In this document: positions 1-48,573 of the stretch, piece by piece
How positions within the stretch are numbered: position 1 is the first letter of the stretch
How the letters are laid out: every line of letters starts with the position of its first letter
Origin: Candidatus Rokuibacteriota bacterium
GTDB lineage: Bacteria > JAUVQV01 > DATDCY01
Direction of reading: 5' to 3'
Length of the DNA stretch: 48,573 bases
Assembly (NCBI GenBank): GCA_031406795.1
Contig: JANOHV010000007.1
Coordinates: 1 to 48,573, forward strand
Made by a program: the position numbers and the translations under genes
The notes under the pieces: generated by a model
The model's input: the letters and a program-made list of their open reading frames with translations, nothing else
Database searches by the model: none
Told to the model about the DNA's origin: nothing

Positions 1-558
1 GTAATGCTGCAGCGCGGCGCGGTCGACCTCCCGGGAGAAGGCGGGGCAGGCCATGATCCCTTTGAGCTCGGAGGCGAACAGCACGAGCCCCGGAGCGCGG
101 GCGAGATAGAGCGGCTTGATGCCGAGCCGGTCGCGCACGAGGGAAAGCCGCCGCTCCCGGTCGTCCCAGAGCGCGAAGGCGAACATGCCGATGAGGCGGG
201 ACGCCGCGCCCTCGGCGCCCCACTCGCGGCAGGCAGCCAGCAGCACCTCGGTGTCGGAGTCGCTCCGGAACGCGTGCCCGCGCCCCTTGAGCTCCTCGCG
301 GATCTCGTGGTAGTTGAACACCTCGCCGTTGAACGAAATCGCGAACCGGCGGTCGCCGGAGACCATAGGCTGCGCGCCGCCCTCGGACAGGTCCAGGATC
401 GCGAGACGCCGGTGGGCGAGGCCCGCGCGGCCGTCTGGCGAGAGCCACTCGCCCGAGCCGTCCGGTCCCCGGTGTGCCAACGCGTTGCCCATCGCCACGA
501 GCAGTTCCGGTCCGTGCCGTCCAGCACCCGTCGCAAGGAATCCGGCTATTCCGCACAT
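1..558 (-). CDS. asnB: Asparagine synthase (glutamine-hydrolysing)-like amidotransferase, 5' part; runs off the window
   Basis: Manual translation from ATG at 558: MCGIAG...HRGPD...LAHRRLAILDLS...FNGEVFNY...SDTEV...RDRLGIKPLY (Ntn amidotransferase N-terminus). Not in the ORF track. Confidence 0.93.
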   Translation of the reverse strand, partial: MCGIAGFLATGAGRHGPELLVAMGNALAHRGPDGSGEWLSPDGRAGLAHRRLAILDLSEGGAQPMVSGDRRFAISFNGEVFNYHEIREELKGRGHAFRSDSDTEVLLAACREWGAEGAASRLIGMFAFALWDDRERRLSLVRDRLGIKPLYLARAPGLVLFASELKGIMACPAFSREVDRAALQHY

Positions 559-561
559 GAA

Positions 562-648
562 TCACCCGAACGAGCGAGCCAGAGCCGGTCGAATTCGATG
601 TGCCGCTGGTTCCGGACGGATTCAACGCAGGCGGGCCTGCTCGCCCAT
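562..648 (-). pseudogene. Possible C-terminal remnant of a GT4 glycosyltransferase
   Basis: Reads MGEQARLR*IRPEPAAHRIRPALARSFG*, resembling a GT4 tail with an internal stop; ends 3 nt before the asnB ATG. Confidence 0.3.
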
Positions 649-1065
649 GACGAAGGGCTCTTGCGGAAAGGCAGAGGCGGAACACAGTACCTAGCGATTG
701 GCCGCTTATTCCCGGTCCCTGTGTCAGCGCTAAGGTTTCCCAATGGCTATCCACCGTTTTTTTGTTGTACCACGTCAGCGCGGTCTCTGTACCAGCGCGT
801 CCGCCATCGTATCACGCTGGTGATTTTCGAGGGGCCAGAGAAGCGTAGCGGCCGAAACCATAGCGGAGGCCCGCCATGGGCGAGTCCAGCGCGACCTGTG
901 GCAACAGGATTTGTCGCCATCTCAAACAAAAAGTTCACACCGGTCTCTCGAGCCAGATGCGGTTCAGCTCGGCTGTGTGGTATCGTGCTCAGGTGCAGAG
1001 CGGGCGCTGAACGATGAGCAGGACTGGATTTCAGGATGGAGAGCCGGTCGGACTGACAGAAGAGC

Positions 1066-1243
1066 CAGTGCTTGTTCTGGAGTCGGGCAGTGGGTCGAGG
1101 AGGAAGCCGACGTGCTCGGGGACTGCCGCCGCGCCTTCGGCAAGAACCCGCCGCGGTCCGCGAGCCTCGCCGTGATGAGCGACTCCGACAACACGGGTGA
1201 GAAGTGGGTCTCCTTCATCGGCAGGCTAGAGATCGCGCGCTGA
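1066..1243 (+). pseudogene. DUF3047-family C-terminal fragment
   Basis: SGVGQWVEEEADVLGDCRRAFGKNPPRSASLAVMSDSDNTGE resembles the DUF3047 C-terminal signature; no recognisable N-terminal part; 5' boundary approximate. Confidence 0.65.
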
Positions 1244-1246
1244 CCC

Positions 1247-3457
1247 GTGAGTGAGAGCCTGCGCCACTACCTGCACATGGCCCGCACGCTGCCGCCGCGC
1301 ACGGCAGTGCGTCGCGCGGGACAGATCGTCCACCGGGAGGTCGCTGCGCACGCGCGCTACCTGAAGGACCGCGTGCTGCCCACGCTCGCTGCACCTCGCG
1401 CCCCCGGAACGCCCTTGCTGCGCCACTTCCCCGCTCCTCCGCCGGAGCTTCTGAAGTCCCGGGCGGACGAAATCTGCGCCCGCAGCGCGCTCTGCATTGC
1501 CCACCGTTTCGACCTGCTCGGCTCCGGCTGGGTCGAAGTGCGCCACGGCATGAGCTGCCGCGGGCTGGACGGGCATCGCCGCGAGACCCCCGCCGTCGAC
1601 CCCGTGCGCGGCATCAATCGCGCGAATCGCGGCGCGGCGCGGCGCATCCGTCGGCTGATCCCCCGCGAATACCGGCCGATCGACTGGCACCTCGACTTCA
1701 AGTCCGGCTTCCGCTGGCCGGAGAGCCTCTGGTATCGCGACATCTCCTACGGTCACCTCGCCGGGGTTGACGTGAAGGTCCCCTGGGAACTCTCCCGCAT
1801 GCAACACCTTCCCGTTCTGGCCTGGGCTTTCGCGCTGGCGCGAGACAGGTCTCCCGGCTTTATGCCACCGCACTCCTACGCGCTGGAGTTTCGCTCGCAG
1901 GTGCTCGATTTCATCGCCGCCAATCCGCCGCGCTTCGGCGTCGCCTGGGCCTGCACGATGGACACGGCGATTCGCGCCGCCAACCTGCTCGTGGCGCGGG
2001 ATCTGCTGCTGGCCGCCGGGGTCGTTTTCGATCCACTCTTCGAGGGGTTGTTTGCCGAGTGCGTCGCCGAGCACGCGCGGCACATCGTCGCCAACCTGGA
2101 GTGGAGCGTCGAGTTGCGCGGGAACCATTACCTCGCGGACGTCTGCGGCCTGTTCTTCATCGCCGCCTACCTGCCGCGTTCGCCGCTCGCCGATGCCTGG
2201 CTGGCGTTCGCCGTGCGCGAACTGGTGACCGAGGTCGAACTGCAGTTCCATCCCGATGGCAGTTCTTTCGAGGCGTCCACTGGCTACCACCGCCTGGCGG
2301 GGGAGATGGTGCTCTGGACGACCGCTCTGGTGCTCGGCCTGCCCGAGCGGAAGCTGGCCGCCCTCGCCGAGTACGACCACCGGCTGCAGCCGCACCCCCC
2401 GGGACTCGCGCCCGCGCCCGTTCCGCTTCACCCGCTGGAGGGATCGGGGCGAAGCTCGCCCTTTCCGCCGTGGTACTTCGAACGGTTGGAGCGACTTGCC
2501 GATTTCACGCTCCATGTGGCCGGCCCCGATGGGCGCGTTCCCCCGGTCGGCGATTTCGACAGCGGTCGCTTCCTCAAACTCTGGCCCGCTTTCCGTCCGG
2601 AGCAGGTCGGGCAGGCCCGACGGCGTTGGTCGAATCTCGAGGGCTTCGACGATCTGCCGGAGCATGCCCGGTACTGGTGGGAAGACCACCTGGACCACCG
2701 GCACCTTCCGGCTGCGGCTGCCGGCCTCTTTGGACGGAGCGATTTCCTGGGCGCGGGCGACGAGGGGAACCTGGAGAATTTTCTGATCAGGCATCTGGCG
2801 AACGTGACGTTGCCCGCCGTGGCGGCCGGTGCCGGGGCGAATCCCGCGGTTCCCTCCGCGTGGGGGTGCGCCTCTCCCGCCGACGCCGTTTCCCTGGAGA
2901 TCCCTCTCCCCGGCGGCGATCTGCGCAGCGGGCTCGTCCTGCGCGCCTGGCCGGGTTTCGGGTTGTACCTTTTTCGCTCGAAGCGTCTGTACCTGCTGGT
3001 GCGCTGCGGTCCCGTCGGTCAACGCGGGAACGGGGGGCACGCTCACCACGACCAACTCGGGTTGGTGGTCGCGGCCGACGGGCAGATGATCGTTGCCGAC
3101 CCCGGCAGCTATCTGTACACGCCGCTGCCGGAGCGGCGCAACGAGTATCGTTCGGTGCATGCGCACTTCGCGCCGCACACAGTTGACGGCCGCGAGCCCG
3201 GGCGCTACGGACCGGGACTCTTCTGCCTGCCTGACGAGACGCGCGCCGAATGCCTCTCTTTCTGCCCGGAAGGCTTTCTCGGGGAGCACCACGGTTACGG
3301 GTCTCCCGTCCGGCGGCGGGTGGAGATCCTGGCCGACCGGCTGCGCGTGACCGACTGGGGGAGGGGACTGGCGTTGCTCGCTCCGGCACTGCCCCCCCAC
3401 GGCTTCAGCAGCGCGGTTCCCTTCTCCTCGGGCTACGGCTGGAGGGAGCGGCGATGA
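1247..3457 (+). CDS. Heparinase II/III family protein
   Basis: DVKVPWELSRMQHL, NHYLAD, FEASTGYHRL, GHAHHDQL, DPGSYLYT motifs; 736 aa. Confidence 0.9.
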   Translation: MSESLRHYLHMARTLPPRTAVRRAGQIVHREVAAHARYLKDRVLPTLAAPRAPGTPLLRHFPAPPPELLKSRADEICARSALCIAHRFDLLGSGWVEVRHGMSCRGLDGHRRETPAVDPVRGINRANRGAARRIRRLIPREYRPIDWHLDFKSGFRWPESLWYRDISYGHLAGVDVKVPWELSRMQHLPVLAWAFALARDRSPGFMPPHSYALEFRSQVLDFIAANPPRFGVAWACTMDTAIRAANLLVARDLLLAAGVVFDPLFEGLFAECVAEHARHIVANLEWSVELRGNHYLADVCGLFFIAAYLPRSPLADAWLAFAVRELVTEVELQFHPDGSSFEASTGYHRLAGEMVLWTTALVLGLPERKLAALAEYDHRLQPHPPGLAPAPVPLHPLEGSGRSSPFPPWYFERLERLADFTLHVAGPDGRVPPVGDFDSGRFLKLWPAFRPEQVGQARRRWSNLEGFDDLPEHARYWWEDHLDHRHLPAAAAGLFGRSDFLGAGDEGNLENFLIRHLANVTLPAVAAGAGANPAVPSAWGCASPADAVSLEIPLPGGDLRSGLVLRAWPGFGLYLFRSKRLYLLVRCGPVGQRGNGGHAHHDQLGLVVAADGQMIVADPGSYLYTPLPERRNEYRSVHAHFAPHTVDGREPGRYGPGLFCLPDETRAECLSFCPEGFLGEHHGYGSPVRRRVEILADRLRVTDWGRGLALLAPALPPHGFSSAVPFSSGYGWRERR

Positions 3458-4692
3458 GGATCCTGGTGGTCAGCTGCTGGTACGCTCCCCGGGAGCACCC
3501 CCGGGCGCTGCGCTGGTCGGCAATCACCAGGGAGTGGGCGGCCGGCGGCGCGGAGGTGACGGTGCTCTGTGCCGCGGGCGCCGGACTCGCGTCACAGGAG
3601 AGCAGCGACGGGGTGCGGGTGGTGCGCATCGGGCGCGGCCCGGCCGCCGCCGCGCCGCGGTGCTGCGGAAAACCCGGCCCGGGCGCGGATCTGGCGCGCC
3701 GGATCTGGCGGGCCGTGCGCTGGCCCGACTGGGCGTGTCTCTGGTATGCCCCGGCCAGGCAAAAAGCCCTCGAATTGTCCGCCGCCGGGCAGTACGATCG
3801 TCTGGTGAGCGTTTCGGACCCCTTCACGTCCCACCTCGTGGCGCTGGCCGCGCACCGGGCTTGGCCGCGGGTGCCGTGGCTCGTGGACATCGGCGACCCG
3901 TTCTCGCTGCAGGAGCGCCCGCCGGTGAACAACCCTCTGCTTTACGGCCGGCTCAATCGGCGCATGGAGCGGCGGGTGTTGGCGGCGGCGCGCGTGGTGA
4001 CTGTGACCGCCCCAGCGGTGCGCGAGCGCTACCTCTCGGCCTTTCCCGAGGCGGCCGCGAAGATCGTGGTGATCCCCCCGCTCTATGCCCCGCCGCCCCG
4101 TGCCGCCGCTGTCGCGGTCTTCCCCGTCGACGGGAGGCTGCGTTTGCTCTGGGTGGGCACGCTCTACCGCGCGGTCCGCGATCCCCGGCCGCTGTTCGAA
4201 CTCTTCCGGCGGCTGTGCGCCGGTTCCCTCGGGGATCGCGTCGAGCTGCACCTGATGGGCGATACGGGTGATTGCGGCGAGATCGTCGAGTCCGCCCGGC
4301 GATCGTTCGACGGACGGTTGATCGTGCACGGTATCGTGCCGCGAGCGACAGCGCTGGCCGCTGCCCGCCAGGTTGCCTGCCTGGTGAACATCGGCAACGC
4401 CACCGAGAGCCAGCTGCCGAGCAAGCTGGCCGAGTATGCCGCCTCCGGCCGGCCGATCCTCAACCTGGAGGGGAGCGACGCGGACACCTCGCGTGCGTTT
4501 CTCGCCGGGTACCCGGCTCTGCTCTCCCTGCCCCACCGCAGAGCGGCAACCGCGGAGGGGGCCGAACGGCTCGAGGTCTTCCTCAGCCAGGCGGGTACGC
4601 CCGACGCCGTGCGGCTCGCCGCCTGGCTCGAGCCCTGTACCGCCGCACGCGTGGCAGCGAGCTACGCCGCTCTTTTCGAGGGCGCGGCATGA
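3454..4692 (+). CDS. Glycosyltransferase family 4-like
   Basis: MRILVVS start overlapping the upstream stop (ATGA); PSKLAEYAASGRPIL motif. Confidence 0.85.
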   Translation: MRILVVSCWYAPREHPRALRWSAITREWAAGGAEVTVLCAAGAGLASQESSDGVRVVRIGRGPAAAAPRCCGKPGPGADLARRIWRAVRWPDWACLWYAPARQKALELSAAGQYDRLVSVSDPFTSHLVALAAHRAWPRVPWLVDIGDPFSLQERPPVNNPLLYGRLNRRMERRVLAAARVVTVTAPAVRERYLSAFPEAAAKIVVIPPLYAPPPRAAAVAVFPVDGRLRLLWVGTLYRAVRDPRPLFELFRRLCAGSLGDRVELHLMGDTGDCGEIVESARRSFDGRLIVHGIVPRATALAAARQVACLVNIGNATESQLPSKLAEYAASGRPILNLEGSDADTSRAFLAGYPALLSLPHRRAATAEGAERLEVFLSQAGTPDAVRLAAWLEPCTAARVAASYAALFEGAA

Positions 4693-5795
4693 AAATCCTC
4701 TCCGTGGTCGGGGCGCGCCCGAATTTCATGAAGATCGCACCGATCGTCCGCGAGCTGCTGCGGCGCGGGGTCCCGCACCGGCTCGTGCACACCGGCCAGC
4801 ACTACGACGCGGCAATGTCCGGGGATTTCTTCCGCGACCTGGCGATCCCGCCGCCGGAGATCTCGCTCGGCGTCGGCTCCGGGACGCACGCGGAGCAGAC
4901 GGCGCACGTGATGCTCGCGCTGGAGGCGCACCTGCTGGCCGAGCGACCCGACGTCGTGCTCGTGGTCGGCGACGTCAACTCCACGGTCGCAGCCGCATTG
5001 ACGGCGGCCAAACTCGGTATCGCGATTGCGCATGTCGAGGCCGGGCTGCGCTCGTTCGACCGCTCCATGCCCGAGGAGATCAACCGCCTGGTGACCGACG
5101 CTCTGGCCGACCTGCTCTTCGTCACCGAACCCTCGGGGGTCGAAAACCTGTGCCGCGAGGGCGTGGCCCAGGAGCGCATCCATCTGGTTGGCAACGTGAT
5201 GATCGACACGCTGCTGGCGCACCTGCCAAGAGCCCGCGCCCTGGACACCCCCGGGCGCCTCGGGCTCGTGCCCGGCGGCTACGCGCTGGTGACGCTGCAC
5301 CGTCCGTCGAACGTGGACGACGCGGAAGTCTTCGCGGGGATCCTCGGCGCCCTGGGGCAGCTCGCGCGCCGGGTGCCGGTGATCTTCCCGGTGCACCCGC
5401 GCACGCGAAAGCGGGTTGAGGCGATCGGCGCGGCGGGGATCTTCCGGGAGCCGGCCGGGCCGCTGCCGCCGGGCGCGACCGGGCTCTGGTGGCTCCCCCC
5501 CTCCGGCTATCTGGAGTTCCTTGCGCTGCAGGCGGCTGCGGCTCTGGTGCTCACCGACAGCGGCGGGGTCCAGGAGGAGACGACCGCGCTCGGCGTGCCC
5601 TGCCTGACGCTGCGCGCCAACACCGAGCGCCCGGTGACGGTGGGCGAGGGCACGAACATCATCGTCGGCGTCGACCCCTCGCGCATCGTCGAGGCGGCGA
5701 CAACGATCCTCGAGGGGCGGCGCAGGCCCGGCCGGGTGCCCGCGCTCTGGGACGGCCACGCCGCCGAGCGCATCGTCGCCATCCTGCTCAGGTAG
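4689..5795 (+). CDS. wecB: UDP-N-acetylglucosamine 2-epimerase (non-hydrolysing)
   Basis: VVGARPNFMKIAP, HTGQHYD, HVEAGLRS, PEEINR, TDSGGVQEE, TERP; ATGA coupling. Confidence 0.95.
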   Translation: MKILSVVGARPNFMKIAPIVRELLRRGVPHRLVHTGQHYDAAMSGDFFRDLAIPPPEISLGVGSGTHAEQTAHVMLALEAHLLAERPDVVLVVGDVNSTVAAALTAAKLGIAIAHVEAGLRSFDRSMPEEINRLVTDALADLLFVTEPSGVENLCREGVAQERIHLVGNVMIDTLLAHLPRARALDTPGRLGLVPGGYALVTLHRPSNVDDAEVFAGILGALGQLARRVPVIFPVHPRTRKRVEAIGAAGIFREPAGPLPPGATGLWWLPPSGYLEFLALQAAAALVLTDSGGVQEETTALGVPCLTLRANTERPVTVGEGTNIIVGVDPSRIVEAATTILEGRRRPGRVPALWDGHAAERIVAILLR

Positions 5796-5822
5796 GATGA
5801 GCCGGCGCTGTTCGGGCGCGGC

Positions 5823-7430
5823 TCAGACGCGTCGCGCGGTGCAGAGTTCCTTGAGTTTTTCGACGATCCTGCGGGTGTGCTCGGCCCACGTGTAGCGCGC
5901 CACGACCTCGTCCCGGGCGGCTCGGCCGAGGCGCTCGCGCAGCGGTCCGTCCCCGATCAGCACGAGCAGCCCCTCGGCGAGCGAGGCGACGTCGCCCGGG
6001 CGGACCAGCCACGCCGTCTCGTCGTGATGCAGCACCTCGCCGATCTGGTCGAGGTCCGAGGCCACGATCCCCTTGCCCATGGCCATGTACTCGAACAGCT
6101 TGGTGGGGGAACCGAAAAACGGCGTTCCGTCGGCATTCGGCACGTGAGGCGCCGCCAGGATGTCGCAGGCGGCGAGGTGCGCGGGGCCCTCCTGCTGGGC
6201 GACAGAGCCGGTCAACACGCACACGTCTCCCCCCCCGAGGCGCTCGACACAGGCGCGGACAAGGGGCATCGTATTGCCGTCCCCGATCATCAACAGACGC
6301 ACGTAACCGCGCAGGTCGGGCCGCTGCTCCAGCAGCCGGCCGAACGCCTCGACGAGCACCTCGGCGCCGTGCCAGCGCCCGAAGGTGCCGATGAACCCGA
6401 TGACCGTCTTTTGCTCGAAATGGTACTTCGCCCGAATTGCGGTGCCGTCCACCGCAGGTGAATACCGCTCTGGGTCGACGCCATTGGGATTCACCAGGAT
6501 CTTGCCGGGGTCGATCCCGCGCACCTCCAACTCGTTCCTCAGCGGTTTGCTGATCACGACCACGAGGTCGGCGCTGCGAAGGTTGAGGCGCTCGATCCGA
6601 TCCGCAAGGGCCTCGTATTTCAGAGGGCTGCCCCAGTTTCGGCTCACCCAGAGCTCGGAACCGTTGTACTCCAGCACGAACGGGACACCCTTCCGGCGTG
6701 CAAGCGCCAGGCCGGCATAGTTGTTCAGCGAGTAGCGCTGATAGACGAACCCGATCGCCCTCCCCTGGAGACAGGCCTCGGCGCCCCTCAGGAAGTCGTG
6801 GTTGAAATGCAGCAGCGGCAGCTGATTGAAATCCAGGAATCTCCCGGAGGGGAGGACGATGTGGGTTTCAATTCCAGGATCCACCGTCGGGATAGCATCG
6901 GTCGTGAAAAACACGGGCGGCGCCGTGAAAGCCTCGAGATTGTTCAGCACGCCGGCGATGTGTCCGACCGAACCCCCGGCACGGAGTCCGAAAATCAGGT
7001 CGGTGCGCAGGTAGACCGGCGGCAGAGCCGCGAAGCCCATGCTGCCGAGGCACGTGCCGCAGCGCTCGAGGGCATCGAGCTCTCGACGAATCCTGGCGAA
7101 AAGCGCGGGGCGCCCCAGGAGGTCCCGGATCAGATGGGCGAACGCGCCTGCGAGAAGGGCGGTCGTCACCCTGCGGTTCACTCCCTGGTCGTCCTCGATC
7201 CAGGCCGCTCTGCGGCTGAGGAGGCGCACGAACAGCGCCGAAAGCAGCGGTCTGCTCAGCATGTCCAGCCGGTTGGTCCACAGCCGTGCCTCCTGATAGG
7301 CCAGCAGCAGCTTGAGCACCTCTCCCCGGAGGATGCGCTGGCGCAACTCCTCGAAGGGGACGATCTGCTGGCCCGGTGTCCGGGGCGGGGTACGGGCGGA
7401 GCCCCTCAGGACGATGATCTTCTGCCGCAC
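5823..7430 (-). CDS. Glycosyltransferase family 4 with N-terminal extension
   Basis: NPNGVD, GFIGTFGRWHG, FFGSPTKLFEYMAMGKGIVAS. Confidence 0.9.
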   Translation of the reverse strand: MRQKIIVLRGSARTPPRTPGQQIVPFEELRQRILRGEVLKLLLAYQEARLWTNRLDMLSRPLLSALFVRLLSRRAAWIEDDQGVNRRVTTALLAGAFAHLIRDLLGRPALFARIRRELDALERCGTCLGSMGFAALPPVYLRTDLIFGLRAGGSVGHIAGVLNNLEAFTAPPVFFTTDAIPTVDPGIETHIVLPSGRFLDFNQLPLLHFNHDFLRGAEACLQGRAIGFVYQRYSLNNYAGLALARRKGVPFVLEYNGSELWVSRNWGSPLKYEALADRIERLNLRSADLVVVISKPLRNELEVRGIDPGKILVNPNGVDPERYSPAVDGTAIRAKYHFEQKTVIGFIGTFGRWHGAEVLVEAFGRLLEQRPDLRGYVRLLMIGDGNTMPLVRACVERLGGGDVCVLTGSVAQQEGPAHLAACDILAAPHVPNADGTPFFGSPTKLFEYMAMGKGIVASDLDQIGEVLHHDETAWLVRPGDVASLAEGLLVLIGDGPLRERLGRAARDEVVARYTWAEHTRRIVEKLKELCTARRV

Positions 7431-7434
7431 GATC

Positions 7435-8262
7435 TCACTCCTTGCGGGCGCTCAGGACGATATACCACCCGAACGCTCTCCCCAGACGGTCCAGCCACCC
7501 GACGGGGATGAGCGGCCAGAGATGCTGCACGAGCGGGATGTCGGGCAGGTCCTCGGGCGCAAGCTTGCGTATTTTTGTCGAAAGAACCGTGAAGCCGGCC
7601 TGCTGCACCCGGTGGCGGAAATCCCTCCGCCCGTAGACGTTCACCAGCGGGCGCTCACCGGAGGTGGAGTACTCGATCATCGCGAGGCGCTCGCGGAGGG
7701 TGCGCCTCAAGAATCCCAGCCGCAGCAACTGGTCAGTGAACCCAAGGGAGAGCCAGAAAAAAATCGAGTCCCGGTGGTAGACGGTGACCATTAGTTCGCC
7801 TCCTGGCGTGAGTACCCGTCGGGCCTCCCGCAGGGACGCTTCGAGATCCGGCGTGTGGTGCAGAACGCCGTTGGAGAAATAAACATCGAAGGTGTTGTCA
7901 CCGAAGGGGAGGGACTCCGCGTCGGCGCGCAGCAGCGGCGGGTTGAATCCGAAGAGGGCAAGGTGCCGCCGTGCCAGCGGGGGATTGCCGGGAGTGATAT
8001 CGAGCCCGACGTAGCGCGCGCCGTGGCGGCAGAACTCCCAGGCATCATACCCCGCGCCGCAGCCGACTTCCAGCACGCGCTTCCCGCGGGAGGCCTCGAA
8101 GGGGAAGAGCTCCTGGAGCCACCTCATCTCGCGGCTGTTCCGCAGATCGATCACCCGTTCGAAGAATTCCCTCGTCCCCCGGGCCAGATCCGGCGCATGG
8201 GCCGTGCCGGCCGGCGTTGCGCCCCAGACGCTTGCGGCCTTGTCCTTCCAGGCCGATGTCAC
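7435..8262 (-). CDS. Class I SAM-dependent methyltransferase
   Basis: GTG start overlapping the upstream stop (GTGA); VLEVGCGAG, DAESLPF, GVLHHTPD. Confidence 0.88.
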   Translation of the reverse strand: MTSAWKDKAASVWGATPAGTAHAPDLARGTREFFERVIDLRNSREMRWLQELFPFEASRGKRVLEVGCGAGYDAWEFCRHGARYVGLDITPGNPPLARRHLALFGFNPPLLRADAESLPFGDNTFDVYFSNGVLHHTPDLEASLREARRVLTPGGELMVTVYHRDSIFFWLSLGFTDQLLRLGFLRRTLRERLAMIEYSTSGERPLVNVYGRRDFRHRVQQAGFTVLSTKIRKLAPEDLPDIPLVQHLWPLIPVGWLDRLGRAFGWYIVLSARKE

Positions 8263-9053
8263 ACCCGCTCCGCCTTCGCCTCGCGCAGGGGGGGGACGCG
8301 GAGCACGAAGACAAGGCACCAGCCGCGGATCGGGCCGCTCATGAAGGGGGAGAGGAGGAAGCCGAGGAGGTTGCGCAGGAGAGCCCGCAGAGGCCGGTCG
8401 AGCCACAGCCGCGGCAACCAGCCCCCGGGCAGCTCGAGCTCGAGCTCGAGGCCGAGGATTGCGCAGATGTGGCGCATCTCGTCCCAGCCGACGGGGTTGA
8501 TGTGGCCGTAGGCCCGGTCGACCTCCTCGAACTGGTGGAGCCGCCCGCGGAAGAGGAAATTCATTCGGGAGTACCAGGAGGCGACGTTCGGCGTCGTGAG
8601 GACCATCCGCCCCCCTGGCTTGACGAGGCTCGCCAGATCGCGGAGGAACTGCCAGGGGTTTTCGAGGTGCTCCACGACCTCGACCCCGAGTGCCAGATCG
8701 AACGCGCCCCGGTGCCGCTCGACGAAGGAAGCGACGGCGGTGCGGTCGTTCAGGTCGAGCGGTTCGAAGGGGGTGTCGCCCCGGAAGGACGCCGCATCGC
8801 GTTCGGCGGCGAGGACCCGGTAGCCGAGGTCCTCGAGCCGGCGGGCGAGGGCGCCCTCCCCGGCCCCGAGGTCGACTACGGCCCCCCCCGGGGGCGCAAG
8901 CGTCGGGACGAGCGCCGCGAGTTGCTCGTGGAGGAGTGGGTCGGCGCCCATCCGAAGGCCCCGGTAGCTCCCCTGCGGCTTCGTGTGCACGCACGAAACA
9001 AAGTCCGAAGCAGGCGCGCGGCTGCCCGGGCGGGCCCCCTCACCGCGGGACAT
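8259..9053 (-). CDS. Class I SAM-dependent methyltransferase (true start may be 8990 or 8951)
   Basis: VVDLGAGEG, EVVEHLENP, LTTPN. Confidence 0.85.
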   Translation of the reverse strand: MSRGEGARPGSRAPASDFVSCVHTKPQGSYRGLRMGADPLLHEQLAALVPTLAPPGGAVVDLGAGEGALARRLEDLGYRVLAAERDAASFRGDTPFEPLDLNDRTAVASFVERHRGAFDLALGVEVVEHLENPWQFLRDLASLVKPGGRMVLTTPNVASWYSRMNFLFRGRLHQFEEVDRAYGHINPVGWDEMRHICAILGLELELELPGGWLPRLWLDRPLRALLRNLLGFLLSPFMSGPIRGWCLVFVLRVPPLREAKAERV

Positions 9054-9903
9054 GGGCGATCACCAGCATGTTGCTGCTTGAGACGGCGCGCAAGACGAGG
9101 TCCCGCAGCCCGGCCGGAGGTTCGTCGTAACGCACTCGCGCCGCGAAACCGTGGCCGCGCAGGAAGCCGCGCCACTGCCGCCAGGACTTGACGTTGATGT
9201 GCGTCTGCTCGTAGTACAGCTGCTCCATGGAGCGCTCGAAGCCCCGGTAACCCTGCGTTGCGCCGAGCCAGGCCTCGAAGAGGCGGCTCGCTGCCGTGCG
9301 GTCGGTCCCGCAGCAGAGGGCCAGGCCGTTCGGGGTGTGCAGCAGCAGCTCTCCCCCCGGCGCAAGCAGCGCGCGTGTGGCGGCGAGCAGCGGCGCGAGC
9401 TCGCGGTCGGAGAGGTGCTCGGCGACGTCGTTGAGGACGACGAAGTCGAAGGTGGCGCCCCCCTCCCCGCGCGCCGCCAGCTCTGCGACGTCAGCCTGGA
9501 GGAAACGGGCGGGGAGGCCGCATTCGGCCGCCCGCCGGGCCGCGCGGGCGACGAACTCCGCGGAGCGGTCGACGCCGGTGCAGGCGCAGCCGCGGGAGGC
9601 GAGTGCCAGCGCGAACTCCCCGTCGCCGCAGCCGACGTCGAGCACCGCGGCGCCGCGCCGGCCTGCGAGCACGTGCGCAAAGGTATAGCGGTTGTAGACG
9701 TGGACGCGGAAGCGCCCGTCCACGAGCTCGTGCAGCGGCGTGGCCTGGATCCGCGCGCGGTAGGTCTCATCGTAAAGCTCCCCCACCTCCGCAGAGTCGA
9801 GGGCGGGGCGCAGAGCGTTCAAGAAAGCAGTGATTGTCACCGAGGCCCGGGGTTGCCCGAGCTTCGCGACGATGGCCCCGATCTGCTCCCGCGTGAGGTG
9901 CAT
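9040..9903 (-). CDS. Class I SAM-dependent methyltransferase
   Basis: Starts MHLTREQ; VLDVGCGDG, DVAEHL, HTPN. Confidence 0.85.
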   Translation of the reverse strand: MHLTREQIGAIVAKLGQPRASVTITAFLNALRPALDSAEVGELYDETYRARIQATPLHELVDGRFRVHVYNRYTFAHVLAGRRGAAVLDVGCGDGEFALALASRGCACTGVDRSAEFVARAARRAAECGLPARFLQADVAELAARGEGGATFDFVVLNDVAEHLSDRELAPLLAATRALLAPGGELLLHTPNGLALCCGTDRTAASRLFEAWLGATQGYRGFERSMEQLYYEQTHINVKSWRQWRGFLRGHGFAARVRYDEPPAGLRDLVLRAVSSSNMLVIAHVPR

Positions 9904-10667
9904 CACGCGTCCGTCCCGTCGGGCCGGGTAAAAACCATGAGGTGCTGGAGGGCCAGGGGGGACCGCCGCCCCCGGCTCGCCGCCATGAGCAGGTAGTCGA
10001 GGGGATAGTCGAGGCAGACCGCGGCGAAGTCCCCGAGTTTCCCGTTCGGCTGAATGGCGCGTCGCCCGAGGATGAAGCAGTGTCCCGAGAGGTGCGCCGC
10101 TCGCAGCCCCGCCTGCGCCCAAATTTCCTGCCAGGCCTCGACCGACTGGCCGAAGACGTGCTCGGCCGGATCGTCCCAGGTGCTCTCGATCAGCACCGCG
10201 CTGCCCCCGGGGGCGAGGACGCGCGCCGCTTCCGCCACCGCGCGCTGCTTGGCGGCCGGGGGCAGGTGTGAGAGGACCGTCACCGAGGTGACGATGTCGA
10301 AGGAGCCGTCAGGGAAGGGGAGTGCTTCGATCGACCCCTCGCGGGCGTCGAACCCCTTCTCGCGGCAAGCGCGCACGGCCTTGGGGGAGATGTCGATCCC
10401 CGTCGCGCGTGCGCCCATCCCGCGGCCGAAGAAGGCGAGCCAGCGGCCCCGCCCGCAGCCGAGGTCGAGCAGGCGCCGCCCGGCGGGGGCGATGCCAACG
10501 TCGCGCAGGGCGCGGCGCAGCGCGTGCCGTTGGATGCGGTCGAAGAAGCGGTTGAGCCAGAGCGGCTTGCCGGGGAAGCAGACCGCCGCCAGGTCGCGCC
10601 CCTCGACGGAGTGCGTCCGCAGCCAGTAGTCCCGATAGTCGCCCGGTCCCGGTTGTATCCCACTCAT
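9903..10667 (-). CDS. Class I SAM-dependent methyltransferase
   Basis: LLDLGCGRG, LPFPDGSFD, VTVLSHL; start ATG 10667 (or 10694). Confidence 0.85.
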   Translation of the reverse strand: MSGIQPGPGDYRDYWLRTHSVEGRDLAAVCFPGKPLWLNRFFDRIQRHALRRALRDVGIAPAGRRLLDLGCGRGRWLAFFGRGMGARATGIDISPKAVRACREKGFDAREGSIEALPFPDGSFDIVTSVTVLSHLPPAAKQRAVAEAARVLAPGGSAVLIESTWDDPAEHVFGQSVEAWQEIWAQAGLRAAHLSGHCFILGRRAIQPNGKLGDFAAVCLDYPLDYLLMAASRGRRSPLALQHLMVFTRPDGTDA

Positions 10668-10756
10668 TGGCCGCTTTGTCCTCCCCTGGCTCACGCGCCG
10701 TCATCGTACCCCACGCATGGCCCCGGTGGAAAGGCGCGCGCGCCGCCGGGGCACGC

Positions 10757-12031
10757 TCAGGCCGCGCTCGGGTCCGGCCGCCGGCCCGCGAGCGCGCGCG
10801 ACCCGGCGAGGATGGCCAGGAGCACCGCTGTGTAGCTCACGGACGAAGCTACGGCGACGCCCACGATGCCGAAGCCGGCCGCGAGGGAGAAGTAGTTGAG
10901 GGCAATGTTCAGGACCGCGCCAGCGACGGCGACGGTGGTCACGAATCCCGTGCGGTTGAGGTTGTACGAGAGCATCCCCGCGACCACCTTCCCCGCCGAC
11001 CAGGCGACGACGCCGGGGACCAGGGCCGCGAGGGGTAACGCCGCACCGGCGAACTCCTGCCCGTAGAGGAGAAGGATGAGCGGGCGCGCAAGAAGTGCGA
11101 GGAGCAGCCCGCAGCCCCCGCTGATCGCCAGCTGGGTGCGGAAGACGCGCCGGGCGAGCGCGTAGCTCTCCCCGGGTGGGGCGGTGCAGACGCGGTAGAG
11201 GCTCGCGGTGGAGAGGGCGCCGTCGAGGAGGAAGAGTGTCTCGGCCCAGCGGACGGCAACGGCGTAGAGCCCCACCGAGGCGCTCCCGAGCCAATAGTTC
11301 ACCATCACCTGGTCGGCTTTGAAGTGCAGCACATTCGCGATGTTGGCGACGAAGAGCAGGGAACTGAAGCGCAGGCTCGCGCCGAGCAGCTTGCCGCTTG
11401 GTGCGAGCGCAGGCTCAGTGCGGTGCACGACAGCGTAGCTGACGGCGACGCCGACGACGGTGGTCGCCGCTGCGAGGGCGACGAGGGCCGGCACGTCCAG
11501 CCGTCCGGCGGCGAGCAGGACGAAGACCCCGGCGGTGCTCGCGACGGCGAACCCGAGGGCGAGCCAGTGGCTCTGCACGATGCGGTTGAGCCCGGTCATG
11601 AGGCTCGACCAGACGAGGTTGTAGTACCGGAAGGGAGCAAGGAGAAAGGCGGTGAGCAGGATCCACCCAGGCACGTTCGGGAAGAACTGCTGCCAGAGGG
11701 GGATACCGAAGACGCCGGCGGCAGCCGCGGCCAGCCCCGCCCCGAGGGAGAAGGCGAGTCCAGTGCCGTGCACCTCAGCCAGGGGGCGGCCGCGGTTCGC
11801 GAGCTGGAAGAGCAGGCCGCTGCCGATACCGAGCGTGCCGAAGTCGACGAGGAAGGAGGTGAGGAGGTTGAAGATGTCGATTTGTCCCTTCAGACCGGGG
11901 CCGAGCGTGCGCGCGATCGCGATGCCCGCCGCCGTGCCGATCCCGAGCGTCGCCGTCTGCAGGACGAGGATGCGCAGGGCGTCCCCCTTGATGGACCCCG
12001 GGGGGAAGAGCGTGCGGATCCGCGCGATCAA
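10757..12031 (-). CDS. wzx: Polysaccharide flippase (Wzx/MOP family)
   Basis: Many hydrophobic helices, IARTLGP..KG, VGLYAVA; TTG start overlapping the upstream stop (TTGA). Confidence 0.8.
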   Translation of the reverse strand: MIARIRTLFPPGSIKGDALRILVLQTATLGIGTAAGIAIARTLGPGLKGQIDIFNLLTSFLVDFGTLGIGSGLLFQLANRGRPLAEVHGTGLAFSLGAGLAAAAAGVFGIPLWQQFFPNVPGWILLTAFLLAPFRYYNLVWSSLMTGLNRIVQSHWLALGFAVASTAGVFVLLAAGRLDVPALVALAAATTVVGVAVSYAVVHRTEPALAPSGKLLGASLRFSSLLFVANIANVLHFKADQVMVNYWLGSASVGLYAVAVRWAETLFLLDGALSTASLYRVCTAPPGESYALARRVFRTQLAISGGCGLLLALLARPLILLLYGQEFAGAALPLAALVPGVVAWSAGKVVAGMLSYNLNRTGFVTTVAVAGAVLNIALNYFSLAAGFGIVGVAVASSVSYTAVLLAILAGSRALAGRRPDPSAA

Positions 12032-13101
12032 GCTCCCCCCCCCGGCGGGCCGAGCGCCTGGAGGATAGCCACGAGGTTCTCCTGCGCCGCCGCCGCGTAC
12101 TCTGCTGCCACGGAAGGGTCCGGGGGCTCCTTGTCGCGGGCGAGGCGCGCTGCAATGCGGGAAGCTAGAGTTGCGGAGTCGCCGAAGGGGAAAAGCTCCA
12201 TCCCGCGGGTCTCCCCGGTCGGGGTGGCGAGTACCGGCGTGCCGCAAATGATCGACTCGACGCGCGAGAGGCCATAGCTCTCGGTCCGAGTGCCGCGCAC
12301 GAAGAGGTCGCAGCGCCGCAGGACCTCGAGGGTCGACGCATGCGGTACGCCGGTGAGCGCCGTCACCCAGGGGCGTCCCGCCGTGACTGCAGCGCGGCAG
12401 TCGGCGGTCGGCTCGAGTACGAAGCCCCCATCGATCAGCAGGAGGCCGACATCAGGTCCCCCATGCGCCCGCACCCGCTCCACCGCCTCGGCGAGCGCGG
12501 GGAAACCGTAGTCGGGGAGGAAAGCCCCGACGGAGCAGACGGTCCGCCGGTGGCTCGCAAGGACGCGGGCTGCCTCGGGGGGGAGCGCCGCCGCGCCCGC
12601 GGGGGGCAGGGGCAGAAGGCTGCCGATCCGGGACACCGGCGCCTGCACCCCGAGGGGGCCCGTGAGCCACTCCCCAAGCCCCGCACCGGTGACGAGGAAG
12701 GCGTCGACGAGCCCCGCGAGGCGCCGCACGAGGCGCTGCCGGGACTGCTCGAAACCGCCGAACCGCTCCGGCAGGGTGCCGTCGTGGATGACCTTCACCC
12801 AGCGGAAGCGGCGCACGCGCTTGAGCAGCTCCCAGGCGGCGGGCGCCGTGCCCCCGCGGTACTCGACGAAAATCGTTCCGGAGTCGAGGCAAACGTCGCG
12901 CTGCCCAGCGCCCCGGAAGTGGCGCCAGACGCTCGAGAAGGAGGGCAGGACCGGGTCCCGACCCACCTCCGGGTGCTGCCGCAGCTCCTTCGCGACGCAG
13001 GGGTAGCCCGCCGCGGCGAGGTGCCGGTGGAGGTTCGCGTCGAAAACGCTCACGCCGCCATGCGGGGGGGGGAAGGGGCCGAGGAGGTAGAGCCTCCTCA
13101 C
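12028..13101 (-). CDS. Glycosyltransferase family 4
   Basis: GPFPPPHGGVS, ESYGLSRVESIICGTPVLAT; GTGA coupling to asnB. Confidence 0.85.
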   Translation of the reverse strand: MRRLYLLGPFPPPHGGVSVFDANLHRHLAAAGYPCVAKELRQHPEVGRDPVLPSFSSVWRHFRGAGQRDVCLDSGTIFVEYRGGTAPAAWELLKRVRRFRWVKVIHDGTLPERFGGFEQSRQRLVRRLAGLVDAFLVTGAGLGEWLTGPLGVQAPVSRIGSLLPLPPAGAAALPPEAARVLASHRRTVCSVGAFLPDYGFPALAEAVERVRAHGGPDVGLLLIDGGFVLEPTADCRAAVTAGRPWVTALTGVPHASTLEVLRRCDLFVRGTRTESYGLSRVESIICGTPVLATPTGETRGMELFPFGDSATLASRIAARLARDKEPPDPSVAAEYAAAAQENLVAILQALGPPGGGA

Positions 13102-14996
13102 CCGACGAATTCCTTCCACCAGAGCGCCAGGTTGAGCAGCAGCCAGCCGTGGATACGGCGCTCGCCGGCGAGGAGTCGACGCACCTCGCCGCGGTCCAGC
13201 AGGTCGGTGGCGTCGCAAAAAGATTCGAGTTCCTTCCCGACGCGTTCGCCCAGCCTCCCCATGAACCACTCGGTCACCGGCACGCCGAACCCCTGCTTGG
13301 GACGGTCGATCAGCTCATCGGGTATCAGCCCGCGCACTGCTTTCTTCAGGATGTGCTTGAGCTCCCCGTCGCGGGTCTTGACGGCGCTCGGGATGCTCAG
13401 CGCCAGAGAGACGAACTCGTGGTCCAGGAAAGGGACTCGCCCTTCGAGCGAGACCCCCATGCTCATCTTGTCCACGCGCATCAGCAGCAGCTCGGGCAGT
13501 CGCAGGTTCAGGTCGAGGTAGCTCATCCAGTGGAGGTTGGAAGGCTCCCAGGCCTTCGCCTCGAACCTCTCGCGGATCGGCCGCAGAACTTCCCAGGAGG
13601 TGAGTCCGGCGAACTTCTCGCGCAGCCGCGGCGAAAGCAGCCGACGCTTCTGCGCGTCGGTGAACGCCTCGGCGCCCCCCCAGAAAATCGGCTGCCCGAG
13701 GCTCGCCCGCCGCAGCCACTCGTACCGGGTGTCCTGGTCCTTCCCGAGCGCCCGCAGCGCGCCGACGCCCAAGCGCTTGAGGACCCGCGGCACCGGGAGG
13801 TCGTCGTACTGCTGCGTGCGCAGCGCGGTCTTCCAAGCGGGGTAGCCCCAGAAGAGTTCGTCTGCCCCTTCGCCGACCTGGCAGACGATGACGCCGTTGT
13901 CCCGCGCGAGCTTCGAGACGTAGTAGACGGGGACGCAGACCGGGTCGGCGATCGGCTCGTCCTGCAGGCGCACCATGGTCGGCAGGAAGTCGATGAGGTC
14001 GTCGACGGTCAGCAGCAGCTCGTGGTGCTCGGCGCCGACCTCGCGCGCCATCCTGCGCGCGAACTCCAGCTCGTTCCGGTAGCTGGCGAACTGCCCCTCG
14101 TACCCGATGGTGAAGGTCTTGATCGGCGCGCGCTCCCCCTCGGAGAACAGCGCGGCGTTGGTGCTCGAGTCGATCCCGCCCGAGAGGAAGACTCCGACGG
14201 GGACGTCGCTGACCTTGCGCAGGCGCACCGCGGTCCGCAGTTCCGCGAGGACCCGGTGCGCTATCTCCTCCTCGGAAACGCCACGCAGGGGCGTCACGTG
14301 GTCCCAGACGTCCCAGTAGCGCTGCTCCCGGACGTCGCCGTTTTCGCGAAAGCGCAGCCAGGTGCCCGGCGGCAGCTTGCGAATCCCCTCGAACAGGGTC
14401 TTGGGCGCCGGGACGGTCAAGAACGACAGGTAGTGAAAGAGCGACTCCTCGTCCACTGCGCGGCGCTGGTCCGGGTCGAGCAGCAGCGCTTTGATCTCGG
14501 AGGCGAAGGCGACCCGGCCGTGGTGGACAGAGTAGTAGAGCGGTTTGATCCCGATGCGGTCGCGGACCAGCCACAGTTCGCGCGCGCGGCCGTCCCAGAG
14601 CGCAAAGGCGAACATCCCTCGGAGGCGGTCGATGCAGTCGATCCCCCACTGCTCGAAGGCGTGAAGGATGACTTCCGTGTCGGAGTGGTCGGTTCGCCAG
14701 CGGTGCCCGCCGAGCTGTTCGAGCTCGGCCCGGATCTCGGCGTGGTTGTAAATCTCGCCGTTGAAGACGACCTGGAGCATGCCGTCCTCGTTGCCCATCG
14801 GCTGGGCGGCGCAGTCCGAAAGGTCGATGATCGAGAGGCGCCGGTGCCCGAGGCCGATCCGGCCGTCGGGGGAGACCCACGTTCCCGCGCCGTCGGGGCC
14901 CCGGTGGGCCATGGCGTCGCGCATCCGCGAGACGAACCCCTCAGTGATGGCGGAGGCGCCGGCCGTGAACGCCAGCGCACCGGTGATCCCGCACAA
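13098..14996 (-). CDS. asnB: Asparagine synthase (glutamine-hydrolysing)-like amidotransferase
   Basis: MCGI (TTG start), HRGPD, RDRIGIKPLY, FLSGGIDSS, GEGADELF, EGRVPFLD. Confidence 0.95.
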   Translation of the reverse strand: MCGITGALAFTAGASAITEGFVSRMRDAMAHRGPDGAGTWVSPDGRIGLGHRRLSIIDLSDCAAQPMGNEDGMLQVVFNGEIYNHAEIRAELEQLGGHRWRTDHSDTEVILHAFEQWGIDCIDRLRGMFAFALWDGRARELWLVRDRIGIKPLYYSVHHGRVAFASEIKALLLDPDQRRAVDEESLFHYLSFLTVPAPKTLFEGIRKLPPGTWLRFRENGDVREQRYWDVWDHVTPLRGVSEEEIAHRVLAELRTAVRLRKVSDVPVGVFLSGGIDSSTNAALFSEGERAPIKTFTIGYEGQFASYRNELEFARRMAREVGAEHHELLLTVDDLIDFLPTMVRLQDEPIADPVCVPVYYVSKLARDNGVIVCQVGEGADELFWGYPAWKTALRTQQYDDLPVPRVLKRLGVGALRALGKDQDTRYEWLRRASLGQPIFWGGAEAFTDAQKRRLLSPRLREKFAGLTSWEVLRPIRERFEAKAWEPSNLHWMSYLDLNLRLPELLLMRVDKMSMGVSLEGRVPFLDHEFVSLALSIPSAVKTRDGELKHILKKAVRGLIPDELIDRPKQGFGVPVTEWFMGRLGERVGKELESFCDATDLLDRGEVRRLLAGERRIHGWLLLNLALWWKEFVG

Positions 14997-17150
14997 CTAC
15001 GGCGTCCCCTCAAGCTGCGCTTCCACGCGCAGCGCGATTTCAGTCGCCTGGACCTGCTGCTCCAGGGGGATCGGCCACTCGCCGCCGTCCTGCACGGCGC
15101 GCGCGAACGCGACGAGTTCCTCCTGGTGCCCCTTCTCAACCGCCGCGGTCTCGAGACCGCGGGTTTTCGCCCCGTACACGGAGAGTTTCCGGTAGTTGTC
15201 GAGCACAAAGACCCGGCCGTCCGAAAACGCCTCGAGCCGTTCCTTGGGGTAGTCGCCCGAACCGAGCGCGGTGTACGTCAAGGATGCGACGGAGCCGTCG
15301 TCGTAGTCCACGGTGGCGATGAAGTTGTCGCGCGCGCCGTAGTGATTCGTGGCCGGGCGGATCGCCTTCGTCGACACCGAGACGAAACGGCTGCCGGTGA
15401 GGTAGGCGAACAGGTCGTACACGTGGCAAGCCTCGCCGAGGTTGCGGCCGCCCCCCTCGCTCCCGTGGACCCAGTGGTCGAGGGGGATGTGCCCGGCGTT
15501 CATCGTGTAGGCGAGGACCACGGGGTTGCTGCGCCCGGCGAGCGCTTGGCGCAACGCGCGCGCATGGGGCGAAAATCTCCGGTTGAAGCCCGTGAGCAGG
15601 ACCGGCGGCGGAGCCCCGCCGGGGCGCTTCCCGTAGAAGCCGACCAGCCGTTCGAGGCCCTCGCGCGTCAGCGAGAGCGGCTTCTCGACGAGGACGTGCT
15701 TGCCGGCCTCGAGAGCCGCGAGAGCCATCTGCGCGTGCAAGTTGTGCCGCGTGGTGATAAGTACGGCGTCCACCGCGGGGTCGGCGAGCGCCTCCCGGTA
15801 GTCCGTGGCCGCCGTGGCCGCGCCGAACTGCTTCGCCACGGCGGCGGCGTTGGCGCCCGAGCGGCTGACGACCGACTGGATGTGGTAGGTCGACGAGAGC
15901 GCCTGGAGATTGGGCAGGTGCGTCCCCTTGGCGAAGCCGCCGGCGCCCACGACGGCGATCCGCACCTTCCCGGGCCCCGCCGGTTTCGCGTACGGGTTGG
16001 GCAGGGACCGGGCCGGCGCGTCCGCGTCGGCGGCGCGGGGGTAGGAGAGCAGAACCATCAGCGGGCGCTCCCCGGGCCGCTTCAGGGATTCATAGGCCTC
16101 GGCCGCCAGGTCGACCGGGTAGACGGCGGCCACGAGGGGGGCGACCTTCACGGCGCCTTCGGCCGTCAGACGCAGATACTCCGCCATGTTCCGGTTTTCG
16201 GTCCAGCGGACGTACGCGACCGGGTAGTCGAGCCCCCGCTCCTCGTAAGCCTCGTCGTACCGGCCGGGACCGTAGGAGGTCGAGATGAAAAAATCGAGCT
16301 CCTTCTTGTAGAAATCGCCGCGGTTAAGGTGCAGTCCCACGTCGCCGACGAGGACGACGCGGCCCTTTCTCCGGCACATGCCGAACGCGGTCGAAACGAT
16401 GGCGTCGGACGGCGAAGCCGCGGTGATGATCACGCCGTCGGCGCCCACCCCGTCGGTGAGTCGGGCCACCTGCGCCACGTCCGGCCCGTCGTCAGGATGG
16501 ATGCCGTGCGCCGCCCCGAGCGTGCCCGCCAGGGCGATGCGTTCGCGGTCGAGATCGGTGCCGATGACCCGGCAGCCGTTAGCCCGCAGTAACTGGACCG
16601 TCAGCTGCCCGAGGATGCCAAGCCCGAGCACCACGAATGTCTCGCCGAGGGTTGGCTGGGCCCGGCGTACCCCTTGAAGCGCGATCGCTCCGAGAGTCAC
16701 GGTACTGGCGGCGTCGAGGTCGAGTCCCGCGGGGACCGCGACGACGAGGTTGCGCGGGACGCGGACGATCTCCGCGTGGTTGGCGTACTGCGCGCCGGCA
16801 CAGGCGACACGGTCGCCCGGTCTCAGGTCGTCGACGCCGGCACCGATTTCGACGACCTCCCCCGCGGCGGAATACCCCGTCGGGCTCCCCGCCTGCAGTT
16901 TGCCCTCCACGACGCTGCGGGTGTGGGCCAGTCCCTGGGTCGCGACCATCTCCAGGGCCTTGCGGACCTTGGCCGGCTCCTTGAGGGCGCGCTTCCAGAG
17001 GGGAATGCCGCTTCCCTGGAGCCCGCTCATTTCGGTCCCCGCGGAAATGCAGGAGCGCTCCACCCGGATCAGGATGGTTCCCGGCTCGACCAGCGGCGCG
17101 GGAACTGCCTCGACGACGGCCTGCCCCTGGCGGATCAGGACTTGTTTCAA
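14997..17150 (-). CDS. Bi-domain oxidoreductase (Zn-ADH-like + Gfo/Idh/MocA)
   Basis: ISAGTE, GYSAAG, GLGILG, SYGPGRYD, GAGGFA, HVLVEKP, GFNRRF; TTG start at 17150 after a GAGGG SD. Confidence 0.9.
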   Translation of the reverse strand: MKQVLIRQGQAVVEAVPAPLVEPGTILIRVERSCISAGTEMSGLQGSGIPLWKRALKEPAKVRKALEMVATQGLAHTRSVVEGKLQAGSPTGYSAAGEVVEIGAGVDDLRPGDRVACAGAQYANHAEIVRVPRNLVVAVPAGLDLDAASTVTLGAIALQGVRRAQPTLGETFVVLGLGILGQLTVQLLRANGCRVIGTDLDRERIALAGTLGAAHGIHPDDGPDVAQVARLTDGVGADGVIITAASPSDAIVSTAFGMCRRKGRVVLVGDVGLHLNRGDFYKKELDFFISTSYGPGRYDEAYEERGLDYPVAYVRWTENRNMAEYLRLTAEGAVKVAPLVAAVYPVDLAAEAYESLKRPGERPLMVLLSYPRAADADAPARSLPNPYAKPAGPGKVRIAVVGAGGFAKGTHLPNLQALSSTYHIQSVVSRSGANAAAVAKQFGAATAATDYREALADPAVDAVLITTRHNLHAQMALAALEAGKHVLVEKPLSLTREGLERLVGFYGKRPGGAPPPVLLTGFNRRFSPHARALRQALAGRSNPVVLAYTMNAGHIPLDHWVHGSEGGGRNLGEACHVYDLFAYLTGSRFVSVSTKAIRPATNHYGARDNFIATVDYDDGSVASLTYTALGSGDYPKERLEAFSDGRVFVLDNYRKLSVYGAKTRGLETAAVEKGHQEELVAFARAVQDGGEWPIPLEQQVQATEIALRVEAQLEGTP

Positions 17151-17376
17151 AGGACACCCTCTCGGACCAAAGCGGCTGCGTGCATACCGTGTGAAAATAC
17201 CACACTGCCGCATCTTTCTCCACGCGAGTGCCAGCTGGAGGCGACGACGGGGACAGGCGCCCCGGTTTGAGCATTGCCTTGAGAATGCAGGCGTTTTCAG
17301 GAAGTTTTGCCGTTGGTTGACAGGGTCCGGGTGCCGGGCCGCGCCGCTGACGGGCCGTTTGGGGCGGCGTGCTTCT

Positions 17377-18168
17377 CTACGCGCGCCGTCGCACCGGAAC
17401 CGCCTCGCTGACCGCGAAGAGCGCCGCCGCGGCCACGACGATCGACGGCCCAGCCGGCGTGTCCCAGCGCAGGGAGCCCCAGAGACCGCCGCCGACGGCG
17501 AGGCAGCCCACGAGCGAGGCTGCGACGGCCATCGCCTCCGGCGAGCGGGCGAACCGCCGTGCGGCGGCGGCGGGGATGATCAGCAGCGCGGTGATCAGCA
17601 GCATGCCGACGACCTTCATCATCAGCGCCACGACCACGGCCAGCAGCAGCACGAAGGCCGACTGGATCACCTCGACGCGAGCGCCCTCGACGCGGGCCAG
17701 TTCCTCGTGCACGGTCATGGCGAGCAGGGGCTTCCAGAGAACGATGAGAGCGGCGAGCGCCGCGATACCGCCGCCGTAGATCCAGAGCAGGTCCCCACGC
17801 GTGACGGCGAGTACGTCGCCGAAGAGGTAGGCGATGAGGTCCACGCGCAGCGTTTCGAGAAAGGCCACGGTCACGAGGCCGAGCGAGAGGGCGCCGTGGG
17901 AGAGGATGCCGAGGATTGCGTCCCCGGGCAGCCGCTGACGACGCTGCAGGGCGAGCAGCAGCAGGGCGACGCCCGCGCAGACGGCGAGCACGCCGAGCGC
18001 GAGGTTCACGTGCAGCGCGAACCCGAGTGCCACCCCGAGCAGCGAGGCGTGGGCCAGCGTGTCGCCGAAGTAGGCCATCCGCCGCCAGATGACGAACGAG
18101 CCGAACGGTCCCGCGACAAGGGCCACCCCGGCCCCGGCGGCCAGCGCGCGCCAGAGAAAATCATCCAC
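17377..18168 (-). CDS. znuB: Zinc ABC transporter permease
   Basis: [30 protein letters not shown]. Confidence 0.92.
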
Positions 18169-18910
18169 CGTGCCGGCCTCCGGCGTCGCAGGCGTCGTCC
18201 TGCCCGTGGCGGTGGGCGTAGAGCGCGAAGCCCGGGGCGCTCATCGGGAAGAGGCGCAGGTACGCCGGGTCGCTGGAGACGGCCAGGGGCGCCCCGGTGC
18301 AGCAGACCGTGCGGTTGAGACAGACGACGCGATCCGTGGAGCTCATCACGAGGTGCAGGTCGTGCGAGACCATCAGCACCCCGCACCCGCATTCGTCGCG
18401 GATGCTCGTGATGAGCGCGAAGAGTTCCTCCTGGCCCGCGAGGTCGACCCCCTGGCTCGGCTCGTCGAGCACCAGCAGTTCGGGATCGCGCAGCAGCGCG
18501 CGCGCCAGCAGCACGCGCTGCATCTCGCCGCCGGAGATCGACTGGATCGGGGTCTGCAGCGTCCGGGGCGCGCCGACCCGGACGAGCGCCTGCTCGACGC
18601 GGCCCCCGGCGTCCGGAGCCGCCATCGCGAGAAAGCGGCGGACCGTGAGGGGGAGGGCCGGGTCGACCGTGAGGCGCTGGGGCATGTAGCCGATCCGCAG
18701 GCCCGGTTTGAGCCAGAGCTCGCCGCGCCCCGGCTTGAGCAGCCCGAGCGCAACTCGCAGCAGGGTTGTTTTGCCGGCGCCGTTGGGCCCGATGAGGGTC
18801 ACGATCTCCCCGGCGGCCACCGCAAGCTCCACGCCCTCGAGCACGCGCGTGGCGCCGAGATCGACGGTGACGCCGCGCAAAGAGAGCAGCGGGCGGCCGG
18901 ATTTTTCCAT
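18161..18910 (-). CDS. znuC: Zinc ABC transporter ATPase
   Basis: [25 protein letters not shown]-terminal CC and YAHRH. Confidence 0.92.
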
Positions 18911-18974
18911 TTGAGGCATGCCGCAGTGTATCATTCGTCGCGTGCGCCGGATAACTCAAGGAGCAGGCACCAGG

Positions 18975-19943
18975 GTGCCGAGGAGCGGCCCGCTGGTTGC
19001 CCTCGTCGTCGCACTGCTGTGCGCGCCTTCCGCAACGGCATTCGCCGGCCCCCGGGTGGTGGTGACTCTGAAGCCGCTGCACTCGCTGGTGGCCGGGGTG
19101 ATGGCGGGGGTCGGCGAGCCCGAGTTGATCTTGCGCGGCGCCGGGTCGCCGCACACCCATCATCTCAAGCCCTCCGAGGCGCGGCTGCTGGAGCGCGCGC
19201 AGGTGATCTTCTGGGTCGGCGCGTCGCTGGAGACCTTCATGGAGAAGCCGCTGGCGGCGCTCGGCGCCCGTGCGCACATCGTCACGGTTCAGCAATCGCC
19301 GGGGATCGCGATCCTCCCGGCGAGAAGAGGAGGCGCCTGGGACAATCACGAGGGGCACGACGGCTCCGAACATGCTCGCGCGGGCCGGCAGGCGCCCGCC
19401 CGCCACGGGATCGAGGGCCAGACGCTGCCCGACGGCCACCTCTGGCTCGACCCGGCCAACGCGCGCGTCATCGCGCGGGAGGCGGCGGCGGTGCTTGGCC
19501 AGCTGGACCCTGAAAACCGTGCGCGGTACGCCGCGAATGCCGATGCCCTGGTCGCCCGCATCGACGCGCTCGACGCCGACTTGCGGACGACGCTCGCCCC
19601 GGTGCGGGAGATCCCATTCGTCGTCTTTCACGACGCGTACCAGTATTTCGAGGCGCGCTACGCGCTGCGGGCGGCCGGCTCGATCACGGTCAGCGCGGAG
19701 CGCGCGCCGGGGGCGAGGCGGGTGCGAGAGATCCGGGAGAGGATCGGGCGCCTCGGCGCACGCTGCGTCTTCAGCGAGCCGCAGTTCCCGTCCGCGATCC
19801 TCGGCACGCTCCTCGAGGGGACGGACACCCGCAGGGGAACGCTCGACCCGCTCGGCGCCGGATTGCCCGTGGGCCCGGAGGCTTATTTCACGCTGATGCG
19901 CGCGCTTGGTTCTTCGCTCGCGGAGTGTCTGCTGCCGCGCTGA
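18975..19943 (+). CDS. znuA: Zinc ABC transporter substrate-binding protein
   Basis: Signal peptide, TLKPLHSL, SPH, His-rich loop, HLWLDP, FHDAYQYFE; start approximate. Confidence 0.9.
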   Translation: MPRSGPLVALVVALLCAPSATAFAGPRVVVTLKPLHSLVAGVMAGVGEPELILRGAGSPHTHHLKPSEARLLERAQVIFWVGASLETFMEKPLAALGARAHIVTVQQSPGIAILPARRGGAWDNHEGHDGSEHARAGRQAPARHGIEGQTLPDGHLWLDPANARVIAREAAAVLGQLDPENRARYAANADALVARIDALDADLRTTLAPVREIPFVVFHDAYQYFEARYALRAAGSITVSAERAPGARRVREIRERIGRLGARCVFSEPQFPSAILGTLLEGTDTRRGTLDPLGAGLPVGPEAYFTLMRALGSSLAECLLPR

Positions 19944-20040
19944 TCCGCACCCGGCTGCCGTGTCGGGGGGAGGCTCTCACCCTCCTGCCTCGCCTCCACG
20001 ACAAGTGGTAACTCTGCAATGAACGGTGACCTGATCAGTA

Positions 20041-20135
20041 CCGTTCGCCCTGAGCCCGTCGAAGGGCGTTTGTATGAAGACTCTTTCCCGTCCGTGGTTC
20101 GACCGTTCGTCAAGCTCACGGCTCACCACGAACGG
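20041..20135. repeat. REP-like palindromic element
   Basis: CCGTTCGCCCTGAGCCCGTCGAAGGG...CGTGGTTCGAC...GCTCACCACGAACGG with terminal inverted repeat CCGTTCG/CGAACGG. Confidence 0.7.
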
Positions 20136-20185
20136 AAAAAGTTACCGCGCTTCACGGAAGGGTTACGATAAGTTAAGGAATTCAC

Positions 20186-20240
20186 TTGACAGCAGATGCT
20201 CGTGCAATTACCTTCATCTCGGATCGATTGGATCCTATAT
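20186..20240 (+). promoter_or_regulatory. Sigma70 promoter and probable Rrf2 operator
   Basis: TTGACA(20186)-17 nt-TACCTT(20209); inverted repeat GGATC-N5-GATCC at 20221-20235 near the predicted +1. Confidence 0.6.
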
Positions 20241-20260
20241 ATCTTAATTAGGAGGTCAGG

Positions 20261-20758
20261 ATGGAGATCACGCGTGCCACCGAGTATGCGGTGCGGTGTG
20301 TGCTGCACCTGGCGCTCGAACCCGGCGACCGGATCGTCCCGCGCCGGGAGATCGCCGCTGCCCGGGAGATCCCCGAACAGTTCCTGGGCAAGATCGCCCA
20401 GCGCCTGGCGCGTGCCGGGATCATCCGCATCCTGCAGGGCGCGCGCGGCGGCTACCAGCTCTCCGTCTCCGCCGACAAGATCACGCTGCTCGCCGTCGTG
20501 GAGGCCGCGGAGGGGGATCTGGGGCTCAACACCTGCGTCATGCACGCCAAGGCCTGCTCCCGCACCTGCGTCTGCGCCGCCCATCGTGTCTGGACGGAGG
20601 CCCGGCGTCAGTTGCGCGCCACGCTCGGGAGCGTCACCTTCGCCGAGCTCGCGGCGCAGGAGGGCCCGCTGCCGCCGCCCGGAGACGAACCGATAACCGA
20701 GAAATCATCCTTCATGCGGCGAAAAGGTGTCGCTGAACGGGGGCCCCCGGCAACTTGA
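20261..20758 (+). CDS. Rrf2 family transcriptional regulator (probable Fe-S binding)
   Basis: TRATEYAVR, GARGGYQL, Cys cluster CVMHAKACSRTCVCAAH; AGGAGG SD. Confidence 0.92.
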   Translation: MEITRATEYAVRCVLHLALEPGDRIVPRREIAAAREIPEQFLGKIAQRLARAGIIRILQGARGGYQLSVSADKITLLAVVEAAEGDLGLNTCVMHAKACSRTCVCAAHRVWTEARRQLRATLGSVTFAELAAQEGPLPPPGDEPITEKSSFMRRKGVAERGPPAT

Positions 20759-20783
20759 CACCCGCACGCCGCTGCACGGGCGG

Positions 20784-20862
20784 CGAAGGGGTGGCGCGGA
20801 GGGGAGGTCTCCAGCGGTGGAGCGGAGCGAGGCCGATGGAGGTCCGCAGCGACAGGACCCCG
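20784..20862 (+). repeat. Dispersed structured repeat, copy A
   Basis: Shares exact 15-nt and 18-nt blocks with the reverse complement of 29662-29715. Confidence 0.75.
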
Positions 20863-20932
20863 CAGCCAGAACGATTATGGGTGCCATCGGTCGGGGTTCG
20901 GTACTTGATCATCGCATGAGGGAGGTAGCACG

Positions 20933-21175
20933 ATGGAAGTCTTGATGCTCTCGCGGCTGCAGTTCGCCGTGACGGTGCTCTTCCCGAACATCTTCCCGTC
21001 GAGCCTCGACCCGGCGTTCAGCAGGACCGCCTTCAACGCCGCTTCGACCCCGATGACGCTCGGCATCATGCTCGCCGTGGCCCTCGTGATGGTGCCGATC
21101 GTGATCGCCTGCCAGACCTGGGCCTATCGGCTCTTCAGCGGCAAGATCACGCGGGAGAGCCCCTCGTACGACTGA
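20933..21175 (+). pseudogene. In-frame cydA'-'cydB deletion fusion (cytochrome bd oxidase scar)
   Basis: MEVLMLSRLQFAVTV is a CydA N-terminus; LFPNIFPSSLDPAFS...TLGIM...VPIVIACQTWAYRLFSGK is a CydB C-terminus. Confidence 0.8.
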
Positions 21176-21227
21176 GCGCGGGGTCCATCGACCCCGCAAG
21201 GCAGAACCACCAACAAAGGAGAAGACC

Positions 21228-21830
21228 ATGGGCGTGCTCGTCGGAAAGCCGGCACCGGATTTCACCGCCAACGCGGTGCTGGGCAACAACGAAATCAAGG
21301 AGATCACCTTCTCGGAGGTCATCCAGGACAGCTATGCCGTCCTGTTTTTCTATCCGCTGGATTTCACGTTCGTCTGCCCCTCCGAACTGCTGGCGTTCGA
21401 CCACCGGCTCGCGGAGTTCGAGAAGCGCGGTGTCCGGGTGATCGGCGTCTCCATCGACTCGCAGTTCACCCATCTCGCCTGGAAGAACACAGCGATCGAA
21501 AATGGCGGCATCGGGAAGGTCAAGTACCCGCTCGTGGCCGACATCAAGCACGAGATCTGCCGGGCCTACGATGTCGAGTTCGCCGCGGCCGGCGTGGCTT
21601 TTCGCGGCTCGTTCCTGATCGACAAGGCCGGGCTGGTCCGGCACCAGGTCGTGAACGATCTGCCGCTCGGGCGCAACATCGACGAGATGCTGCGCATGAT
21701 CGACGCGCTGCAGTTCACCGAGAAGCACGGCGAGGTCTGCCCCGCCGGCTGGACGCAGGGGCAGGAGGGGATGCAGGCCACCCCGGCGGGGGTCGCCAAG
21801 TATCTCACCGCGCACCATCAGGAGCTCTGA
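21228..21830 (+). CDS. ahpC: 2-Cys peroxiredoxin
   Basis: FFYPLDFTFVCPSE and GEVCPAGW. Confidence 0.95.
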   Translation: MGVLVGKPAPDFTANAVLGNNEIKEITFSEVIQDSYAVLFFYPLDFTFVCPSELLAFDHRLAEFEKRGVRVIGVSIDSQFTHLAWKNTAIENGGIGKVKYPLVADIKHEICRAYDVEFAAAGVAFRGSFLIDKAGLVRHQVVNDLPLGRNIDEMLRMIDALQFTEKHGEVCPAGWTQGQEGMQATPAGVAKYLTAHHQEL

Positions 21831-21916
21831 TCCGCCGCACGGCGGCGCCTGATCCACCCGGCCCGCGGTCGTTCCCCGGCGGACGCCCGCGGGCCGGTCT
21901 GTATCCCCACCCTGCC

Positions 21917-21952
21917 GCATGACAAAAGCATGACATCGAGGCCCCATATTCT
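21917..21952 (+). promoter_or_regulatory. OmpR/PhoB-type direct-repeat box and possible -10
   Basis: GCATGACA-aaa-GCATGACA (11-bp period), then TATTCT at 21947. Confidence 0.5.
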
Positions 21953-22029
21953 CGTCCCAGGCAGCACACAGCGCAGACGGGCCGGCCGCGCCGCGGCGCG
22001 CACGACGGCCCGAGGACGGGAGGGGGAAC

Positions 22030-23748
22030 ATGAAGAAGCAAGTGGTACCCGGGCGGAAGAGAATTCTCCTGAGCGGGGTTTTCGGCCCCTTCGGCGTCGA
22101 CGACGCGTACGGTCGCCGCGAGAACATCATGGAACTATTCCACAACCAGGTGACCCGCGAGCAGGGCGCGGCGTCGTTTCGCTTCCATCACCGCTCGTTC
22201 GGGCTCTATTTTCTCGCCGAGAACGTCGATGCCGATGTGACCGTGCTCGACTTCCCGTCCAACGAGGAGTTCGAGCGCGAACTGCGCAACGGCTACGACA
22301 TCGTCGGCATTTCGTTCATCGCGCCGAACTTCGTCAAGGCCCGCGAAATGGCGCGCCTGGTGCGGCAGCACGCGCCGGGAACGGTCGTGGTGCTCGGCGG
22401 CCACGGCGCGGCGATTGAGGGGGTGGAGCGGCTCATCGACTGCGACCACGTCATCAAGGGCGAGGGCGTCGCCTGGCTGCGTCGATTTCTCGGGCAAGAC
22501 CCCGAAGCGCCGATCCGCCATCCGGTGCTGCCGAGCACGGAGCGGCAGAGCATCCTGGGCGTGCCGCTGACCGGCGTCTGTTCGAGCCTGCTGGTGCCCG
22601 GCCTCGGGTGCGTCAACGGCTGCCGCTTCTGCAGCACCACGCACTTCTTCGGCAAGACTTACACATCGTACCTGGCGACGGGAAGGGCGATCTTCGAGAA
22701 CGCCGTGCGCATTGCCGACCGGCGCGGCACTGACTCTTTCTTCGTGATGGACGAGAACTTTCTCAAGGACACCAGCCGCGCCCGGGAGCTGCTCGAGCTG
22801 ATGGAGCGCGAGCAGCGCTTCTTCCGGTTCCAGATCTTCTCGTCCGCCGAGGCAATCATGGCCTTCGGGCTCGACGAGCTGGTGCGGTTGGGCGTGACGT
22901 TTATCTGGATGGGGGTCGAGACGAAGAGCCGGGAGGCGAACTTCACGAAGAACGCCGGCGTGGACGCGCGGTGGCTCGTGCGCGAGCTGCGAAATCGCGG
23001 GATCACCGTGCTGGCCTCCGGGATCCTCTGCATGGAGCACCACACCCAGCAAAACATCCAGGAGGACATCGATCACCTGGTCGACCTGGAGGCGGACTTC
23101 ACGCAGTTCATGCTGCTGACCCCCTTGCCGACCACCGTGCTCTACCAGGAGAAGAAGGCCAGCGGGCAGCTCCGCGAGGACCTGCCGTTCGAGGAATGGC
23201 ACGGCCAGAAGATGCTGAACTACGTCCACCCGCACTTTCCGGGAGACAGCGCGGAACGCTGGATCAGGCAGGCTTTCCGTCAGGAGTACGCGGAGAACTC
23301 CAGCTCCATCTATCGAGTCACGGAGACGGCCCTGCGCGGCTACCTGCACCTGGCGGGCCTGCAGGACCGGGATGGCTGTCTCGAGGCGCGATTGGCCCAG
23401 GCCCGCGAGCGACTCGCGGAGTACGCGCTGATCCTGCCCGAAATCGGCCGGCATGCGGTCAACAATCTGGAGCGGGAACGCGTGGCGGACCTCGCCCGTC
23501 GGCTGGTCTCGGTCCTGGGAAAACCCGGCCTGAAGGAACGGCTGATCCGGTTGGGAATCCGGGTCCTTGCGGCGCGCTGGCGCTGGCGTATCTGGTTGAT
23601 CGGGGATGCCATCCAGCCGAAGACCATCCGCACCCGGTACGCCGCAGCGGGGCGCGCGCGCGACGCCGATCCGCCGGTCGCCTGCCCGATGCCGGAGGCG
23701 CAGCCGGCCCGGCGTCGGGTCCGGGCGGCCGAGGTGGTCGTCAAGTAG
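22030..23748 (+). CDS. Cobalamin-binding radical SAM protein
   Basis: VGIS...VVLGGHG B12-binding domain, CVNGCRFC, MDENF, LTPLPTT. Confidence 0.88.
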   Translation: MKKQVVPGRKRILLSGVFGPFGVDDAYGRRENIMELFHNQVTREQGAASFRFHHRSFGLYFLAENVDADVTVLDFPSNEEFERELRNGYDIVGISFIAPNFVKAREMARLVRQHAPGTVVVLGGHGAAIEGVERLIDCDHVIKGEGVAWLRRFLGQDPEAPIRHPVLPSTERQSILGVPLTGVCSSLLVPGLGCVNGCRFCSTTHFFGKTYTSYLATGRAIFENAVRIADRRGTDSFFVMDENFLKDTSRARELLELMEREQRFFRFQIFSSAEAIMAFGLDELVRLGVTFIWMGVETKSREANFTKNAGVDARWLVRELRNRGITVLASGILCMEHHTQQNIQEDIDHLVDLEADFTQFMLLTPLPTTVLYQEKKASGQLREDLPFEEWHGQKMLNYVHPHFPGDSAERWIRQAFRQEYAENSSSIYRVTETALRGYLHLAGLQDRDGCLEARLAQARERLAEYALILPEIGRHAVNNLERERVADLARRLVSVLGKPGLKERLIRLGIRVLAARWRWRIWLIGDAIQPKTIRTRYAAAGRARDADPPVACPMPEAQPARRRVRAAEVVVK

Positions 23749-23794
23749 CAGAGCCCGGTGCCGGGAGCGGGTCGGCGCGCTGAGCGCACCCGCA

Positions 23795-23823
23795 TTGACA
23801 ATCTTTCGCCATGTCCTGAGAAT
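23795..23823 (+). promoter_or_regulatory. Putative sigma70 promoter of the two-component system
   Basis: TTGACA-17 nt-GAGAAT. Confidence 0.4.
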
Positions 23824-23921
23824 CCCCGGCAGCGAGAGCGCGCTCTGCGTGAACTTCGAGTGGTTTCGCGCCGGGGGGCGGCAGCTGGCGGAATGCGTGG
23901 CGGGCGATCAGCGAGCGTATC

Positions 23922-24872
23922 ATGCAGAGCGAACAGTCGCACAAGATCGAGCGCATCCGTCAAAGCCTGAGTCTCGTCAAGCCGATCGTCACGCTCTCGG
24001 TCGGCGTCGTGCTCCCGGTGCTGCTCTCGACGGCGGTCGGTATCGTGGCCATCGTCGCCGGGGAAAGTTCGCTGACGTTGATCCTGGGGATCCTGATGGT
24101 TTCCTTCACCGCTGCGGCGATCGGCGGGGCGGTGATCCTCTACGTGCTGCTGGGGCGGCGCGCCCGCCTCGCGCGGCTGCAGTCCGACCTGCTGGCCAAC
24201 GTCACGCACGATCTGCGCACGCCGCTGGCCGCGATCCGGGTCTACGCCCAGACGCTGCAGACCGGTCTGCTGCGCAGCGACCCGGCGCGCGCCGAGGACT
24301 GCCTGCGGACGATCGTCCGGGAGACCGAGTGGCTGGACGCCATGATCGACCGGGTGATCAGCTGGCGGGTGGCGTCGAAAGACCGGGGACTCGTCGATCT
24401 GCGATGCGGCCCGATCCGCCCGGTGGTGGACGAGACGGCGGCGCGGTTCCTGCGGATGGTCCCCACCGACGAGGTGCAGTTGAGCTACATTTTCGAGAGC
24501 GCTCGCGATGTCCGCCACGATCCCCGCGCGCTGGAGCAGGCGCTCCTCAACCTGCTGGTCAATGCGGCCAAGTACTCCGCGGCGCCGAAGCGGATCGGCC
24601 TGCAGGTCCGCGATGAGGGAGACTGGGTGGTCGTCGCCGTGGAGGACAACGGGATCGGCATCCCCGCCGCGGAGGTCCGCCGGATCTTCGAGCCGTTCTA
24701 CCGGGTCAGCGGCGCCGGCTCCCGCGCTTCAGGGGCCGGCCTGGGACTGGCGATCGTGCACCACGCGGTGAAGGCCCACGGCGGGAAGATCATCGTCGAC
24801 ACGAAAGAAGGCGTCGGCAGCCGTTTCTCAATCTTCCTGCCGGCCTGCGCGGCGCAGGAGGGCAGCGGGTGA
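23922..24872 (+). CDS. Sensor histidine kinase (two close TM helices, intramembrane-sensing type)
   Basis: THDLRTPL, NLLVNAAKYS, DNGIGI, GAGLGLAI. Confidence 0.93.
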   Translation: MQSEQSHKIERIRQSLSLVKPIVTLSVGVVLPVLLSTAVGIVAIVAGESSLTLILGILMVSFTAAAIGGAVILYVLLGRRARLARLQSDLLANVTHDLRTPLAAIRVYAQTLQTGLLRSDPARAEDCLRTIVRETEWLDAMIDRVISWRVASKDRGLVDLRCGPIRPVVDETAARFLRMVPTDEVQLSYIFESARDVRHDPRALEQALLNLLVNAAKYSAAPKRIGLQVRDEGDWVVVAVEDNGIGIPAAEVRRIFEPFYRVSGAGSRASGAGLGLAIVHHAVKAHGGKIIVDTKEGVGSRFSIFLPACAAQEGSG

Positions 24873-25594
24873 AGCGCGGGGAGCCAGGGTCCGCGGCCGC
24901 GCCGAAGGCCCGCGGGGAGACGATCCTGGTCGTGGAGGACGACCGCTCCCTCCGCGAAGGGCTCGTGATGAACTTCGAGCTGCGCGGATACCGGGTGCTG
25001 GCCGCCGCGGAGGGGGAGACCGGCGTGCGGCTCGCCTTCGACGAGCGGCCGGACCTGATCGTGCTGGATCTGATGCTCCCCGGGTTCGACGGCTTCGAAA
25101 TCCTGTCCCAGCTGCGCGAACGGGAGATCGACGTGCCGGTGCTGATTCTTTCGGCCCGGGGCGAAGTGTCGGACAAAGTCGACGGTTTCCGGCTCGGGGC
25201 GGACGACTATGTCACGAAGCCCTTTCAACTTCCGGAACTGATCGCCCGCGTCGAAGGGATGCTGCGCCGGCGCCGGCGTCAGCGCGCGGCCCGAGACTCG
25301 ATCACTTTCGGGGAGATCGCCCTCGACCCCGCGGGCCGGACCGTGCGGCGGGCGGGGCGGGAGGTCTCGCTGCTCGCCAAGGAGTTCGACCTGCTCTACC
25401 TGCTGGCGAGCAATCCGGGACACCCTTTCAGCCGCGAGACGATCCTCGACCGCGTTTGGGGGTGGGGTTTCGACGGCACCACCCGCACGGTCGACAACTA
25501 CATCCACGCGCTGCGCCAGAAACTCGAGGCCGACCCGGCGCGGCCGCGCCACATCACGACCGTCCGCCAGATCGGCTACCGCCTCGATCCATAA
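24869..25594 (+). CDS. OmpR-family response regulator
   Basis: VVEDD, LDLMLP, GADDYVTKPF, wHTH ending TVRQIGYR. Confidence 0.93.
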   Translation: MKRGEPGSAAAPKARGETILVVEDDRSLREGLVMNFELRGYRVLAAAEGETGVRLAFDERPDLIVLDLMLPGFDGFEILSQLREREIDVPVLILSARGEVSDKVDGFRLGADDYVTKPFQLPELIARVEGMLRRRRRQRAARDSITFGEIALDPAGRTVRRAGREVSLLAKEFDLLYLLASNPGHPFSRETILDRVWGWGFDGTTRTVDNYIHALRQKLEADPARPRHITTVRQIGYRLDP

Positions 25595-25692
25595 CGGTGA
25601 GCTGCCTGCTCAGTCAGCGCCTTCATCAGGGGAAACCGATCGTGGTCTATAATCTCGACGATTGCGCAGTAAGCCTGCAGGGGGGATGGTCG

Positions 25693-25803
25693 ATGCCGGT
25701 GTACGAGTACGATCATGTCGCGAAGAAGTGCGGCGAAAACCGCATCTGGGAGATGAACAAGCCCGAAACCCGGCCGAAGCTGCGCGCGAAGACCCGGGAC
25801 TGA
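25693..25803 (+). pseudogene. FmdB-family zinc-ribbon remnant
   Basis: MPVYEY start typical of the family, but the CxxC motifs are lost; only 36 aa; GGGGGA SD. Confidence 0.45.
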
Positions 25804-25843
25804 GGACCGCAAGCGGATCGTCGTCCCCGGGATCGGCCCCGTC

Positions 25844-26134
25844 TCAGCAACAGCCGCCGCTGCCGCGTCGTCCCGGGAGCACCTCGCCGAGCCACTCGCT
25901 GATCAACCCGGCGGCGCAACCGACGCCGACATCGACTTTGATCGCTTCGACCGGGCAATTCGTCCGGCAGGCGCCGCACTCCATGCAGCGGTTGGCGTCC
26001 ACGATCTGCGCCTTGTCGTCGCTCAAAGTGAAGACCTGGTGCGGGCAGACCTCCGCGCACATGCCGCAACCGATGCACGCCTCCCGGTCCATCTGGAGTG
26101 TCGCGACATCCGGCAGGTAGGAAAAGCCCTTCAT
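25844..26134 (-). CDS. hgcB: Mercury methylation ferredoxin HgcB
   Basis: CIGCGMCAEVCP, CMECGACRTNCP, GVGCA, C-terminal CC; directly downstream of hgcA. Confidence 0.95.
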   Translation of the reverse strand: MKGFSYLPDVATLQMDREACIGCGMCAEVCPHQVFTLSDDKAQIVDANRCMECGACRTNCPVEAIKVDVGVGCAAGLISEWLGEVLPGRRGSGGCC

Positions 26135-26148
26135 TGCCCCTCCTCAGC

Positions 26149-27270
26149 TCAACGCAGCGCGGCGGCAATCCAGCAGCCGAAGCCGGCAACCAGTCCGCAG
26201 GCCATCACCGGCATCGAGAGGCGCATCTCCCGCTTCACCCCGGAGAGCGACGTGAAGGGGGTACTGCCCGTGAAGTTCAGGGCGAGGAAGGAGCTGACGG
26301 CGCTCACCAGGAGCAGGGTCGCCGCCGCCTCGAGCCCCCGCCACCCGGTGACCGCCAGGAAGGCCAGGGACCAGAGCAGCCCGACGACCGCCCCCTTGAC
26401 GGCGAAGCTGCGCGTCGGCAGCCAGGGGAGGGCCAGCGGGGTGACGATCGTGCCGGTCGCCAACGCCCCGCCATACGCCAGGACCGCCGGGATCGCGGCG
26501 GCGGGGGAAAACTGGCCGTCGCGCCAGGCCGCGGCGAGCGCGAGCGGCGGCACAATCCAGGCCGAGCCCTTGAGGGCGATGACCAGTTCGATCGGGATCA
26601 GCACCAGGCGCTCCCGCAGCGTGAAGGTCAGCTCCCGCATCCGCGGCGTCGTCTGTTGGCCGCCGTCGAGGTAGCGGGGGATATCGGCCGCCTGGATCGC
26701 GGCAAAGTGCACCGAAAACCCCGTGCGCGCGCGGATCTCGAACGCCGAAACCCCGGGCGCCCCGAGCAGCGGCAGAATCAGGCGCCGGTGCCGCACGACC
26801 CTCGCCAGGCCGGAAGTCTCGATCCGGGTGATGAGTTCCTCGCTCCCGAAGGTGCCCTTGCCGGCGGCGCACCAGACGTTGATCCCGTGCGTCTCCAGCA
26901 CGAGGAGCCAAACGTTGCGCCCGACGAGCACCGCCCTGACGAGGTCGAAGCTCATCTTGTAGTTCGCCGTGACCAGCACCGGGTCGTCGGGGGTGGGAGC
27001 GCCGAAGGCATAAAGTCCCGGGGGAACCAGGTAGGACATGCGGCCGATTCCCCAACGCGCCTTCCAGGCCCCGAGGCGGTCGGCGCGGGCGAGCGCCGGC
27101 GAGATCACCGGCACCCGGCCCGCGGGCGTCTCCAGCCAGTGCTGGAATCCCGCCACCCGCTCGTCGACCTTCCCGCTGACCGCGGGAGTCTTCGGTCCTC
27201 AGCACGGTTCCTTGTCGACGGCGGGCCCGCACGCGGCGGCCGGCGCCATCGGCAGGAACTGTTGTGTCAT
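26149..27270 (-). CDS. hgcA: Mercury methylation corrinoid protein HgcA, with in-frame UGA (probable Sec24)
   Basis: TANYKMSFD, GINVWCAAGKGTFG cap helix, C-terminal TM helices, NFTGSTPFTSLSGV; ATG 27270 is in frame through TGA at 27201-27199. Confidence 0.93.
27166..27201 (-). promoter_or_regulatory. Bacterial SECIS-like hairpin
   Basis: UGA, then GAC-UCCCGC-[GGUCA]-GCGGGA-ag-GUC; the G-initiated loop begins 17 nt after the UGA. Confidence 0.7.
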
Positions 27271-27283
27271 CGCAACGCCGTCC

Positions 27284-27751
27284 CTATTTTGCCTGGTGCA
27301 GCTGCATCCCGCACATGCAGGCGCCGGGCTTGTCCGAGAGGGTGTTGCAGCCGCAGGAACCGCCGCAGTTGCAGAAGTAAAGGCCGCTGCCCTCGAGGTT
27401 GAGCCGCTTGATCGGCTTGCCGCAGCCGCACTTGGCGTGGTCCTTCGGGTCGATCTTGCAGGTGCAGGTCGGGCCGCAGGTGCAAGCCAGCGCGGTGTTG
27501 CCCTCCGTGAAGACCACGTGGCCGCCCGCCATCTCCTTACCGCAGGTGCACTTGCCCGGCTTCAGGGATACGGTGTTGCACTTGCACTCGGGGCCGCAGG
27601 CGCACCAGTAGACAACCGACGACCCGTGCGACCCGCCCTCCATGGAACCGTGCCCCTTGTGCTTCCCCTGATGCCCCCCGCCGTGGTGGGCGCAGGCGCC
27701 GAGGACGAAGGCGGCGGCGATCAGGACGAATGCTGCTGCGAATCTCTTCAT
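27284..27751 (-). CDS. His/Cys-rich metallothionein-like lipoprotein
   Basis: Signal peptide with LGAC lipobox, His/Gly linker, nine CxC motifs in three repeats; AAGGAGG SD; stop 13 nt before the hgcA ATG. Confidence 0.85.
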   Translation of the reverse strand: MKRFAAAFVLIAAAFVLGACAHHGGGHQGKHKGHGSMEGGSHGSSVVYWCACGPECKCNTVSLKPGKCTCGKEMAGGHVVFTEGNTALACTCGPTCTCKIDPKDHAKCGCGKPIKRLNLEGSGLYFCNCGGSCGCNTLSDKPGACMCGMQLHQAK

Positions 27752-27808
27752 GGCGCTCCCTCCTTGATGGGTATCCCGGATTCGCCGGTCAGGTCGACCG
27801 ACCCCCCT

Positions 27809-27837
27809 AATGTACGGCGCGCGGCGGGGTGCGTCAA
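27809..27837 (-). promoter_or_regulatory. Sigma70 promoter of the lipoprotein-hgcA-hgcB operon
   Basis: TTGACG-17 nt-TACATT on the minus strand. Confidence 0.65.
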
Positions 27838-27853
27838 GGGCGCCGTGCAATTT

Positions 27854-27872
27854 TGGGCCTTTTTCAGCGGCC
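27854..27872. repeat. Terminal fragment of the MITE-like element at 32289-32416
   Basis: TGGGCCTTTTTCAGCGGCC is one mismatch from the reverse complement of that element's left end. Confidence 0.55.
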
Positions 27873-27874
27873 CG

Positions 27875-28201
27875 CTACCCGAACGAGCAGACATACTCGG
27901 TGATGCCGCCCTCGACCTCGATGTCGAAGGCGGAGTTGGCCGCAACCGGGAACGAGGTGCCCGCGACGTACGTTTTCCATGAACTCTCGCCCTTGAGGCG
28001 CACGCGGCAGGAGCCGGCGACGATCGCCATCACCTCGGCGGCGGCGGTGGTGAAGTTGAACGAGCCCGGATAGATCAGGCCGATCGTCTTCTTCGCGCCG
28101 TCGGCGGTGAAGACGGTGTGGCTGACCACCTTGCCCTCGAAATAGATGTTGGCCTTGGTGACGACGGAGACGCCGTCGAACTTCTCGGGTGCCTTGGACA
28201 T
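27875..28201 (-). CDS. ppnP: Pyrimidine/purine nucleoside phosphorylase (DUF1255)
   Basis: KANIYFEGKVVS, KKTIG, F.T.AAEVM, EYVCSF. Confidence 0.9.
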   Translation of the reverse strand: MSKAPEKFDGVSVVTKANIYFEGKVVSHTVFTADGAKKTIGLIYPGSFNFTTAAAEVMAIVAGSCRVRLKGESSWKTYVAGTSFPVAANSAFDIEVEGGITEYVCSFG

Positions 28202-28226
28202 TCTGCGCTCTCCCTTGCGATGGGTC

Positions 28227-29633
28227 TTACTGCTTGCGGTCCAGATGCAGGAACTCCGCGATCGCCGTCGCCGACGCCGGCAGTTCCACCGGGCGGTTCT
28301 GCAGCTCCTTCTTCGGCTCGATCTCGTATTCGGCGCTCAAGCTCCCCTCGAAGTACTTCTGCTGGAAGTCGGCGAACTTGAGCTGGTGCGCGGTGGAGTC
28401 GACGACGACCCGCATCCCCGGCTCGATCACCTTCGCCCGCAGCGCCGCGGTCAGCCCGGCGACGCCCTCGCCGCCCTGCGTGCAGATCACGTGCCCGTGG
28501 CGGTTGGCGGTGAGCATCGCGTCCATGATCTGTTGTTCGGTGACCTCGACCACGGCGAAACGCTCGCGGAAGTGCTCCTCGACGAGCCGGCGTACTTTCG
28601 GAAAGGAGACCGGGTTGCCGATCATCGCCGCCTGCGCGACGCTCGCGGTCACCCGCACCGGCTCATAGGTGCCGCGCTTCTTCCAGAGGTACACGGGATT
28701 CGCGTGGCGGCTCTGCACCCCGACGAGCAGCGGCAGCCGCCCGATCATCCCGAGGCGCTGCAGGTCGAGGAAGCCTTCCATGACCGCGGTGACGTTGCCG
28801 GCGTTGCCGATCGGCACGACCACGGCCAGGTCATCGGTTCGCCAGCCGGCGTTCATCGCCACCTCGTAGGCATAGGACTTCTGCCCGTTGATGCGCACCG
28901 GGTTCTTGGAGTTGAGCAGGAAGACCTGGTAGTCGCGCGAGAGCTCCTCGACGATGCGCATGCAGTCGTCGAAGACGCCCGGAACCTGGATGACGGTGGC
29001 CCCGCTGCCGAGCGGCTGCGAGAGCTGCTGCGGGGTCACCTTGCCGGCGGGCAGCAGCACGACCGATTTGACCGTCCCCTTGGGGAGGTAGGCGAGATAG
29101 AGCGCTGCGGCGGCCGACGTGTCGCCCGTGGAGGCGCAGATGCCGAGCACGTCGCGCACTCCCCAGCGCTTGATGGCGTGATTGAGGTACGAGATCGCCG
29201 AGGCCATGCCGCGATCCTTGAAGGAAGCCGAGGGGTTGAGCCCGTCGTATTTGATGAAGAAGGGCGCGCCGACCGCCGCGGCGAGATCGGCGTTGGCGGG
29301 TATGACCGGCGTGTGCCCCTCGCCGAGCCAGATGACGTCTTCCGGCGGCACGCAGGGGAGGATCAATTCGTGGAACCGGAAGATCCCTTGCAGCGAGGCG
29401 GGTTCGGCTGCCAGCGCCCGGTAGGCGAAAAGACGCTGCCAGAACTCCCCGCTGCGGCTCTTGAGGGACTCGAAGGCGAGATCGCGCAGCGAAAGCAGGC
29501 CGCCGCAGGCCGGGCAGGTGTAGGCGAAGCGCTCGATCGGGTGGCGGGCGGCGCACGAGACGCATTCGTAAACCACCTCGCCACGGTACGTGGGGGCAAT
29601 GGCGTCGCGGATGTCATCAGGGAAGTCGATCAT
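28227..29633 (-). CDS. thrC: Threonine synthase
   Basis: LGEGHTP, NPSASFKDRGM, CASTGDTSAA, PIGNAGN; start MIDFP after an AGGAGG SD. Confidence 0.93.
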   Translation of the reverse strand: MIDFPDDIRDAIAPTYRGEVVYECVSCAARHPIERFAYTCPACGGLLSLRDLAFESLKSRSGEFWQRLFAYRALAAEPASLQGIFRFHELILPCVPPEDVIWLGEGHTPVIPANADLAAAVGAPFFIKYDGLNPSASFKDRGMASAISYLNHAIKRWGVRDVLGICASTGDTSAAAALYLAYLPKGTVKSVVLLPAGKVTPQQLSQPLGSGATVIQVPGVFDDCMRIVEELSRDYQVFLLNSKNPVRINGQKSYAYEVAMNAGWRTDDLAVVVPIGNAGNVTAVMEGFLDLQRLGMIGRLPLLVGVQSRHANPVYLWKKRGTYEPVRVTASVAQAAMIGNPVSFPKVRRLVEEHFRERFAVVEVTEQQIMDAMLTANRHGHVICTQGGEGVAGLTAALRAKVIEPGMRVVVDSTAHQLKFADFQQKYFEGSLSAEYEIEPKKELQNRPVELPASATAIAEFLHLDRKQ

Positions 29634-29661
29634 CAACGGCTCCTCCTGTCCCAAAGTCCTA

Positions 29662-29715
29662 CGGGGTCCTGTCGCTGCGCACCGCCGGGGGCCCCCGCTT
29701 CGCGCCACCCCTTCG
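29662..29715 (-). repeat. Dispersed structured repeat, copy B
   Basis: Reverse complement matches 20784-20862 without that copy's 25-nt insert. Confidence 0.75.
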
Positions 29716-29791
29716 TCCCGCTCGAGTCGAAAAAGCCGGTCCGATGTGCGCCTTTAAAGAATACCACGAACTTTACCGGGCCGAGTGGCGC

Positions 29792-30334
29792 TCAGGGCTG
29801 CGTCGGAGCCGTCCCCTCCTCGGGGAGCGCGCCGAGGTAGGGGAGATTGCGGTACTGCTCGCGGTTGTCGAGGCCGTAGCCCACCAGGAAGCGGTCGGGA
29901 ACCTCGAAACCGACATATTGGATCGGTAGCTTCGTTAGCCGCCGGACGCGCCGGTCGAGCAGGGTGCAGATGGCGAGGCTGGCCGGCTCGCGCGACTGAA
30001 GATTGCGCACGAGGTAGCCGAGGGTCAGGCCGGTGTCGACGATGTCCTCGATGAACAGGACGTCGCGGCCGGTGATCGGGAGGTCGAGATCCTTCTCGAT
30101 GCGCACTACGCCGCCGCGCTTGCCGGCGCCATAGCGGGTGATCGCCATGAAGTCGAGGTTGATCGGGAGAGTGATAGCGCGCGAGAGATCGGCGAGGAAG
30201 ACGAACGACCCCTTGAGCACGGAGACGAGGACGGGGATGCGGCCGGCGTAATCGCGGGAGATTTCCGCACCCAACTCCCCAACGCGCCGCCTCAGCTCGT
30301 CCTCGCCGATCACCACGGGAATATTTTCGCGCAT
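29792..30334 (-). CDS. hpt: Hypoxanthine phosphoribosyltransferase-like protein (deviant paralog)
   Basis: VLKGSFVFLADL, IEDIVDTGLTL, VGYGLD, YRNLP; but ITRY and LLDR in place of the usual SSY and LLDK. Confidence 0.85.
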   Translation of the reverse strand: MRENIPVVIGEDELRRRVGELGAEISRDYAGRIPVLVSVLKGSFVFLADLSRAITLPINLDFMAITRYGAGKRGGVVRIEKDLDLPITGRDVLFIEDIVDTGLTLGYLVRNLQSREPASLAICTLLDRRVRRLTKLPIQYVGFEVPDRFLVGYGLDNREQYRNLPYLGALPEEGTAPTQP

Positions 30335-30369
30335 GGCGCCTCCGGGGTGGTGCATTTTCCCCGGAAGGC

Positions 30370-30377
30370 ATTATATT
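30370..30377. promoter_or_regulatory. Overlapping divergent -10 elements (hpt / ncRNA copy 1)
   Basis: TATAAT on the minus strand (30375-30370) overlaps TATATT on the plus strand (30372-30377). Confidence 0.55.
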
Positions 30378-30384
30378 GGAAGTG

Positions 30385-30531
30385 GGCCCCGAGAGGTTGG
30401 AACGGCGTGCCCTAGAGGGAACGGGAAGAAGGCTGGCTCCAGAGCTTGAAACAGAGCCTGTGCCAGGAACCAAGCGACCGTTAGGAGATTCCCTCTAGAG
30501 CGGAAGATGCCAAGTACGGTCACTCGGGGCC
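30385..30531 (+). ncRNA. Structured ncRNA, copy 1 (unassigned family, rod-like)
   Basis: Closing stem GGCCCCGAG/CTCGGGGCC, inner stem CTAGAGGGAA/TTCCCTCTAG, conserved apical domain, T-rich 3' flank. Confidence 0.8.
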
Positions 30532-30551
30532 GTACTTTATTTCCTTCTGTC

Positions 30552-30570
30552 GACGCCTCCGGGAGGTGTC
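30552..30570. terminator. GC-rich hairpin between the two ncRNA copies
   Basis: GACGCCTC-CGG-GAGGTGTC. Confidence 0.3.
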
Positions 30571-30638
30571 ACCCCCCTAAGTCGCTTCTGCATGAACCGC
30601 ATGGGCCGAGCGAGTGCTCTCGTCCGACGGTTTTCCTG

Positions 30639-30666
30639 TTGCAAATCCCGTGGAGGATATTAGATT
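30639..30666 (+). promoter_or_regulatory. Sigma70 promoter of ncRNA copy 2
   Basis: TTGCAA-16 nt-TAGATT, ending 7 nt before the RNA stem. Confidence 0.6.
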
Positions 30667-30673
30667 GATATCA

Positions 30674-30819
30674 GGCCCCGAGAGGTTGGAAAGGCGGCAC
30701 TAAAGAGGGGATAAGGGACGGTTGGCTTCAGGGCTTGAAACAGAGCCTGTGCCAGAAGCAACAAAAGCCGTTGGGATGTCCCTCAGGTGCCAGAAAGCCC
30801 GGTACGATCACTCGGGGCC
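30674..30819 (+). ncRNA. Structured ncRNA, copy 2 (paralog of copy 1)
   Basis: Same ends and identical 23-nt core; stems GGCACT/GGTGCC and GAGGG/CCCTC covary with copy 1; followed by TCTTTTCTT. Confidence 0.8.
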
Positions 30820-30848
30820 TCTTTTCTTGTGAGAGCCCTGCGCCCGCG

Positions 30849-31808
30849 CTACTCGAAGCCGAACTTCTGAGCGAGCTTTTTGAAGTCCCGGCCGTAGAAG
30901 ATCAGCAGTTTCTTGTCCGGGTAGCGCTCCCTGAAGAGCCGGACCTTGCGGTTCTTCTTCGTCACGAGGGATTGCTTCATCGTGGTCAGCTCGAGATACG
31001 TGTCCATCTCGGTGAGATAGAAGTCGGGAGAGAAGCTCGACTTGACGCGGCCGTCGGGCCACCACTCGACGGGGAACGTCTCGGGTTCGTACTTCCAGGG
31101 GATGCGATAGAAATCGAGGACTCTCGCGAACTCCGCCTCGCTTTCATTGGCGAAGCGCGTCGGCGTGGGCGACGCCGGGAGGGGGTCGAGGTCGATTTCC
31201 CGAGCCCCCCGTGTCTGGGCGCACGCCCGGATCTCCTCGAAGCCGCCGGAACCGGTCAGGCCGCAGGCCGCGACCGCCTGTTCGATGAGAGCCGCCGCCG
31301 TTTCAACGCCGAGCGTGTCGACGCGCAGCACCAGGTCGTAATGCTCGGCCCGCGTCAGATCCTCGCCGAAGTGCTGCCGCACCAGCCGCCGCCGCGCCTG
31401 TTCCCGGCGCTGGAGTGCCGCGCCGCTGCGCCGGGTCCCCTGCGCCTCGGCTGTCGCGAGGCGGAATTCGAGTGCGGCGCCCAGTCGGACGTGCAGCGCG
31501 CCGGGGCAGCCGCTGAACAGGAACTGTCCGCCGAAGCCCAGCAGTACGATATTCTCCCGAAATGCCAGGTGCCAGATGATGCCTTCGGTGGCAGCGCGAA
31601 CAGCGCGCGCCTCCGCGTCCGGTTGCCCCGGCGAATCGGCGGCTGGAGGTTCGTCGAGGCGGCCGATGGCGGCGAGCAGATCGTAACTGTAGAGCAGTTC
31701 GCGCATCAGCGCGCGGTCGAGCAGGCGGAAGCCCAGGCGGCGAGCGACCTCGGCGGCGACGTCCTCGCCGCGGCAGGCCTCGAGGCGCGAGACGGTTACG
31801 ATCGCCAT
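30849..31808 (-). CDS. Cytidylate-kinase-like domain fused to a PD-(D/E)XK-fold domain
   Basis: N-terminal MAIVTVSR...LHVRL...HYDLVL; C-terminal SEAEFARVLDFYRIPWKYEPETF...FSPDFYL...YLELTT. Confidence 0.8.
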   Translation of the reverse strand: MAIVTVSRLEACRGEDVAAEVARRLGFRLLDRALMRELLYSYDLLAAIGRLDEPPAADSPGQPDAEARAVRAATEGIIWHLAFRENIVLLGFGGQFLFSGCPGALHVRLGAALEFRLATAEAQGTRRSGAALQRREQARRRLVRQHFGEDLTRAEHYDLVLRVDTLGVETAAALIEQAVAACGLTGSGGFEEIRACAQTRGAREIDLDPLPASPTPTRFANESEAEFARVLDFYRIPWKYEPETFPVEWWPDGRVKSSFSPDFYLTEMDTYLELTTMKQSLVTKKNRKVRLFRERYPDKKLLIFYGRDFKKLAQKFGFE

Positions 31809-31968
31809 GGAGAGTCGCGCGGCGGGAAAATGCCCATGGGCGGACTATAGCGGTGAAATCGCCGGCCGCCAAGCCTTCCGCCTCCCAAGTTTCGTCGCCC
31901 GAGCAGATCCGCCGCGTATCATCCGCGGGGAGTTGCGGACGTTGCGCCCAGCGGGTAAAGTAGCGCTC

Positions 31969-32301
31969 ATGGCAGCGCGTCAGCGACTCCGCGACATGAA
32001 GCCGAAGGCTCCCGACAGCCGGCCGGTCTCCGAGATCGTCGGAGAACTCCGGAAGAATCTGCCGGCCTCGGACTATCGCGAGCAGAGCCTGAAGATTCAC
32101 GGGCTGATCTGCGCCAAGTGTGCGCGGGAGTTCGAGCCCAAGGACCGGCATCTGCTGACGGTGCACCACAAGGACGGCAACCACGGGAACAACCCCCAGA
32201 ACGGCTCGAACTGGGAGAATCTCTGCGTCTACTGCCACGACGACGAGCACAGCCGCGGCGGACTCGGCGAGTACTACCGCAAATCCCGGGCAGGCCGCTG
32301 A
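31969..32301 (+). CDS. yajD: YajD-family HNH nuclease
   Basis: YREQSLK...CAKCAREF...LTVHHKDGNH.NNP..GSNWENLCVYCHDDEH; start may be 31996. Confidence 0.85.
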   Translation: MAARQRLRDMKPKAPDSRPVSEIVGELRKNLPASDYREQSLKIHGLICAKCAREFEPKDRHLLTVHHKDGNHGNNPQNGSNWENLCVYCHDDEHSRGGLGEYYRKSRAGR

Positions 32302-32416
32302 AAAGGGCCCATCTGCGGCGTTGGGCTTCGCCCTTCGTCACTGCGGCGTACTGCTCGTACGCCTCATTCCTCAGGACTTGCCCGCCTTGCACCTGGGCCC
32401 TTTTGAGCGGCCTGCC
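32289..32416. mobile_element. MITE/REP-like element with terminal inverted repeats
   Basis: GGCAGGCCGCTGAAAAGGGCCCA...TGGGCCCTTTTGAGCGGCCTGCC; internal hairpin GGCGTAC...GTACGCC. Confidence 0.8.
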
Positions 32417-32425
32417 TGAGGACAG

Positions 32426-33238
32426 ATGAAGGAAATCACCAGTGTGCGGAACGCGGCGCTGCAGCGCTATCGCGCCCTGCGCGACTCGAAAGTGCGGCGT
32501 GAGACCGGCCTCGCCGCTGCCGAGGGCTTCAACCTGCTGCGCGAGGCGCTGCTCTCCGAGGTCGGGCTCGTCCAGGTCTTCCTGAGCGAGCGCGCGCGGG
32601 GCAGGACGGACTTCACGGACATCGCGGCGCGGCTGGAGGCCGGCGAGTCGGCAGGTCACTGGGAGTGCTTCGCGGTCCCCGGGGAGGTGCTCGAGCGTGC
32701 GGCGCACACCGAAAGCCCCCAGGGGGTGCTCGCGTTGTTTCGGCCGCCCGTCTTCGATCTCGAGGATGTGCTCGCCGGAGACGCTCCCGTCCTGCTGCTC
32801 GACCGGATCGCCGACCCCGGCAACCTCGGCCTGATCCTGAGGACCGCGGAGGCCGCCGGCTGCGGCGGCGTCGTTGTCGGCCCGGGGACCGTGGACCCGC
32901 TCAATCCCAAGTGTGTCCGCGCCAGCGCCGGGAGCATTTTTCGCTTGCCGGTTGCGCACGCGGGACTCGAGGCGGCGGCCACGTCCCTGGCGACTCGCGG
33001 CGGGCGTCTTTTCGCGACTTCGCCCCACGGCGGCATCGTGTACACCGAGGCGGACCTCTCCGGACGGGTCGGCCTGCTCCTTGGCCAGGAGGGCGGAGGG
33101 CTCGCGCCGGGACTTCTCGAACAGTTCGAGGGTTTGCGTATCCCCACCGGACGGGTCGAGTCGCTCAATGTCGCCATGGCGGCGGGTGTCCTGCTCTACG
33201 AGGCCCGGCGACAGCGGTTGACCGGGAACCGGCAATAG
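32426..33238 (+). CDS. TrmH/SpoU family RNA methyltransferase
   Basis: DPGNLG.ILRTA, RASAGS, GQEGGGL, ESLNVAMAA. Confidence 0.92.
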   Translation: MKEITSVRNAALQRYRALRDSKVRRETGLAAAEGFNLLREALLSEVGLVQVFLSERARGRTDFTDIAARLEAGESAGHWECFAVPGEVLERAAHTESPQGVLALFRPPVFDLEDVLAGDAPVLLLDRIADPGNLGLILRTAEAAGCGGVVVGPGTVDPLNPKCVRASAGSIFRLPVAHAGLEAAATSLATRGGRLFATSPHGGIVYTEADLSGRVGLLLGQEGGGLAPGLLEQFEGLRIPTGRVESLNVAMAAGVLLYEARRQRLTGNRQ

Positions 33239-33408
33239 GCGTTCCCATCCGGCGGCGTGCCGGGAGCAGGGGGCTGACAGGGTTGTGTTATTTCTCTTTT
33301 TCGCTATCATTATCTGAAAATCGAAGAGTCCTAGCACATTGCAGGAGCATTACCCTCGGGGACGGGCGCCTGTTCGCGTCGGGGTATTGAGACAAGGGAG
33401 GATTTCAC

Positions 33409-33894
33409 ATGGCGAAGGCGAAGAAGGTGACCGCGGCTTCCAAGACCGCAGCTGAAACAAGGACGGCGTCGGCCGGCAAGAAGGCAGCCGTCGCCAAGGC
33501 GGCAAAACCGGCTCCCAAGGCGGCAGCCCCCAAGGCCGCTTCAGCCGTACCGGCGAAAAAGTCCCATGAAATCAAGGCGCTGAAGCCAGGCGGGCTCGAG
33601 AAGAAGTACCTCAAGCAGGGTTCCGTCTGCAGCGTGACGTTCGTCCTGCCCAAGGCCGCGGCCCCCGATGCCGGGTCGGTCTGCATCCTCGGCGAGTTCA
33701 ACAACTGGTCGGTGGACGCGCATCCGCTCGTCAGACGTGAAGAGGGCGACTTCGTGGTCACCCTCGATCTCGAGGCCGGCCGGGCGTATCGTTTCCGGTA
33801 CGTGATCGATGGCTGGAAGTTCGAAAACGACTGGTTTGCCGATCGATACGAGCCCAACCCCTACGGCGGCGAAGATTCTGTAGTTGACGTCTAG
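33409..33894 (+). CDS. CBM48/isoamylase early-set domain protein with Ala/Lys-rich N-terminal tail
   Basis: KKYLK...VTF.LP, GEFNNW, YRFRYVIDG..ENDW.AD.Y.PNPYG. Confidence 0.85.
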   Translation: MAKAKKVTAASKTAAETRTASAGKKAAVAKAAKPAPKAAAPKAASAVPAKKSHEIKALKPGGLEKKYLKQGSVCSVTFVLPKAAAPDAGSVCILGEFNNWSVDAHPLVRREEGDFVVTLDLEAGRAYRFRYVIDGWKFENDWFADRYEPNPYGGEDSVVDV

Positions 33895-34894
33895 CCGATC
33901 GCCGAGCGATCCACCGCAGCGAATCGTCGTCCGCGCGCCCAACTGGCTCGGGGACCTGATGATGGCGACGGGGGTCTTGCGCGCAATCATCGAGCGCTGG
34001 CCGGCCGCGTCGGTCGACCTCATCGTGCGTGCCGGCCACGAGGCGCTCCCGCTGCCGCGCCGCGGCCGGGTGATCCCGTTCGACCCCGGCACGATCTCGG
34101 CCGGGGCCTTCGGCGCCCGCCTGCGGCAGGCCAGGTATGATCGGTTTTATGTTCTGCCGCCGAGTTTCTCGGCGGCGTGGATGGCCTGGCGCAGCGGGGT
34201 TCCGGAGCGTGTCGGCCACCGCGGGCACTTTCGCGCCCGGCTGCTGCGGCGGCCGCTCGCTCCGCGCGCGCCGGCGCGCAGCGTGCATCTCACGCGCGAG
34301 TATCTCGACCTGGTCGATCCGGCGCTCGAGATCGACTGCTATCCGCCCCGGATCGACCTCCCCTCCGGCTGGCCGGCCGAACAGCTGTCGCGGATCTGCC
34401 GCGCGCTGCCGGATCGGTTTGTCGCGATCGCGCCCGGGGCGGTGTACGGCCCGGCCAAGTCCTGGCCCGCGGAACGCTACCGGGAGCTGGCGCGCGAGTT
34501 GCGCGATCGCGCCGGGACACCGGTGGTACTGCTCGGCACGCGCGAGGAACATGCGCTGGCGGAGGAGGTTCGCGGCGACGAGGGGGGGATTCTCAACTGG
34601 TGCGGCACGACCGACCTGCCGGGCCTGGTCGCGGTTCTCTCCCGCGCGGCGCTGCTCGTAAGCAACGACTCGGGCGCGATGCACGTGATGGCCGCGCTCG
34701 GGCGCCCGCAGGTGGCGATCTTCGGTTCGACATCGCCCGTCTGGACCGCCCCGATCAATGCGAAGGCCGTCGTGGTCACGCGCGGTCAGGAATGCGCGCC
34801 CTGCTTCGCGCGCACCTGTCGCTACGGTCACTACGACTGCGTGAGGAAGATTCCCGCCTCCGAAGTGCTGGCAGCCGCACTTGCGCGCCTCTGA
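33884..34894 (+). CDS. waaF: Lipopolysaccharide heptosyltransferase II
   Basis: RAPNWLGDLMM, APGAVYGPAKSWP, SNDSGAMH, CAPCFAR.C. Confidence 0.9.
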   Translation: MTSSRSPSDPPQRIVVRAPNWLGDLMMATGVLRAIIERWPAASVDLIVRAGHEALPLPRRGRVIPFDPGTISAGAFGARLRQARYDRFYVLPPSFSAAWMAWRSGVPERVGHRGHFRARLLRRPLAPRAPARSVHLTREYLDLVDPALEIDCYPPRIDLPSGWPAEQLSRICRALPDRFVAIAPGAVYGPAKSWPAERYRELARELRDRAGTPVVLLGTREEHALAEEVRGDEGGILNWCGTTDLPGLVAVLSRAALLVSNDSGAMHVMAALGRPQVAIFGSTSPVWTAPINAKAVVVTRGQECAPCFARTCRYGHYDCVRKIPASEVLAAALARL

Positions 34895-34903
34895 GGCGGT
34901 CCG

Positions 34904-35506
34904 CTAGCGGGATTTCAGATCGAAGCGCACCGGGAGGCCCGCGGCGTGCGCGCCGGCGATGCGCGCGACGATGTCGTCGACGATTGCCGCCGGCTCGAGC
35001 AGGCCCGTGTCGCAGGTCAGGTCGTAGTCGTTCGGGTCGTCCCACGGCCGCTTGAAGATCGCGCGGATGAAACCGACGCGCTCGCGGTCGATCCGTTCGG
35101 TCAGCGCGCGTACGCTGTCGTGGTCGGCGTGCTCGCGGCGCATGATGCGTTCGATGCGCGCGGCGAGCGGCGCGACGATGCGCACGTGCAGCGTGGTGGG
35201 GACCCCGGCGAGCAGGAACGCTCCGCCGCAGCCGACGATGACGACACGGTCGGCCGCGGCGGCCGCGAGCAGGTGGCGTTGCAGCAGCGCGGCGTACCCG
35301 CGGTACGACCAGTCGAAGCGCTCCCAGACCGACGGCTTGTGCTCGTCGTATTCCGCGCCGAAACGCTCCCATTTCGGGTCCGACGCGCGCAGGCCGGCCA
35401 GCAGGGTGACGCGATCCTCGTAGGCATACCCGAGCCGCGCGGCGACGGCGCGCCCGATTTCGCGCCCGCCGCTGCCGTACTCCCGGGAGATCGTCAGAAT
35501 GGCCAT
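34904..35506 (-). CDS. Cytidylate kinase-like family protein
   Basis: TISREYGSGGREIG, LHVRIVAP, DP.DYDL. Confidence 0.88.
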   Translation of the reverse strand: MAILTISREYGSGGREIGRAVAARLGYAYEDRVTLLAGLRASDPKWERFGAEYDEHKPSVWERFDWSYRGYAALLQRHLLAAAAADRVVIVGCGGAFLLAGVPTTLHVRIVAPLAARIERIMRREHADHDSVRALTERIDRERVGFIRAIFKRPWDDPNDYDLTCDTGLLEPAAIVDDIVARIAGAHAAGLPVRFDLKSR

Positions 35507-35536
35507 GCGGTGCTTACCCCCCCCGTTGTTCCGCGG

Positions 35537-35707
35537 TTAATGGTCGGGTTCGGCGGCATGGTGACGCTCCCGCGGCAGCGAGCGCACCGCCATCGCGATC
35601 ACCACCGCATAGTCGCCGGCGAGAATCAGGTCGATCAGCACGATGCTCGCCAGCGCCGAGAAGAACGCTGCGTCGAAGGTCACGGTGCCGAACATCCCGA
35701 AGCTCAT
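35537..35707 (-). pseudogene. Truncated TerC/YjbE-family membrane protein
   Basis: SIVLIDLILAGDYAVVIAMAVRSLP (family motif DxxLxGDNAVVI); ends after 56 aa. Confidence 0.75.
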
Positions 35708-35860
35708 GCCGCTCTCCCCGATTGTTCCCCCTGGTGTCGCCGGAAGGGCGCTGTTGTCAACCGGGAAGCGGCACCGTACACTCCGGGGCGTGGTTGCAGC
35801 CGATGGTTCCGCGCGGATGATGCACCGGGCCCCTGTCGGGCGCCGGCGAATCCTGACGGC

Positions 35861-36634
35861 ATGAGCGCCAGGACCCGGGACACGCTCGCCGTCTGCATCG
35901 TCACCCGTGACGAGGAGGATCGGATCGGCGACAGCCTGGCCTCGGTGGCCTGGGCCGACGAGGTTCTCGTCGTCGACTCGGGAAGCACGGACCGGACGGT
36001 TGAGATCGCCCGCGAGCGGGGGGCGCGCGTCATCGTGCGCGACTGGCCCGGGTACGCCGCGCAGAAAAACTTCGCGCAGCAGCAGGTCGCGGCCGACTGG
36101 GTGCTGAGCATCGATGCCGACGAGCGGGTCACCCCGGAGCTGGCGCGGGAGCTCGGCGAGCTGCTCGCGGCCGCGCCCGCGGAGCTGGCCGGCGCCAGCG
36201 TGCCGCGACGCACCTGGTACCTCGGGCGGTGGATCCGCCATGGCGGCTGGTACCCCGACCGCAAAGTCCGCCTGGTGCGCCGGGGGCGGGGAGGCTGGGA
36301 AGGGGAGAGCATCCACGAGCGGCTCTTTGCCGAGGGGGCGGTCCGGGCGCTCTGCGGCGATCTGCTGCACTACACCTACCGCGACATTGCTGACCACCTC
36401 AAGACCATCGACCGCTACACGACGGTTGCGGCACGGGGGATGGCGGCGCGCGGCGCGCGGGGGGCGGCTCTGGGCCTGCTCGTGAACCCGCCGCTGAAAT
36501 TCCTGAAGATGTATCTGCTCAAGGCGGGGTTTCTCGATGGGCCGCCCGGGTTCGTGGTCGCGGTACTGGGGAGCTACTATGTTTTTCTGAAATATGCCAA
36601 GCTCTGGGAATTGCAGCGCGTGAGGAGGCGTTGA
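35861..36634 (+). CDS. Glycosyltransferase family 2 (KdtX/WaaE-like)
   Basis: VVDSGSTDRT, QKNFA, IDADE, WYPD, GFLDG. Confidence 0.9.
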   Translation: MSARTRDTLAVCIVTRDEEDRIGDSLASVAWADEVLVVDSGSTDRTVEIARERGARVIVRDWPGYAAQKNFAQQQVAADWVLSIDADERVTPELARELGELLAAAPAELAGASVPRRTWYLGRWIRHGGWYPDRKVRLVRRGRGGWEGESIHERLFAEGAVRALCGDLLHYTYRDIADHLKTIDRYTTVAARGMAARGARGAALGLLVNPPLKFLKMYLLKAGFLDGPPGFVVAVLGSYYVFLKYAKLWELQRVRRR

Positions 36635-36638
36635 GGCG

Positions 36639-37766
36639 ATGGGAACGGATAACCTGATCTTCCTGGAAATCCTCGAGTGGTTCGACCCGACCGGCCGCGA
36701 ACTCGTGCACCGTATCCCCGAAGGCGGCTCGGGCGAGATCAAGCTTGGCGCGCAGCTGACGGTGCGAGAGAGCCAGGCGGCCGTGATGTTCTACCAGGGC
36801 CGGGCCTACGACGCCTTCGGCCCGGGGCGGCACACGCTGGTCACCGGCAATATCCCGATCCTCACCAGGCTGCTCTCGGCGCCCTGGGGCATGAAGAGCC
36901 CGCTGCGCGCCGAAGTCTATTTCGTCAGCCTCAAGGACTTCGCGAATCTGACCTGGGGGACGCGCGACCCGGTGGCCTTCAAAGACTCGAAGCTCGGCCT
37001 GATCCGACTGCGGGCGCACGGCGTGTTCAACGTGAAGGTGGTGCAGCCGGTGCTGCTGATCAACAGCCTGGTCGGCACCCAGGGCGTCTTCACGACCGAG
37101 CAGATCGAGGAGTACCTGGCGCGCGTCATCGTCTCGCGCTTCAATGACCACCTCGGCGAGCACCTGGACTCGGTGATCGATCTGCCCGGCACCTACGAGG
37201 AGCTCTCGGCCGGCCTCGCAAAGCGGCTGGCCGAGGACTTCGCGCGCTACGGGCTGGCGCTGACGCAGCTGGTCATCGTCTCGGTGACGCCGCCCGCGGA
37301 GGTTCAGAAGGCGATCGACGACAAGAGCCGGCTCGGCGTGTTCGACGATCTGAACAAGCTGCTGCAGATGAAGGCGGCGATGGCAGTGGAGAAGGTCGCC
37401 GAGCAGCAGGGGGCGGCCGGCGCCGGCGCCGGGATGGGAATCGGCCTGATGATGCCCGCGATGTTCGCGAGCGCTCTCGCCGGGGGCGCCGCCGCCGCGG
37501 GCGCGAGTGCACCGGCAGCGCCCTGTCCGAAGTGCGGTCACCCGGCCGCGGCGGACGCGCGTTTTTGCGCCAGCTGCGGCGGCCAGCTCGTGGTCTTCCA
37601 GAAATGCGTGCGGTGCTCCGAAGACATCGCCCCGGGGGCCCGCTTCTGCGCGCGCTGCGGCACGCCGGCGGGCGCGAAGCCTCAGGAGCGAAGTTGCGCG
37701 AAGTGCGGTTTGTCGAACCTGCCCGAATCGGTCTTCTGCAACCAGTGCGGCGAGAAGCTTGTCTGA
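36639..37766 (+). CDS. SPFH-domain protein with C-terminal zinc ribbons
   Basis: GAQLTVRESQAAV, PGRHTL.T.N.P, AEVYFV, WGT..P; six CxxC motifs. Confidence 0.88.
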   Translation: MGTDNLIFLEILEWFDPTGRELVHRIPEGGSGEIKLGAQLTVRESQAAVMFYQGRAYDAFGPGRHTLVTGNIPILTRLLSAPWGMKSPLRAEVYFVSLKDFANLTWGTRDPVAFKDSKLGLIRLRAHGVFNVKVVQPVLLINSLVGTQGVFTTEQIEEYLARVIVSRFNDHLGEHLDSVIDLPGTYEELSAGLAKRLAEDFARYGLALTQLVIVSVTPPAEVQKAIDDKSRLGVFDDLNKLLQMKAAMAVEKVAEQQGAAGAGAGMGIGLMMPAMFASALAGGAAAAGASAPAAPCPKCGHPAAADARFCASCGGQLVVFQKCVRCSEDIAPGARFCARCGTPAGAKPQERSCAKCGLSNLPESVFCNQCGEKLV

Positions 37767-39009
37767 CGGCAGGGCCCTGCCGGTCGAGCACGAGTGCCCG
37801 CAGTGCGGCGGCGCGGTGCACCTCGGCGAGGCCGATCGGCTGCTGGCCTGCCCGTACTGCCGGGCGCGCCTGGCCCTCTGGCCGGGGGAGTTCTTCCGCT
37901 ACTGGATTCCCCCGGCGGCCGCGGCCGGCGATGAGCTGCTGCTCGCGCCGTACTGGCGGATCCGCGGCCTGGACTGCGCGCTGCGGCCGTACCAGGTGCG
38001 CGAGCGAGTGCTTGACGCCACGTTTCCGGCGACTTCGGCGGCATGTCTGCCGCAGACTCTCGGCCTGCGGCCGCAGACGATGAAGCTGCGCTTCGCCACC
38101 GCGAAGACGCCGGCCTTCTTCCTCGCGCCGGACCGTCCGCTCGGCGAGGCGCTCGCCGGCACCGCGGTGCTCTCGCGTCTCGCGGACGAGGCGATCGAGG
38201 GCGCGCCGCCGCTGCACCGCGAGTTCATCGTCGAGACGGCGAGCCTCGTCTACGCGCCGCTCACGGTGCGCGACGGGAGCGTTCTCGACGCGCTGCTGAT
38301 GCGGGAGATCGCCGGGTGCGCCGGGCAGGCCGACGCGCTGCTGGAGCGGGTGGAGCGCAGCAGGCGCTGGGGGCTGAACTTTTTCGCGGCGCTCTGCCCC
38401 GAGTGCGGCCGGGACCTGGACGGCGGGCCGCGCAGCGTCGTGCTTTTCTGCCGGAGCTGCCGCGCCGGCTGGCAGGGCGCGAGCGGGGGACTGCAGCGCG
38501 TGTCCTGCGAGGCGCTCGTTGGGTCGCCGGGTTCCGCCCTGCTGCCCTTCTGGCGCTTGCGGGCCGCACTCAGCGAATTCTCGCTGGAGACCGGCGACGA
38601 CCTGATCCGTTTCGCGAACCTCTCCGCCGGGGTGCGCAAGGGGGCCGGCGCCGACCCGCTCTGGTTCTGGGTGCCGGCGTTCGCGCTTGCGCCGGGGACG
38701 TTCCTGCGCGTGGCCCGCCAGCTCACGCTCGCCCAGCTCCCGCTCGATGCGGATGTTCCGGAGGGCGCGGAATGGGAACCGGTGCAGTCGGCGACGATCG
38801 AAGCCGCGCGGGCGTTCGGGGCGGTCAAAGTCCTGCTCGCCCAGCTCGGGCAGCCGCGCCGGGAAGTCTTCGCGCGGATCCCGGCGCTGGCGGCGACGCT
38901 TCTCGACGCGCGTCTCGCGCTGCTGCCGTTTTCCGGATCCGGCGGCGACTGGATCCAGCCGCAGACCGGCGTCGCGATTTCGCGCAACTCCCTGCGGCCG
39001 GGGCGATGA
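37759..39009 (+). CDS. Zinc-ribbon hypothetical protein
   Basis: CPQCGG/CPYC and CPECG/CRSC; overlaps both neighbours; TTG start inferred. Confidence 0.7.
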   Translation: MSDGRALPVEHECPQCGGAVHLGEADRLLACPYCRARLALWPGEFFRYWIPPAAAAGDELLLAPYWRIRGLDCALRPYQVRERVLDATFPATSAACLPQTLGLRPQTMKLRFATAKTPAFFLAPDRPLGEALAGTAVLSRLADEAIEGAPPLHREFIVETASLVYAPLTVRDGSVLDALLMREIAGCAGQADALLERVERSRRWGLNFFAALCPECGRDLDGGPRSVVLFCRSCRAGWQGASGGLQRVSCEALVGSPGSALLPFWRLRAALSEFSLETGDDLIRFANLSAGVRKGAGADPLWFWVPAFALAPGTFLRVARQLTLAQLPLDADVPEGAEWEPVQSATIEAARAFGAVKVLLAQLGQPRREVFARIPALAATLLDARLALLPFSGSGGDWIQPQTGVAISRNSLRPGR

Positions 39010-40886
39010 CGCAGACTCCCCCGCCCGGTGCCGCGCTCGCGGCGCTGCAGAAACACTGGGGCTTTCCGGCCTTCCGGCCGCTGCAGCGCGAGGCGGTCGA
39101 GGCGGCGATCACCGGGAGAGACGCGCTGCTGGTGCTACCCACCGGCGGCGGCAAGAGTCTCTGTTACCAGCTGCCGGCGGTCTGCGGCCGGGCGCTCGTG
39201 CTGGTCGTCTCGCCGCTGATCGCCCTGATGGACGACCAGGTGGCCGGCGCCCGGGAGGCCGGCCTGCGCGCGGCCGCCCTGCACTCGAACCTGAGCGAGG
39301 AGCGCCGCCGCCGGGCCTTCGGCGAAGCGGCGCGCGGCGATCTGGAGATTCTCTACGTCTCGCCCGAGCGTCTCGCCGTCGGCGACCTGATCGACGTGCT
39401 CGCCCCGCGTCTTCGCCTGATCGCCGTCGATGAGGCGCACTGCGTCTCGCACTGGGGTCACGACTTCCGGCCCGAATACCGCCAGCTCGCCCCGCTCTTC
39501 GACCGGGTGCCGGCTGCTGCGCGCATGGCGCTCACGGCCACCGCCACGCCGCAGGTCCAGGACGACATCTGCGCCCAGCTCGGCCTGCGCGCGCCGCTGC
39601 GGCTGATCGGCCACCCGGACCGGTCGAACCTGATCTACCGCGCCCACCCGCGCGCGGAGGGCGCCCGCCAGATCCTCGACGTCGTGCGCCGCTACCCGGG
39701 ACAGGGGGGGATCGTCTACGCGCTCACGCGCAAGGACACCGAGCGGATCGCCGAAGCGCTGCAGAAGGCCGGCGTCGATGCCCGAACGTACCACGCGGGC
39801 ATGGACGCGGCCGATCGCGCGAAAGTTCAGGACGACTTCGTGAACGAGCGGCTGCAGGTAGTCGCGGCGACGATCGCCTTCGGCATGGGGATCGACCGCT
39901 CGAACGTGCGCTTCGTCGTCCACGCGCACCTGCCGCGCTCGCTCGAACACTACCAGCAGGAGTCGGGGCGCGCCGGGCGCGACGGGCTGCCGGCCGAGTG
40001 CGTGCTGCTGACGAGCGCCGGGGATCTTTTCCGCCACAGGAGGATGGCGCAGCTCGACGGCCCGCTGACGCAGGAGCGGCGCGTCGCGCTCGACCGCCAA
40101 CTCGCGGGCATCGGCCGCTTCGCCGTGGCGCCGGTCTGCCGCCACCGCATCCTCGTCGAGCACTTCGGGTTTGAACTGGAGCACGGGCCGGCCGGGTGCA
40201 AAGCCTGCGACGTCTGCCTCGGCGAGACCTCCGAGCTGCCGGCAGAAGAGGCGCTGGTGACCGCCCGCAAGATCATCAGCGCGGCCTGGCGCTGCGGCAA
40301 TTCGTTCGGGGCGGCGCACGTGGCCGAGGTGCTGCGCGGCGGCGATTCCGAGAAGGTGCGACGGTTCGGCCACGAGAAGCTCTCGGTTTTCGGCCTGCTC
40401 GCCGGCGTCCCCGAGGGCGCGGTGCGCTCCTGGATCGACCAGCTGGTCATCCAGGGGTATCTGGAGATCCGCGACAAGGAGGGGTTCCCGCTGCTCGCGA
40501 TGACGGAGGCCGGTCGTACGCTCTGCCACGAGGAGGGCGCGGTGCGCCTCGGGCGCTTTGAGGAGCGGCCCCGAGCGAGCAAGGCGAAGACCTCCGGGAA
40601 GGCGACGCGAGCCGCGCACGAGGAGGCCCTCGGCGCCGAAGGCGCGGAACTGTTCGAGCGGCTGCGCGCGCTGCGACGGCTGATCGCCGAGCGGCTGCAC
40701 GTTCCGCCCTACGTGGTCTTTTCGGACGCGACCCTGCGCGACCTGATCTTGGTGCGCCCGCGCGACGCCGACCAGCTGCTGCTCGTCAAGGGCATCGGCG
40801 AGCACAAGCGCGAGCGCTTCGGTGCGCCGTTCCTTGCGCTGCTCGAGGGGGCGGAGCCGGAGGCGGCAGTGCAGCTCCTCGAGTAG
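39006..40886 (+). CDS. recQ: ATP-dependent DNA helicase RecQ
   Basis: PTGGGKS, DEAHCVSHWGHDFRPEY, QESGRAGRDG, Zn/RQC and HRDC domains. Confidence 0.95.
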   Translation: MTQTPPPGAALAALQKHWGFPAFRPLQREAVEAAITGRDALLVLPTGGGKSLCYQLPAVCGRALVLVVSPLIALMDDQVAGAREAGLRAAALHSNLSEERRRRAFGEAARGDLEILYVSPERLAVGDLIDVLAPRLRLIAVDEAHCVSHWGHDFRPEYRQLAPLFDRVPAAARMALTATATPQVQDDICAQLGLRAPLRLIGHPDRSNLIYRAHPRAEGARQILDVVRRYPGQGGIVYALTRKDTERIAEALQKAGVDARTYHAGMDAADRAKVQDDFVNERLQVVAATIAFGMGIDRSNVRFVVHAHLPRSLEHYQQESGRAGRDGLPAECVLLTSAGDLFRHRRMAQLDGPLTQERRVALDRQLAGIGRFAVAPVCRHRILVEHFGFELEHGPAGCKACDVCLGETSELPAEEALVTARKIISAAWRCGNSFGAAHVAEVLRGGDSEKVRRFGHEKLSVFGLLAGVPEGAVRSWIDQLVIQGYLEIRDKEGFPLLAMTEAGRTLCHEEGAVRLGRFEERPRASKAKTSGKATRAAHEEALGAEGAELFERLRALRRLIAERLHVPPYVVFSDATLRDLILVRPRDADQLLLVKGIGEHKRERFGAPFLALLEGAEPEAAVQLLE

Positions 40887-40944
40887 CCCGACGGGCGGCC
40901 TCAGGAGGGCAAGCGCGCCTCCCGGTCGAAGAGGACGGCCAGGC

Positions 40945-41538
40945 TCACGGGCGAACGTCTCCCGCAGCGGACTCCGGTTCCTGTTCGAGGGTTACTCTAT
41001 TGAGTTCGCGGTAGAGCGCTCCTGTCGGCTTGAGCTCGCTCGCCATCAAGCTGACCCCGGTGACTTCGAACCCCGGGCCCGCGGCGGCCTTGACCTCCTC
41101 GAGCCGCTTCAGCCAGACGTCGCGCCGGCGGACGCGCCTGATCCTGCCGAGCGTCAGGTGCGGCGTGAAGGGTCTGGCCTCGCGTACGAAGCCGATACCG
41201 GCCATCGCCTCCTCGACAGCAGCCTGAAGCGCGAGGAGCTTGTCGACGCCGCCGGTGAGGCCGAACCAGTCCACCCGGGCGGAGGCCGGCTGCGGGAAGG
41301 TCCCCACCCCTTCGACGCCGAGCCCGAAGCGTTTCCGGTCGCCCAGCGCGCGGGTCAGGGCCTGTGCGATCTCCGGCACGCGCTCTTCGCTCGTCTCGCC
41401 GAGGAACTTCAGCGTCAGATGGATGCCCTCGGGCCGGGTCCAGCTCGCGTCGACGGCGTCGCTCCTGATCTGGGCCTGGAGCTCCGCCATCGCTTTCTTC
41501 GTCGCTTCAGGAACTTCGACGGCGATGAAGGCACGCAT
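40945..41538 (-). CDS. thpR: RNA 2',3'-cyclic phosphodiesterase
   Basis: MRAFIA, two HLTL (2H) motifs. Confidence 0.92.
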   Translation of the reverse strand: MRAFIAVEVPEATKKAMAELQAQIRSDAVDASWTRPEGIHLTLKFLGETSEERVPEIAQALTRALGDRKRFGLGVEGVGTFPQPASARVDWFGLTGGVDKLLALQAAVEEAMAGIGFVREARPFTPHLTLGRIRRVRRRDVWLKRLEEVKAAAGPGFEVTGVSLMASELKPTGALYRELNRVTLEQEPESAAGDVRP

Positions 41539-41582
41539 CGAGAAACCGGGTCACCAGTCCGTGGCGCCAGCCCGCTGCGCGA

Positions 41583-42038
41583 TCACGCGGGCGCGACGTC
41601 GATCTTGATCTGCTTGGGCTTAACCTCTTCCTTCTTCGGGAGGAGCACCGTGAGAACACCGTCCTTGTAGGAGGCCTTGATCTGCTCCCGGTCCACGGTG
41701 CGCGGCAGCGTGAAGCTGCGGTTGAAGTTCCCGTAGGACCGCTCGATGCGGTGGTAATTCTCCTCTTTGACCTCCTTGGCCATGCGCCGCTCGCCGGAGA
41801 CGATCAGGATGTTGTCCTCGACCTTGATCTCGATGTCCTTCTCCTGCATCTCGGGCAGCTCGGCTTTCATGACGATCTCTTTGTCGGTCTCGTAGATGTC
41901 CACGGCCGGCGCCCAGGCCGCTACCGCGAAACCCTCGTCGGCGCGATTCGGCGAGCGCATCACATCCTCGAAGAGTTTGTTCATGCGCTCCTGCATGGTC
42001 GAGAGTTCGCGCAAGGGTGTCCACCTGACAATGGCCAT
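41583..42038 (-). CDS. Small heat-shock protein Hsp20
   Basis: WAPAVDIYET, ERSYGNFNRSFTLP, YKDGVL. Confidence 0.95.
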   Translation of the reverse strand: MAIVRWTPLRELSTMQERMNKLFEDVMRSPNRADEGFAVAAWAPAVDIYETDKEIVMKAELPEMQEKDIEIKVEDNILIVSGERRMAKEVKEENYHRIERSYGNFNRSFTLPRTVDREQIKASYKDGVLTVLLPKKEEVKPKQIKIDVAPA

Positions 42039-42071
42039 GGCAATGTCCTCCTTGGGGTTGTTAATGCGCAA

Positions 42072-42100
42072 AATATTGGTTGTCTGCAATAGAATGTCAA
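42072..42100 (-). promoter_or_regulatory. Putative promoter of hsp20
   Basis: TTGACA-17 nt-AATATT in an AT-rich island. Confidence 0.45.
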
Positions 42101-42151
42101 CCTCACAACGCCATCTGGGTGCTCGGCAATTAGCTGCCCGAATGACCCGGG

Positions 42152-44026
42152 CTAATCAAACTCCATGGTGAAGCTGTAGACGTCCTCTTCGAGGCGGCTG
42201 CTGACCTTGAGGCCGCTGTGGTTGAAGACGGCCTGCATCCGGCGGTTCTCGCGCAGCACCTCGGCGGTGAAGCCGGCGATGCCGGCGCGCTTGGCGAGAG
42301 TGACCAGATGGGCGAAGAGCGCGTGACCGATGCCGCGGCCCTGCCACTCGTCGCGCACCGTGAAGGCGACCTCGGCGCGGTTGGTCTTCTCGTCGAGGTA
42401 GTAGCGTCCGACGGCGATCATCTCCTCGCCGTGCGCCTCGGGCACGGTGCCGACGATCGCCACGTCGCGGCGGTGGTCGATGTAGACGTAGTTGAGGATC
42501 TCCTTGTGCGTGAAGCGCTGCACCCGCGTCATGAAGCGGTAGTAGATCGTGTCCTGCGAGAGCGCGTAGTGCAGCTCGCGCATGCTCGCTTCGTCCGTCG
42601 GGTGCACCGGCCGGAAGGTGACCTGGGTGCCGTCCTCGAGCACGAAAGCGGTGCGCATCTCCGGCGCGGCGACGACGAACTTGTCTTCGACCTGGGCCAG
42701 CTCCTGGCGCAGGTAGCGCGCCTCGATGGCCTCGTGGAAGAGTTGGGCGCGAAACTTCGGGTGCGCGATCGAGATCAGCGCGAGCGCCCGCTCCTGGATG
42801 CTTTTGCCGAACAGGTAGGCGACGCCGTACTCGGTGACGATGTAGTGCACCGCGCCGCGCGTCGTGACGACGCCCGCCCCGGGGGAGAGGCGGGTCACGA
42901 TGCGCGAAATCTCGCCGTTCTGGGCCGTCGAGGGCAGCGCGATGATCGGCTTGCCGCCGGGCGAGCGCGCCGCGCCGCGGTTGAAGTCGACCTGCCCGCC
43001 GATGCCGGAGTAGAAGCGCCCGCCGAGCGAGTCGGCGCAGACCTGGCCGGTGAGGTCGATCTCGAGCGCGGTGTTGATCGCGACCATCTTGTGCTGCTTG
43101 GCGATCACCCCGGGGTCGTTGACGTACTCGGTCGGCCGGAAGGAGAAGAGCGGGTTCTCGTTCACGTAATCGTAGAGGCGCTTCGAGCCCATGCAGAAGC
43201 TGGTCACGATCAGCCCGCGGTCGAGCCGCTTGCGCGCCCCGGTCACCGCGCCCGACTCGATCAGCTCGATGATGCTGTCGGTGAGCATCTCGGTGTGGAT
43301 ACCCAGGTTCTTCTTCTTCTTGAGAAATTCCACGACTGCGTGCGGGATGCGCCCGATGCCGAACTCGATGGTCGAGCCGTCCTCGACGAGGCCCGCGATG
43401 TGCTCGCCGATCTGACGCGTGGCCTCGGTGAGCTCCGGCGGCGGGATCTCGATCAGCGCCCGCTCCGCCGGAACGAGCACGTCGAGATCCGCGACATCCA
43501 GGAAGGAGTCGCCCATCGTGCGCGGCATGCATGGGTTGACCTGCGCGATGATCAGCGACCCGTTCGCGGCGGCGCTCTTGACGATGTCGACCGAGACGCC
43601 GAGGCTGACCTTGCCGTGGATGTCCGGCGGGGTGACCTGGATCAGCGCCGCGTCGAGCGGGATCTGCCCGGAGTCGAACAGGTGCGGGATGTCGATCAGC
43701 ATGATCGGCGTGTAGTCCCCGAGCCCCTCCTGGATGTGGCTGCGGATGTTCGCGCCGATGAAGAAGCTGTTGACCAGGAAGCGGTCGGTGAGCGTGCGGT
43801 CGGCGTACGGCGCGTCCCCCATGGTCAGCAGGTGGATGATCTCGACGTCCGCCAGTTCGTGGGCCCGCTTGACGAGCGCCTCGACGAGCACCGTCGGGGT
43901 GCCGCAGCCGGTGCCGACGAAGACGCGATTGCCGGCGCGCAGCCGGGCCACCGCCTCGGCCGGGGTGGCGATCATGTCGCGGTATTTCGCCTGCCACGCG
44001 GGGTCAAACGGGAAGGGGTGCTGCAT
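42152..44026 (-). CDS. Acetyl-CoA hydrolase/CoA-transferase fused to a C-terminal GNAT domain
   Basis: GIHTEM, SGIGGQVDF, VTEYG; then AEVAF.VRDEWQGRGIG...N.RM. Confidence 0.9.
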   Translation of the reverse strand: MQHPFPFDPAWQAKYRDMIATPAEAVARLRAGNRVFVGTGCGTPTVLVEALVKRAHELADVEIIHLLTMGDAPYADRTLTDRFLVNSFFIGANIRSHIQEGLGDYTPIMLIDIPHLFDSGQIPLDAALIQVTPPDIHGKVSLGVSVDIVKSAAANGSLIIAQVNPCMPRTMGDSFLDVADLDVLVPAERALIEIPPPELTEATRQIGEHIAGLVEDGSTIEFGIGRIPHAVVEFLKKKKNLGIHTEMLTDSIIELIESGAVTGARKRLDRGLIVTSFCMGSKRLYDYVNENPLFSFRPTEYVNDPGVIAKQHKMVAINTALEIDLTGQVCADSLGGRFYSGIGGQVDFNRGAARSPGGKPIIALPSTAQNGEISRIVTRLSPGAGVVTTRGAVHYIVTEYGVAYLFGKSIQERALALISIAHPKFRAQLFHEAIEARYLRQELAQVEDKFVVAAPEMRTAFVLEDGTQVTFRPVHPTDEASMRELHYALSQDTIYYRFMTRVQRFTHKEILNYVYIDHRRDVAIVGTVPEAHGEEMIAVGRYYLDEKTNRAEVAFTVRDEWQGRGIGHALFAHLVTLAKRAGIAGFTAEVLRENRRMQAVFNHSGLKVSSRLEEDVYSFTMEFD

Positions 44027-44027
44027 C

Positions 44028-46145
44028 TCAGGCCCCCTGTTCGCGGGGCGCGGGCGCGCGCAGCATGATCCGCGCGTCGGCGGCGATCGGCTCGGTGCCC
44101 GCCTCGCCCACCATCAGCGGGTTGATGTCGAGCTCGGCGATCTCGGGAAAATCGGTCGCGAGCTGGCTGATGCGCTGCAGGCCCGTGGCAATAGCGGCGA
44201 CGTCCACCCCGCGCTGTCCGCGCGCGCCCTGGAGCAACGCGTAGGAGCGAGTCGCGGTGAGCATCTGCATTGCCTCGTCCGCGGTGATGGGCGCCAGGTG
44301 AAAGGCCACGTCCTTCATGACTTCGACGAAGATCCCCCCGAGGCCGAACATCAGCATCGGTCCGAACTGCGCGTCGCGGGTCATCCCGAGGATGACCTCG
44401 AGCCCGCGGGGCACCATGCGCTCGACGTAATAGCCCTCGATGTGCGCCTCGGGGGCGTGCTCGCGGATCCGCAGGCTCATCAAATCGAAGGCGTCCTTGA
44501 CCTCCCGGCGCGTGGTGATCCCGACGCGCACGCCGCCGATATCCGACTTGTGGACGATGTCCGGGGAGACGACCTTCATCACCACGGGGTAGCCGATGTG
44601 TTCGGCGCCCTCGACGGCCTCGTCGGACGAGGTCGCGAGCACGCCCCCGGGGACGCGGAAGCCGTAGGCCGCGAGGATGCTCTTCGCCTTGACCTCGCCC
44701 AGCTGCAGCGGCCCGGTCCTGATCCGGCGCGAGATGATGCGTTCGACGCGCCGGCGGTTGACGCGAAAGCGCGTCACGATGCGCGGCGGTCGCCGGCGCC
44801 ACATGGCGTATTCGTGCATCGCGCGCAGCGCGCCGACCGCGCGCTCGGGCGAGGGGTACTCGGGCAGGCCGGCGGCGACCAACTCCTCGCGCCCGGGCAT
44901 CACCTCACGCCCGCCCATGAAGGCCGCAAGCACCGGTTTGTCGTGGCGCAGACAGCCGGCGATGGCGCGCGCCGTTTCGGCGGGGCGGGTCATCGCCTGC
45001 GGGGTGAGCAGGACGAGGATCGCGTCGACGCCGGGGTCGTCCTGGGCCGCTTCGAGCGCGGCCACGTAGCGGGCGGGGTCCGCGTCGCCGAGCACGTCCA
45101 CCGGGTTGCCGGTGCCCGCAGCCCGCGGCAGTTGCGAGCGCAGCGCGGCGGCGGTGTTGCTTCCGAGCGAGGCCACGTGCAGGCCGGCCCGTTCCGCGGC
45201 GTCCGCGGCCATCGTGCCGGGCCCGCCGGCGTTGGTGATGATCAGCAGCCGGTCCCCGCGCGGCAACGGCTGCATCGACAGGGCCGTGGCGAAGTCCAGG
45301 ATCTGCTCGAAGACGTCGGCGCGGATGATCCCCGAACGGCGGAAGGCCGCGCCGAAGGCGATCTCGGTGCCCGCGAGCACGCCGGTGTGGGAGGTGGCGG
45401 CCCGCTGGCCGGCCTGCGTCGTGCCGGACTTCATCAGGATCACCGGCTTTTTGGACGCGGCCTCCTCGGCGGCCTCCATGAAGGCGTCCCCGGTGGCGAT
45501 GCTCTCGAGGTAGCCGACGATGACCTTCGTCTGGGGGTCGTCCCCGAGCGCGGTCAGCAAATCGACCTCGGTGATGTCGGCCTTGTTGCCGATGCTCACC
45601 AGCTTGGCGAGGCCGAAGCCGCGGCCCGCGGCGTGGTCGAGGATCGCCGTGCACAGCGCCCCCGATTGCGAGAAGATCGAGATGTTCCCGGCGCGGGGCA
45701 TCGCGCCGGCGAAGGAGGCGTTCATCCGGTGGCCGGTGTTGATCAGGCCGAGACAGTTGGGGCCGAGCAGCCGCACACGCTGGGCGGCGCAGAGGCGGGC
45801 GATCTGCGCCTCCAGTTCGGCGCCCTCGCGGCCGGTCTCGCGAAAGCCCGCAGTGATGATGACGATCGCCTTGGCGCCGGACTGGATGCACTCATGGACG
45901 GCCTGCAGCACCGCAGCCGCGGGGACCGCGATGACGCCGAGCTCGATCGCCCCGCCCGCCGCCTCGAGCGTGGGGAAGCAGGGCAGATCGAGGATCGTGG
46001 TTGCGGTCGGGTTCACGGGCACGATCCGGCCGGCGAAACCGCCGGCGACCAGGTTGGCGAGGATGTCGTGCCCGACTTTCCCCGGGGTACGGGAAGCGCC
46101 GATGACGGCGATCGAGCCGGGTGTCAGAAGCGCGTCGAGGTTCAT
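44028..46145 (-). CDS. ADP-forming acetate-CoA ligase family protein (fused alpha/beta)
   Basis: AVIGAS, GPNCLG, SQSGA, SHTG, TNAGG, NPVD, HKSD.GGV, ELDINPL. Confidence 0.9.
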   Translation of the reverse strand: MNLDALLTPGSIAVIGASRTPGKVGHDILANLVAGGFAGRIVPVNPTATTILDLPCFPTLEAAGGAIELGVIAVPAAAVLQAVHECIQSGAKAIVIITAGFRETGREGAELEAQIARLCAAQRVRLLGPNCLGLINTGHRMNASFAGAMPRAGNISIFSQSGALCTAILDHAAGRGFGLAKLVSIGNKADITEVDLLTALGDDPQTKVIVGYLESIATGDAFMEAAEEAASKKPVILMKSGTTQAGQRAATSHTGVLAGTEIAFGAAFRRSGIIRADVFEQILDFATALSMQPLPRGDRLLIITNAGGPGTMAADAAERAGLHVASLGSNTAAALRSQLPRAAGTGNPVDVLGDADPARYVAALEAAQDDPGVDAILVLLTPQAMTRPAETARAIAGCLRHDKPVLAAFMGGREVMPGREELVAAGLPEYPSPERAVGALRAMHEYAMWRRRPPRIVTRFRVNRRRVERIISRRIRTGPLQLGEVKAKSILAAYGFRVPGGVLATSSDEAVEGAEHIGYPVVMKVVSPDIVHKSDIGGVRVGITTRREVKDAFDLMSLRIREHAPEAHIEGYYVERMVPRGLEVILGMTRDAQFGPMLMFGLGGIFVEVMKDVAFHLAPITADEAMQMLTATRSYALLQGARGQRGVDVAAIATGLQRISQLATDFPEIAELDINPLMVGEAGTEPIAADARIMLRAPAPREQGA

Positions 46146-46147
46146 CG

Positions 46148-46816
46148 TCAGGGGCGCTCCGGTTTGCGCTGGATCGGTTCGAGCCCCGCGGCCCGCAAGG
46201 CTTCGTGCACCGCGTGGATATTGTAGGTTTGCACGCGTGCGTAAACCGCGCCGGGGGCGCTGTCCGCGCCGTCCGCCCCGCCCGTCCTGACGAGTCGGGT
46301 GCAGGCGATGCCGCCGCCCTCGAGTGCCGCGGCGATTCGCGATAGCAGCCCGGGACGGCCGTCGTCGAGCACCTCGACGAGCGAGGAGCCGGCCCCGCCG
46401 ATCCCGAAGAGTTTGCGGTAGGCGCCGAGCACGTCGCGCACCGTGATGATGCCGACCAGCCTCTCGTCGTGATCGACAACGGGGAGCGCTCCGACGCAGT
46501 GCCGATCGAAGAGCAGCAGCGCATCGTCGAGGGTCGCATCGCGCGGCAGCGCGATCGCCGGGCGGCTCATGATCGTGTCGATCCGCACCTGCCCGAGGCG
46601 CTCGAGCTGGTCCTGGCGCACGGTGGGGCTCAGGGCCGTCGAGGGGAAGGCGGAGCGCAGGTCGCGGTCGCTCACCATACCGACGAGGCGGCCGGCGGAG
46701 TCGGTCACGGGGAAGTGACGGAAATTCTTCCCGGAGATCAGATCCCGCGCCTGGAGCAGCGACATCTCCGGGTGAAGGCAGAGCGGGTCCGTGGTCATCG
46801 AGGCGGCTAGGTACAT
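46148..46816 (-). CDS. AcuB-like CBS-pair plus ACT-like protein
   Basis: Two CBS repeats (RHFPV, GMVSDRDL, LPVVD, GIITVRD); DGRPGLL ACT-like motif. Confidence 0.85.
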   Translation of the reverse strand: MYLAASMTTDPLCLHPEMSLLQARDLISGKNFRHFPVTDSAGRLVGMVSDRDLRSAFPSTALSPTVRQDQLERLGQVRIDTIMSRPAIALPRDATLDDALLLFDRHCVGALPVVDHDERLVGIITVRDVLGAYRKLFGIGGAGSSLVEVLDDGRPGLLSRIAAALEGGGIACTRLVRTGGADGADSAPGAVYARVQTYNIHAVHEALRAAGLEPIQRKPERP

Positions 46817-46823
46817 GGCGATC

Positions 46824-47807
46824 TCATGTCGGTTTTCCCCGTCTTTCGTCGTCGGCTCCGAGGAGTCCGAACAGGTACTGCTCGACCCCGTCGCAGAGCG
46901 AGCCGAGATGGTAGCCGCCCTCGAGCAGCGTCAGGGACCGGCCGGTGGCGAATTCGGCCGCCCAGAGGGACACGGCGCGGCCGAGATGTCGGAACAGCTC
47001 CGTGGTGTAGCCGAGCCCCGACATGTCGTCGAGGAGGTGGCCGTCGAAGCCCGCCGCGACGACGATCGCCTCCGGACGAAAGGCGCGCACGGCGGGGTCG
47101 ACTCGCTCCGCCAGCGCCTCGAGCACCGCCGCGTCGCGGGCCCCCGGCAGCAGCGGGATGTTGAGCGTCGCGCCCGTGCCGGGGCCGGTGCCGGTCTCCT
47201 CGGCGTAGCCGGTGCCGGGGAAGCTGAAGGTCGGGTGTTCGTGCAGGCTCACGTACAGGACGTCCGGGTCGGCCTCGAACGCGCGCTGGATGCCGTTGCC
47301 GTGGTGGGCGTCGAAGTCGAAGACGAGCACCCGGCGGCGCCCGTGCGCCTTCTGCCAGTGGCGCGCCGCGATCACGGCGTTGTTGAGAAAGCAGAAGCCC
47401 AGGGCTCGCGAGCGCTCGGCGTGGTGCCCGGGGGGACGCACGGCGCAGAAGGCGGAGGAAGCGCGGCCGGCCTCGAGGAGATCGATCGCGGTCGGGCCTG
47501 CGGCGGCGGAGAGCAGCGCCGCGTCGTACGAGGCCTCGCCGATCTGGTTGTCGCGGTGATCGAACCACTCGCGCCCGCAGAGCGCCGCCTCCTCGAAGCG
47601 CAGCAGATAGTCTTCGTCGTGGGCGGCGAGGATGGTGTCCCACTCGGCGGCGCGGGGTCGTTGCTCGATCAGCGACGACGACAGCGGCCCGGAGCGCAGC
47701 CGCTCGCACACCGCGGTGACGCGCTCTCGCGTCTCGGGGTGTCCGCCCCACGTGGCGTGATCAAGGGTGCGCTCGTCGCTCATCAGAATGAACTTTCGCG
47801 TAGTCAT
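46824..47807 (-). CDS. Zn-dependent histone deacetylase family protein
   Basis: HPE..ER, RPPGHHA, GFC, DFDAHHGNG, AGFD, EGGY. Confidence 0.92.
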   Translation of the reverse strand: MTTRKFILMSDERTLDHATWGGHPETRERVTAVCERLRSGPLSSSLIEQRPRAAEWDTILAAHDEDYLLRFEEAALCGREWFDHRDNQIGEASYDAALLSAAAGPTAIDLLEAGRASSAFCAVRPPGHHAERSRALGFCFLNNAVIAARHWQKAHGRRRVLVFDFDAHHGNGIQRAFEADPDVLYVSLHEHPTFSFPGTGYAEETGTGPGTGATLNIPLLPGARDAAVLEALAERVDPAVRAFRPEAIVVAAGFDGHLLDDMSGLGYTTELFRHLGRAVSLWAAEFATGRSLTLLEGGYHLGSLCDGVEQYLFGLLGADDERRGKPT

Positions 47808-47886
47808 GCGTACGGTGCGAAGGTAGCACCGGGCCCGGAGACTGTCCACAGAGTAAATGCCTCGGGAACGAGGACTGCCCGGGTCA

Positions 47887-48573
47887 TCAGGGCTGCGTGG
47901 GGCTGTTGTCGTCTCGTGTGCGATTCTTGCCGAAGGAGTCGGCGATCGCCCATGCCGCGCGGAGCTCATCCGGGCGTGACAGCCGCAGGCCCTTGGCGCT
48001 TCGTTCGACCCATTCGCGGTCTTCCAGTAGTTTCTTGACGTTGGCGGCCTGGCCGAGGCTCACCCGTGCCTCCTTGGCCAGTTCCAGGACCTTCCACGAC
48101 CGCTTGGGATCAGCCAGGAGCACGCTCAGGACGCGCGAAGCCTTGGGGGTGAAGAGCGACCGCAACTCCCGCTTCACGATCGAGGGATTCGGCCAGTCGC
48201 ACCGTTCGATGTAGATCTGCCCGAAGACGAGGCGGCAGTTCCCCGCCAGGTCGGCATACCCGATACCGGCCTTCTCGCAGATGGCTGCCGCCTGGGATGA
48301 GATGTAGGGGGCCATGAAGACCGCGTACATGCCGGGGGACTCATCGCGGTACCGATAGAGCTGATTCACCGCCTCCCGTGCGATGCGCGGCTGGCCGCTG
48401 CTCCTGATGAGGGCGATGATGACCTGCTCAGTTGTCGCGAGCGATACTTTGATCGCCAGGTCGGGCATGAATTCGCCCAACCGGGCATCCTTCTTCCACG
48501 AGACGATCTTCAGAAACGGGACTTTCTCGAGATAGGCCCTGAATGTGGCGACCAGCCGGCCGGCTCCCTCTTG
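47887..48573 (-). CDS. AbiEi-like (type IV TA antitoxin-like) wHTH protein; 5' end outside the window, possibly C-terminally truncated
   Basis: Frame open to 48573; SGQPR.AR.A, APYIS, DLAGNC, SLFTPKASRVL, ELAKEARVSLG. Confidence 0.65.
   Translation of the reverse strand, partial: QEGAGRLVATFRAYLEKVPFLKIVSWKKDARLGEFMPDLAIKVSLATTEQVIIALIRSSGQPRIAREAVNQLYRYRDESPGMYAVFMAPYISSQAAAICEKAGIGYADLAGNCRLVFGQIYIERCDWPNPSIVKRELRSLFTPKASRVLSVLLADPKRSWKVLELAKEARVSLGQAANVKKLLEDREWVERSAKGLRLSRPDELRAAWAIADSFGKNRTRDDNSPTQP

Follow-up and report, generated by a model that had tools for sequence, protein, structure and literature searches.

A probable selenocysteine-containing form of the mercury methylation protein HgcA in a Candidatus Rokuibacteriota genome

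Our study indicates that the UGA codon at positions 27201-27199 (minus strand) of a Candidatus Rokuibacteriota contig is probably decoded as selenocysteine (Sec) within hgcA, and that the gene encodes the selenoprotein form of HgcA, a reading to which we assign a probability of about 0.9 on comparative sequence evidence. The gene lies in a stretch of 48,573 nt, the whole of which was analysed and is referred to here as the window. The form itself is already published for most HgcA proteins; the hgcA of the window is one more member, from a sparsely sampled lineage, and changes nothing conceptually. A sequence-only reading of the window had proposed that this hgcA yields a selenoprotein of 373 aa with Cys-Sec in its N-terminal part, and this proposal is supported by the presence of UGA or Cys at the site in homologues, by coding conservation upstream of the UGA and by the Sec machinery of the genome.

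The full-length hgcA coding sequence occupies 26149..27270 on the minus strand and, when translated with TGA read as U, comprises 373 codons followed by the stop codon TGA at 26151-26149. Its frame opens at ATG 27270-27268, reads MTQQFLPMAPAAACGPAVDKEPC up to the UGA and continues past it as GPKTPAVSGKVDER, followed by the valine of GTG 27156 and by AGF, in frame with the 335-aa ORF that had been called; the course of this frame from ATG 27270 through the UGA and into the called ORF is as the sequence-only reading had described it. The UGA is the single one in frame in the extended protein and forms codon 24. The codons for Cys23 and Sec24 (27199..27204, minus strand; TGC at 27204-27202 and TGA at 27201-27199) lie within a P-C-U-G-P motif at residues 22-26. 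The N-terminal extension runs from ATG 27270 to the codon preceding GTG 27156 (27157..27270, minus strand), and the earlier remark that 38 codons were absent from the ORF track was confirmed, these codons bringing the protein to its total of 373 aa. The GTG at 27154..27156 (minus strand), which is the start according to ORF calling, is really the codon of a conserved residue, Val39. An alternative in-frame ATG at 27249 (Met8) is kept in both same-genus genomes that were compared (G002 and G001), and because of this conservation the exact start of hgcA may be either 27270 or 27249. In the region further upstream, the residues of the window, G002 and G001 differ, yet all three have an ATG near 27270 as well as the one at 27249.

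Taken alone, the raw pattern is unremarkable in a GC-rich window in which TGA is a common stop. In its six frames, 92 stop-to-stop ORFs are 200 codons or longer; 68 of them had TGA as their upstream stop, and for 17 of those 68 an ATG lying 10 codons or more further up could be reached through the TGA. A Cys codon preceded the TGA in two of the 17 extendable ORFs, namely hgcA and one junk frame; this second extension (TGA at 3407, minus strand) was rejected, as its translation is rich in Arg, Ala and Ser. An extension through UGA and a hairpin do not by themselves go beyond chance, and it is the comparative evidence that raises the case of hgcA above it.

A database search with the extended HgcA returned close relatives of 296-346 aa, every one of which had been called without the extension, and remoter relatives of 373-402 aa that had been called with an N-terminal extension. 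Twenty-three HgcA homologues were aligned, and in all 17 with long N-termini a PCCGP or SCCGP motif (mostly DKPPCCGP) fell exactly on the DKEPCUGP of the window, the extension aligning with the N-termini of the 384-397-aa Cys-form homologues. The upstream frames of 80 hgcA loci from other species, which were the best 80 of 599 confirmed matches, were read with TGA as U. Among these best 80, Cys-TGA was found 106-109 codons before the cap-helix NVWCA motif at 27 loci, the corresponding distance in the window being 107, and Ser-TGA was found at the equivalent place at one. The same set of 80 included 35 loci with CC in the equivalent stretch (two of these with a stop nearby), 10 with single Cys residues, mostly as CxC, five with no Cys at the site and two with other in-frame TGAs beside stops, which were taken as unrelated. 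An alignment of homologues for UGA or Cys at this position had been suggested as a check, and both forms were found. When the window was added to the 27 Cys-TGA loci from the best 80 of 599 matches, PCUGP accounted for 17 of the 28 Cys-Sec sequences, and the other 11 were of the ACUGP, SCUGP, PCUGK, CUP and CUA types. A second HgcA-like gene in a sister species carries a reversed, Sec-Cys variant.

The sequence upstream of the UGA was examined for conservation, the lack of which had been named beforehand as a possible refutation, and the conservation found was of the coding type. The TGA is kept in both same-genus genomes, and the four codons before it (K-E-P-C) read AAG, GAA, CCG and TGC in the window, AAA, GAG, CCC and TGT in G002, and AAA, GAA, CCC and TGC in G001, all differences being synonymous. 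Across 17 PCUGP-type sequences, the three codons preceding the TGA had an entropy of 0-0.32 at codon positions 1-2 and of 0.87-1.22 at position 3, a pattern of low and high values which argues that the region is translated. The 17 sequences, used for both the entropy and the hairpin tests, were picked for having Cys-TGA, and the invariance of the TGA in this set is therefore by construction, whereas the periodicity of the flanking codons is not. Downstream of the UGA, protein-level conservation across genera is seen in the residues that lead to Val39 (GPKTPAVSGKVDER). In an alignment of 52 HgcA sequences, V39 itself reaches at least 90 % conservation within a conserved E-x-V-P/A-G-F stretch, and GTG 27156 therefore encodes an internal valine rather than a conserved start. 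The starts chosen by gene callers in relatives differ (MPAVSG, MGGLLDE, MPGF, VAGF and MAGF), which likewise argues that there is no conserved internal start.

Bacterial SECIS elements, such as that of Escherichia coli fdhF, are hairpins within the coding region that lie immediately 3' of the UGA. In the window, a putative SECIS hairpin (27171..27187, minus strand) begins 11 nt after the UGA, from which it is separated by the spacer GGACCGAAGAC (27198-27188). It consists of a 6-bp stem, formed by UCCCGC (27187-27182) and GCGGGA (27176-27171), and of the loop GGUCA (27181-27177); this loop, 17 nt after the UGA, and its stem are present exactly as had been claimed from the sequence. The accompanying suggestion of a SECIS element right after the UGA is supported, as the hairpin is conserved with compensatory changes. 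The minimum free energy (MFE) fold lengthens the hairpin by outer pairs between 27197-27194 and 27169-27166. When 39 or 76 nt of the window are folded, the MFE structure contains the hairpin, as it does in both same-genus sequences; folding 54 nt from the UGA gave a different MFE structure for the window, from which the hairpin is absent. Its energy was not significant against shuffled sequences over either 76 nt (z = -0.74, 46 of 200 shuffles as good) or 39 nt (z = -1.54, 12 of 200 shuffles as good), and folding energy was rejected as stand-alone evidence for a SECIS element, the hairpin being no more stable than shuffles of the same composition.

Comparison across species was more telling than energy. 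In the 17 PCUGP-type sequences, a 7-pair helix joining columns 15-21 and 25-31 from the UGA was paired in 95.8 % of cells, compared to 43.7-76.5 % in controls in which the 3' arm was slid. Double changes were seen in two of the seven pairs (CG, UA and UG at 15-31; UA, CG, UG and AU at 16-30), and the observed covariation score was reached by none of 500 shuffles. Within the genus, the outer U-A pair has become C-G in the hairpin of G001, a compensatory change. This conservation may be partly at the protein level, because the helix overlaps conserved codons. Among the 11 CU loci with non-PCUGP motifs in the best-80-of-599 set, eight had an MFE hairpin of other sequence that begins 16-21 nt from the U of the UGA, as read informally from single-sequence folds. 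An Rfam scan of 26900-27400 with E up to 10 gave no SECIS family, the sole match being a chance one to RsmW (13.3 bits), a result that says little because bacterial SECIS elements are short and diverse. Set against the SECIS of E. coli fdhF, the window hairpin is similar in its place directly 3' of the UGA in the coding region, in its spacer of ~11 nt and in the G and U of its apical loop GGUCA, but it has a shorter stem, of 6 bp with additional outer pairs, and no Rfam match.

The source assembly is 99.91 % complete in 278 contigs, and a search of the genome for Sec machinery, which had also been put forward as a check, found selC, selA and selD together with the C-terminal part of selB. The tRNA-Sec (selC) scored 69.2 bits and was called by ARAGORN as SeC with the anticodon tca; selA (541 bits) lies at a contig end. 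The selD gene (351 bits) has an in-frame UGA of its own followed by an 8-bp hairpin 12 nt downstream, which is the same layout as in hgcA and provides an internal example. The match to selB covers just the C-terminal 423 positions of the model, lies at a contig start and has a score of 130.5 bits, below the cut-off of 242; the fragment contains the beta-barrel and the SelB winged-helix domains. The assembly yielded no match to the N-terminal GTPase part of the gene, an absence most simply explained by the contig break. A tRNA-Sec above the cut-off was also present in G001, G002 and two further genomes (G003 and G004), and a genome with a PCCGP-form HgcA (G039) had no tRNA-Sec match above the cut-off.

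The identity of the protein as HgcA is clear from NCBIfam model NF040863 (HgcA_corrinoid), which matched residues 53-371 of the extended protein with 427.7 bits against a cut-off of 275. PF03599 matched with 41.5 bits, and NF003195 with 59.8 bits, which is under its cut-off. The NCBIfam and Pfam models neither support nor refute the extension, because they do not reach it. The cap-helix motif NVWCAAGK occupies residues 131-138, and all eight residues (N131-K138) are invariant in 52 sequences; in 2013 Parks and co-workers reportedly described this motif as N(V/I)WCA(A/G)GK, with the Cys as the cobalt ligand. HgcA shares a homologous corrinoid-binding domain with CdhD-type proteins, the corrinoid iron-sulfur proteins of the acetyl-CoA pathway, but differs from them in its Cys cap helix, its five-helix membrane domain and its Cys-Sec arm, and its score with the HgcA model (427.7 bits) is far higher than with the models for that domain. 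An AlphaFold model built from the 52-sequence alignment (mean pLDDT 80.3, pTM 0.75) contains five C-terminal helices (218-248, 256-283, 289-308, 312-334 and 345-372), which form the predicted membrane domain. Residues 1-30 of the model have no secondary structure and mean block pLDDT values of 32-51, whereas residues 31-60 reach pLDDT values of 81-95 and include strands at 42-48 and 51-56. The model fits a Cys-Sec pair placed on a flexible arm, ~18 residues before the first strand of the folded domain, and the location of the pair relative to the cap helix is unreadable from it because the arm segment is of low confidence. The gene for the partner ferredoxin hgcB (25844..26134, minus strand; 96 aa) starts 14 nt past the hgcA stop and matched NF040864 (HgcB_ferredoxin) with 125.7 bits against a cut-off of 99. 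This HgcB has the Cys form at a position that is Sec in some HgcB proteins, and it ends in the Cys-Cys of ...GGCC.

In the mechanism that we propose, translation of HgcA would start at ATG 27270 or perhaps at ATG 27249, which is conserved. SelB with Sec-tRNA(Sec) would then read UGA 27201-27199 as Sec, directed by the hairpin 11 nt downstream, to give the product of 373 aa. The first ~30 residues would form a flexible arm bearing Cys23-Sec24 in PCUGP, ahead of the corrinoid domain with Cys134 and the five transmembrane helices. Vicinal thiol/selenol pairs have a high affinity for mercury as a matter of general chemistry. The pair in HgcA may bind Hg(II), either captured from cellular thiols or taken from the C-terminal Cys-Cys of HgcB, and may present it to the methyl-corrinoid under Cys134 or keep it nearby. 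We infer that the Cys-Sec pair is a putative Hg(II) binder that hands the ion on, probably together with the Cys-Cys of HgcB.

Three other explanations were weighed against decoding as Sec. Were the UGA a true stop, HgcA would be made from GTG 27156 or nearby, and the 23 codons upstream would be a short leader ORF or non-coding. ORF calling does give the GTG start, the close relatives at 296-346 aa are called in the same manner, the NCBIfam model starts only after the extension and, with 17 of the 92 long ORFs of the window open to extension through TGA, such an extension is frequent by chance. However, that GTG codes for V39 in the middle of a conserved stretch, and relatives share no conserved internal start. 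Protein-level conservation across genera extends to the residues of GPKTPAVSGKVDER, the codons that precede the UGA show a synonymous pattern of change, and many homologues have Cys in place of the UGA, all of which makes a true stop very unlikely indeed. A second alternative is a recent pseudogene in which a Cys codon (TGC or TGT) has mutated to TGA. The change from TGC takes one base, PCCGP Cys forms exist in relatives, and the hgcA of G001, within the same genus, is split over several frames. Nevertheless, the TGA is common to two other species of the genus and to 27 of 80 loci of other lineages (the best 80 of 599 matches), a conserved hairpin follows it, the genome has Sec machinery and the rest of the gene is intact with a full HgcA score; we regard recent decay as exceedingly unlikely.

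Sec decoding competes with termination in bacteria generally, and this general competition favours a third alternative, in which both forms are made and the UGA acts as a selenium-dependent switch. The Sec form would be produced with selenium and an armless short form without it, through termination at the UGA and then initiation at GTG 27156 or another internal codon. This would suit the position of the GTG, 15 codons downstream of the UGA, and a folded domain that begins after the arm. It may also suit a 2024 paper in which lysates of E. coli expressing HgcAB of P. mercurii methylated Hg, the methyl donor being SAM; if the construct was without the extension, then the Cys-Sec arm would assist catalysis and not be strictly required for it. 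Against two forms stand the lack of a conserved internal start and of a clear Shine-Dalgarno sequence before GTG 27156. A product starting from Val39 would, moreover, lose part of the fold, because residues 31-38 are already confident in the model, and we consider the switch very unlikely. Decoding of the UGA as Sec in a single full-length HgcA is the reading that we prefer.

Previous work bears directly on this reading. Haft and Gwadz (bioRxiv 10.1101/2022.07.06.499078; J Bacteriol 2023) have described most HgcA proteins as selenoproteins whose PCUGP motif lies in an N-terminal extension that annotation had missed, so the statement in the sequence-only reading that N-terminal Cys-Sec motifs had already been reported in HgcA was right. 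In that work, an upstream extension through one UGA was possible for 20 of 20 HgcA genes and gave proteins of 363-400 aa, PCUGP was 'perfectly conserved' in the 20 genes and Sec machinery was present in all of the species (Haft and Gwadz, 10.1101/2022.07.06.499078). They also state that the NCBI annotation pipeline now has reference data for such selenoproteins (10.1101/2022.07.06.499078), and they give GSU1440 of Geobacter sulfurreducens and DND132_1056 of P. mercurii ND132 as re-annotated examples, with the family NF040863 in NCBIfam (Haft and Gwadz). HgcA (NF040863, motif CU) appears in the list of prokaryotic selenoproteins given by a 2026 review, and a 2024 PNAS paper says only that HgcA homologues 'may be selenoproteins'. 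Our literature search, whose coverage did not extend to subscription journals, found no experimental proof of selenium in any HgcA.

The HgcA of the window agrees with the proteins described by Haft and Gwadz in family, in its missed extension, in PCUGP, in its length (373 aa, within 363-400) and in the presence of Sec machinery. As given there, GSU1440 reads ...PPCUGPKTPAVSGTINENVPGF..., compared to ...EPCUGPKTPAVSGKVDERVAGF... in the window, the two being nearly identical after the Sec. The window protein differs from them in having Glu and not Pro at position -2 (EPCUGP), and its genome comes from a sparsely sampled lineage, with five of 40 relatives in the same class. The nearest named HgcA loci among the best 80 of 599 matches are from Geobacteraceae, at ~62 % identity. 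Cys-form HgcA proteins (384-397 aa, for example from Geobacteraceae MAGs) share the domain order, the position of the vicinal pair and, in DKPPCCGP, its surroundings, but they have Cys for Sec and often an extra upstream CC and a longer N-terminus. SaoL, SaoB and SaoC of the SAO locus and a few MerT proteins are also CU-motif selenoproteins (Haft and Gwadz, 10.1101/2022.07.06.499078). Judged by the descriptions given there, these resemble HgcA in having adjacent Cys and Sec residues and a link to mercury or organometallic chemistry, and are set apart from it by unrelated folds and by a motif located elsewhere in the protein.

Methylmercury, the neurotoxic mercury species that accumulates in food webs, is the product of HgcA. 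The Cys-Sec arm matters for gene annotation, where most database entries are truncated, including those of the close relatives at 296-346 aa, for heterologous expression and structural work on HgcAB, and for the environmental link between selenium and mercury; all three points were made by Haft and Gwadz. Possible additions from our study to that work are the synonymous changes within the genus, the covarying hairpin, the non-PCUGP CU motifs, the Sec-Cys variant in the sister species and the lipoprotein gene that abuts hgcA. The non-PCUGP variants may already figure in the supplementary alignments of that work (Figure S7).

The gene that abuts hgcA encodes a predicted Cys/His-rich lipoprotein of 155 aa (27284..27751, minus strand), and 13 nt separate its stop from the ATG of hgcA. 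The two genes may be co-transcribed, and the lipoprotein gene may or may not belong to the hgcAB system. An AGGAGG sequence is found 7 nt before its ATG at 27751, and a sigma-70-like site is found at 27837-27809. The protein repeats CxCGPxCxC motifs, gave no Pfam or NCBIfam match and, in a protein-atlas look-up, fell with unnamed clusters only (scores 0.91-0.93, with recognition under the usual level). A homologue with 77 % identity lies directly upstream of hgcA in G001, and the gene thus abuts hgcA in two species of the genus; no homologue was found upstream of hgcA in G002. It is conceivable, and in our view improbable, that the three genes form a unit in this genus, in which the lipoprotein would capture extracytoplasmic Hg(II) and feed a thiol/selenol relay ending at the Cys-Sec arm of HgcA. 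Under such an arrangement, selenium supply would set the amount of full-length HgcA, because the arm requires the UGA to be read as Sec, and hence would set the rate of methylmercury formation. A paralogue of the lipoprotein gene, in an uninformative neighbourhood, was also observed on contig C68.

The gene for selenophosphate synthetase, selD, in the genome to which the window belongs is itself a selenoprotein gene, as reading of its frame on contig C234 (locus L018) revealed one in-frame TGA within a CGUAAK site, and an 8-bp hairpin was seen to start 12 nt downstream of this UGA. The genes selA and selB were found at contig ends; selA extends to the end of contig C93 and a selB fragment starts at base 4 of contig C88. 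A selA-selB operon was probably split by the assembly between these two contigs, and the GTPase domain of selB is absent from the assembly of this genome.

Our analysis also revealed variants of the UGA-containing N-terminus in other genomes. A second type of HgcA-like gene, whose product shares 51 % identity with the window HgcA, was found on the minus strand of a locus (L107) from G003, a genome of the same genus. Reading the frame upstream of this gene gave a methionine, 15 residues and then UGA-Cys (TGA at locus position 2511), such that the order is Sec-Cys, whereas in the window HgcA it is Cys-Sec. A hairpin (CCCGGC/GGUCA/GCCGGG) lies 12 nt downstream of the UGA, and its GGUCA loop is common to the hairpin of the window hgcA. 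A further variant was seen in a Syntrophobacteraceae MAG (L038), where Ser-UGA-Gly-Pro occupies the place of Cys-UGA-Gly-Pro about 107 codons upstream of the cap helix and is itself preceded by a CCC run. In a second genome of the same genus, G001 (L110/L118), hgcA was matched over several frames (residues 8–97, 83–209, 206–317 and 311–373), which reflects either assembly frameshifts or a decaying gene; the UGA and the hairpin are still present in its N-terminal piece.

Directly upstream of hgcA in the window, translation of a minus-strand ORF (27284–27751) identified a Cys/His-rich predicted lipoprotein of 155 aa, the stop codon of which is separated from the hgcA ATG by 13 nt. Its predicted signal peptide ends in VLGAC, and the protein carries a His-rich stretch and repeated CxCGPxCxC/PGxCxCGK motifs. 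An AGGAGG lies 7 nt 5′ of its ATG and a sigma-70-like site was located upstream of the gene at 27837–27809. No family was matched in Pfam or NCBIfam, and matches in the protein atlas were to unnamed clusters only. A homologue with 77 % identity is found directly upstream of hgcA in G001 (L110, 634–1167); none was found upstream of hgcA in G002, also of the same genus. The genome of the window encodes a 33 % paralogue at another site (L005, about 956–1480, minus strand). This lipoprotein may act together with the hgcAB unit as a metal-binding partner.

On the downstream side of hgcAB, ORFs for a histidine kinase (316 aa) and a response regulator (241 aa), judged from their translations alone, occupy 23922–25594 on the plus strand and are convergent on the unit.

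The lineage is sparsely sampled, because 35 of the 40 relatives available for comparison share only its domain, with three from the same genus and one each from the same order and class. Among named genomes, the nearest HgcA sequences are those of Geobacteraceae, at about 62 % identity.

Follow-up and report, generated by a model that had tools for sequence, protein, structure and literature searches.

The stretch of DNA analysed here (the window, 48,573 nt) carries, on its minus strand, a gene for a cysteine-rich putative lipoprotein, P0001, directly before hgcA and hgcB. The gene and a promoter-like site together take up 27284-27837, and the features of the locus are listed below.

27284..27751, minus: lipoprotein gene P0001, 155 aa, ATG at 27751, stop at 27286-27284 (stop included)
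27692..27751, minus: predicted signal peptide with lipobox L-G-A-C (residues 1-20; sequence)
27617..27691, minus: His-rich linker, low confidence (residues 21-45; sequence and model pLDDT)
27518..27616, minus: Cys6 module 1 (residues 46-78; module alignment and AF2 model)
27398..27496, minus: Cys6 module 2 (residues 86-118; module alignment)
27287..27385, minus: Cys6 module 3, with the tail S-D-K-P-G-x-C-x-C-G-M-x-L (residues 123-155; alignment, hhalign and structural match)
27809..27837, minus: sigma-70-like promoter site TTGACG-17-TACATT, 9/12 matches
27759..27765, minus: AAGGAGG ribosome-binding site with a 7-nt gap to the ATG (read from sequence)
27271..27283, minus: 13-nt spacer separating the lipoprotein stop codon from the ATG of hgcA (sequence)
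26149..27270, minus: hgcA with an N-terminal Cys-Sec extension (NF040863), 373 residues if TGA is Sec
27199..27201, minus: in-frame TGA (C-U motif), read as selenocysteine and conserved in relatives
27166..27190, minus: SECIS-like hairpin with a GGUCA loop (fold prediction)
25844..26134, minus: hgcB (NF040864)
27875..29708, minus: ppnP and thrC, upstream housekeeping genes whose position to the left of the lipoprotein gene is conserved within the lineage
25675..25732, plus: remnant of an FmdB-type zinc-ribbon gene, a 58-nt match to positions 5915-5974 of the sister genome L001
23922..25594, plus: genes for a histidine kinase and an OmpR-type response regulator in convergent orientation, in synteny with L001

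P0001 begins with M-K-R, followed by a 13-residue hydrophobic run and L-G-A-C at residues 17-20, thereby combining the basic N-terminus, hydrophobic stretch and lipobox of bacterial lipoproteins, and lipidation is predicted; no twin-arginine motif was found in its sequence. Among 116 aligned relatives, 74 have a lipobox-like motif (author-written pattern [LVI][ASTVIG][GAS]C) and 80 a Cys at the lipobox column. The linker holds six His within residues 21-47, has a model pLDDT below 50 at residues 22-41, and is variable among relatives, being Met/His-rich in close ones. The remainder consists of three CxC-x3-CxC-x9-CxC modules, in which each of the 18 Cys is conserved in 95-116 of the 116 relatives, with the six Cys columns invariant across 123 aligned module sequences. 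The initial annotation had described an exported, thiol-rich 155-aa lipoprotein with an LGAC lipobox, a His-rich linker and three modules carrying 18 Cys, and the gene product agrees with this; with the lipobox Cys, the total is 19 Cys. Homologues fall into 105 protein clusters at E<=1e-3 and 189 representatives at 50% identity, and these clusters together with the Cys conservation exclude a chance open reading frame. P0001 is thus a genuine gene and, judged by its sequence, a member of a conserved, unannotated family predicted to be exported. A P0001 paralogue on C68 has uninformative neighbouring genes.

The promoter-like site is the only one in 25600-28400, where shuffled sequences give 0.2, which bears out the sigma70-type promoter proposed earlier, and no terminator-like site was found in the same interval. 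The lipoprotein-hgcA junction is spanned, with no indels and at ~97% identity, by two RNA-library contigs: the longer has 1213 nt (26561-27773) at depth 52.8, the shorter 865 nt (26843-27707) at depth 13.2. Co-transcription of the two genes is therefore plausible in this strain, with the caveat that the contigs are assembled and unstranded, that a single study supplied both runs, with DNA carry-over in the library possible, and that such contigs cannot prove a single transcript. In the run that yielded the 1213-nt contig (X4), depth was 0 in the bin 27850-27943 and 3.6-4.1 in the ppnP bins (27944-28225), and the contig ends at 27773, downstream of the promoter-like site, although contigs cannot mark a transcript start. 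A joint from 27097 to 28026 in the same run was disregarded as short-sided (side 25). In seven relatives with the same gene order, the spacer was estimated at ~45 to 240 nt and often contained G+C-rich hairpins, which makes the tight 13-nt junction a derived state.

HgcA and HgcB scored 428 bits against NF040863 (cut-off 275) and 125.7 bits against NF040864 (cut-off 99), respectively. The 13-nt gap in front of hgcA holds if translation starts at ATG 27270 and the TGA encodes selenocysteine, and does not hold otherwise. A selenocysteine 'CU' extension of HgcA has already been published (Haft & Gwadz 2022), and the window hgcA fits a CU-type HgcA with its TGA read as Sec. The in-frame TGA and the GGUCA-loop hairpin are retained in 7/7 relatives examined, synonymous changes flank the TGA on both sides, and a U-A pair of the hairpin stem is replaced by C-G in relative L002. 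The genome contains tRNA-Sec and SelA, as well as a SelB fragment truncated where its contig ends; the folding z-scores of the hairpin are weak (−0.24 and −2.13). A start at GTG 27156, leaving a 127-nt gap, was rejected, as this codon is GTC in L002 and the sequence before as well as after the TGA evolves as coding.

The window aligns collinearly with L001 apart from one stretch, where ~1.55 kb with hgcAB stands in place of 440 bp holding an FmdB-like gene, intact in L001 and matched there by TIGR02605. L001 has no hgcAB at the window's site, and hgcAB occupies three different sites within the window's genus. For the convergent two-component system, no NCBIfam model scored over its cut-off, hence no metal-specific assignment was made. 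Across the family, a neighbouring hgcA was seen at 1/80 loci from genomes and at 6/80 from metagenomes; in all six of the latter HgcA is 82-84% identical to that of the window, and in four of them ppnP is the left neighbour. Five same-lineage contigs with room downstream of the lipoprotein gene contain no hgcA, and none of 29 Nitrospirota hgcA loci contains a family gene. Adjacency to hgcA is confined to the window's own genus-level lineage, and P0001 does not qualify as a conserved member of the hgc operon. Its placement at the head of the hgcAB operon consequently stands for this locus, where it directly precedes hgcA and RNA contigs bridge the two, and fails as a general statement (1/80, 6/80 and 0/29 loci); linkage of homologues to hgc elsewhere, on which the initial annotation had made its proposal depend, is largely absent beyond this lineage. 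On balance, we regard the hgc adjacency as local and late. In 7-8/80 loci, the family gene is flanked on one side by a divergently oriented SCO1/SenC gene and on the other by NosL (PF05573, 68.6 and 71 bits), with an ABC exporter after NosL.

To place the Cys6 modules, we compared them with curated families and known structures. Pfam and NCBIfam contained no family for whole P0001 or its single modules, and the heavy-metal-binding domain (HMBD) PF19335, with a Pfam gathering threshold of 23.6 bits, matched neither the whole protein at E<=1 nor the three single modules at E<=10; bona fide HMBDs in the same genome score 25-56 bits with this model. A profile comparison by hhalign of the 123 module sequences with 18 HMBD instances returned a probability of 87% (E 3.8e-6) over 17 columns, covering the second half of the module only. 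The consensus of these 18 instances, Y-x-C-P-M-H-P ... P-G-x-C-P-x-C-G-M-x-L, is absent as a full motif from the P0001 modules.

The AF2 model of a single module (module 1) reached a pLDDT of 85, and its top PDB match among 48,161 chains was 8OVL, with a weak Z of 2.4 (rmsd 1.9 Å, 29 residues). The full-length model is beta-rich, and 8OVL, in row 5 of 8, matches its module 3 with a weak Z of 2.1 (rmsd 2.2 Å, 31 residues, 32% identity), generic zinc ribbons scoring within 0.4 Z of 8OVL for the P0001 models. Foldseek against the PDB found no match for the full-length or single-module model, searches of PDB sequences, run once with the family profile and once with module 3, yielded chance matches only (E 0.16 or worse), and the ESM Atlas held only unnamed 'hypothetical protein' clusters for the family. 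The 8OVL domain is the HMBD of LpCopA, built of short strands and a rubredoxin-type knuckle; in it three sulfurs are reported to bind Ag+/Cu+, with a similar response to Hg2+ (PMC11970713). The resemblance of the P0001 tail to heavy-metal-binding domains, suggested earlier, is thus supported by the profile comparison and, weakly, by the structural matches. We modestly favour the reading that the P0001 modules are Cys-enriched relatives of the HMBD knuckle, the link being partial, in the second half of the module, with structural Z of 2.1-2.4.

Co-occurrence of the family with hgcA had been proposed as a check, and its outcome is divided. With hgcA presence in the class and order samples defined as NF040863 over cut-off, the Nitrospirota class sample had hgcA in 15/20 carriers of the family against 14/131 non-carriers (odds ratio 25, p 4e-9, uncorrected for phylogeny), and the Desulfobulbaceae-type order sample in 15/16 carriers against 67/135 others (odds ratio 15, p 8e-4, kinship ignored); neither ratio is corrected for phylogeny, genome size or completeness. 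As a control, HMBD carriage in the same Nitrospirota sample gave 10/58 against 19/93 (odds ratio 0.8). Overall, hgcA is present in 47/78 carrier genomes and absent from 31/78, a proportion set aside as not striking in itself, since the background of 90/151 in the Desulfobulbaceae-type order makes it largely a matter of lineage; the weight falls on the comparisons inside each sample. By label, hgcA is found in 34/36 Desulfobacterota-type or coarse 'proteobacteria' carriers and is absent from 16/17 Acidobacteriota-labelled carriers. All four genomes of the window's genus carry both genes, and the window's phylum offers no contrast, with only six genomes, 6/6 with hgcA; the family-level control around G023 was uninformative, this taxonomic family comprising only four genomes. 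Conversely, the family is missing from 67/82 hgcA genomes in the order sample (over cut-off), 14/29 in the class sample and 2/6 in the window's phylum. Where family and hgcA share a contig they lie far apart (e.g., ~30 kb in G344 and 335 kb in G278). On the HgcA tree of the 29 hgcA-positive genomes, carrier status is patchy with at least six changes, and the link between family and hgcA is therefore not a single inherited event. Carrier records are mostly labelled as sulfur or iron cyclers (Desulfobulbaceae, Desulfuromonadales, Thermodesulfovibrionales, Ca. Sulfobium and Ca. Sulfomarinibacteraceae). Carriers are enriched for hgcA, and the family may have a looser functional tie to Hg handling.

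Taken together, we lean towards P0001 being a periplasmic soft-metal binder that became fused to hgcAB locally in one lineage. P0001 would be exported by Sec and anchored by lipid, with a flexible His-rich tether carrying three small zinc-ribbon-like modules. A protein exported by Sec acquires its cofactor in the periplasm; given predicted Sec export and the lack of a twin-arginine motif, P0001 would leave the cytoplasm unfolded, and any cofactor loading must be periplasmic. Its thiolate clusters may bind soft, sulfur-loving metals, most likely Cu(I), and possibly also Hg(II), Zn(II) and Cd(II), allowing the protein to act as a periplasmic metal buffer or hand-off protein in anaerobes. The lipoprotein gene would already have stood beside ppnP and thrC when a mobile hgcA-hgcB cassette inserted downstream in one genus-level lineage, and the spacer would later have shortened to 13 nt in this strain, so that hgcAB is now probably read from the lipoprotein promoter, on what we infer to be a shared transcript.

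The genome-level enrichment for hgcA challenges a reading in which the family is independent of HgcAB, and the family could instead be a functional partner of Hg methylation, its periplasmic thiolate protein capturing or buffering Hg(II) and controlling the supply to cytoplasmic HgcAB, in which case the hgcAB fusion in the window's lineage exposes a pre-existing partnership. The enrichment in two phyla with a negative HMBD control, hgcA in 47 of the 78 carriers and in nearly all Desulfobacterota-type or coarse 'proteobacteria' ones, both genes in every genome of the window's genus, the tight junction spanned by RNA-library contigs, the response of the related LpCopA HMBD to Hg2+ and the patchy carrier status on the HgcA tree all fit such a partnership. 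However, adjacency arose once in a single lineage, same-contig genes are otherwise tens to hundreds of kilobases apart, 31 of the 78 carriers, including 16 of the 17 Acidobacteriota-labelled ones, have no hgcA, and the majority of hgcA genomes lack the family. Moreover, the recurrent conserved neighbours are copper chaperones rather than hgc genes, and the enrichment is uncorrected for phylogeny, genome size and completeness; we place a partnership on the unlikely side, albeit as a credible possibility. A bolder form, which we hold to be doubtful, is that the family provides the step, so far missing, by which Hg methylators capture soft metals in the periplasm, binding both Hg(II) and Cu(I) at the cell envelope and setting the amount that reaches HgcAB; it would account for the 15-25-fold enrichment among hgcA genomes in two phyla as well as the hgcAB fusion in one lineage.

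It is also conceivable, if quite improbable, that the Cys hold no metal and instead either form disulfide-stapled structural modules or serve sulfur-cycling anaerobes as periplasmic carriers of sulfane sulfur or polysulfide. Conservation of all 18 module Cys suits disulfides as well as ligands, the carriers are mostly labelled as sulfur or iron cyclers, and no metal-binding family scores over a curated threshold. Against this, the module tail aligns with a metal-liganding knuckle, and a metal-binding domain comes out best in the structural comparison. The tether is rich in His in P0001 and in Met/His among its close relatives, genes for SCO1 and NosL occur beside family members, and CxC pairs would be ill-placed for intramodule disulfide ladders.

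To our knowledge, the passage of Hg(II) across the envelope to HgcAB is a long-standing unsolved question. The locus presents a conserved, thiolate-rich and predictedly exported family unnamed in databases, a natural lipoprotein-hgcAB fusion with RNA-library support, and a strong, phylogenetically uncorrected statistical link to hgcA genomes in two phyla. Should this link hold up under phylogenetic correction, the family would be a testable candidate for controlling Hg bioavailability at the envelope, and its gene might then be used to mark methylator genomes. If the link fails, the family would still represent a kind of periplasmic soft-metal binder not described before, derived from HMBD with six Cys per module and found near SCO1/NosL in the copper clusters of anaerobes.

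Consistent with the initial annotation, which knew of no such hgc accessory gene, no description of the lipoprotein as an hgc partner was found in the literature searched; the Haft preprint supplements and McDaniel figshare tables, which fell outside the search, could list the gene. In the literature searched, an ArsR-like regulator is the only hgc-linked gene described: it is reported to lie immediately upstream of hgcAB in 112 genomes and, in some strains, to share a transcript with hgcA (McDaniel 2020, PMC7438021). Like the lipoprotein gene here, the ArsR-like gene directly precedes hgcA, but it encodes a cytosolic regulator, whereas the lipoprotein is a non-regulator adjacent to hgcA in the window's lineage only.

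Among copper proteins, the NosL and SCO1/SenC chaperones resemble P0001 in being exported, often lipid-anchored and Cu(I)-handling, and no sequence or fold relation of NosL, SCO1/SenC or Csp1 to P0001 was found. Exported copper storage proteins of the Csp1 type are helical bundles, in contrast to the beta-rich P0001 model. Bacterial metallothioneins (SmtA/BmtA, PF02069) are, like P0001, small and Cys-dense with CxC motifs and presumed soft-metal thiolate clusters. No metallothionein model matched P0001 over threshold (only plant PEC appeared, E 0.76, 10.6 bits, cut-off 31.8), and no metallothionein was among the PDB sequence matches of the family. SmtA-type metallothioneins are cytosolic, whereas P0001 is predicted to be exported and lipid-anchored, is three times larger and is beta-rich in its model.

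The closest likeness, drawn from sequence and model, is to the N-terminal HMBD of Cu(I) P1B-ATPases such as LpCopA and of CusB/SilB-type adaptors. Both appear to be units of ~30 residues with a beta-strand and a knuckle, and both end in the tail motif P-G-x-C-...-C-G-M-x-L. Sulfur ligands hold Cu(I)/Ag(I) in 8OVL, which responds to Hg(II) in much the same way. In contrast to the C-P-M-H-P first half and C-P-x-C knuckle of the HMBD, the P0001 module has CxC-G-x2-CxC and a CxC knuckle that is one residue shorter, and offers six Cys rather than three or four ligands. Finally, where the HMBD forms the cytosolic terminus of a pump, P0001 would be a free-standing exported lipoprotein built of three such modules.

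P0001, the 155-aa Cys-rich protein encoded just upstream of hgcA, was listed among the ORFs as a TTG-started frame (27850-27284, minus strand). The 155-aa protein with a lipobox, a His-rich linker and three Cys6 repeats described in the initial annotation was recovered from the ATG at 27751, and a sigma-70-like site was likewise found where a promoter had been placed before it, while no terminator-like site was found in 25600-28400.

Features of the lipoprotein gene, its product and its neighbours
27837-27809, minus strand: sigma-70-like site TTGACG-17 nt-TACATT, 9 of 12 matches, the sole one in 25600-28400 (shuffled sequences give 0.2)
27751, minus strand: ATG start of the lipoprotein gene, AAGGAGG 7 nt upstream, product of 155 aa
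Protein N-terminus: M-K-R, a hydrophobic run, then the lipobox L-G-A-C
Protein tether: His-rich
Protein modules: three, each CxC-x3-CxC-x9-CxC
Downstream, minus strand: HgcA, NF040863, 428 bits against a cut-off of 275
Downstream, minus strand: HgcB, NF040864, 125.7 bits against a cut-off of 99
Upstream: ppnP, PF06865
Upstream: thrC, TIGR00260

The 19 Cys of P0001 lie at position 20 and within 50-70, 90-110 and 127-147. The protein matched no family in Pfam or NCBIfam, and an ESM Atlas search returned unnamed clusters only. Its homologues, comprising 105 clusters at 90% identity and 189 representatives at 50% identity (E<=1e-3), are all named 'hypothetical protein' by their sources and contain no Pfam domain. 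Of 116 aligned members, 95-116 retain any given one of the 18 module Cys, 75 have three modules and 74 a lipobox-like motif, members without the motif retaining a hydrophobic, signal-like N-terminus. The window genome carries a second, more distant copy with three modules (contig C68:20452-20874, minus strand; L109 3453-3875; 92 bits to the family profile), in which modules 2 and 3 have the spacing CxC-x2-CxC and whose neighbours were uninformative.

The frame that opens at ATG 27270 is interrupted by a TGA (27201-27199) immediately behind a Cys codon, beyond which it reads on into HgcA. Several lines favour reading this TGA as selenocysteine: the C-TGA recurs in the relative L002 with synonymous differences on both sides, the site is kept in 7/7 relatives with the lipoprotein-hgcA gene order, a hairpin with a GGUCA loop follows it by 11-12 nt with one pair changed from U-A to C-G between the window and L002, and the window genome holds tRNA-Sec, SelA (541 bits) and a piece of SelB cut by a contig end. 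Judged by its sequence, the extension (27270-27150, minus strand) corresponds to the 'CU' N-terminal extension of HgcA already published (Haft & Gwadz 2022, bioRxiv 10.1101/2022.07.06.499078), and the 373 residues of the window HgcA, counting TGA as Sec, fall inside the 363-400 given in the accessible part of that source. With the TGA read as Sec, the 13-nt gap between the lipoprotein gene and hgcA noted in the initial annotation holds, for a reason not seen there. A start at GTG 27156, where the table-11 ORF call truncates the gene, was rejected, this codon being GTC in L002. Spacers in relatives are longer (an estimated ~45 to 240 nt), often with G+C-rich hairpins and in L002 with a hairpin and a T run after it, and the 13-nt junction would therefore be a late contraction. 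Separately, the L002 hgcA frame (5666-6672) is split in three (ORFs 5811-6194, 6182-6517 and 6295-6672) and reaches no more than 188 bits, matching the model in part, which could reflect assembly indels or a decaying gene. A weak HgcA-model match in the window genome (contig C42:47457-47837, 68.5 bits, one in-frame TAG) probably represents, instead of a second HgcA, the corrinoid iron-sulfur protein of the acetyl-CoA pathway.

A relative ~97% identical to the window is present in two metatranscriptome runs from a single study, which gave contigs of 1213 nt (26561-27773, 35 differences, depth 52.8) and 865 nt (26843-27707, 29 differences, depth 13.2), both of which bridge the lipoprotein-hgcA junction without indels. 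Depth in run X4 was 0 in the bin 27850-27943 and 3.6-4.1 in the ppnP bins 27944-28225. These data fit one transcription unit starting at the predicted promoter, although unstranded assembled contigs from one study, in which DNA is possible, do not by themselves prove the single transcript proposed at the outset.

As a general trait, membership of the lipoprotein gene in the hgcAB operon was not borne out. Genome loci were collected by a pattern scan with one genome per species, and among the best 80 of 139 relatives tblastn placed hgcA/hgcB beside the lipoprotein gene in 1/80, namely L002 (84% identity). Among 80 metagenome loci kept out of 256 relatives, 58 of which extend at least 600 nt downstream, six further adjacent cases were found, with HgcA 82-84% identical to that of the window and ppnP as left neighbour in 4/6; five more contigs carry ppnP and the lipoprotein gene with at least 686 nt downstream and no hgcA, and the remaining loci showed no hgc adjacency. 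Within about ±1.5 kb of Nitrospirota hgcA, the lipoprotein gene occurred at 0/29 loci.

The locus of the sister genome, L001 (78% identity), reads thrC-ppnP-lipoprotein without hgcAB and is collinear with the window on both sides of hgcAB. In the window, hgcAB (~1.55 kb) occupies the place of 440 bp that in L001 contain an FmdB-type zinc-ribbon gene; most of that gene was replaced, and a 58-nt remnant is left in the window (25732-25675). The window's phylum comprises six genomes in all, each with hgcA, and the lipoprotein is confined to the four of the window's genus, where hgcAB adjoins it in the window genome and G001. In G002 the surroundings of hgcAB resemble those on window-genome contig C271 (cassette 81% identical, with an upstream region of its own), and in G003 those on contig C269 (68% identical). 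Thus distributed, hgcA-hgcB behaves as a mobile two-gene cassette at three chromosomal sites in one genus. The regions concerned are 25675-27282 in the window, 1871-3283 in L106 and 2823-4035 in L107, with 5476-5974 in L001 as the counterpart without hgcAB. We propose that the cassette was acquired downstream of the lipoprotein gene in the window's lineage, and hgcAB of this strain would probably be read together with it.

The best 80 of 139 loci represent 78 carrier genomes, 47 of which hold hgcA (E<=1e-30); grouped by record label, hgcA occurred in 34/36 Desulfobacterota-type or coarse 'proteobacteria' carriers, 10/21 Nitrospirota, 1/17 Acidobacteriota, 2/2 of the window's genus and 0/2 others. 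Much of the 47/78 figure is lineage background, as the order holding G027 (labelled Desulfobulbaceae) shows: in a sample of 151 of its genomes hgcA was found in 90 (82 over the cut-off). The family was found in 16 of these 151, and hgcA over the cut-off was present in 15/16 carriers versus 67/135 non-carriers (OR 15, p 8e-4; OR 14, p 0.0017 without the centre genome). In 151 genomes of the class holding G023 (labelled Nitrospirae), with 29 hgcA genomes over the cut-off, the counts were 15/20 versus 14/131 (OR 25, p 4e-9; OR 23 without the centre genome); all these odds ratios come from raw counts with no species tree behind them, kin not being independent and genome completeness being unaccounted for, and carriers tend toward larger genomes. 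Genuine HMBD (heavy-metal-binding domain PF19335), present in 58/151 of the class sample, showed no link to hgcA (10/58 versus 19/93, OR 0.8, p 0.68). On a tree of HgcA from the 29 hgcA-positive class-sample genomes, carrier status needs at least six changes, against a mean of 10 with shuffled labels (0.2% of shuffles reach six), and carriage is therefore clustered without forming one clade. Eight class-sample genomes scored as hgcA-negative (G248, G309, G316, G329, G347, G363, G366 and G371) hold HgcA-like matches that stay under the HgcA cut-off, at 133-171 bits, and may be HgcAB-like fusion paralogues. In raw counts, co-occurrence with hgcA appeared in both samples, against 1/17 of Acidobacteriota carriers. 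A genome can have hgcA without the family and the family without hgcA, so that neither requires or guarantees the other.

An AlphaFold2 model of P0001 (116 sequences; pLDDT 79.9, blocks of residues 41-155 averaging 82-95) was beta-rich with a disordered tether. Foldseek found no match for it in the PDB, and an all-against-representatives structural search gave weak matches only, including, on module 3, 8OVL, the HMBD of the Cu(I) pump LpCopA (Z 2.1, r.m.s.d. 2.2 Å over 31 residues, 32% identity). For module 1 modelled alone (pLDDT 85), the top match of 48,161 chains was 8OVL, weakly (Z 2.4, r.m.s.d. 1.9 Å over 29 residues), followed by zinc ribbons (Z 2.0-2.1). A profile of 123 modules aligned by hhalign with one of 18 genuine PF19335 instances from the window genome and relatives (probability 87%, E 3.8e-6, 17 columns), the aligned part being the S-x2-P-G-x-C-x-C-G-M-x-L half. 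These matches show that the likeness of the tail to heavy-metal-binding domains had been rightly recognized. The first halves differ, being C-P-M-H-P in HMBD and CxC-G-x2-CxC in the family, and family modules fell outside HMBD in a membership test, although they would function as HMBD does. The accessible text of PMC11970713 describes the 8OVL core as a rubredoxin knuckle binding Ag+/Cu+ through three sulfurs, with Hg2+ giving similar shifts.

Clustering all ORFs of the best 80 of 139 genome loci revealed no universal neighbour of the family gene. Response regulators recur in 13 loci and histidine kinases in 12, and the window's own such pair is generic. One block recurs in 7-8 of the 80 (L011, L020, L028, L033, L042, L052, L054 and L066).

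Genes of the recurrent block, in order
1: SCO1/SenC, divergent
2: Cys6 lipoprotein
3: NosL, PF05573, 68.6 and 71 bits
4: unknown protein, 110 aa
5: FtsX/MacB permease
6: ABC ATPase
7: Cys-rich membrane protein, ~330 aa, Cys motifs conserved, no family match in Pfam or NCBIfam

In L033 (3948-9205) the last five genes have overlapping stop and start codons. The SCO1-lipoprotein-NosL arrangement is a copper-chaperone neighbourhood, and the whole block may be a system for copper handling in Desulfuromonadales-type bacteria that has gone unrecognised.

The family is most simply explained as exported proteins whose thiolate clusters would bind soft metals. Copper is favoured because of the HMBD ancestry, the SCO1/NosL neighbours and the tether, which is His-rich here and in close relatives rich in Met and His. 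Handling of Hg(II) at the envelope, a version of the chaperone or sink for HgcAB initially suggested, seems to us rather improbable; the enrichment of the family in hgcA genomes, the sole result that the soft-metal account with copper does not predict, keeps it alive. Less probably still, the Cys may serve a non-metal role, in disulfides or sulfane sulfur.

The initial annotation knew of no described hgc accessory gene of this kind, and our literature searches on hgcAB with metallothioneins or Cys-rich proteins, on hgcA neighbours and lipoproteins, on periplasmic metallothioneins and on PF19335 found no description of one. The gene partner described upstream of hgcA, in the accessible text of PMC7438021, is an ArsR-like regulator, whereas in the window this place is taken by a Cys-rich lipoprotein.

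What the first reader, a model, noticed from the sequence alone, without database searches (positions are those of the whole stretch)
29792..31808. Candidate undescribed RNP system: HPRT-like protein, tandem ncRNAs and CMK-like/PD-(D/E)XK fusion
Seen: two paralogous structured RNAs, each with promoter signals, lie antisense between two co-oriented genes. All three protein domains deviate at catalytic motifs, and hpt and RNA 1 share overlapping -10 elements. From recollection (unverified), this PD-(D/E)XK-like domain occurs fused to or beside HPRT in other phyla, which would imply a functional link. Known precedent: PyrR is a PRTase fold repurposed for RNA binding. Inference: a nucleotide/PRPP-sensing ribonucleoprotein regulator, or an RNA-associated nuclease module (antitoxin-like or guide-like).
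Basis: partly seen in the sequence, partly recalled or inferred. Interest (0 to 1): 0.9.

Follow-up and report, generated by a model that had tools for sequence, protein, structure and literature searches.

The report
Small RNAs inside an hpt–nuclease-like cassette
Two copies of an uncatalogued, structured small RNA sit between a purine-salvage gene (hpt) and a gene for a resolvase-like protein that accompanies or is fused to hpt in many bacterial phyla. This points to an undescribed partnership whose function is still unknown.

Summary
Window 30385-30531 and 30674-30819 (+ strand) are two 75%-identical copies of a rod-shaped ~147-nt RNA. They lie antisense between hpt and a gene fusing a cytidylate-kinase-like domain to a C-terminal domain (Cdom).

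- **RNA family.** No Rfam family matches, and the genome's canonical 6S and SRP RNAs lie elsewhere. All copies share one terminal helix: 98.9% paired in 77 sequences, 6 of 13 pairs compensatory, invariant G-U wobble. Most have a TTGACA/TAnnnT promoter and a U-tract. Genomes hold 1-6 copies. Metatranscriptome contigs cover RNA1.
- **Cdom.** It is a remote relative of T7 endonuclease I and phage Holliday-junction resolvases, with Thr at the catalytic-Lys position.
- **Cdom-hpt link.** hpt follows the Cdom gene in 77 of 80 genomes across many phyla, and the two are fused in Dehalococcoidia (at least 120 protein clusters).
- **RNA-cassette link.** It is non-random but not obligatory. Of 81 metagenomic copies, 27 are in the cassette, 13 clearly are not and 41 are undecidable. 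In one class, 23 of 28 genomes keep a copy beside it. Yet only 9 of 80 Cdom loci have the RNA, and four genomes have it without detectable Cdom.

An RNP is plausible but unshown. hpt itself looks like a normal, sole-copy enzyme.

The parts
29792..30334 (-). hpt (hypoxanthine-guanine phosphoribosyltransferase). Likely start is the ATG at 30334, preceded by GGAGG at 30339-30343. A longer ORF starts at 30355.
   Evidence: TIGR01203 equivalog 181.1 bits against a cut-off of 150. PF00156. E 1.9e-54 to PDB 1r3u. Only hpt match in G000. Relatives start near MAENI/MDGDL.
30370..30377 (.). ATTATATT: a -10-like hexamer on both strands. TATATT on + serves RNA1; TATAAT on - faces hpt.
   Evidence: Read from the sequence. 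Present upstream of all 13 hpt-adjacent window-type copies and 0 of 4 non-adjacent ones. Function inferred, not measured.
30385..30531 (+). sRNA copy 1: terminal helix 30385-30399 with 30517-30531, then a U-rich tail to about 30545.
   Evidence: Fold. Model R2 124.3 bits. Terminator-like site 30512-30537. Metatranscriptome contig over 30407-30529 at depth 31.3, bounded by adapters.
30639..30666 (+). Promoter-like signals of copy 2: TTGCAA, 16 nt, TAGATT.
   Evidence: Read from the sequence. Same layout in relatives. Not flagged by the consensus scan.
30674..30819 (+). sRNA copy 2, with a U-rich tail to about 30830.
   Evidence: Fold z -4.30. 75% identical to copy 1. Model R2 102.3 bits. RNA contigs cover 30736-30875 and 30407-31000.
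30852..31196 (-). Cdom: endonuclease-I/Holliday-junction-resolvase-like PD-(D/E)XK domain (aa 205-319 of the fusion protein).
   Evidence: Profile hit to PDB 3cae Endonuclease I, E 0.0015. phrog_9019 Holliday junction resolvase, E 1.2e-7. Pfam Phage_endo_I below cut-off in 21 of 61 members. Invariant E20, E37, D58, E69, T71, Q75, K81, K84 in 61 sequences.
31317..31802 (-). Cytidylate-kinase-like domain (PF13189, aa 3-164) of the same protein (gene 30849-31808).
   Evidence: PF13189 78.6 bits against a cut-off of 28. No Walker A motif in 0 of 27 relatives.
31844..31872 (-). Promoter-like site upstream of the fusion gene: TTGGCG, 17 nt, TATAGT.
   Evidence: The only sigma-70-like match in 29600-32100; 0.3 expected from shuffles.

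Best explanation
WHAT IT IS. The interval holds a lineage-specific tandem duplication of one gene of a new multi-copy family of structured small RNAs. Members are about 140-215 nt long. Each has its own sigma-70-type promoter and a U-tract. All share one terminal module: a 9-bp helix NNCCCCRAG/CUYGGGGNN, a 1x1 A-A mismatch, then 4 bp GGYY/GRUC with an invariant G-U.

THE CASSETTE. One family member is kept inside or beside a conserved two-gene cassette. The first gene encodes a protein ending in an endonuclease-I/Holliday-junction-resolvase-like domain (Cdom). Here Cdom is fused to a kinase-dead cytidylate-kinase-like domain. The second gene is the cell's ordinary hpt.

SHOWN.
- The RNA family, its helix and its strand.
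- Presence of the RNAs in RNA libraries.
- The Cdom-hpt coupling and fusion.
- The non-random RNA-cassette linkage.

INFERRED (my preferred mechanism).
- Cdom and Hpt act as one complex, as their fusion implies.
- In lineages that carry the RNA, the Cdom protein recognises the invariant terminal module of these RNAs, as ligand or as processing substrate. This would tie an RNA regulator to purine salvage.
- In the window's arrangement, hpt and RNA1 also share back-to-back overlapping -10 elements, so their transcription is probably coupled or mutually exclusive.
For: THE RNA IS REAL.
- Terminal helix 99.5% paired in 16 sequences with 5 of 13 pairs compensatory. In 77 sequences it is 98.9% paired, with 6 of 13 compensatory and the G-U wobble in 77 of 77 (that alignment was fitted to the model).
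- Rod fold of the window type: 87.1% of cells paired and 11 of 48 pairs compensatory, 0 of 500 shuffles as high; slid controls 34-47%.
- The commonest type has 14 of 25 predicted pairs compensatory.
- A metatranscriptome contig matches RNA1 with 1 difference at depth 31.3, against at most 3.2 for the hpt-side pieces of the same run. Three further RNA runs from two other studies cover the region.

CDOM-HPT.
- hpt lies directly downstream on the same strand in 77 of 80 genomes. The 3 exceptions run off their contigs within about 460 nt.
- Other neighbours were not conserved in the 12 loci examined.
- Fused Cdom-Hpt proteins: at least 120 clusters, 74-92% identical, covering 89-97% of the query.
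- Family size: 3077 representatives at E<=1e-3 and 405 at E<=1e-30.

RNA-CASSETTE LINK.
- Same genus: the RNA lies between the two genes in both loci read, L004 and L005.
- Acidobacteriota: 4 of 401 genomes match the pattern. One match is coding sequence. The other 3 all lie between Cdom and hpt.
- Metagenome scan starting from the RNA: of 81 copies, 27 have hpt or Cdom beside them, 13 clearly do not, and 41 have a flank under 1.5 kb.
- Three recurrent arrangements: between the genes on the opposite strand, after hpt on the same strand, and before the Cdom gene.
- Class of G062, 121 genomes: 28 of 29 genomes with the long Cdom protein have the RNA, 0 of 19 with the short form, and 4 of 73 without Cdom. 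In 23 of the 28 a copy lies within 1.7 kb downstream on the same contig and strand.

OTHER.
- No Hfq and no CsrA were found in the 99.9%-complete genome.
- Precedent: the B. subtilis TilS-HprT complex binds nucleic acid (passages of PMC8152036).
Against: - The RNA occurs without detectable Cdom in G004 (92% complete, 2 copies, unrelated neighbours).
- It also occurs in G552, G566 and G567, whose hpt is only 39-40% identical and sits on other contigs.
- Only 9 of 80 Cdom-hpt loci have the RNA within 4 kb.
- Four whole genomes with Cdom gave no match, and a fifth gave only a weak unlinked one. Only 150 of 581-1931 candidates were scored in each.
- So the core job of Cdom-Hpt does not need this RNA.
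- Genomes hold up to 6 copies, most of them unlinked.
- The class-level co-occurrence is confounded by relatedness: the long-form genomes are probably one clade.
- No binding, structure or complex prediction could be run.
- Contigs cannot show the RNA's strand, ends or level. Some contigs span the spacer between the copies, which could equally reflect read-through from the genes.
- The canonical catalytic Lys of the nuclease fold is missing.
Confidence: 0.4

Rival explanations
1. Autonomous trans-acting sRNA family. The RNAs work through some other partner or by base pairing. One copy merely sits next to hpt because of co-regulation (a shared bidirectional promoter, or purine-responsive control) or inherited synteny. 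There is no physical link to the Cdom protein.
For: - 1-6 copies per genome, many unlinked.
- RNA present in four genomes with no detectable Cdom.
- Most Cdom loci lack the RNA.
- ATTATATT, a -10 on both strands, is shared with hpt in 13 of 13 adjacent window-type copies.
- Interiors differ completely between types, while only the terminal module is kept.
Against: - A shared promoter cannot explain the commonest arrangement, where the RNA follows hpt on the same strand with its own TTGACA promoter, nor the copy upstream of the Cdom gene in L023.
- Linkage survives in three arrangements and at least three phylum-level groups.
- No Hfq or CsrA was found in G000, so the usual partners are missing.
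Confidence: 0.3
2. Cis-antisense or transcriptional-interference device. Transcription of the RNAs against the Cdom-hpt operon, or their duplex with read-through mRNA, uncouples or tunes expression of the two genes.
For: - In the window type, the RNAs are antisense between the genes. The RNA 3' end is about 20 nt from the Cdom stop codon, and the -10 elements overlap.
- RNA contigs span gene, RNA2, spacer and RNA1.
Against: - It applies to only one of the three arrangements: 8 'between, opposite strand' copies against 10 'after hpt, same strand'.
- Unlinked copies keep the same conserved module.
- The conserved fold and G-U pairs argue for a function of the RNA itself.
Confidence: 0.1
3. A second, divergent 6S-like RNA that binds RNA polymerase.
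For: Rod-shaped RNA of about 150 nt with internal loops, a strong promoter, and presence in RNA libraries.
Against: - No match to Rfam 6S even at E<=10.
- A canonical 6S at 71.4 bits lies on another contig.
- Up to 6 copies per genome.
- The predicted folds show only small internal loops, no large central bubble.
- Conservation is sequence-specific at the ends rather than at a bubble.
Confidence: 0.05
4. A DNA-level element. The long imperfect palindromes are cruciform-forming or mobile repeats (MITE-like) recognised as DNA by the resolvase-like protein, and are not functional RNAs.
For: - Cdom is related to four-way-junction resolvases.
- The elements are multi-copy with inverted ends.
Against: - Invariant G-U wobble positions pair only in RNA of one strand.
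- Copies within one genome differ by about 25%, with compensatory changes, rather than being near-identical.
- The promoter and U-tract lie outside the repeat at fixed distances.
- The elements are covered in metatranscriptomes.
Confidence: 0.04

Closest known systems
Bacteriophage T7 endonuclease I and phage Holliday-junction resolvases (Pfam PF05367, phrog_9019)
   Same: Cdom aligns over the core PD...E motif (tYTPDF / sFtPDF; vE / iE). Scores: E 0.0015 to PDB 3cae, E 1e-7 to 5e-9 to phrog_9019, sub-threshold PF05367 in 21 of 61 members. A 2012 survey table already lists Dehalococcoides and Thermomicrobium sequences under the T7 endonuclease I group (passage of PMC3424549).
   Different: - Never reaches the Pfam cut-off.
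- Invariant Thr at the position of the catalytic Lys. That is the position where the junction-complex chain 2pfj carries Ala and 3cae carries Lys.
- A chromosomal gene always beside or fused to hpt, not a phage gene.
- The genome has its own RuvC.
TilS-HprT complex of Bacillus subtilis
   Same: The product of the gene just upstream of, and overlapping, hprT forms a complex with HprT that binds nucleic acid and regulates transcription (passages of review PMC8152036; the primary paper, Lin et al. 2014, was not read). Here too the upstream gene is tightly coupled to hpt, with overlapping or adjacent stop and start in several loci.
   Different: The partner is a resolvase-like domain, not TilS. 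The pair is fused in one class. An sRNA gene is attached in some lineages. No biochemical evidence exists here.
6S RNA (Rfam RF00013)
   Same: Abundant-looking, rod-shaped RNA of about 150 nt with its own promoter.
   Different: No model match. A true 6S lies elsewhere in the genome. The family is multi-copy with a sequence-specific terminal module.
   Same: A phosphoribosyltransferase-fold protein encoded next to a structured RNA.
   Different: The window's protein scores 23.5 bits against PyrR's cut-off of 218 and 181.1 against HGPRTase's 150. The RNA is a separate gene, not a leader of the pyr operon.
Multi-copy regulatory sRNA families such as Qrr or RsmX/Y/Z (named from memory, not tested)
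   Same: Several diverged paralogues per genome, each with its own promoter and terminator, sharing one conserved element.
   Different: No Hfq or CsrA in this genome. The conserved element is a terminal helix with an A-A mismatch, not a single-stranded seed or GGA loops. One copy is anchored to a gene cassette.

Membership tests
Rfam 6S RNA (RF00013) | Match to the covariance model at or above the gathering score | tested here: not met
   No match at gathering over the window, nor at E<=10 over 30250-30950. The genome's 6S is at G000:C148:6429-6617, 71.4 bits.
Any Rfam 15 family | Match of any of the 4227 models to the RNA | tested here: not met
   Window type. 18 related loci. Commonest type and Blastocatellia type at E<=10: only chance-level hits of 12.9-14.9 bits.
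Independent sRNA gene | Own promoter, own terminator, conserved secondary structure with compensatory changes, evidence of transcription | tested here: met
   Promoter and U-tract counts. Helix covariation. RNA-library contigs, though these cannot show strand or ends. The consensus scan did not flag the window's own promoters.
HGPRTase (NCBIfam TIGR01203 equivalog) | Score above the curated cut-off, with the PRPP-binding and loop motifs | tested here: met
   181.1 bits against 150. EDIVDTG, LKGS, KDLD and GYGLD kept. Departures: TRY for SSY, DR for DK, DN for DY. The roles of these residues are recalled, not tested.
Cytidylate kinase-like family (Pfam PF13189) | Score above the gathering cut-off | tested here: met
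   78.6 bits against 28.
Active P-loop nucleotide kinase | Walker A motif GxxxxGK[ST] | tested here: not met
   0 of 27 long relatives have it in the first 60 residues. The site reads SRLEACRGED.
Phage endonuclease I (Pfam PF05367) | Score above the gathering cut-off (29.1 bits) | tested here: not met
   Best single-sequence scores are 15-18 bits. 21 of 61 members match below the cut-off, best E 1.8e-4.
PD-(D/E)XK nucleases | Acidic residues of the PD...(D/E)xK site plus the Lys | tested here: inconclusive
   D58 and E69 (and E20, E37) are invariant in 61 sequences, but the Lys position is an invariant Thr. K81 and K84 are invariant nearby. No structure could be predicted.
Known anti-phage defence or toxin-antitoxin systems (PADLOC 2.0) | Match of the proteins to a defence model | tested here: not met
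   No family for hpt, the fusion protein, the Cdom-Hpt fusion or a stand-alone Cdom protein. Only the neighbouring YajD-type HNH gives generic HNH hits.
Ribonucleoprotein of these proteins with these RNAs | Physical binding of the RNA by the Cdom protein or Hpt | not testable with these tools
Only genomic linkage is available.

The most novel reading that the evidence does not exclude
A new ribonucleoprotein. A Holliday-junction-resolvase-like domain has been retooled, with Lys replaced by Thr, to recognise or cut the invariant terminal helix (A-A mismatch plus G-U pairs) of a family of structured small RNAs. It works in complex with, or fused to, the housekeeping enzyme Hpt. Purine, PRPP or (p)ppGpp status would then be read out through an RNA regulator in soil and sediment phyla that lack Hfq and CsrA.
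Probability: 0.3. Interest if true: 0.85.

Novelty: new variant of a known kind. Interest (0 to 1): 0.62.

Why it matters
Three things here appear to be undescribed.

1. **A new small-RNA family.** It is widespread, multi-copy and structured, and occurs in poorly studied soil, peat and sediment bacteria. It is not in Rfam 15. Its signature 12-mers appear in no relevant paper: the 8 hits were all eukaryote or virus-host papers by title. At least one host genome has neither Hfq nor CsrA.

2. **A conserved partner for Hpt.** The small resolvase-like domain family has 3077 representative proteins at E<=1e-3. Sources name its members 'hypothetical protein', 'cytidylate kinase' or, when fused, simply 'hypoxanthine phosphoribosyltransferase'. 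It is nevertheless a near-obligate partner of hpt across many phyla.

3. **A genomic link between the two.** If the proteins and RNA work together, this would be a new way of tying nucleotide salvage to RNA-based regulation.

If they do not work together, the Cdom-Hpt pairing alone is still a clear, testable lead on a moonlighting or regulated form of a textbook enzyme.

Tried and rejected
REJECTED IDENTITIES FOR THE RNA.
- 6S RNA and SRP RNA: both lie elsewhere in the genome.
- CsrA sponge or Hfq-dependent sRNA: neither protein was found in G000.

REJECTED ROLES FOR CDOM OR THE LOCUS.
- Cdom as the cell's only Holliday-junction resolvase: RuvC is present.
- Defence system: no PADLOC match for hpt or the fusion protein.

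SEARCHES THAT FOUND NOTHING USEFUL.
- Tandem Repeats Finder found no array at 30200-31000. The copies are only about 75% alike and about 289 nt apart.
It gave weak or spurious hits such as L056:2129-2190, so I replaced it with R2.
- RNAalifold on mixed types lost the inner helices. I therefore counted pairs on the minimum-free-energy structure of copy 1 instead. That structure comes from one of the aligned sequences, which favours it.
- Long Cdom-hpt gaps in Chloroflexia looked like room for an RNA. They are GC-rich and belong to C-terminal extensions of the Cdom ORF, 84-137 residues long.
- Unlinked RNA copies have no dominant neighbour. The largest cluster, 7 loci, is a nucleoside 2-deoxyribosyltransferase-like gene about 1 kb away.
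- Literature searches for an hpt-nuclease link, for PF13189 function and for the RNA's sequence found nothing relevant.
- Parts of the window without contig cover in the RNA runs (30237-30381) are not evidence of silence.

TOOLS THAT WERE CLOSED.
- The Atlas could not read the window's own sequence, so I used a stored homologue instead.


Full report
**What is in the window.**
Between 29792 and 31808 the minus strand carries two genes.
- hpt runs from 29792 to 30334. A longer ORF starts at 30355.
- A 319-aa gene runs from 30849 to 31808. Its N-half is a cytidylate-kinase-like domain (PF13189, 78.6 bits). Its last 115 residues match no Pfam family above the cut-off. I call this part Cdom.

Between the genes, on the plus strand, lie two elements at 30385-30531 and 30674-30819.
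- They are 75% identical (E 5.3e-17; alignment).
- Each folds into a long, imperfect hairpin: z -2.98 and -4.30 against shuffles.
- The opposite strand of copy 1 folds almost as well (z -2.90), so energy alone does not decide the strand.
- Proteins more than 90% identical carry names such as 'Candidatus Methylomirabilia bacterium'. The genome's own GTDB phylum holds only six genomes.

**The RNAs are genes of a new family.**
- No Rfam 15 model matches the window at gathering level, or at E<=10 over the region. None matches 18 related loci or the two other RNA types.
- The genome has a canonical 6S RNA (71.4 bits) and an SRP RNA on other contigs.
- Homologues from other genomes differ greatly inside, from 131 to about 215 nt. 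All share one terminal module: a 9-bp helix, a 1x1 A-A mismatch, then four pairs that include an invariant G-U.
- In 16 sequences the 13 pairs are 99.5% paired and 5 show compensatory changes.
- In 77 sequences aligned to the model, the pairs are 98.9% paired and 6 are compensatory. The G-U is present in 77 of 77, and slid controls give 22-60%. That alignment is fitted to the model, which favours the structure.
- The G-U pairs fix the RNA on the window's plus strand.
- The rod fold of the window type is supported by 17 sequences: 87% of cells paired, 11 of 48 pairs compensatory, 0 of 500 shuffles as high. The structure was taken from copy 1 itself, which favours it.
- In the commonest type, 14 of 25 predicted pairs are compensatory.

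**Promoters, terminators, expression.**
- The simple consensus scan did not flag a promoter for either RNA in the window. It did flag a terminator-like site at the end of copy 1.
- Read by eye, copy 2 has TTGCAA-16 nt-TAGATT. Copy 1 has TATATT with a weak -35. Close relatives have TTGCAA-17-TATATT.
- Of 79 metagenomic copies with enough upstream sequence, 65 have TTGACA with at most one mismatch. 43 also have TAnnnT at 16-18 nt (0 of 79 after shuffling). 69 are followed by a U-rich tract.
- Nineteen of the 24 listed runs that hold part of the stretch are on record as RNA. I laid four of them.
  - Run X2 has a 179-nt contig bounded by sequencing adapters on both sides. It matches 30407-30529 with one difference at depth 31.3. 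Its hpt-side piece has depth 3.2, and its other pieces over the spacer, RNA2 and the gene end have 2.1-2.7.
  - Runs from two other studies, from a relative about 95% alike, cover RNA1, the spacer and RNA2 at depths of 3.5-23.
- Contigs cannot show strand, ends or level, and DNA can contaminate RNA libraries. This is support, not proof.
- From my memory of Illumina adapters, the adapter order fits a plus-strand RNA only if the library was dUTP-stranded. I could not check that.

**The protein pair.**
hpt is an ordinary enzyme by sequence.
- It scores 181.1 bits against the HGPRTase equivalog cut-off of 150 and E 1.9e-54 to a solved HGPRT.
- It is the only hpt match in the 99.9%-complete genome.
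- Its three departures (TRY for SSY, DR for DK, DN for DY) are partly shared by relatives. K and R both occur at the DK position among 75 aligned sequences.

The kinase-like domain lacks a Walker A motif in 0 of 27 relatives.

Cdom is a remote relative of T7 endonuclease I and phage Holliday-junction resolvases.
- A profile hits PDB 3cae at E 0.0015.
- phrog_9019 'Holliday junction resolvase' scores E 1.2e-7 to 4.8e-9.
- Pfam Phage_endo_I matches below its cut-off in 21 of 61 members.
- A protein-language-model search of a homologue gave the same lead.
- Across 61 sequences, E20, E37, D58, E69, T71, Q75, K81 and K84 are invariant. T71 aligns with the Lys of the E-x-K motif. That is the position where chain 2pfj carries Ala and 3cae carries Lys.
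- The acidic cluster is kept and the canonical Lys is not. Whether Cdom still cuts is open.
- No structure could be predicted.

**Cdom always travels with hpt.**
- In the best 80, hpt follows Cdom on the same strand in 77. The other three contigs end within about 460 nt.
- Other neighbours were not conserved in the 12 loci examined.
- The 80 Cdom proteins carry a PF13189 N-domain in 23 cases, are fused to the phosphoribosyltransferase domain in 1, and have no other recognisable domain in 56.
- The fusion is not an artefact. At least 120 protein clusters of 301-321 aa cover 89-97% of the fused query at 74-92% identity. Most are named 'hypoxanthine phosphoribosyltransferase' from Dehalococcoidia or Chloroflexota.
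- An exhaustive profile search found 3077 representatives at E<=1e-3 and 405 at E<=1e-30.
- Gene fusion plus near-universal adjacency is strong evidence that the two proteins act together.
- The nearest precedent is the B. subtilis TilS-HprT complex, which binds DNA (passages of the review PMC8152036).
- A 2012 survey of PD-(D/E)XK enzymes lists Dehalococcoides and Thermomicrobium sequences in the T7 endonuclease I group. Its main text never mentions phosphoribosyl or hypoxanthine. Supplements were not available.

**How tightly is the RNA tied to the pair?**

*For a link.*
- In the same genus all three genomes have one copy. In the two loci I read (L004, L005), it lies between the two genes. 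The flanks of the third were not read. So the window's second copy is a recent tandem duplication.
- Model R2 finds the RNA in 9 of 80 Cdom loci, in three arrangements: between the genes on the opposite strand, after hpt on the same strand (L069), and before the Cdom gene (L023).
- Starting from the RNA pattern, 4 of 401 Acidobacteriota genomes match. One match is plainly coding sequence. The other three all lie between Cdom and hpt.
- A metagenome scan returned 81 copies in 80 loci. 27 have hpt or Cdom beside them, 13 clearly do not (at least 1.5 kb clear on both sides), and 41 cannot be decided.
- In 121 genomes of the class of G062, 32 have the RNA (1-6 copies) and 48 have Cdom. 28 have both.
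- In that sample, 28 of the 29 genomes with the long Cdom ORF (315-411 aa) have the RNA, and none of the 19 with the short form does.
- In 23 of the 28, one copy lies within 1.7 kb downstream of Cdom on the same contig and strand. I infer that this is after hpt, by analogy with L069. hpt was not located in these genomes.

*Against an obligatory link.*
- G004 (same order, 92% complete) has two copies in unrelated contexts and no detectable Cdom.
- G552, G566 and G567 have the RNA, no Cdom by profile, and a more distant hpt on other contigs. The fourth RNA-only genome, G475, was not examined.
- Four Cdom genomes gave no RNA match anywhere. A fifth gave only a weak, unlinked and divergent one. 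Only 150 of 581-1931 candidates were scored per genome.
- The genomes in these samples are related, so the counts overstate independence.

**Reading.**
- The Cdom-Hpt partnership is the broad, old feature.
- The sRNA family is a lineage-restricted addition that keeps one member anchored to the cassette and spreads further copies elsewhere.
- The module shared by all copies looks like a protein-recognition site. The host has no Hfq or CsrA, and the adjacent protein has a fold that recognises nucleic-acid structure.
- I therefore favour, at about 0.4, that the Cdom protein binds or processes these RNAs and works with Hpt.
- The main rival, at about 0.3, is an autonomous sRNA that is only co-regulated with hpt.
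- The window type adds a local twist. ATTATATT at 30370-30377 is a -10 hexamer on both strands. It is placed to drive RNA1 one way and hpt the other, and it is present in 13 of 13 hpt-adjacent copies of this type and 0 of 4 others. This suggests coupled or mutually exclusive transcription.
- Nothing supports a defence, toxin-antitoxin or guide-RNA role.

**Verdict.**
The ribonucleoprotein is unproven. hpt is not degenerate. The RNA is not exclusive to this locus.

Noticed in passing
window 27284-27850 (-): ORF for a 188-aa protein with a signal-peptide-like start and at least four repeats of a Cys-rich motif (C-x-C-G-x-x-C-x-C, e.g. CACGPECKC, CTCGPTCTC, CNCGGSCGC). It looks like a secreted metal-binding protein.
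   Followed up: no
window 28227-29708 (-): The PLP-dependent (PALP, threonine-synthase-like) gene downstream of hpt carries an N-terminal DUF7129 zinc-ribbon-like stretch (24.9 bits, below the cut-off of 30). With ppnP at 27875-28201 it is syntenic in relative L009.
   Followed up: partly
window 31807-32301 (+): YajD-family HNH gene (100.4 bits against a cut-off of 87), divergent from the fusion gene. The relative's protein starts at MAARQRL, so the true start is probably the ATG at 31969, not 31807. It accompanies the cassette in only 1 of 80 loci.
   Followed up: partly
L152:102-268 and 374-541; L156:888-1040 and 3065-3230; L143:1641-1796 and 3047-3206: Other organisms also carry two copies of the sRNA close together or in tandem, so local duplication of this gene recurs.
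   Followed up: partly
L017 gap 4301-4733 (reverse strand); L110:1501-1739: Divergent relatives of the RNA. L017 has a TTGACA promoter and ends GGGUCCCGAUUGGACC...GGGUCGUUCGGGACC, and is missed by the pattern and by model R2. L110 (22.3 bits) has a G-A instead of an A-A mismatch and a separate terminator hairpin, and sits on a different contig from Cdom-hpt. The family is probably wider than the strict pattern shows.
   Followed up: partly
L011, L015, L039, L056, L066, L107 (Blastocatellia-type loci): Here the RNA is about 215 nt. An extra 5' hairpin precedes the module. In the predicted fold, a branched core carries hairpins capped by GCAA and UUCG tetraloops, which looks like a compactly folded RNA rather than a simple rod. 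L056 is labelled Clostridia but its RNA and locus look Blastocatellia-like.
   Followed up: partly
L025, L029, L044, L045, L047, L054, L072, L076, L082, L084, L085, L087: In Chloroflexia the Cdom ORF continues for 84-137 residues beyond the domain, filling most of the 320-550-nt gap to hpt. These may be linker-like extensions on the way to the Dehalococcoidia fusion.
   Followed up: partly
L146:536-1045 and six other unlinked RNA loci: The commonest neighbour of unlinked RNA copies (7 loci) is a nucleoside 2-deoxyribosyltransferase-like gene (PF05014, 70.2 bits) about 1 kb away. It is another nucleoside-salvage gene, but the loci may be close relatives.
   Followed up: partly
Stand-alone Cdom proteins P0100, P0103, P0113, P0116; L011:3623-4378: The roughly 90-residue N-domain of the 200-250-aa forms matches no Pfam family even at E<=10. 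By eye and from memory it resembles PC4-like single-strand-binding domains. This was not tested.
   Followed up: no

Follow-up and report, generated by a model that had tools for sequence, protein, structure and literature searches.

The locus lies in a stretch of 48,573 nucleotides of a Candidatus Rokuibacteriota genome (GenBank assembly GCA_031406795.1, contig JANOHV010000007.1, positions 1 to 48,573; the whole of this stretch is called the window here), and comprises two tandem RNA genes, copies A and B, situated between hpt and the gene for a 319-amino-acid protein, P0001 (Table 1). The RNA pair is divergent from hpt and convergent with the P0001 gene. Both copies have sigma-70-type promoters, which place +1 at 30385 (a G) for copy A and at 30674 for copy B, in each case 7 nt after the -10 hexamer, and the hexamer layouts of the two copies align with each other and with those of their relatives. 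A promoter-like hexamer pair, (scoring at least 8/12 at a fixed distance), was seen in 31 of 45 family members, and a tail with at least 6 T per 12 nt in 37 of 46; a generic, stricter promoter scan listed neither copy's promoter site. The -35 hexamer of copy A overlaps the start codon of hpt on the opposite strand, which leaves the two divergent transcription units with a very compact control region in common. Six long ORFs near the locus (26098-29840 and 31303-34831) have no Pfam match at E≤0.001; gene calls in these two intervals are uncertain because several of the ORFs overlap on opposite strands, in GC-rich DNA.

Table 1. Features of the two-RNA locus and its flanking genes (positions in the window).
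Feature	Position	Strand	Description
hpt (hypoxanthine phosphoribosyltransferase)	29792..30355	-	PF00156; TIGR01203 HGPRTase, 181 bits (cut-off 150)
Promoter of copy A	30350..30377	+	-35 GTGCAT (30350-30355), 16-nt spacer, -10 TATATT (30372-30377)
RNA copy A	30385-30531	+	147 nt
T-rich tail of copy A	30532..30546	+	GTACTTTATTTCCTT; 3' of closing helix; presumed intrinsic terminator
Promoter of copy B	30639..30666	+	-35 TTGCAA (30639-30644), 16-nt spacer, -10 TAGATT (30661-30666)
RNA copy B	30674-30819	+	146 nt; architecture as in copy A
T-rich tail of copy B	30820..30830	+	TCTTTTCTTG; converges on the 3' end of the neighbouring gene
P0001, 319 aa	30849..31808	-	N-terminal Cytidylate_kin2 (PF13189) and conserved C-terminal domain (residues ~214-319)

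Copies A and B are 75% identical overall. The initial annotation, made from the sequence of the window, had noted that they share a 5' end, a 3' end and a 23-nt core, and this was borne out: the 5' 18-mer GGCCCCGAGAGGTTGGAA and the 12-nt 3' end TCACTCGGGGCC are the same in both copies, and the window contains the core at two places only, 30444-30466 and 30733-30755, whereas 100 shuffles yielded 0 matches. Also present are the GGAAG/AGAAA purine stretches and the CCGTT motif that the annotation listed, CCGTT being kept in 24 of 30 close relatives. In the predicted fold of each copy the two ends pair to close a long imperfect hairpin (-63.3 kcal/mol, z -3.1, for copy A; -69.1 kcal/mol, z -5.3, for copy B), and the reverse strands of both fold more weakly than the plus strands. 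The terminal helix of copy A consists of 9 bp, an A-A mismatch and 5 bp; then come a GAA/AGUA internal loop and the interior helices, with an apical hairpin at 30431-30470. Copy B has interior helices of different sequence, and the 3' strand of its loop reads GGUA, not AGUA.

We searched metagenome, genome and viral collections with a degenerate pattern of the two RNA ends, which matched 45 metagenome loci and 18 genome loci, (63 altogether), and no viral contig. RNA features, (a correctly spaced promoter, a T tail and a rod fold), accompany 56 of the 63 matches; the other seven (L022, L035, L038, L044, L056, L078 and L080) were read as chance, because they were without promoter, tail and rod or lay in coding-like sequence, and they were removed before alignments were built. 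Scored with the covariance model R1, copy A reaches 167.7 bits and copy B 129.1 bits.

The closest relatives are in three other species of the genus, each with one A-type copy in the same place between hpt and the gene for the 319-aa protein, while in G004, a member of the same order, there are two copies, unlinked, whose promoters follow the same layout. The RNA is present in five of the six genomes of the window's small GTDB phylum, whose MAGs are labelled Rokubacteria or Rokuibacteriota. Beyond that phylum, homologues occur in MAGs labelled Methylomirabilota, Thermoleophilia and other Actinomycetes, Chloroflexota and Clostridia, including 4/4 genomes of the class whose MAGs carry the Clostridia label. 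Tandem arrangements recur: the metagenome locus L060 has a B-type copy in tandem with an A-type copy, L070 and L084 have extra tandem copies outside the pattern, and in two of the Clostridia-labelled MAGs the model found a second, off-pattern copy about 630 nt from the first.

What is conserved in sequence across 45 non-redundant members is the terminal helix only, (the 9 bp, A-A mismatch and 5 bp described above), with the consensus 5' GCCCCRAGAGG-U / 3' R-UCACUYGGGGC and an invariant purine-purine mismatch. In the more divergent members, one of which is about 270 nt long, the 5' GAGAGG is kept and the mismatch is G-G or G-A in place of A-A. This helix also covaries. At pair 7/170, 39 members have G-C and 6 have A-U, and neither G-U nor A-C occurs, though the search pattern permitted all four; pair 1/176, which lies outside the pattern, is GC in 17, AU in 13 and GU in 5; and pair 4/173 is C-G or U-A across phyla. 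Individual genomes add a compensatory change from G-C to A-U in the closing helix of G004, a C-G to U-A exchange in that of the off-pattern second copies of the Clostridia-labelled MAGs, and a change from A-U to G-C at pair 8 in G311.

The interior helices were compared among 30 close relatives. Taken alone, copies A and B show few compensatory changes; once 28 relatives were added, double changes were seen in 24 of 46 pairs, against 9.3 in shuffles (0/500 of which reach 24), and 90.3% of cells were paired, against 32-49% when the partners were slid, in an alignment that was fitted to the model and so favours the structure. RNAalifold, run independently on the same 30-sequence alignment, retained 35 pairs, and 14 of these show double changes. 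The proposal that the stems vary in sequence yet keep their pairing is therefore upheld and, with the folds, promoters and tails, this covariation bears out the reading of the locus as two genuine structured non-coding RNA genes of about 147 nt.

Two further structural proposals stood in part. The first placed the peak of conservation at the apical stem-loop, which is right for the two paralogues compared with each other but not for the family, in which it is the terminal helix that is conserved instead: the apical 23-mer is identical in only 12 of 30 close relatives, and in other phyla the apex is unrecognisable. The second was a sarcin-ricin/loop-E (bulged-G) motif in both copies. Called by the sarcin-ricin/loop-E consensus, the motif holds for copy A, which has GAA opposite AGUA, but copy B has the variant GGUA and the motif is lost in 7 of 30 close relatives, RGUAC being kept in the remaining 23/30. 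In other subfamilies it is absent at copy A's position or shifted; the subfamily of the Clostridia-labelled MAGs has the same strand pair one helix further in. Judged from these sequences, the GAA/AGUA motif is sarcin-ricin-like and frequent but apparently dispensable, and it is not conserved among homologues.

Part of the stretch occurs in nineteen sequencing runs recorded as RNA, of which four runs from three studies were examined. A 179-nt metatranscriptome contig with a depth of 31.3 spans 30407-30529 with one difference; adapter letters directly adjoin it at either end, so that the insert would be about 30396-30529. Two other RNA-library runs gave contigs that span 30437-30699 and 30437-30649, and a 683-nt contig spans 30407-31000; stretches left uncovered by such contigs, (for example 30200-30388), carry no weight as evidence. 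We take these contigs as support for transcription and not as proof, because strand and ends are not shown by them and DNA may be present in the libraries. In one RNA-library contig position 30534 is connected to 30859 through 22 other letters, so that the spacer and copy B are missing from it; this fits a relative with a single copy, as in G001 and G002.

Comparison with known RNAs returned no family for the locus. A cmscan of the whole window against Rfam 15 at the gathering threshold found nothing overlapping either RNA copy, a scan of 30300-30900 at E≤10 gave no relevant match, and scans of 14 homologous loci at E≤1 gave nothing over the homologues; the proposed lack of a known-family match was thus confirmed, and for the homologues as well. 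The family is absent from Rfam 15 and we found it in no catalogue or paper, a full-text literature search having returned no description of it. The bacterial SRP RNA model (RF00169) is unmatched here and finds a canonical SRP RNA (76.8 bits) on another contig; a canonical 6S RNA also lies elsewhere in the genome (71.4 bits, on another contig), and because canonical copies of both are present, these RNAs are neither 6S nor SRP RNA. We likewise reject a MITE or other dispersed repeat, for which the initial annotation had envisaged dozens of scattered copies, because the 4.1-Mb genome holds two copies only, by BLAST and by both covariance models.

The neighbouring P0001 protein may give a first indication of what the RNA works with. 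Its C-terminal domain, about 105 aa long and without annotation, keeps 45-61% identity between phyla; the invariant residues include S23, E24, E26, D62, E73, Q79, K85, N86, K88 and R90 (in the numbering of the 124-aa form of the domain), and K78 is kept in at least 90% of sequences. It matches Pfam Phage_endo_I at E 0.006, below that family's cut-off, and a T7 endonuclease I chain in the PDB at E 0.016. In an AlphaFold2 model of the domain (pLDDT 84) the best Foldseek matches are all PD-(D/E)xK nucleases, (the R2 restriction-like endonuclease domain, T7 endonuclease I, Bax1 and I-Bth0305I), and are weak (E 0.016-0.1); its language-model neighbours are the Phage_endo_I and DUF1064 clusters, and one NCBI record names a relative of the domain a 'PDDEXK family nuclease'. 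The domain is thus predicted, by these models and profile scores, to bear a weak resemblance to the PD-(D/E)xK nucleases.

Some 5,000 protein clusters contain the domain, as 3,423 short forms and 1,516 longer forms, and their annotations read hypothetical, cytidylate kinase family or hpt only; many of the 120-aa forms are labelled 'hypoxanthine phosphoribosyltransferase' by one source. It occurs alone, fused to Cytidylate_kin2, as in P0001, or fused to a Pribosyltran (Hpt) domain, the last in three proteins among the longer forms (P0255, P0271 and P0333). Of 28 domain-centred loci from several phyla (the window at 30849-31808 on the minus strand, L087-L089, L098-L109, L113-L122 and L139-L143), 27 have hpt directly after the domain gene on the same strand (13/13, 10/10 and 4/5). 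Among 151 sampled genomes of the phylum to which the Clostridia-labelled MAGs belong, 14 have the domain; for sampled Actinomycetota genomes the figure is 76 of 151 (70/145 when six unpublished genomes are set aside), and for other families drawn from across Bacteria it is 5 of 145.

No more than about 300 nt separate the RNA from the domain gene and/or hpt in the window, G001-G003, the subfamilies L025/L065 and L062/L059, and in G041, G042, G046, G047, G147, G079, G177 and G423, of which G147, G079, G177 and G423 came from looking beside the domain gene; many metagenome relatives of the window also have the RNA beside this module. At least four different gene orders are represented. In the window, G001-G003, L025/L065 and L062/L059 the RNA lies between the domain gene and hpt on the opposite strand, and G423, from an unrelated family, has exactly the window's layout. 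In G041 and G042 a single strand carries, in this order, the domain gene, RNA1, hpt, RNA2, metF and fhs; in G046 the cytidylate-kinase-like (CK-like)-domain gene and hpt follow the RNA as a pair; and in G147, G079 and G177 the RNA is convergent with hpt. The domain was present in 18 of 19 RNA-positive genomes tested, a count that comes from related genomes and not from independent samples; the sole exception is G004, which is 92% complete and has two RNA copies with the domain not detected.

The linkage is not universal. In Actinomycetota, Methylomirabilota and Chloroflexota loci the RNA is elsewhere and not beside the module; five actinobacterial loci (L061, L072, L073, L075 and L132) have it convergent with a gene for a UPF0182 (PF03699) membrane protein of about 950-980 aa, the 3' end of which faces the RNA. 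At L077 a convergent ORF of about 979 aa lies beside the RNA. The domain is also much commoner than the RNA as detected: in the phylum of the Clostridia-labelled MAGs 14 of 151 genomes have the domain and 4 the RNA, and in Actinomycetota the corresponding figures are 76 and 3 of 151. Under strict filters the model R2 detected the RNA in few domain-bearing genomes; we do not treat these negatives as absence, because the model demonstrably misses divergent copies (those of G147, G079, G177, G311 and G423), and many domain-bearing genomes may nevertheless truly lack the RNA.

The best reading of the RNA is as a scaffold for protein binding, as the initial annotation had suggested, and the module is the best candidate for its partner because the linkage recurs though rearranged. 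We therefore propose, with a probability of about 0.5, a trans-acting, protein-binding structural RNA tied to the CK-like/PD-(D/E)xK-Hpt module. Each of the paralogous genes would be transcribed independently into a stable rod of RNA about 147 nt long; beyond its terminal helix the rod would be made up of variable, covarying helices and purine-rich internal loops; and the RNA would act in trans, bound by a protein for which the conserved terminal helix could be the recognition site. The likeliest partner would be the adjacent (cytidylate-kinase-like)-PD-(D/E)xK-domain protein, working with Hpt. Physical binding, the identity of the binding protein and the mode of action, (whether the RNA regulates the protein, is cut by it or scaffolds it), are what we infer from this conservation and linkage.

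A more specific and more tentative form of this proposal, to which we give rather less than even odds, is that the rod is the RNA part of an ancient, undescribed ribonucleoprotein module common to several phyla. The PD-(D/E)xK-like domain might then recognise the terminal helix with its purine-purine mismatch, and the RNA might regulate the domain protein or be processed by it, so coupling the RNA to purine salvage.

The first alternative to be weighed against a trans-acting RNA is a cis-acting leader or attenuator of purine-salvage and folate genes, either a riboswitch or a protein-dependent attenuator of the PyrR kind, in which a ligand or protein would stabilise the closing helix, which with the U tail would act as a terminator. 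The closing helix and T tail are indeed terminator-like, and in some lineages the RNA is placed as a leader would be: it is sense-oriented and directly upstream of genes in G041, G042 and the metagenome locus L064, which matches them, where RNA1 ends 27-35 nt before hpt and RNA2 precedes metF and fhs, and in G046 it precedes the CK-like-domain gene and hpt. A downstream gene in the same orientation is thus present in G041, G042 and G046; in the window there is none, as both copies point away from hpt and towards the convergent P0001 gene. In G001-G003, L025/L065, L062/L059 and G423 the RNA occupies the opposite strand, and it is convergent with hpt in G147, G079 and G177 and with the UPF0182 gene in the five actinobacterial loci, which makes a leader function unlikely as an account of the family.

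The likeness to the pyr attenuators bound by PyrR extends to the protein. Hpt shares the PRT fold of the RNA-binding regulator PyrR, so that in both cases an RNA is linked to a nucleotide-salvage protein of this fold and, in one class, the RNA is placed before hpt as a terminator-bearing leader. However, matches to PyrR are weak and Hpt here scores as a true HGPRTase, the RNA is far larger than the PyrR binding loop, and in most lineages it is on the other strand or unlinked.

A shared transcript of the domain gene and hpt, if there is one, would cross both RNA genes of the window in antisense, and the RNA could then be a cis-antisense RNA or a transcriptional insulator of the CK-like/PD-(D/E)xK-hpt operon. 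Such a role would agree with the near-constant adjacency and co-orientation of the two genes (27/28 loci) and with the place of the RNA in the window, G001-G003, L025/L065, L062/L059 and G423, where it occupies the opposite strand of the interval that separates them. Against this, the RNA is conserved where it is unlinked to these genes (in Actinomycetota, Methylomirabilota, Chloroflexota and G004) or sense-oriented, and the compensatory changes indicate that RNA structure is under selection, something that antisense pairing by itself would not demand; we consider this explanation improbable.

We give equally little credence to a trans-acting, base-pairing sRNA that would use the variable purine-rich loops as seeds. 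A stand-alone gene with variable internal segments would suit such an RNA, and the initial annotation had raised complementary targets of these segments, but BLAST of copy A against its own genome gave matches of 14-19 nt at E≥0.5, the best of them 16 nt long at E 0.5, and no significant complementary site. The RNA is, moreover, almost fully paired, its conserved part is a helix and not a single-stranded seed, and the family pattern is unmatched in viral contigs.

The initial annotation had also remarked that the rod shape recalls 6S RNA, and a second, 6S-like RNA binding RNA polymerase holoenzyme has been considered. Like 6S RNA, which occurs as paralogous pairs in some bacteria, this is a stand-alone bacterial RNA forming a long imperfect hairpin closed by its 5' and 3' ends, and it is present in RNA libraries; one copy adjoins folate genes in two genomes, which recalls the linkage of the ssrS (6S) gene to ygfA. 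Unlike 6S RNA, the window RNA is shorter, has no sequence or structure match to it (RF00013 is unmatched here even at E≤10, while finding the canonical gene elsewhere) and is without a large central bubble, the minimum-free-energy and consensus folds showing small internal loops only, the largest of about 6 by 11 nt. The likeness thus fails, and such a role is very improbable.

Least probable of all, to the point of being negligible, is a CsrA sponge of the CsrB/RsmZ type or a Y RNA bound by Ro60 (Rsr): the RNA is GGA-rich with paired termini, and as in Y RNAs a conserved end-to-end helix is the presumed protein-binding site while the rest is variable, but CsrA (PF02599) was not found in the window's own genome (G000, 99.9% complete), G043 or G345, the TROVE domain of Ro60 (PF05731) was found in 0/5 RNA-bearing genomes, (control genomes matching as expected), the helix sequence is another and Rfam gives no match. 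PF02599 is present in G041 and G045.

The trans-acting, protein-bound RNA that we favour also calls to mind type III toxin-antitoxin systems of the ToxI type, in which, as here, tandem RNA genes lie beside a nuclease-like gene. Unlike ToxI-type RNAs, the units in the window are long (147 nt), independently transcribed, chromosomal and syntenic across phyla; the neighbouring protein is paired with a housekeeping hpt, and the family pattern is absent from viral contigs.

To our knowledge, it is rare for a widespread bacterial RNA to have a strong promoter of its own and a conserved fold but no known function, and the solved cases, (6S, Y RNA, OLE and similar), each began new lines of work. The family described here, which is not in Rfam 15, spans at least five phylum-level lineages, some of them poorly sampled, and it gives a first functional handle on an unnamed, very conserved, hpt-linked protein domain. 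Should the RNA and the module work together, they could represent an undescribed, RNA-linked layer of purine salvage in many bacteria.

Other RNA genes were seen near some family members. The L064 contig, with one member of the family, also holds a TwoAYGGAY RNA (RF01731, 66 bits) at 43-198 on the minus strand. In G147 (L102, 209-425 and 3068-3141) two tRNA genes are located about 370 nt from the divergent RNA copy, and a further one is found beyond the domain gene.
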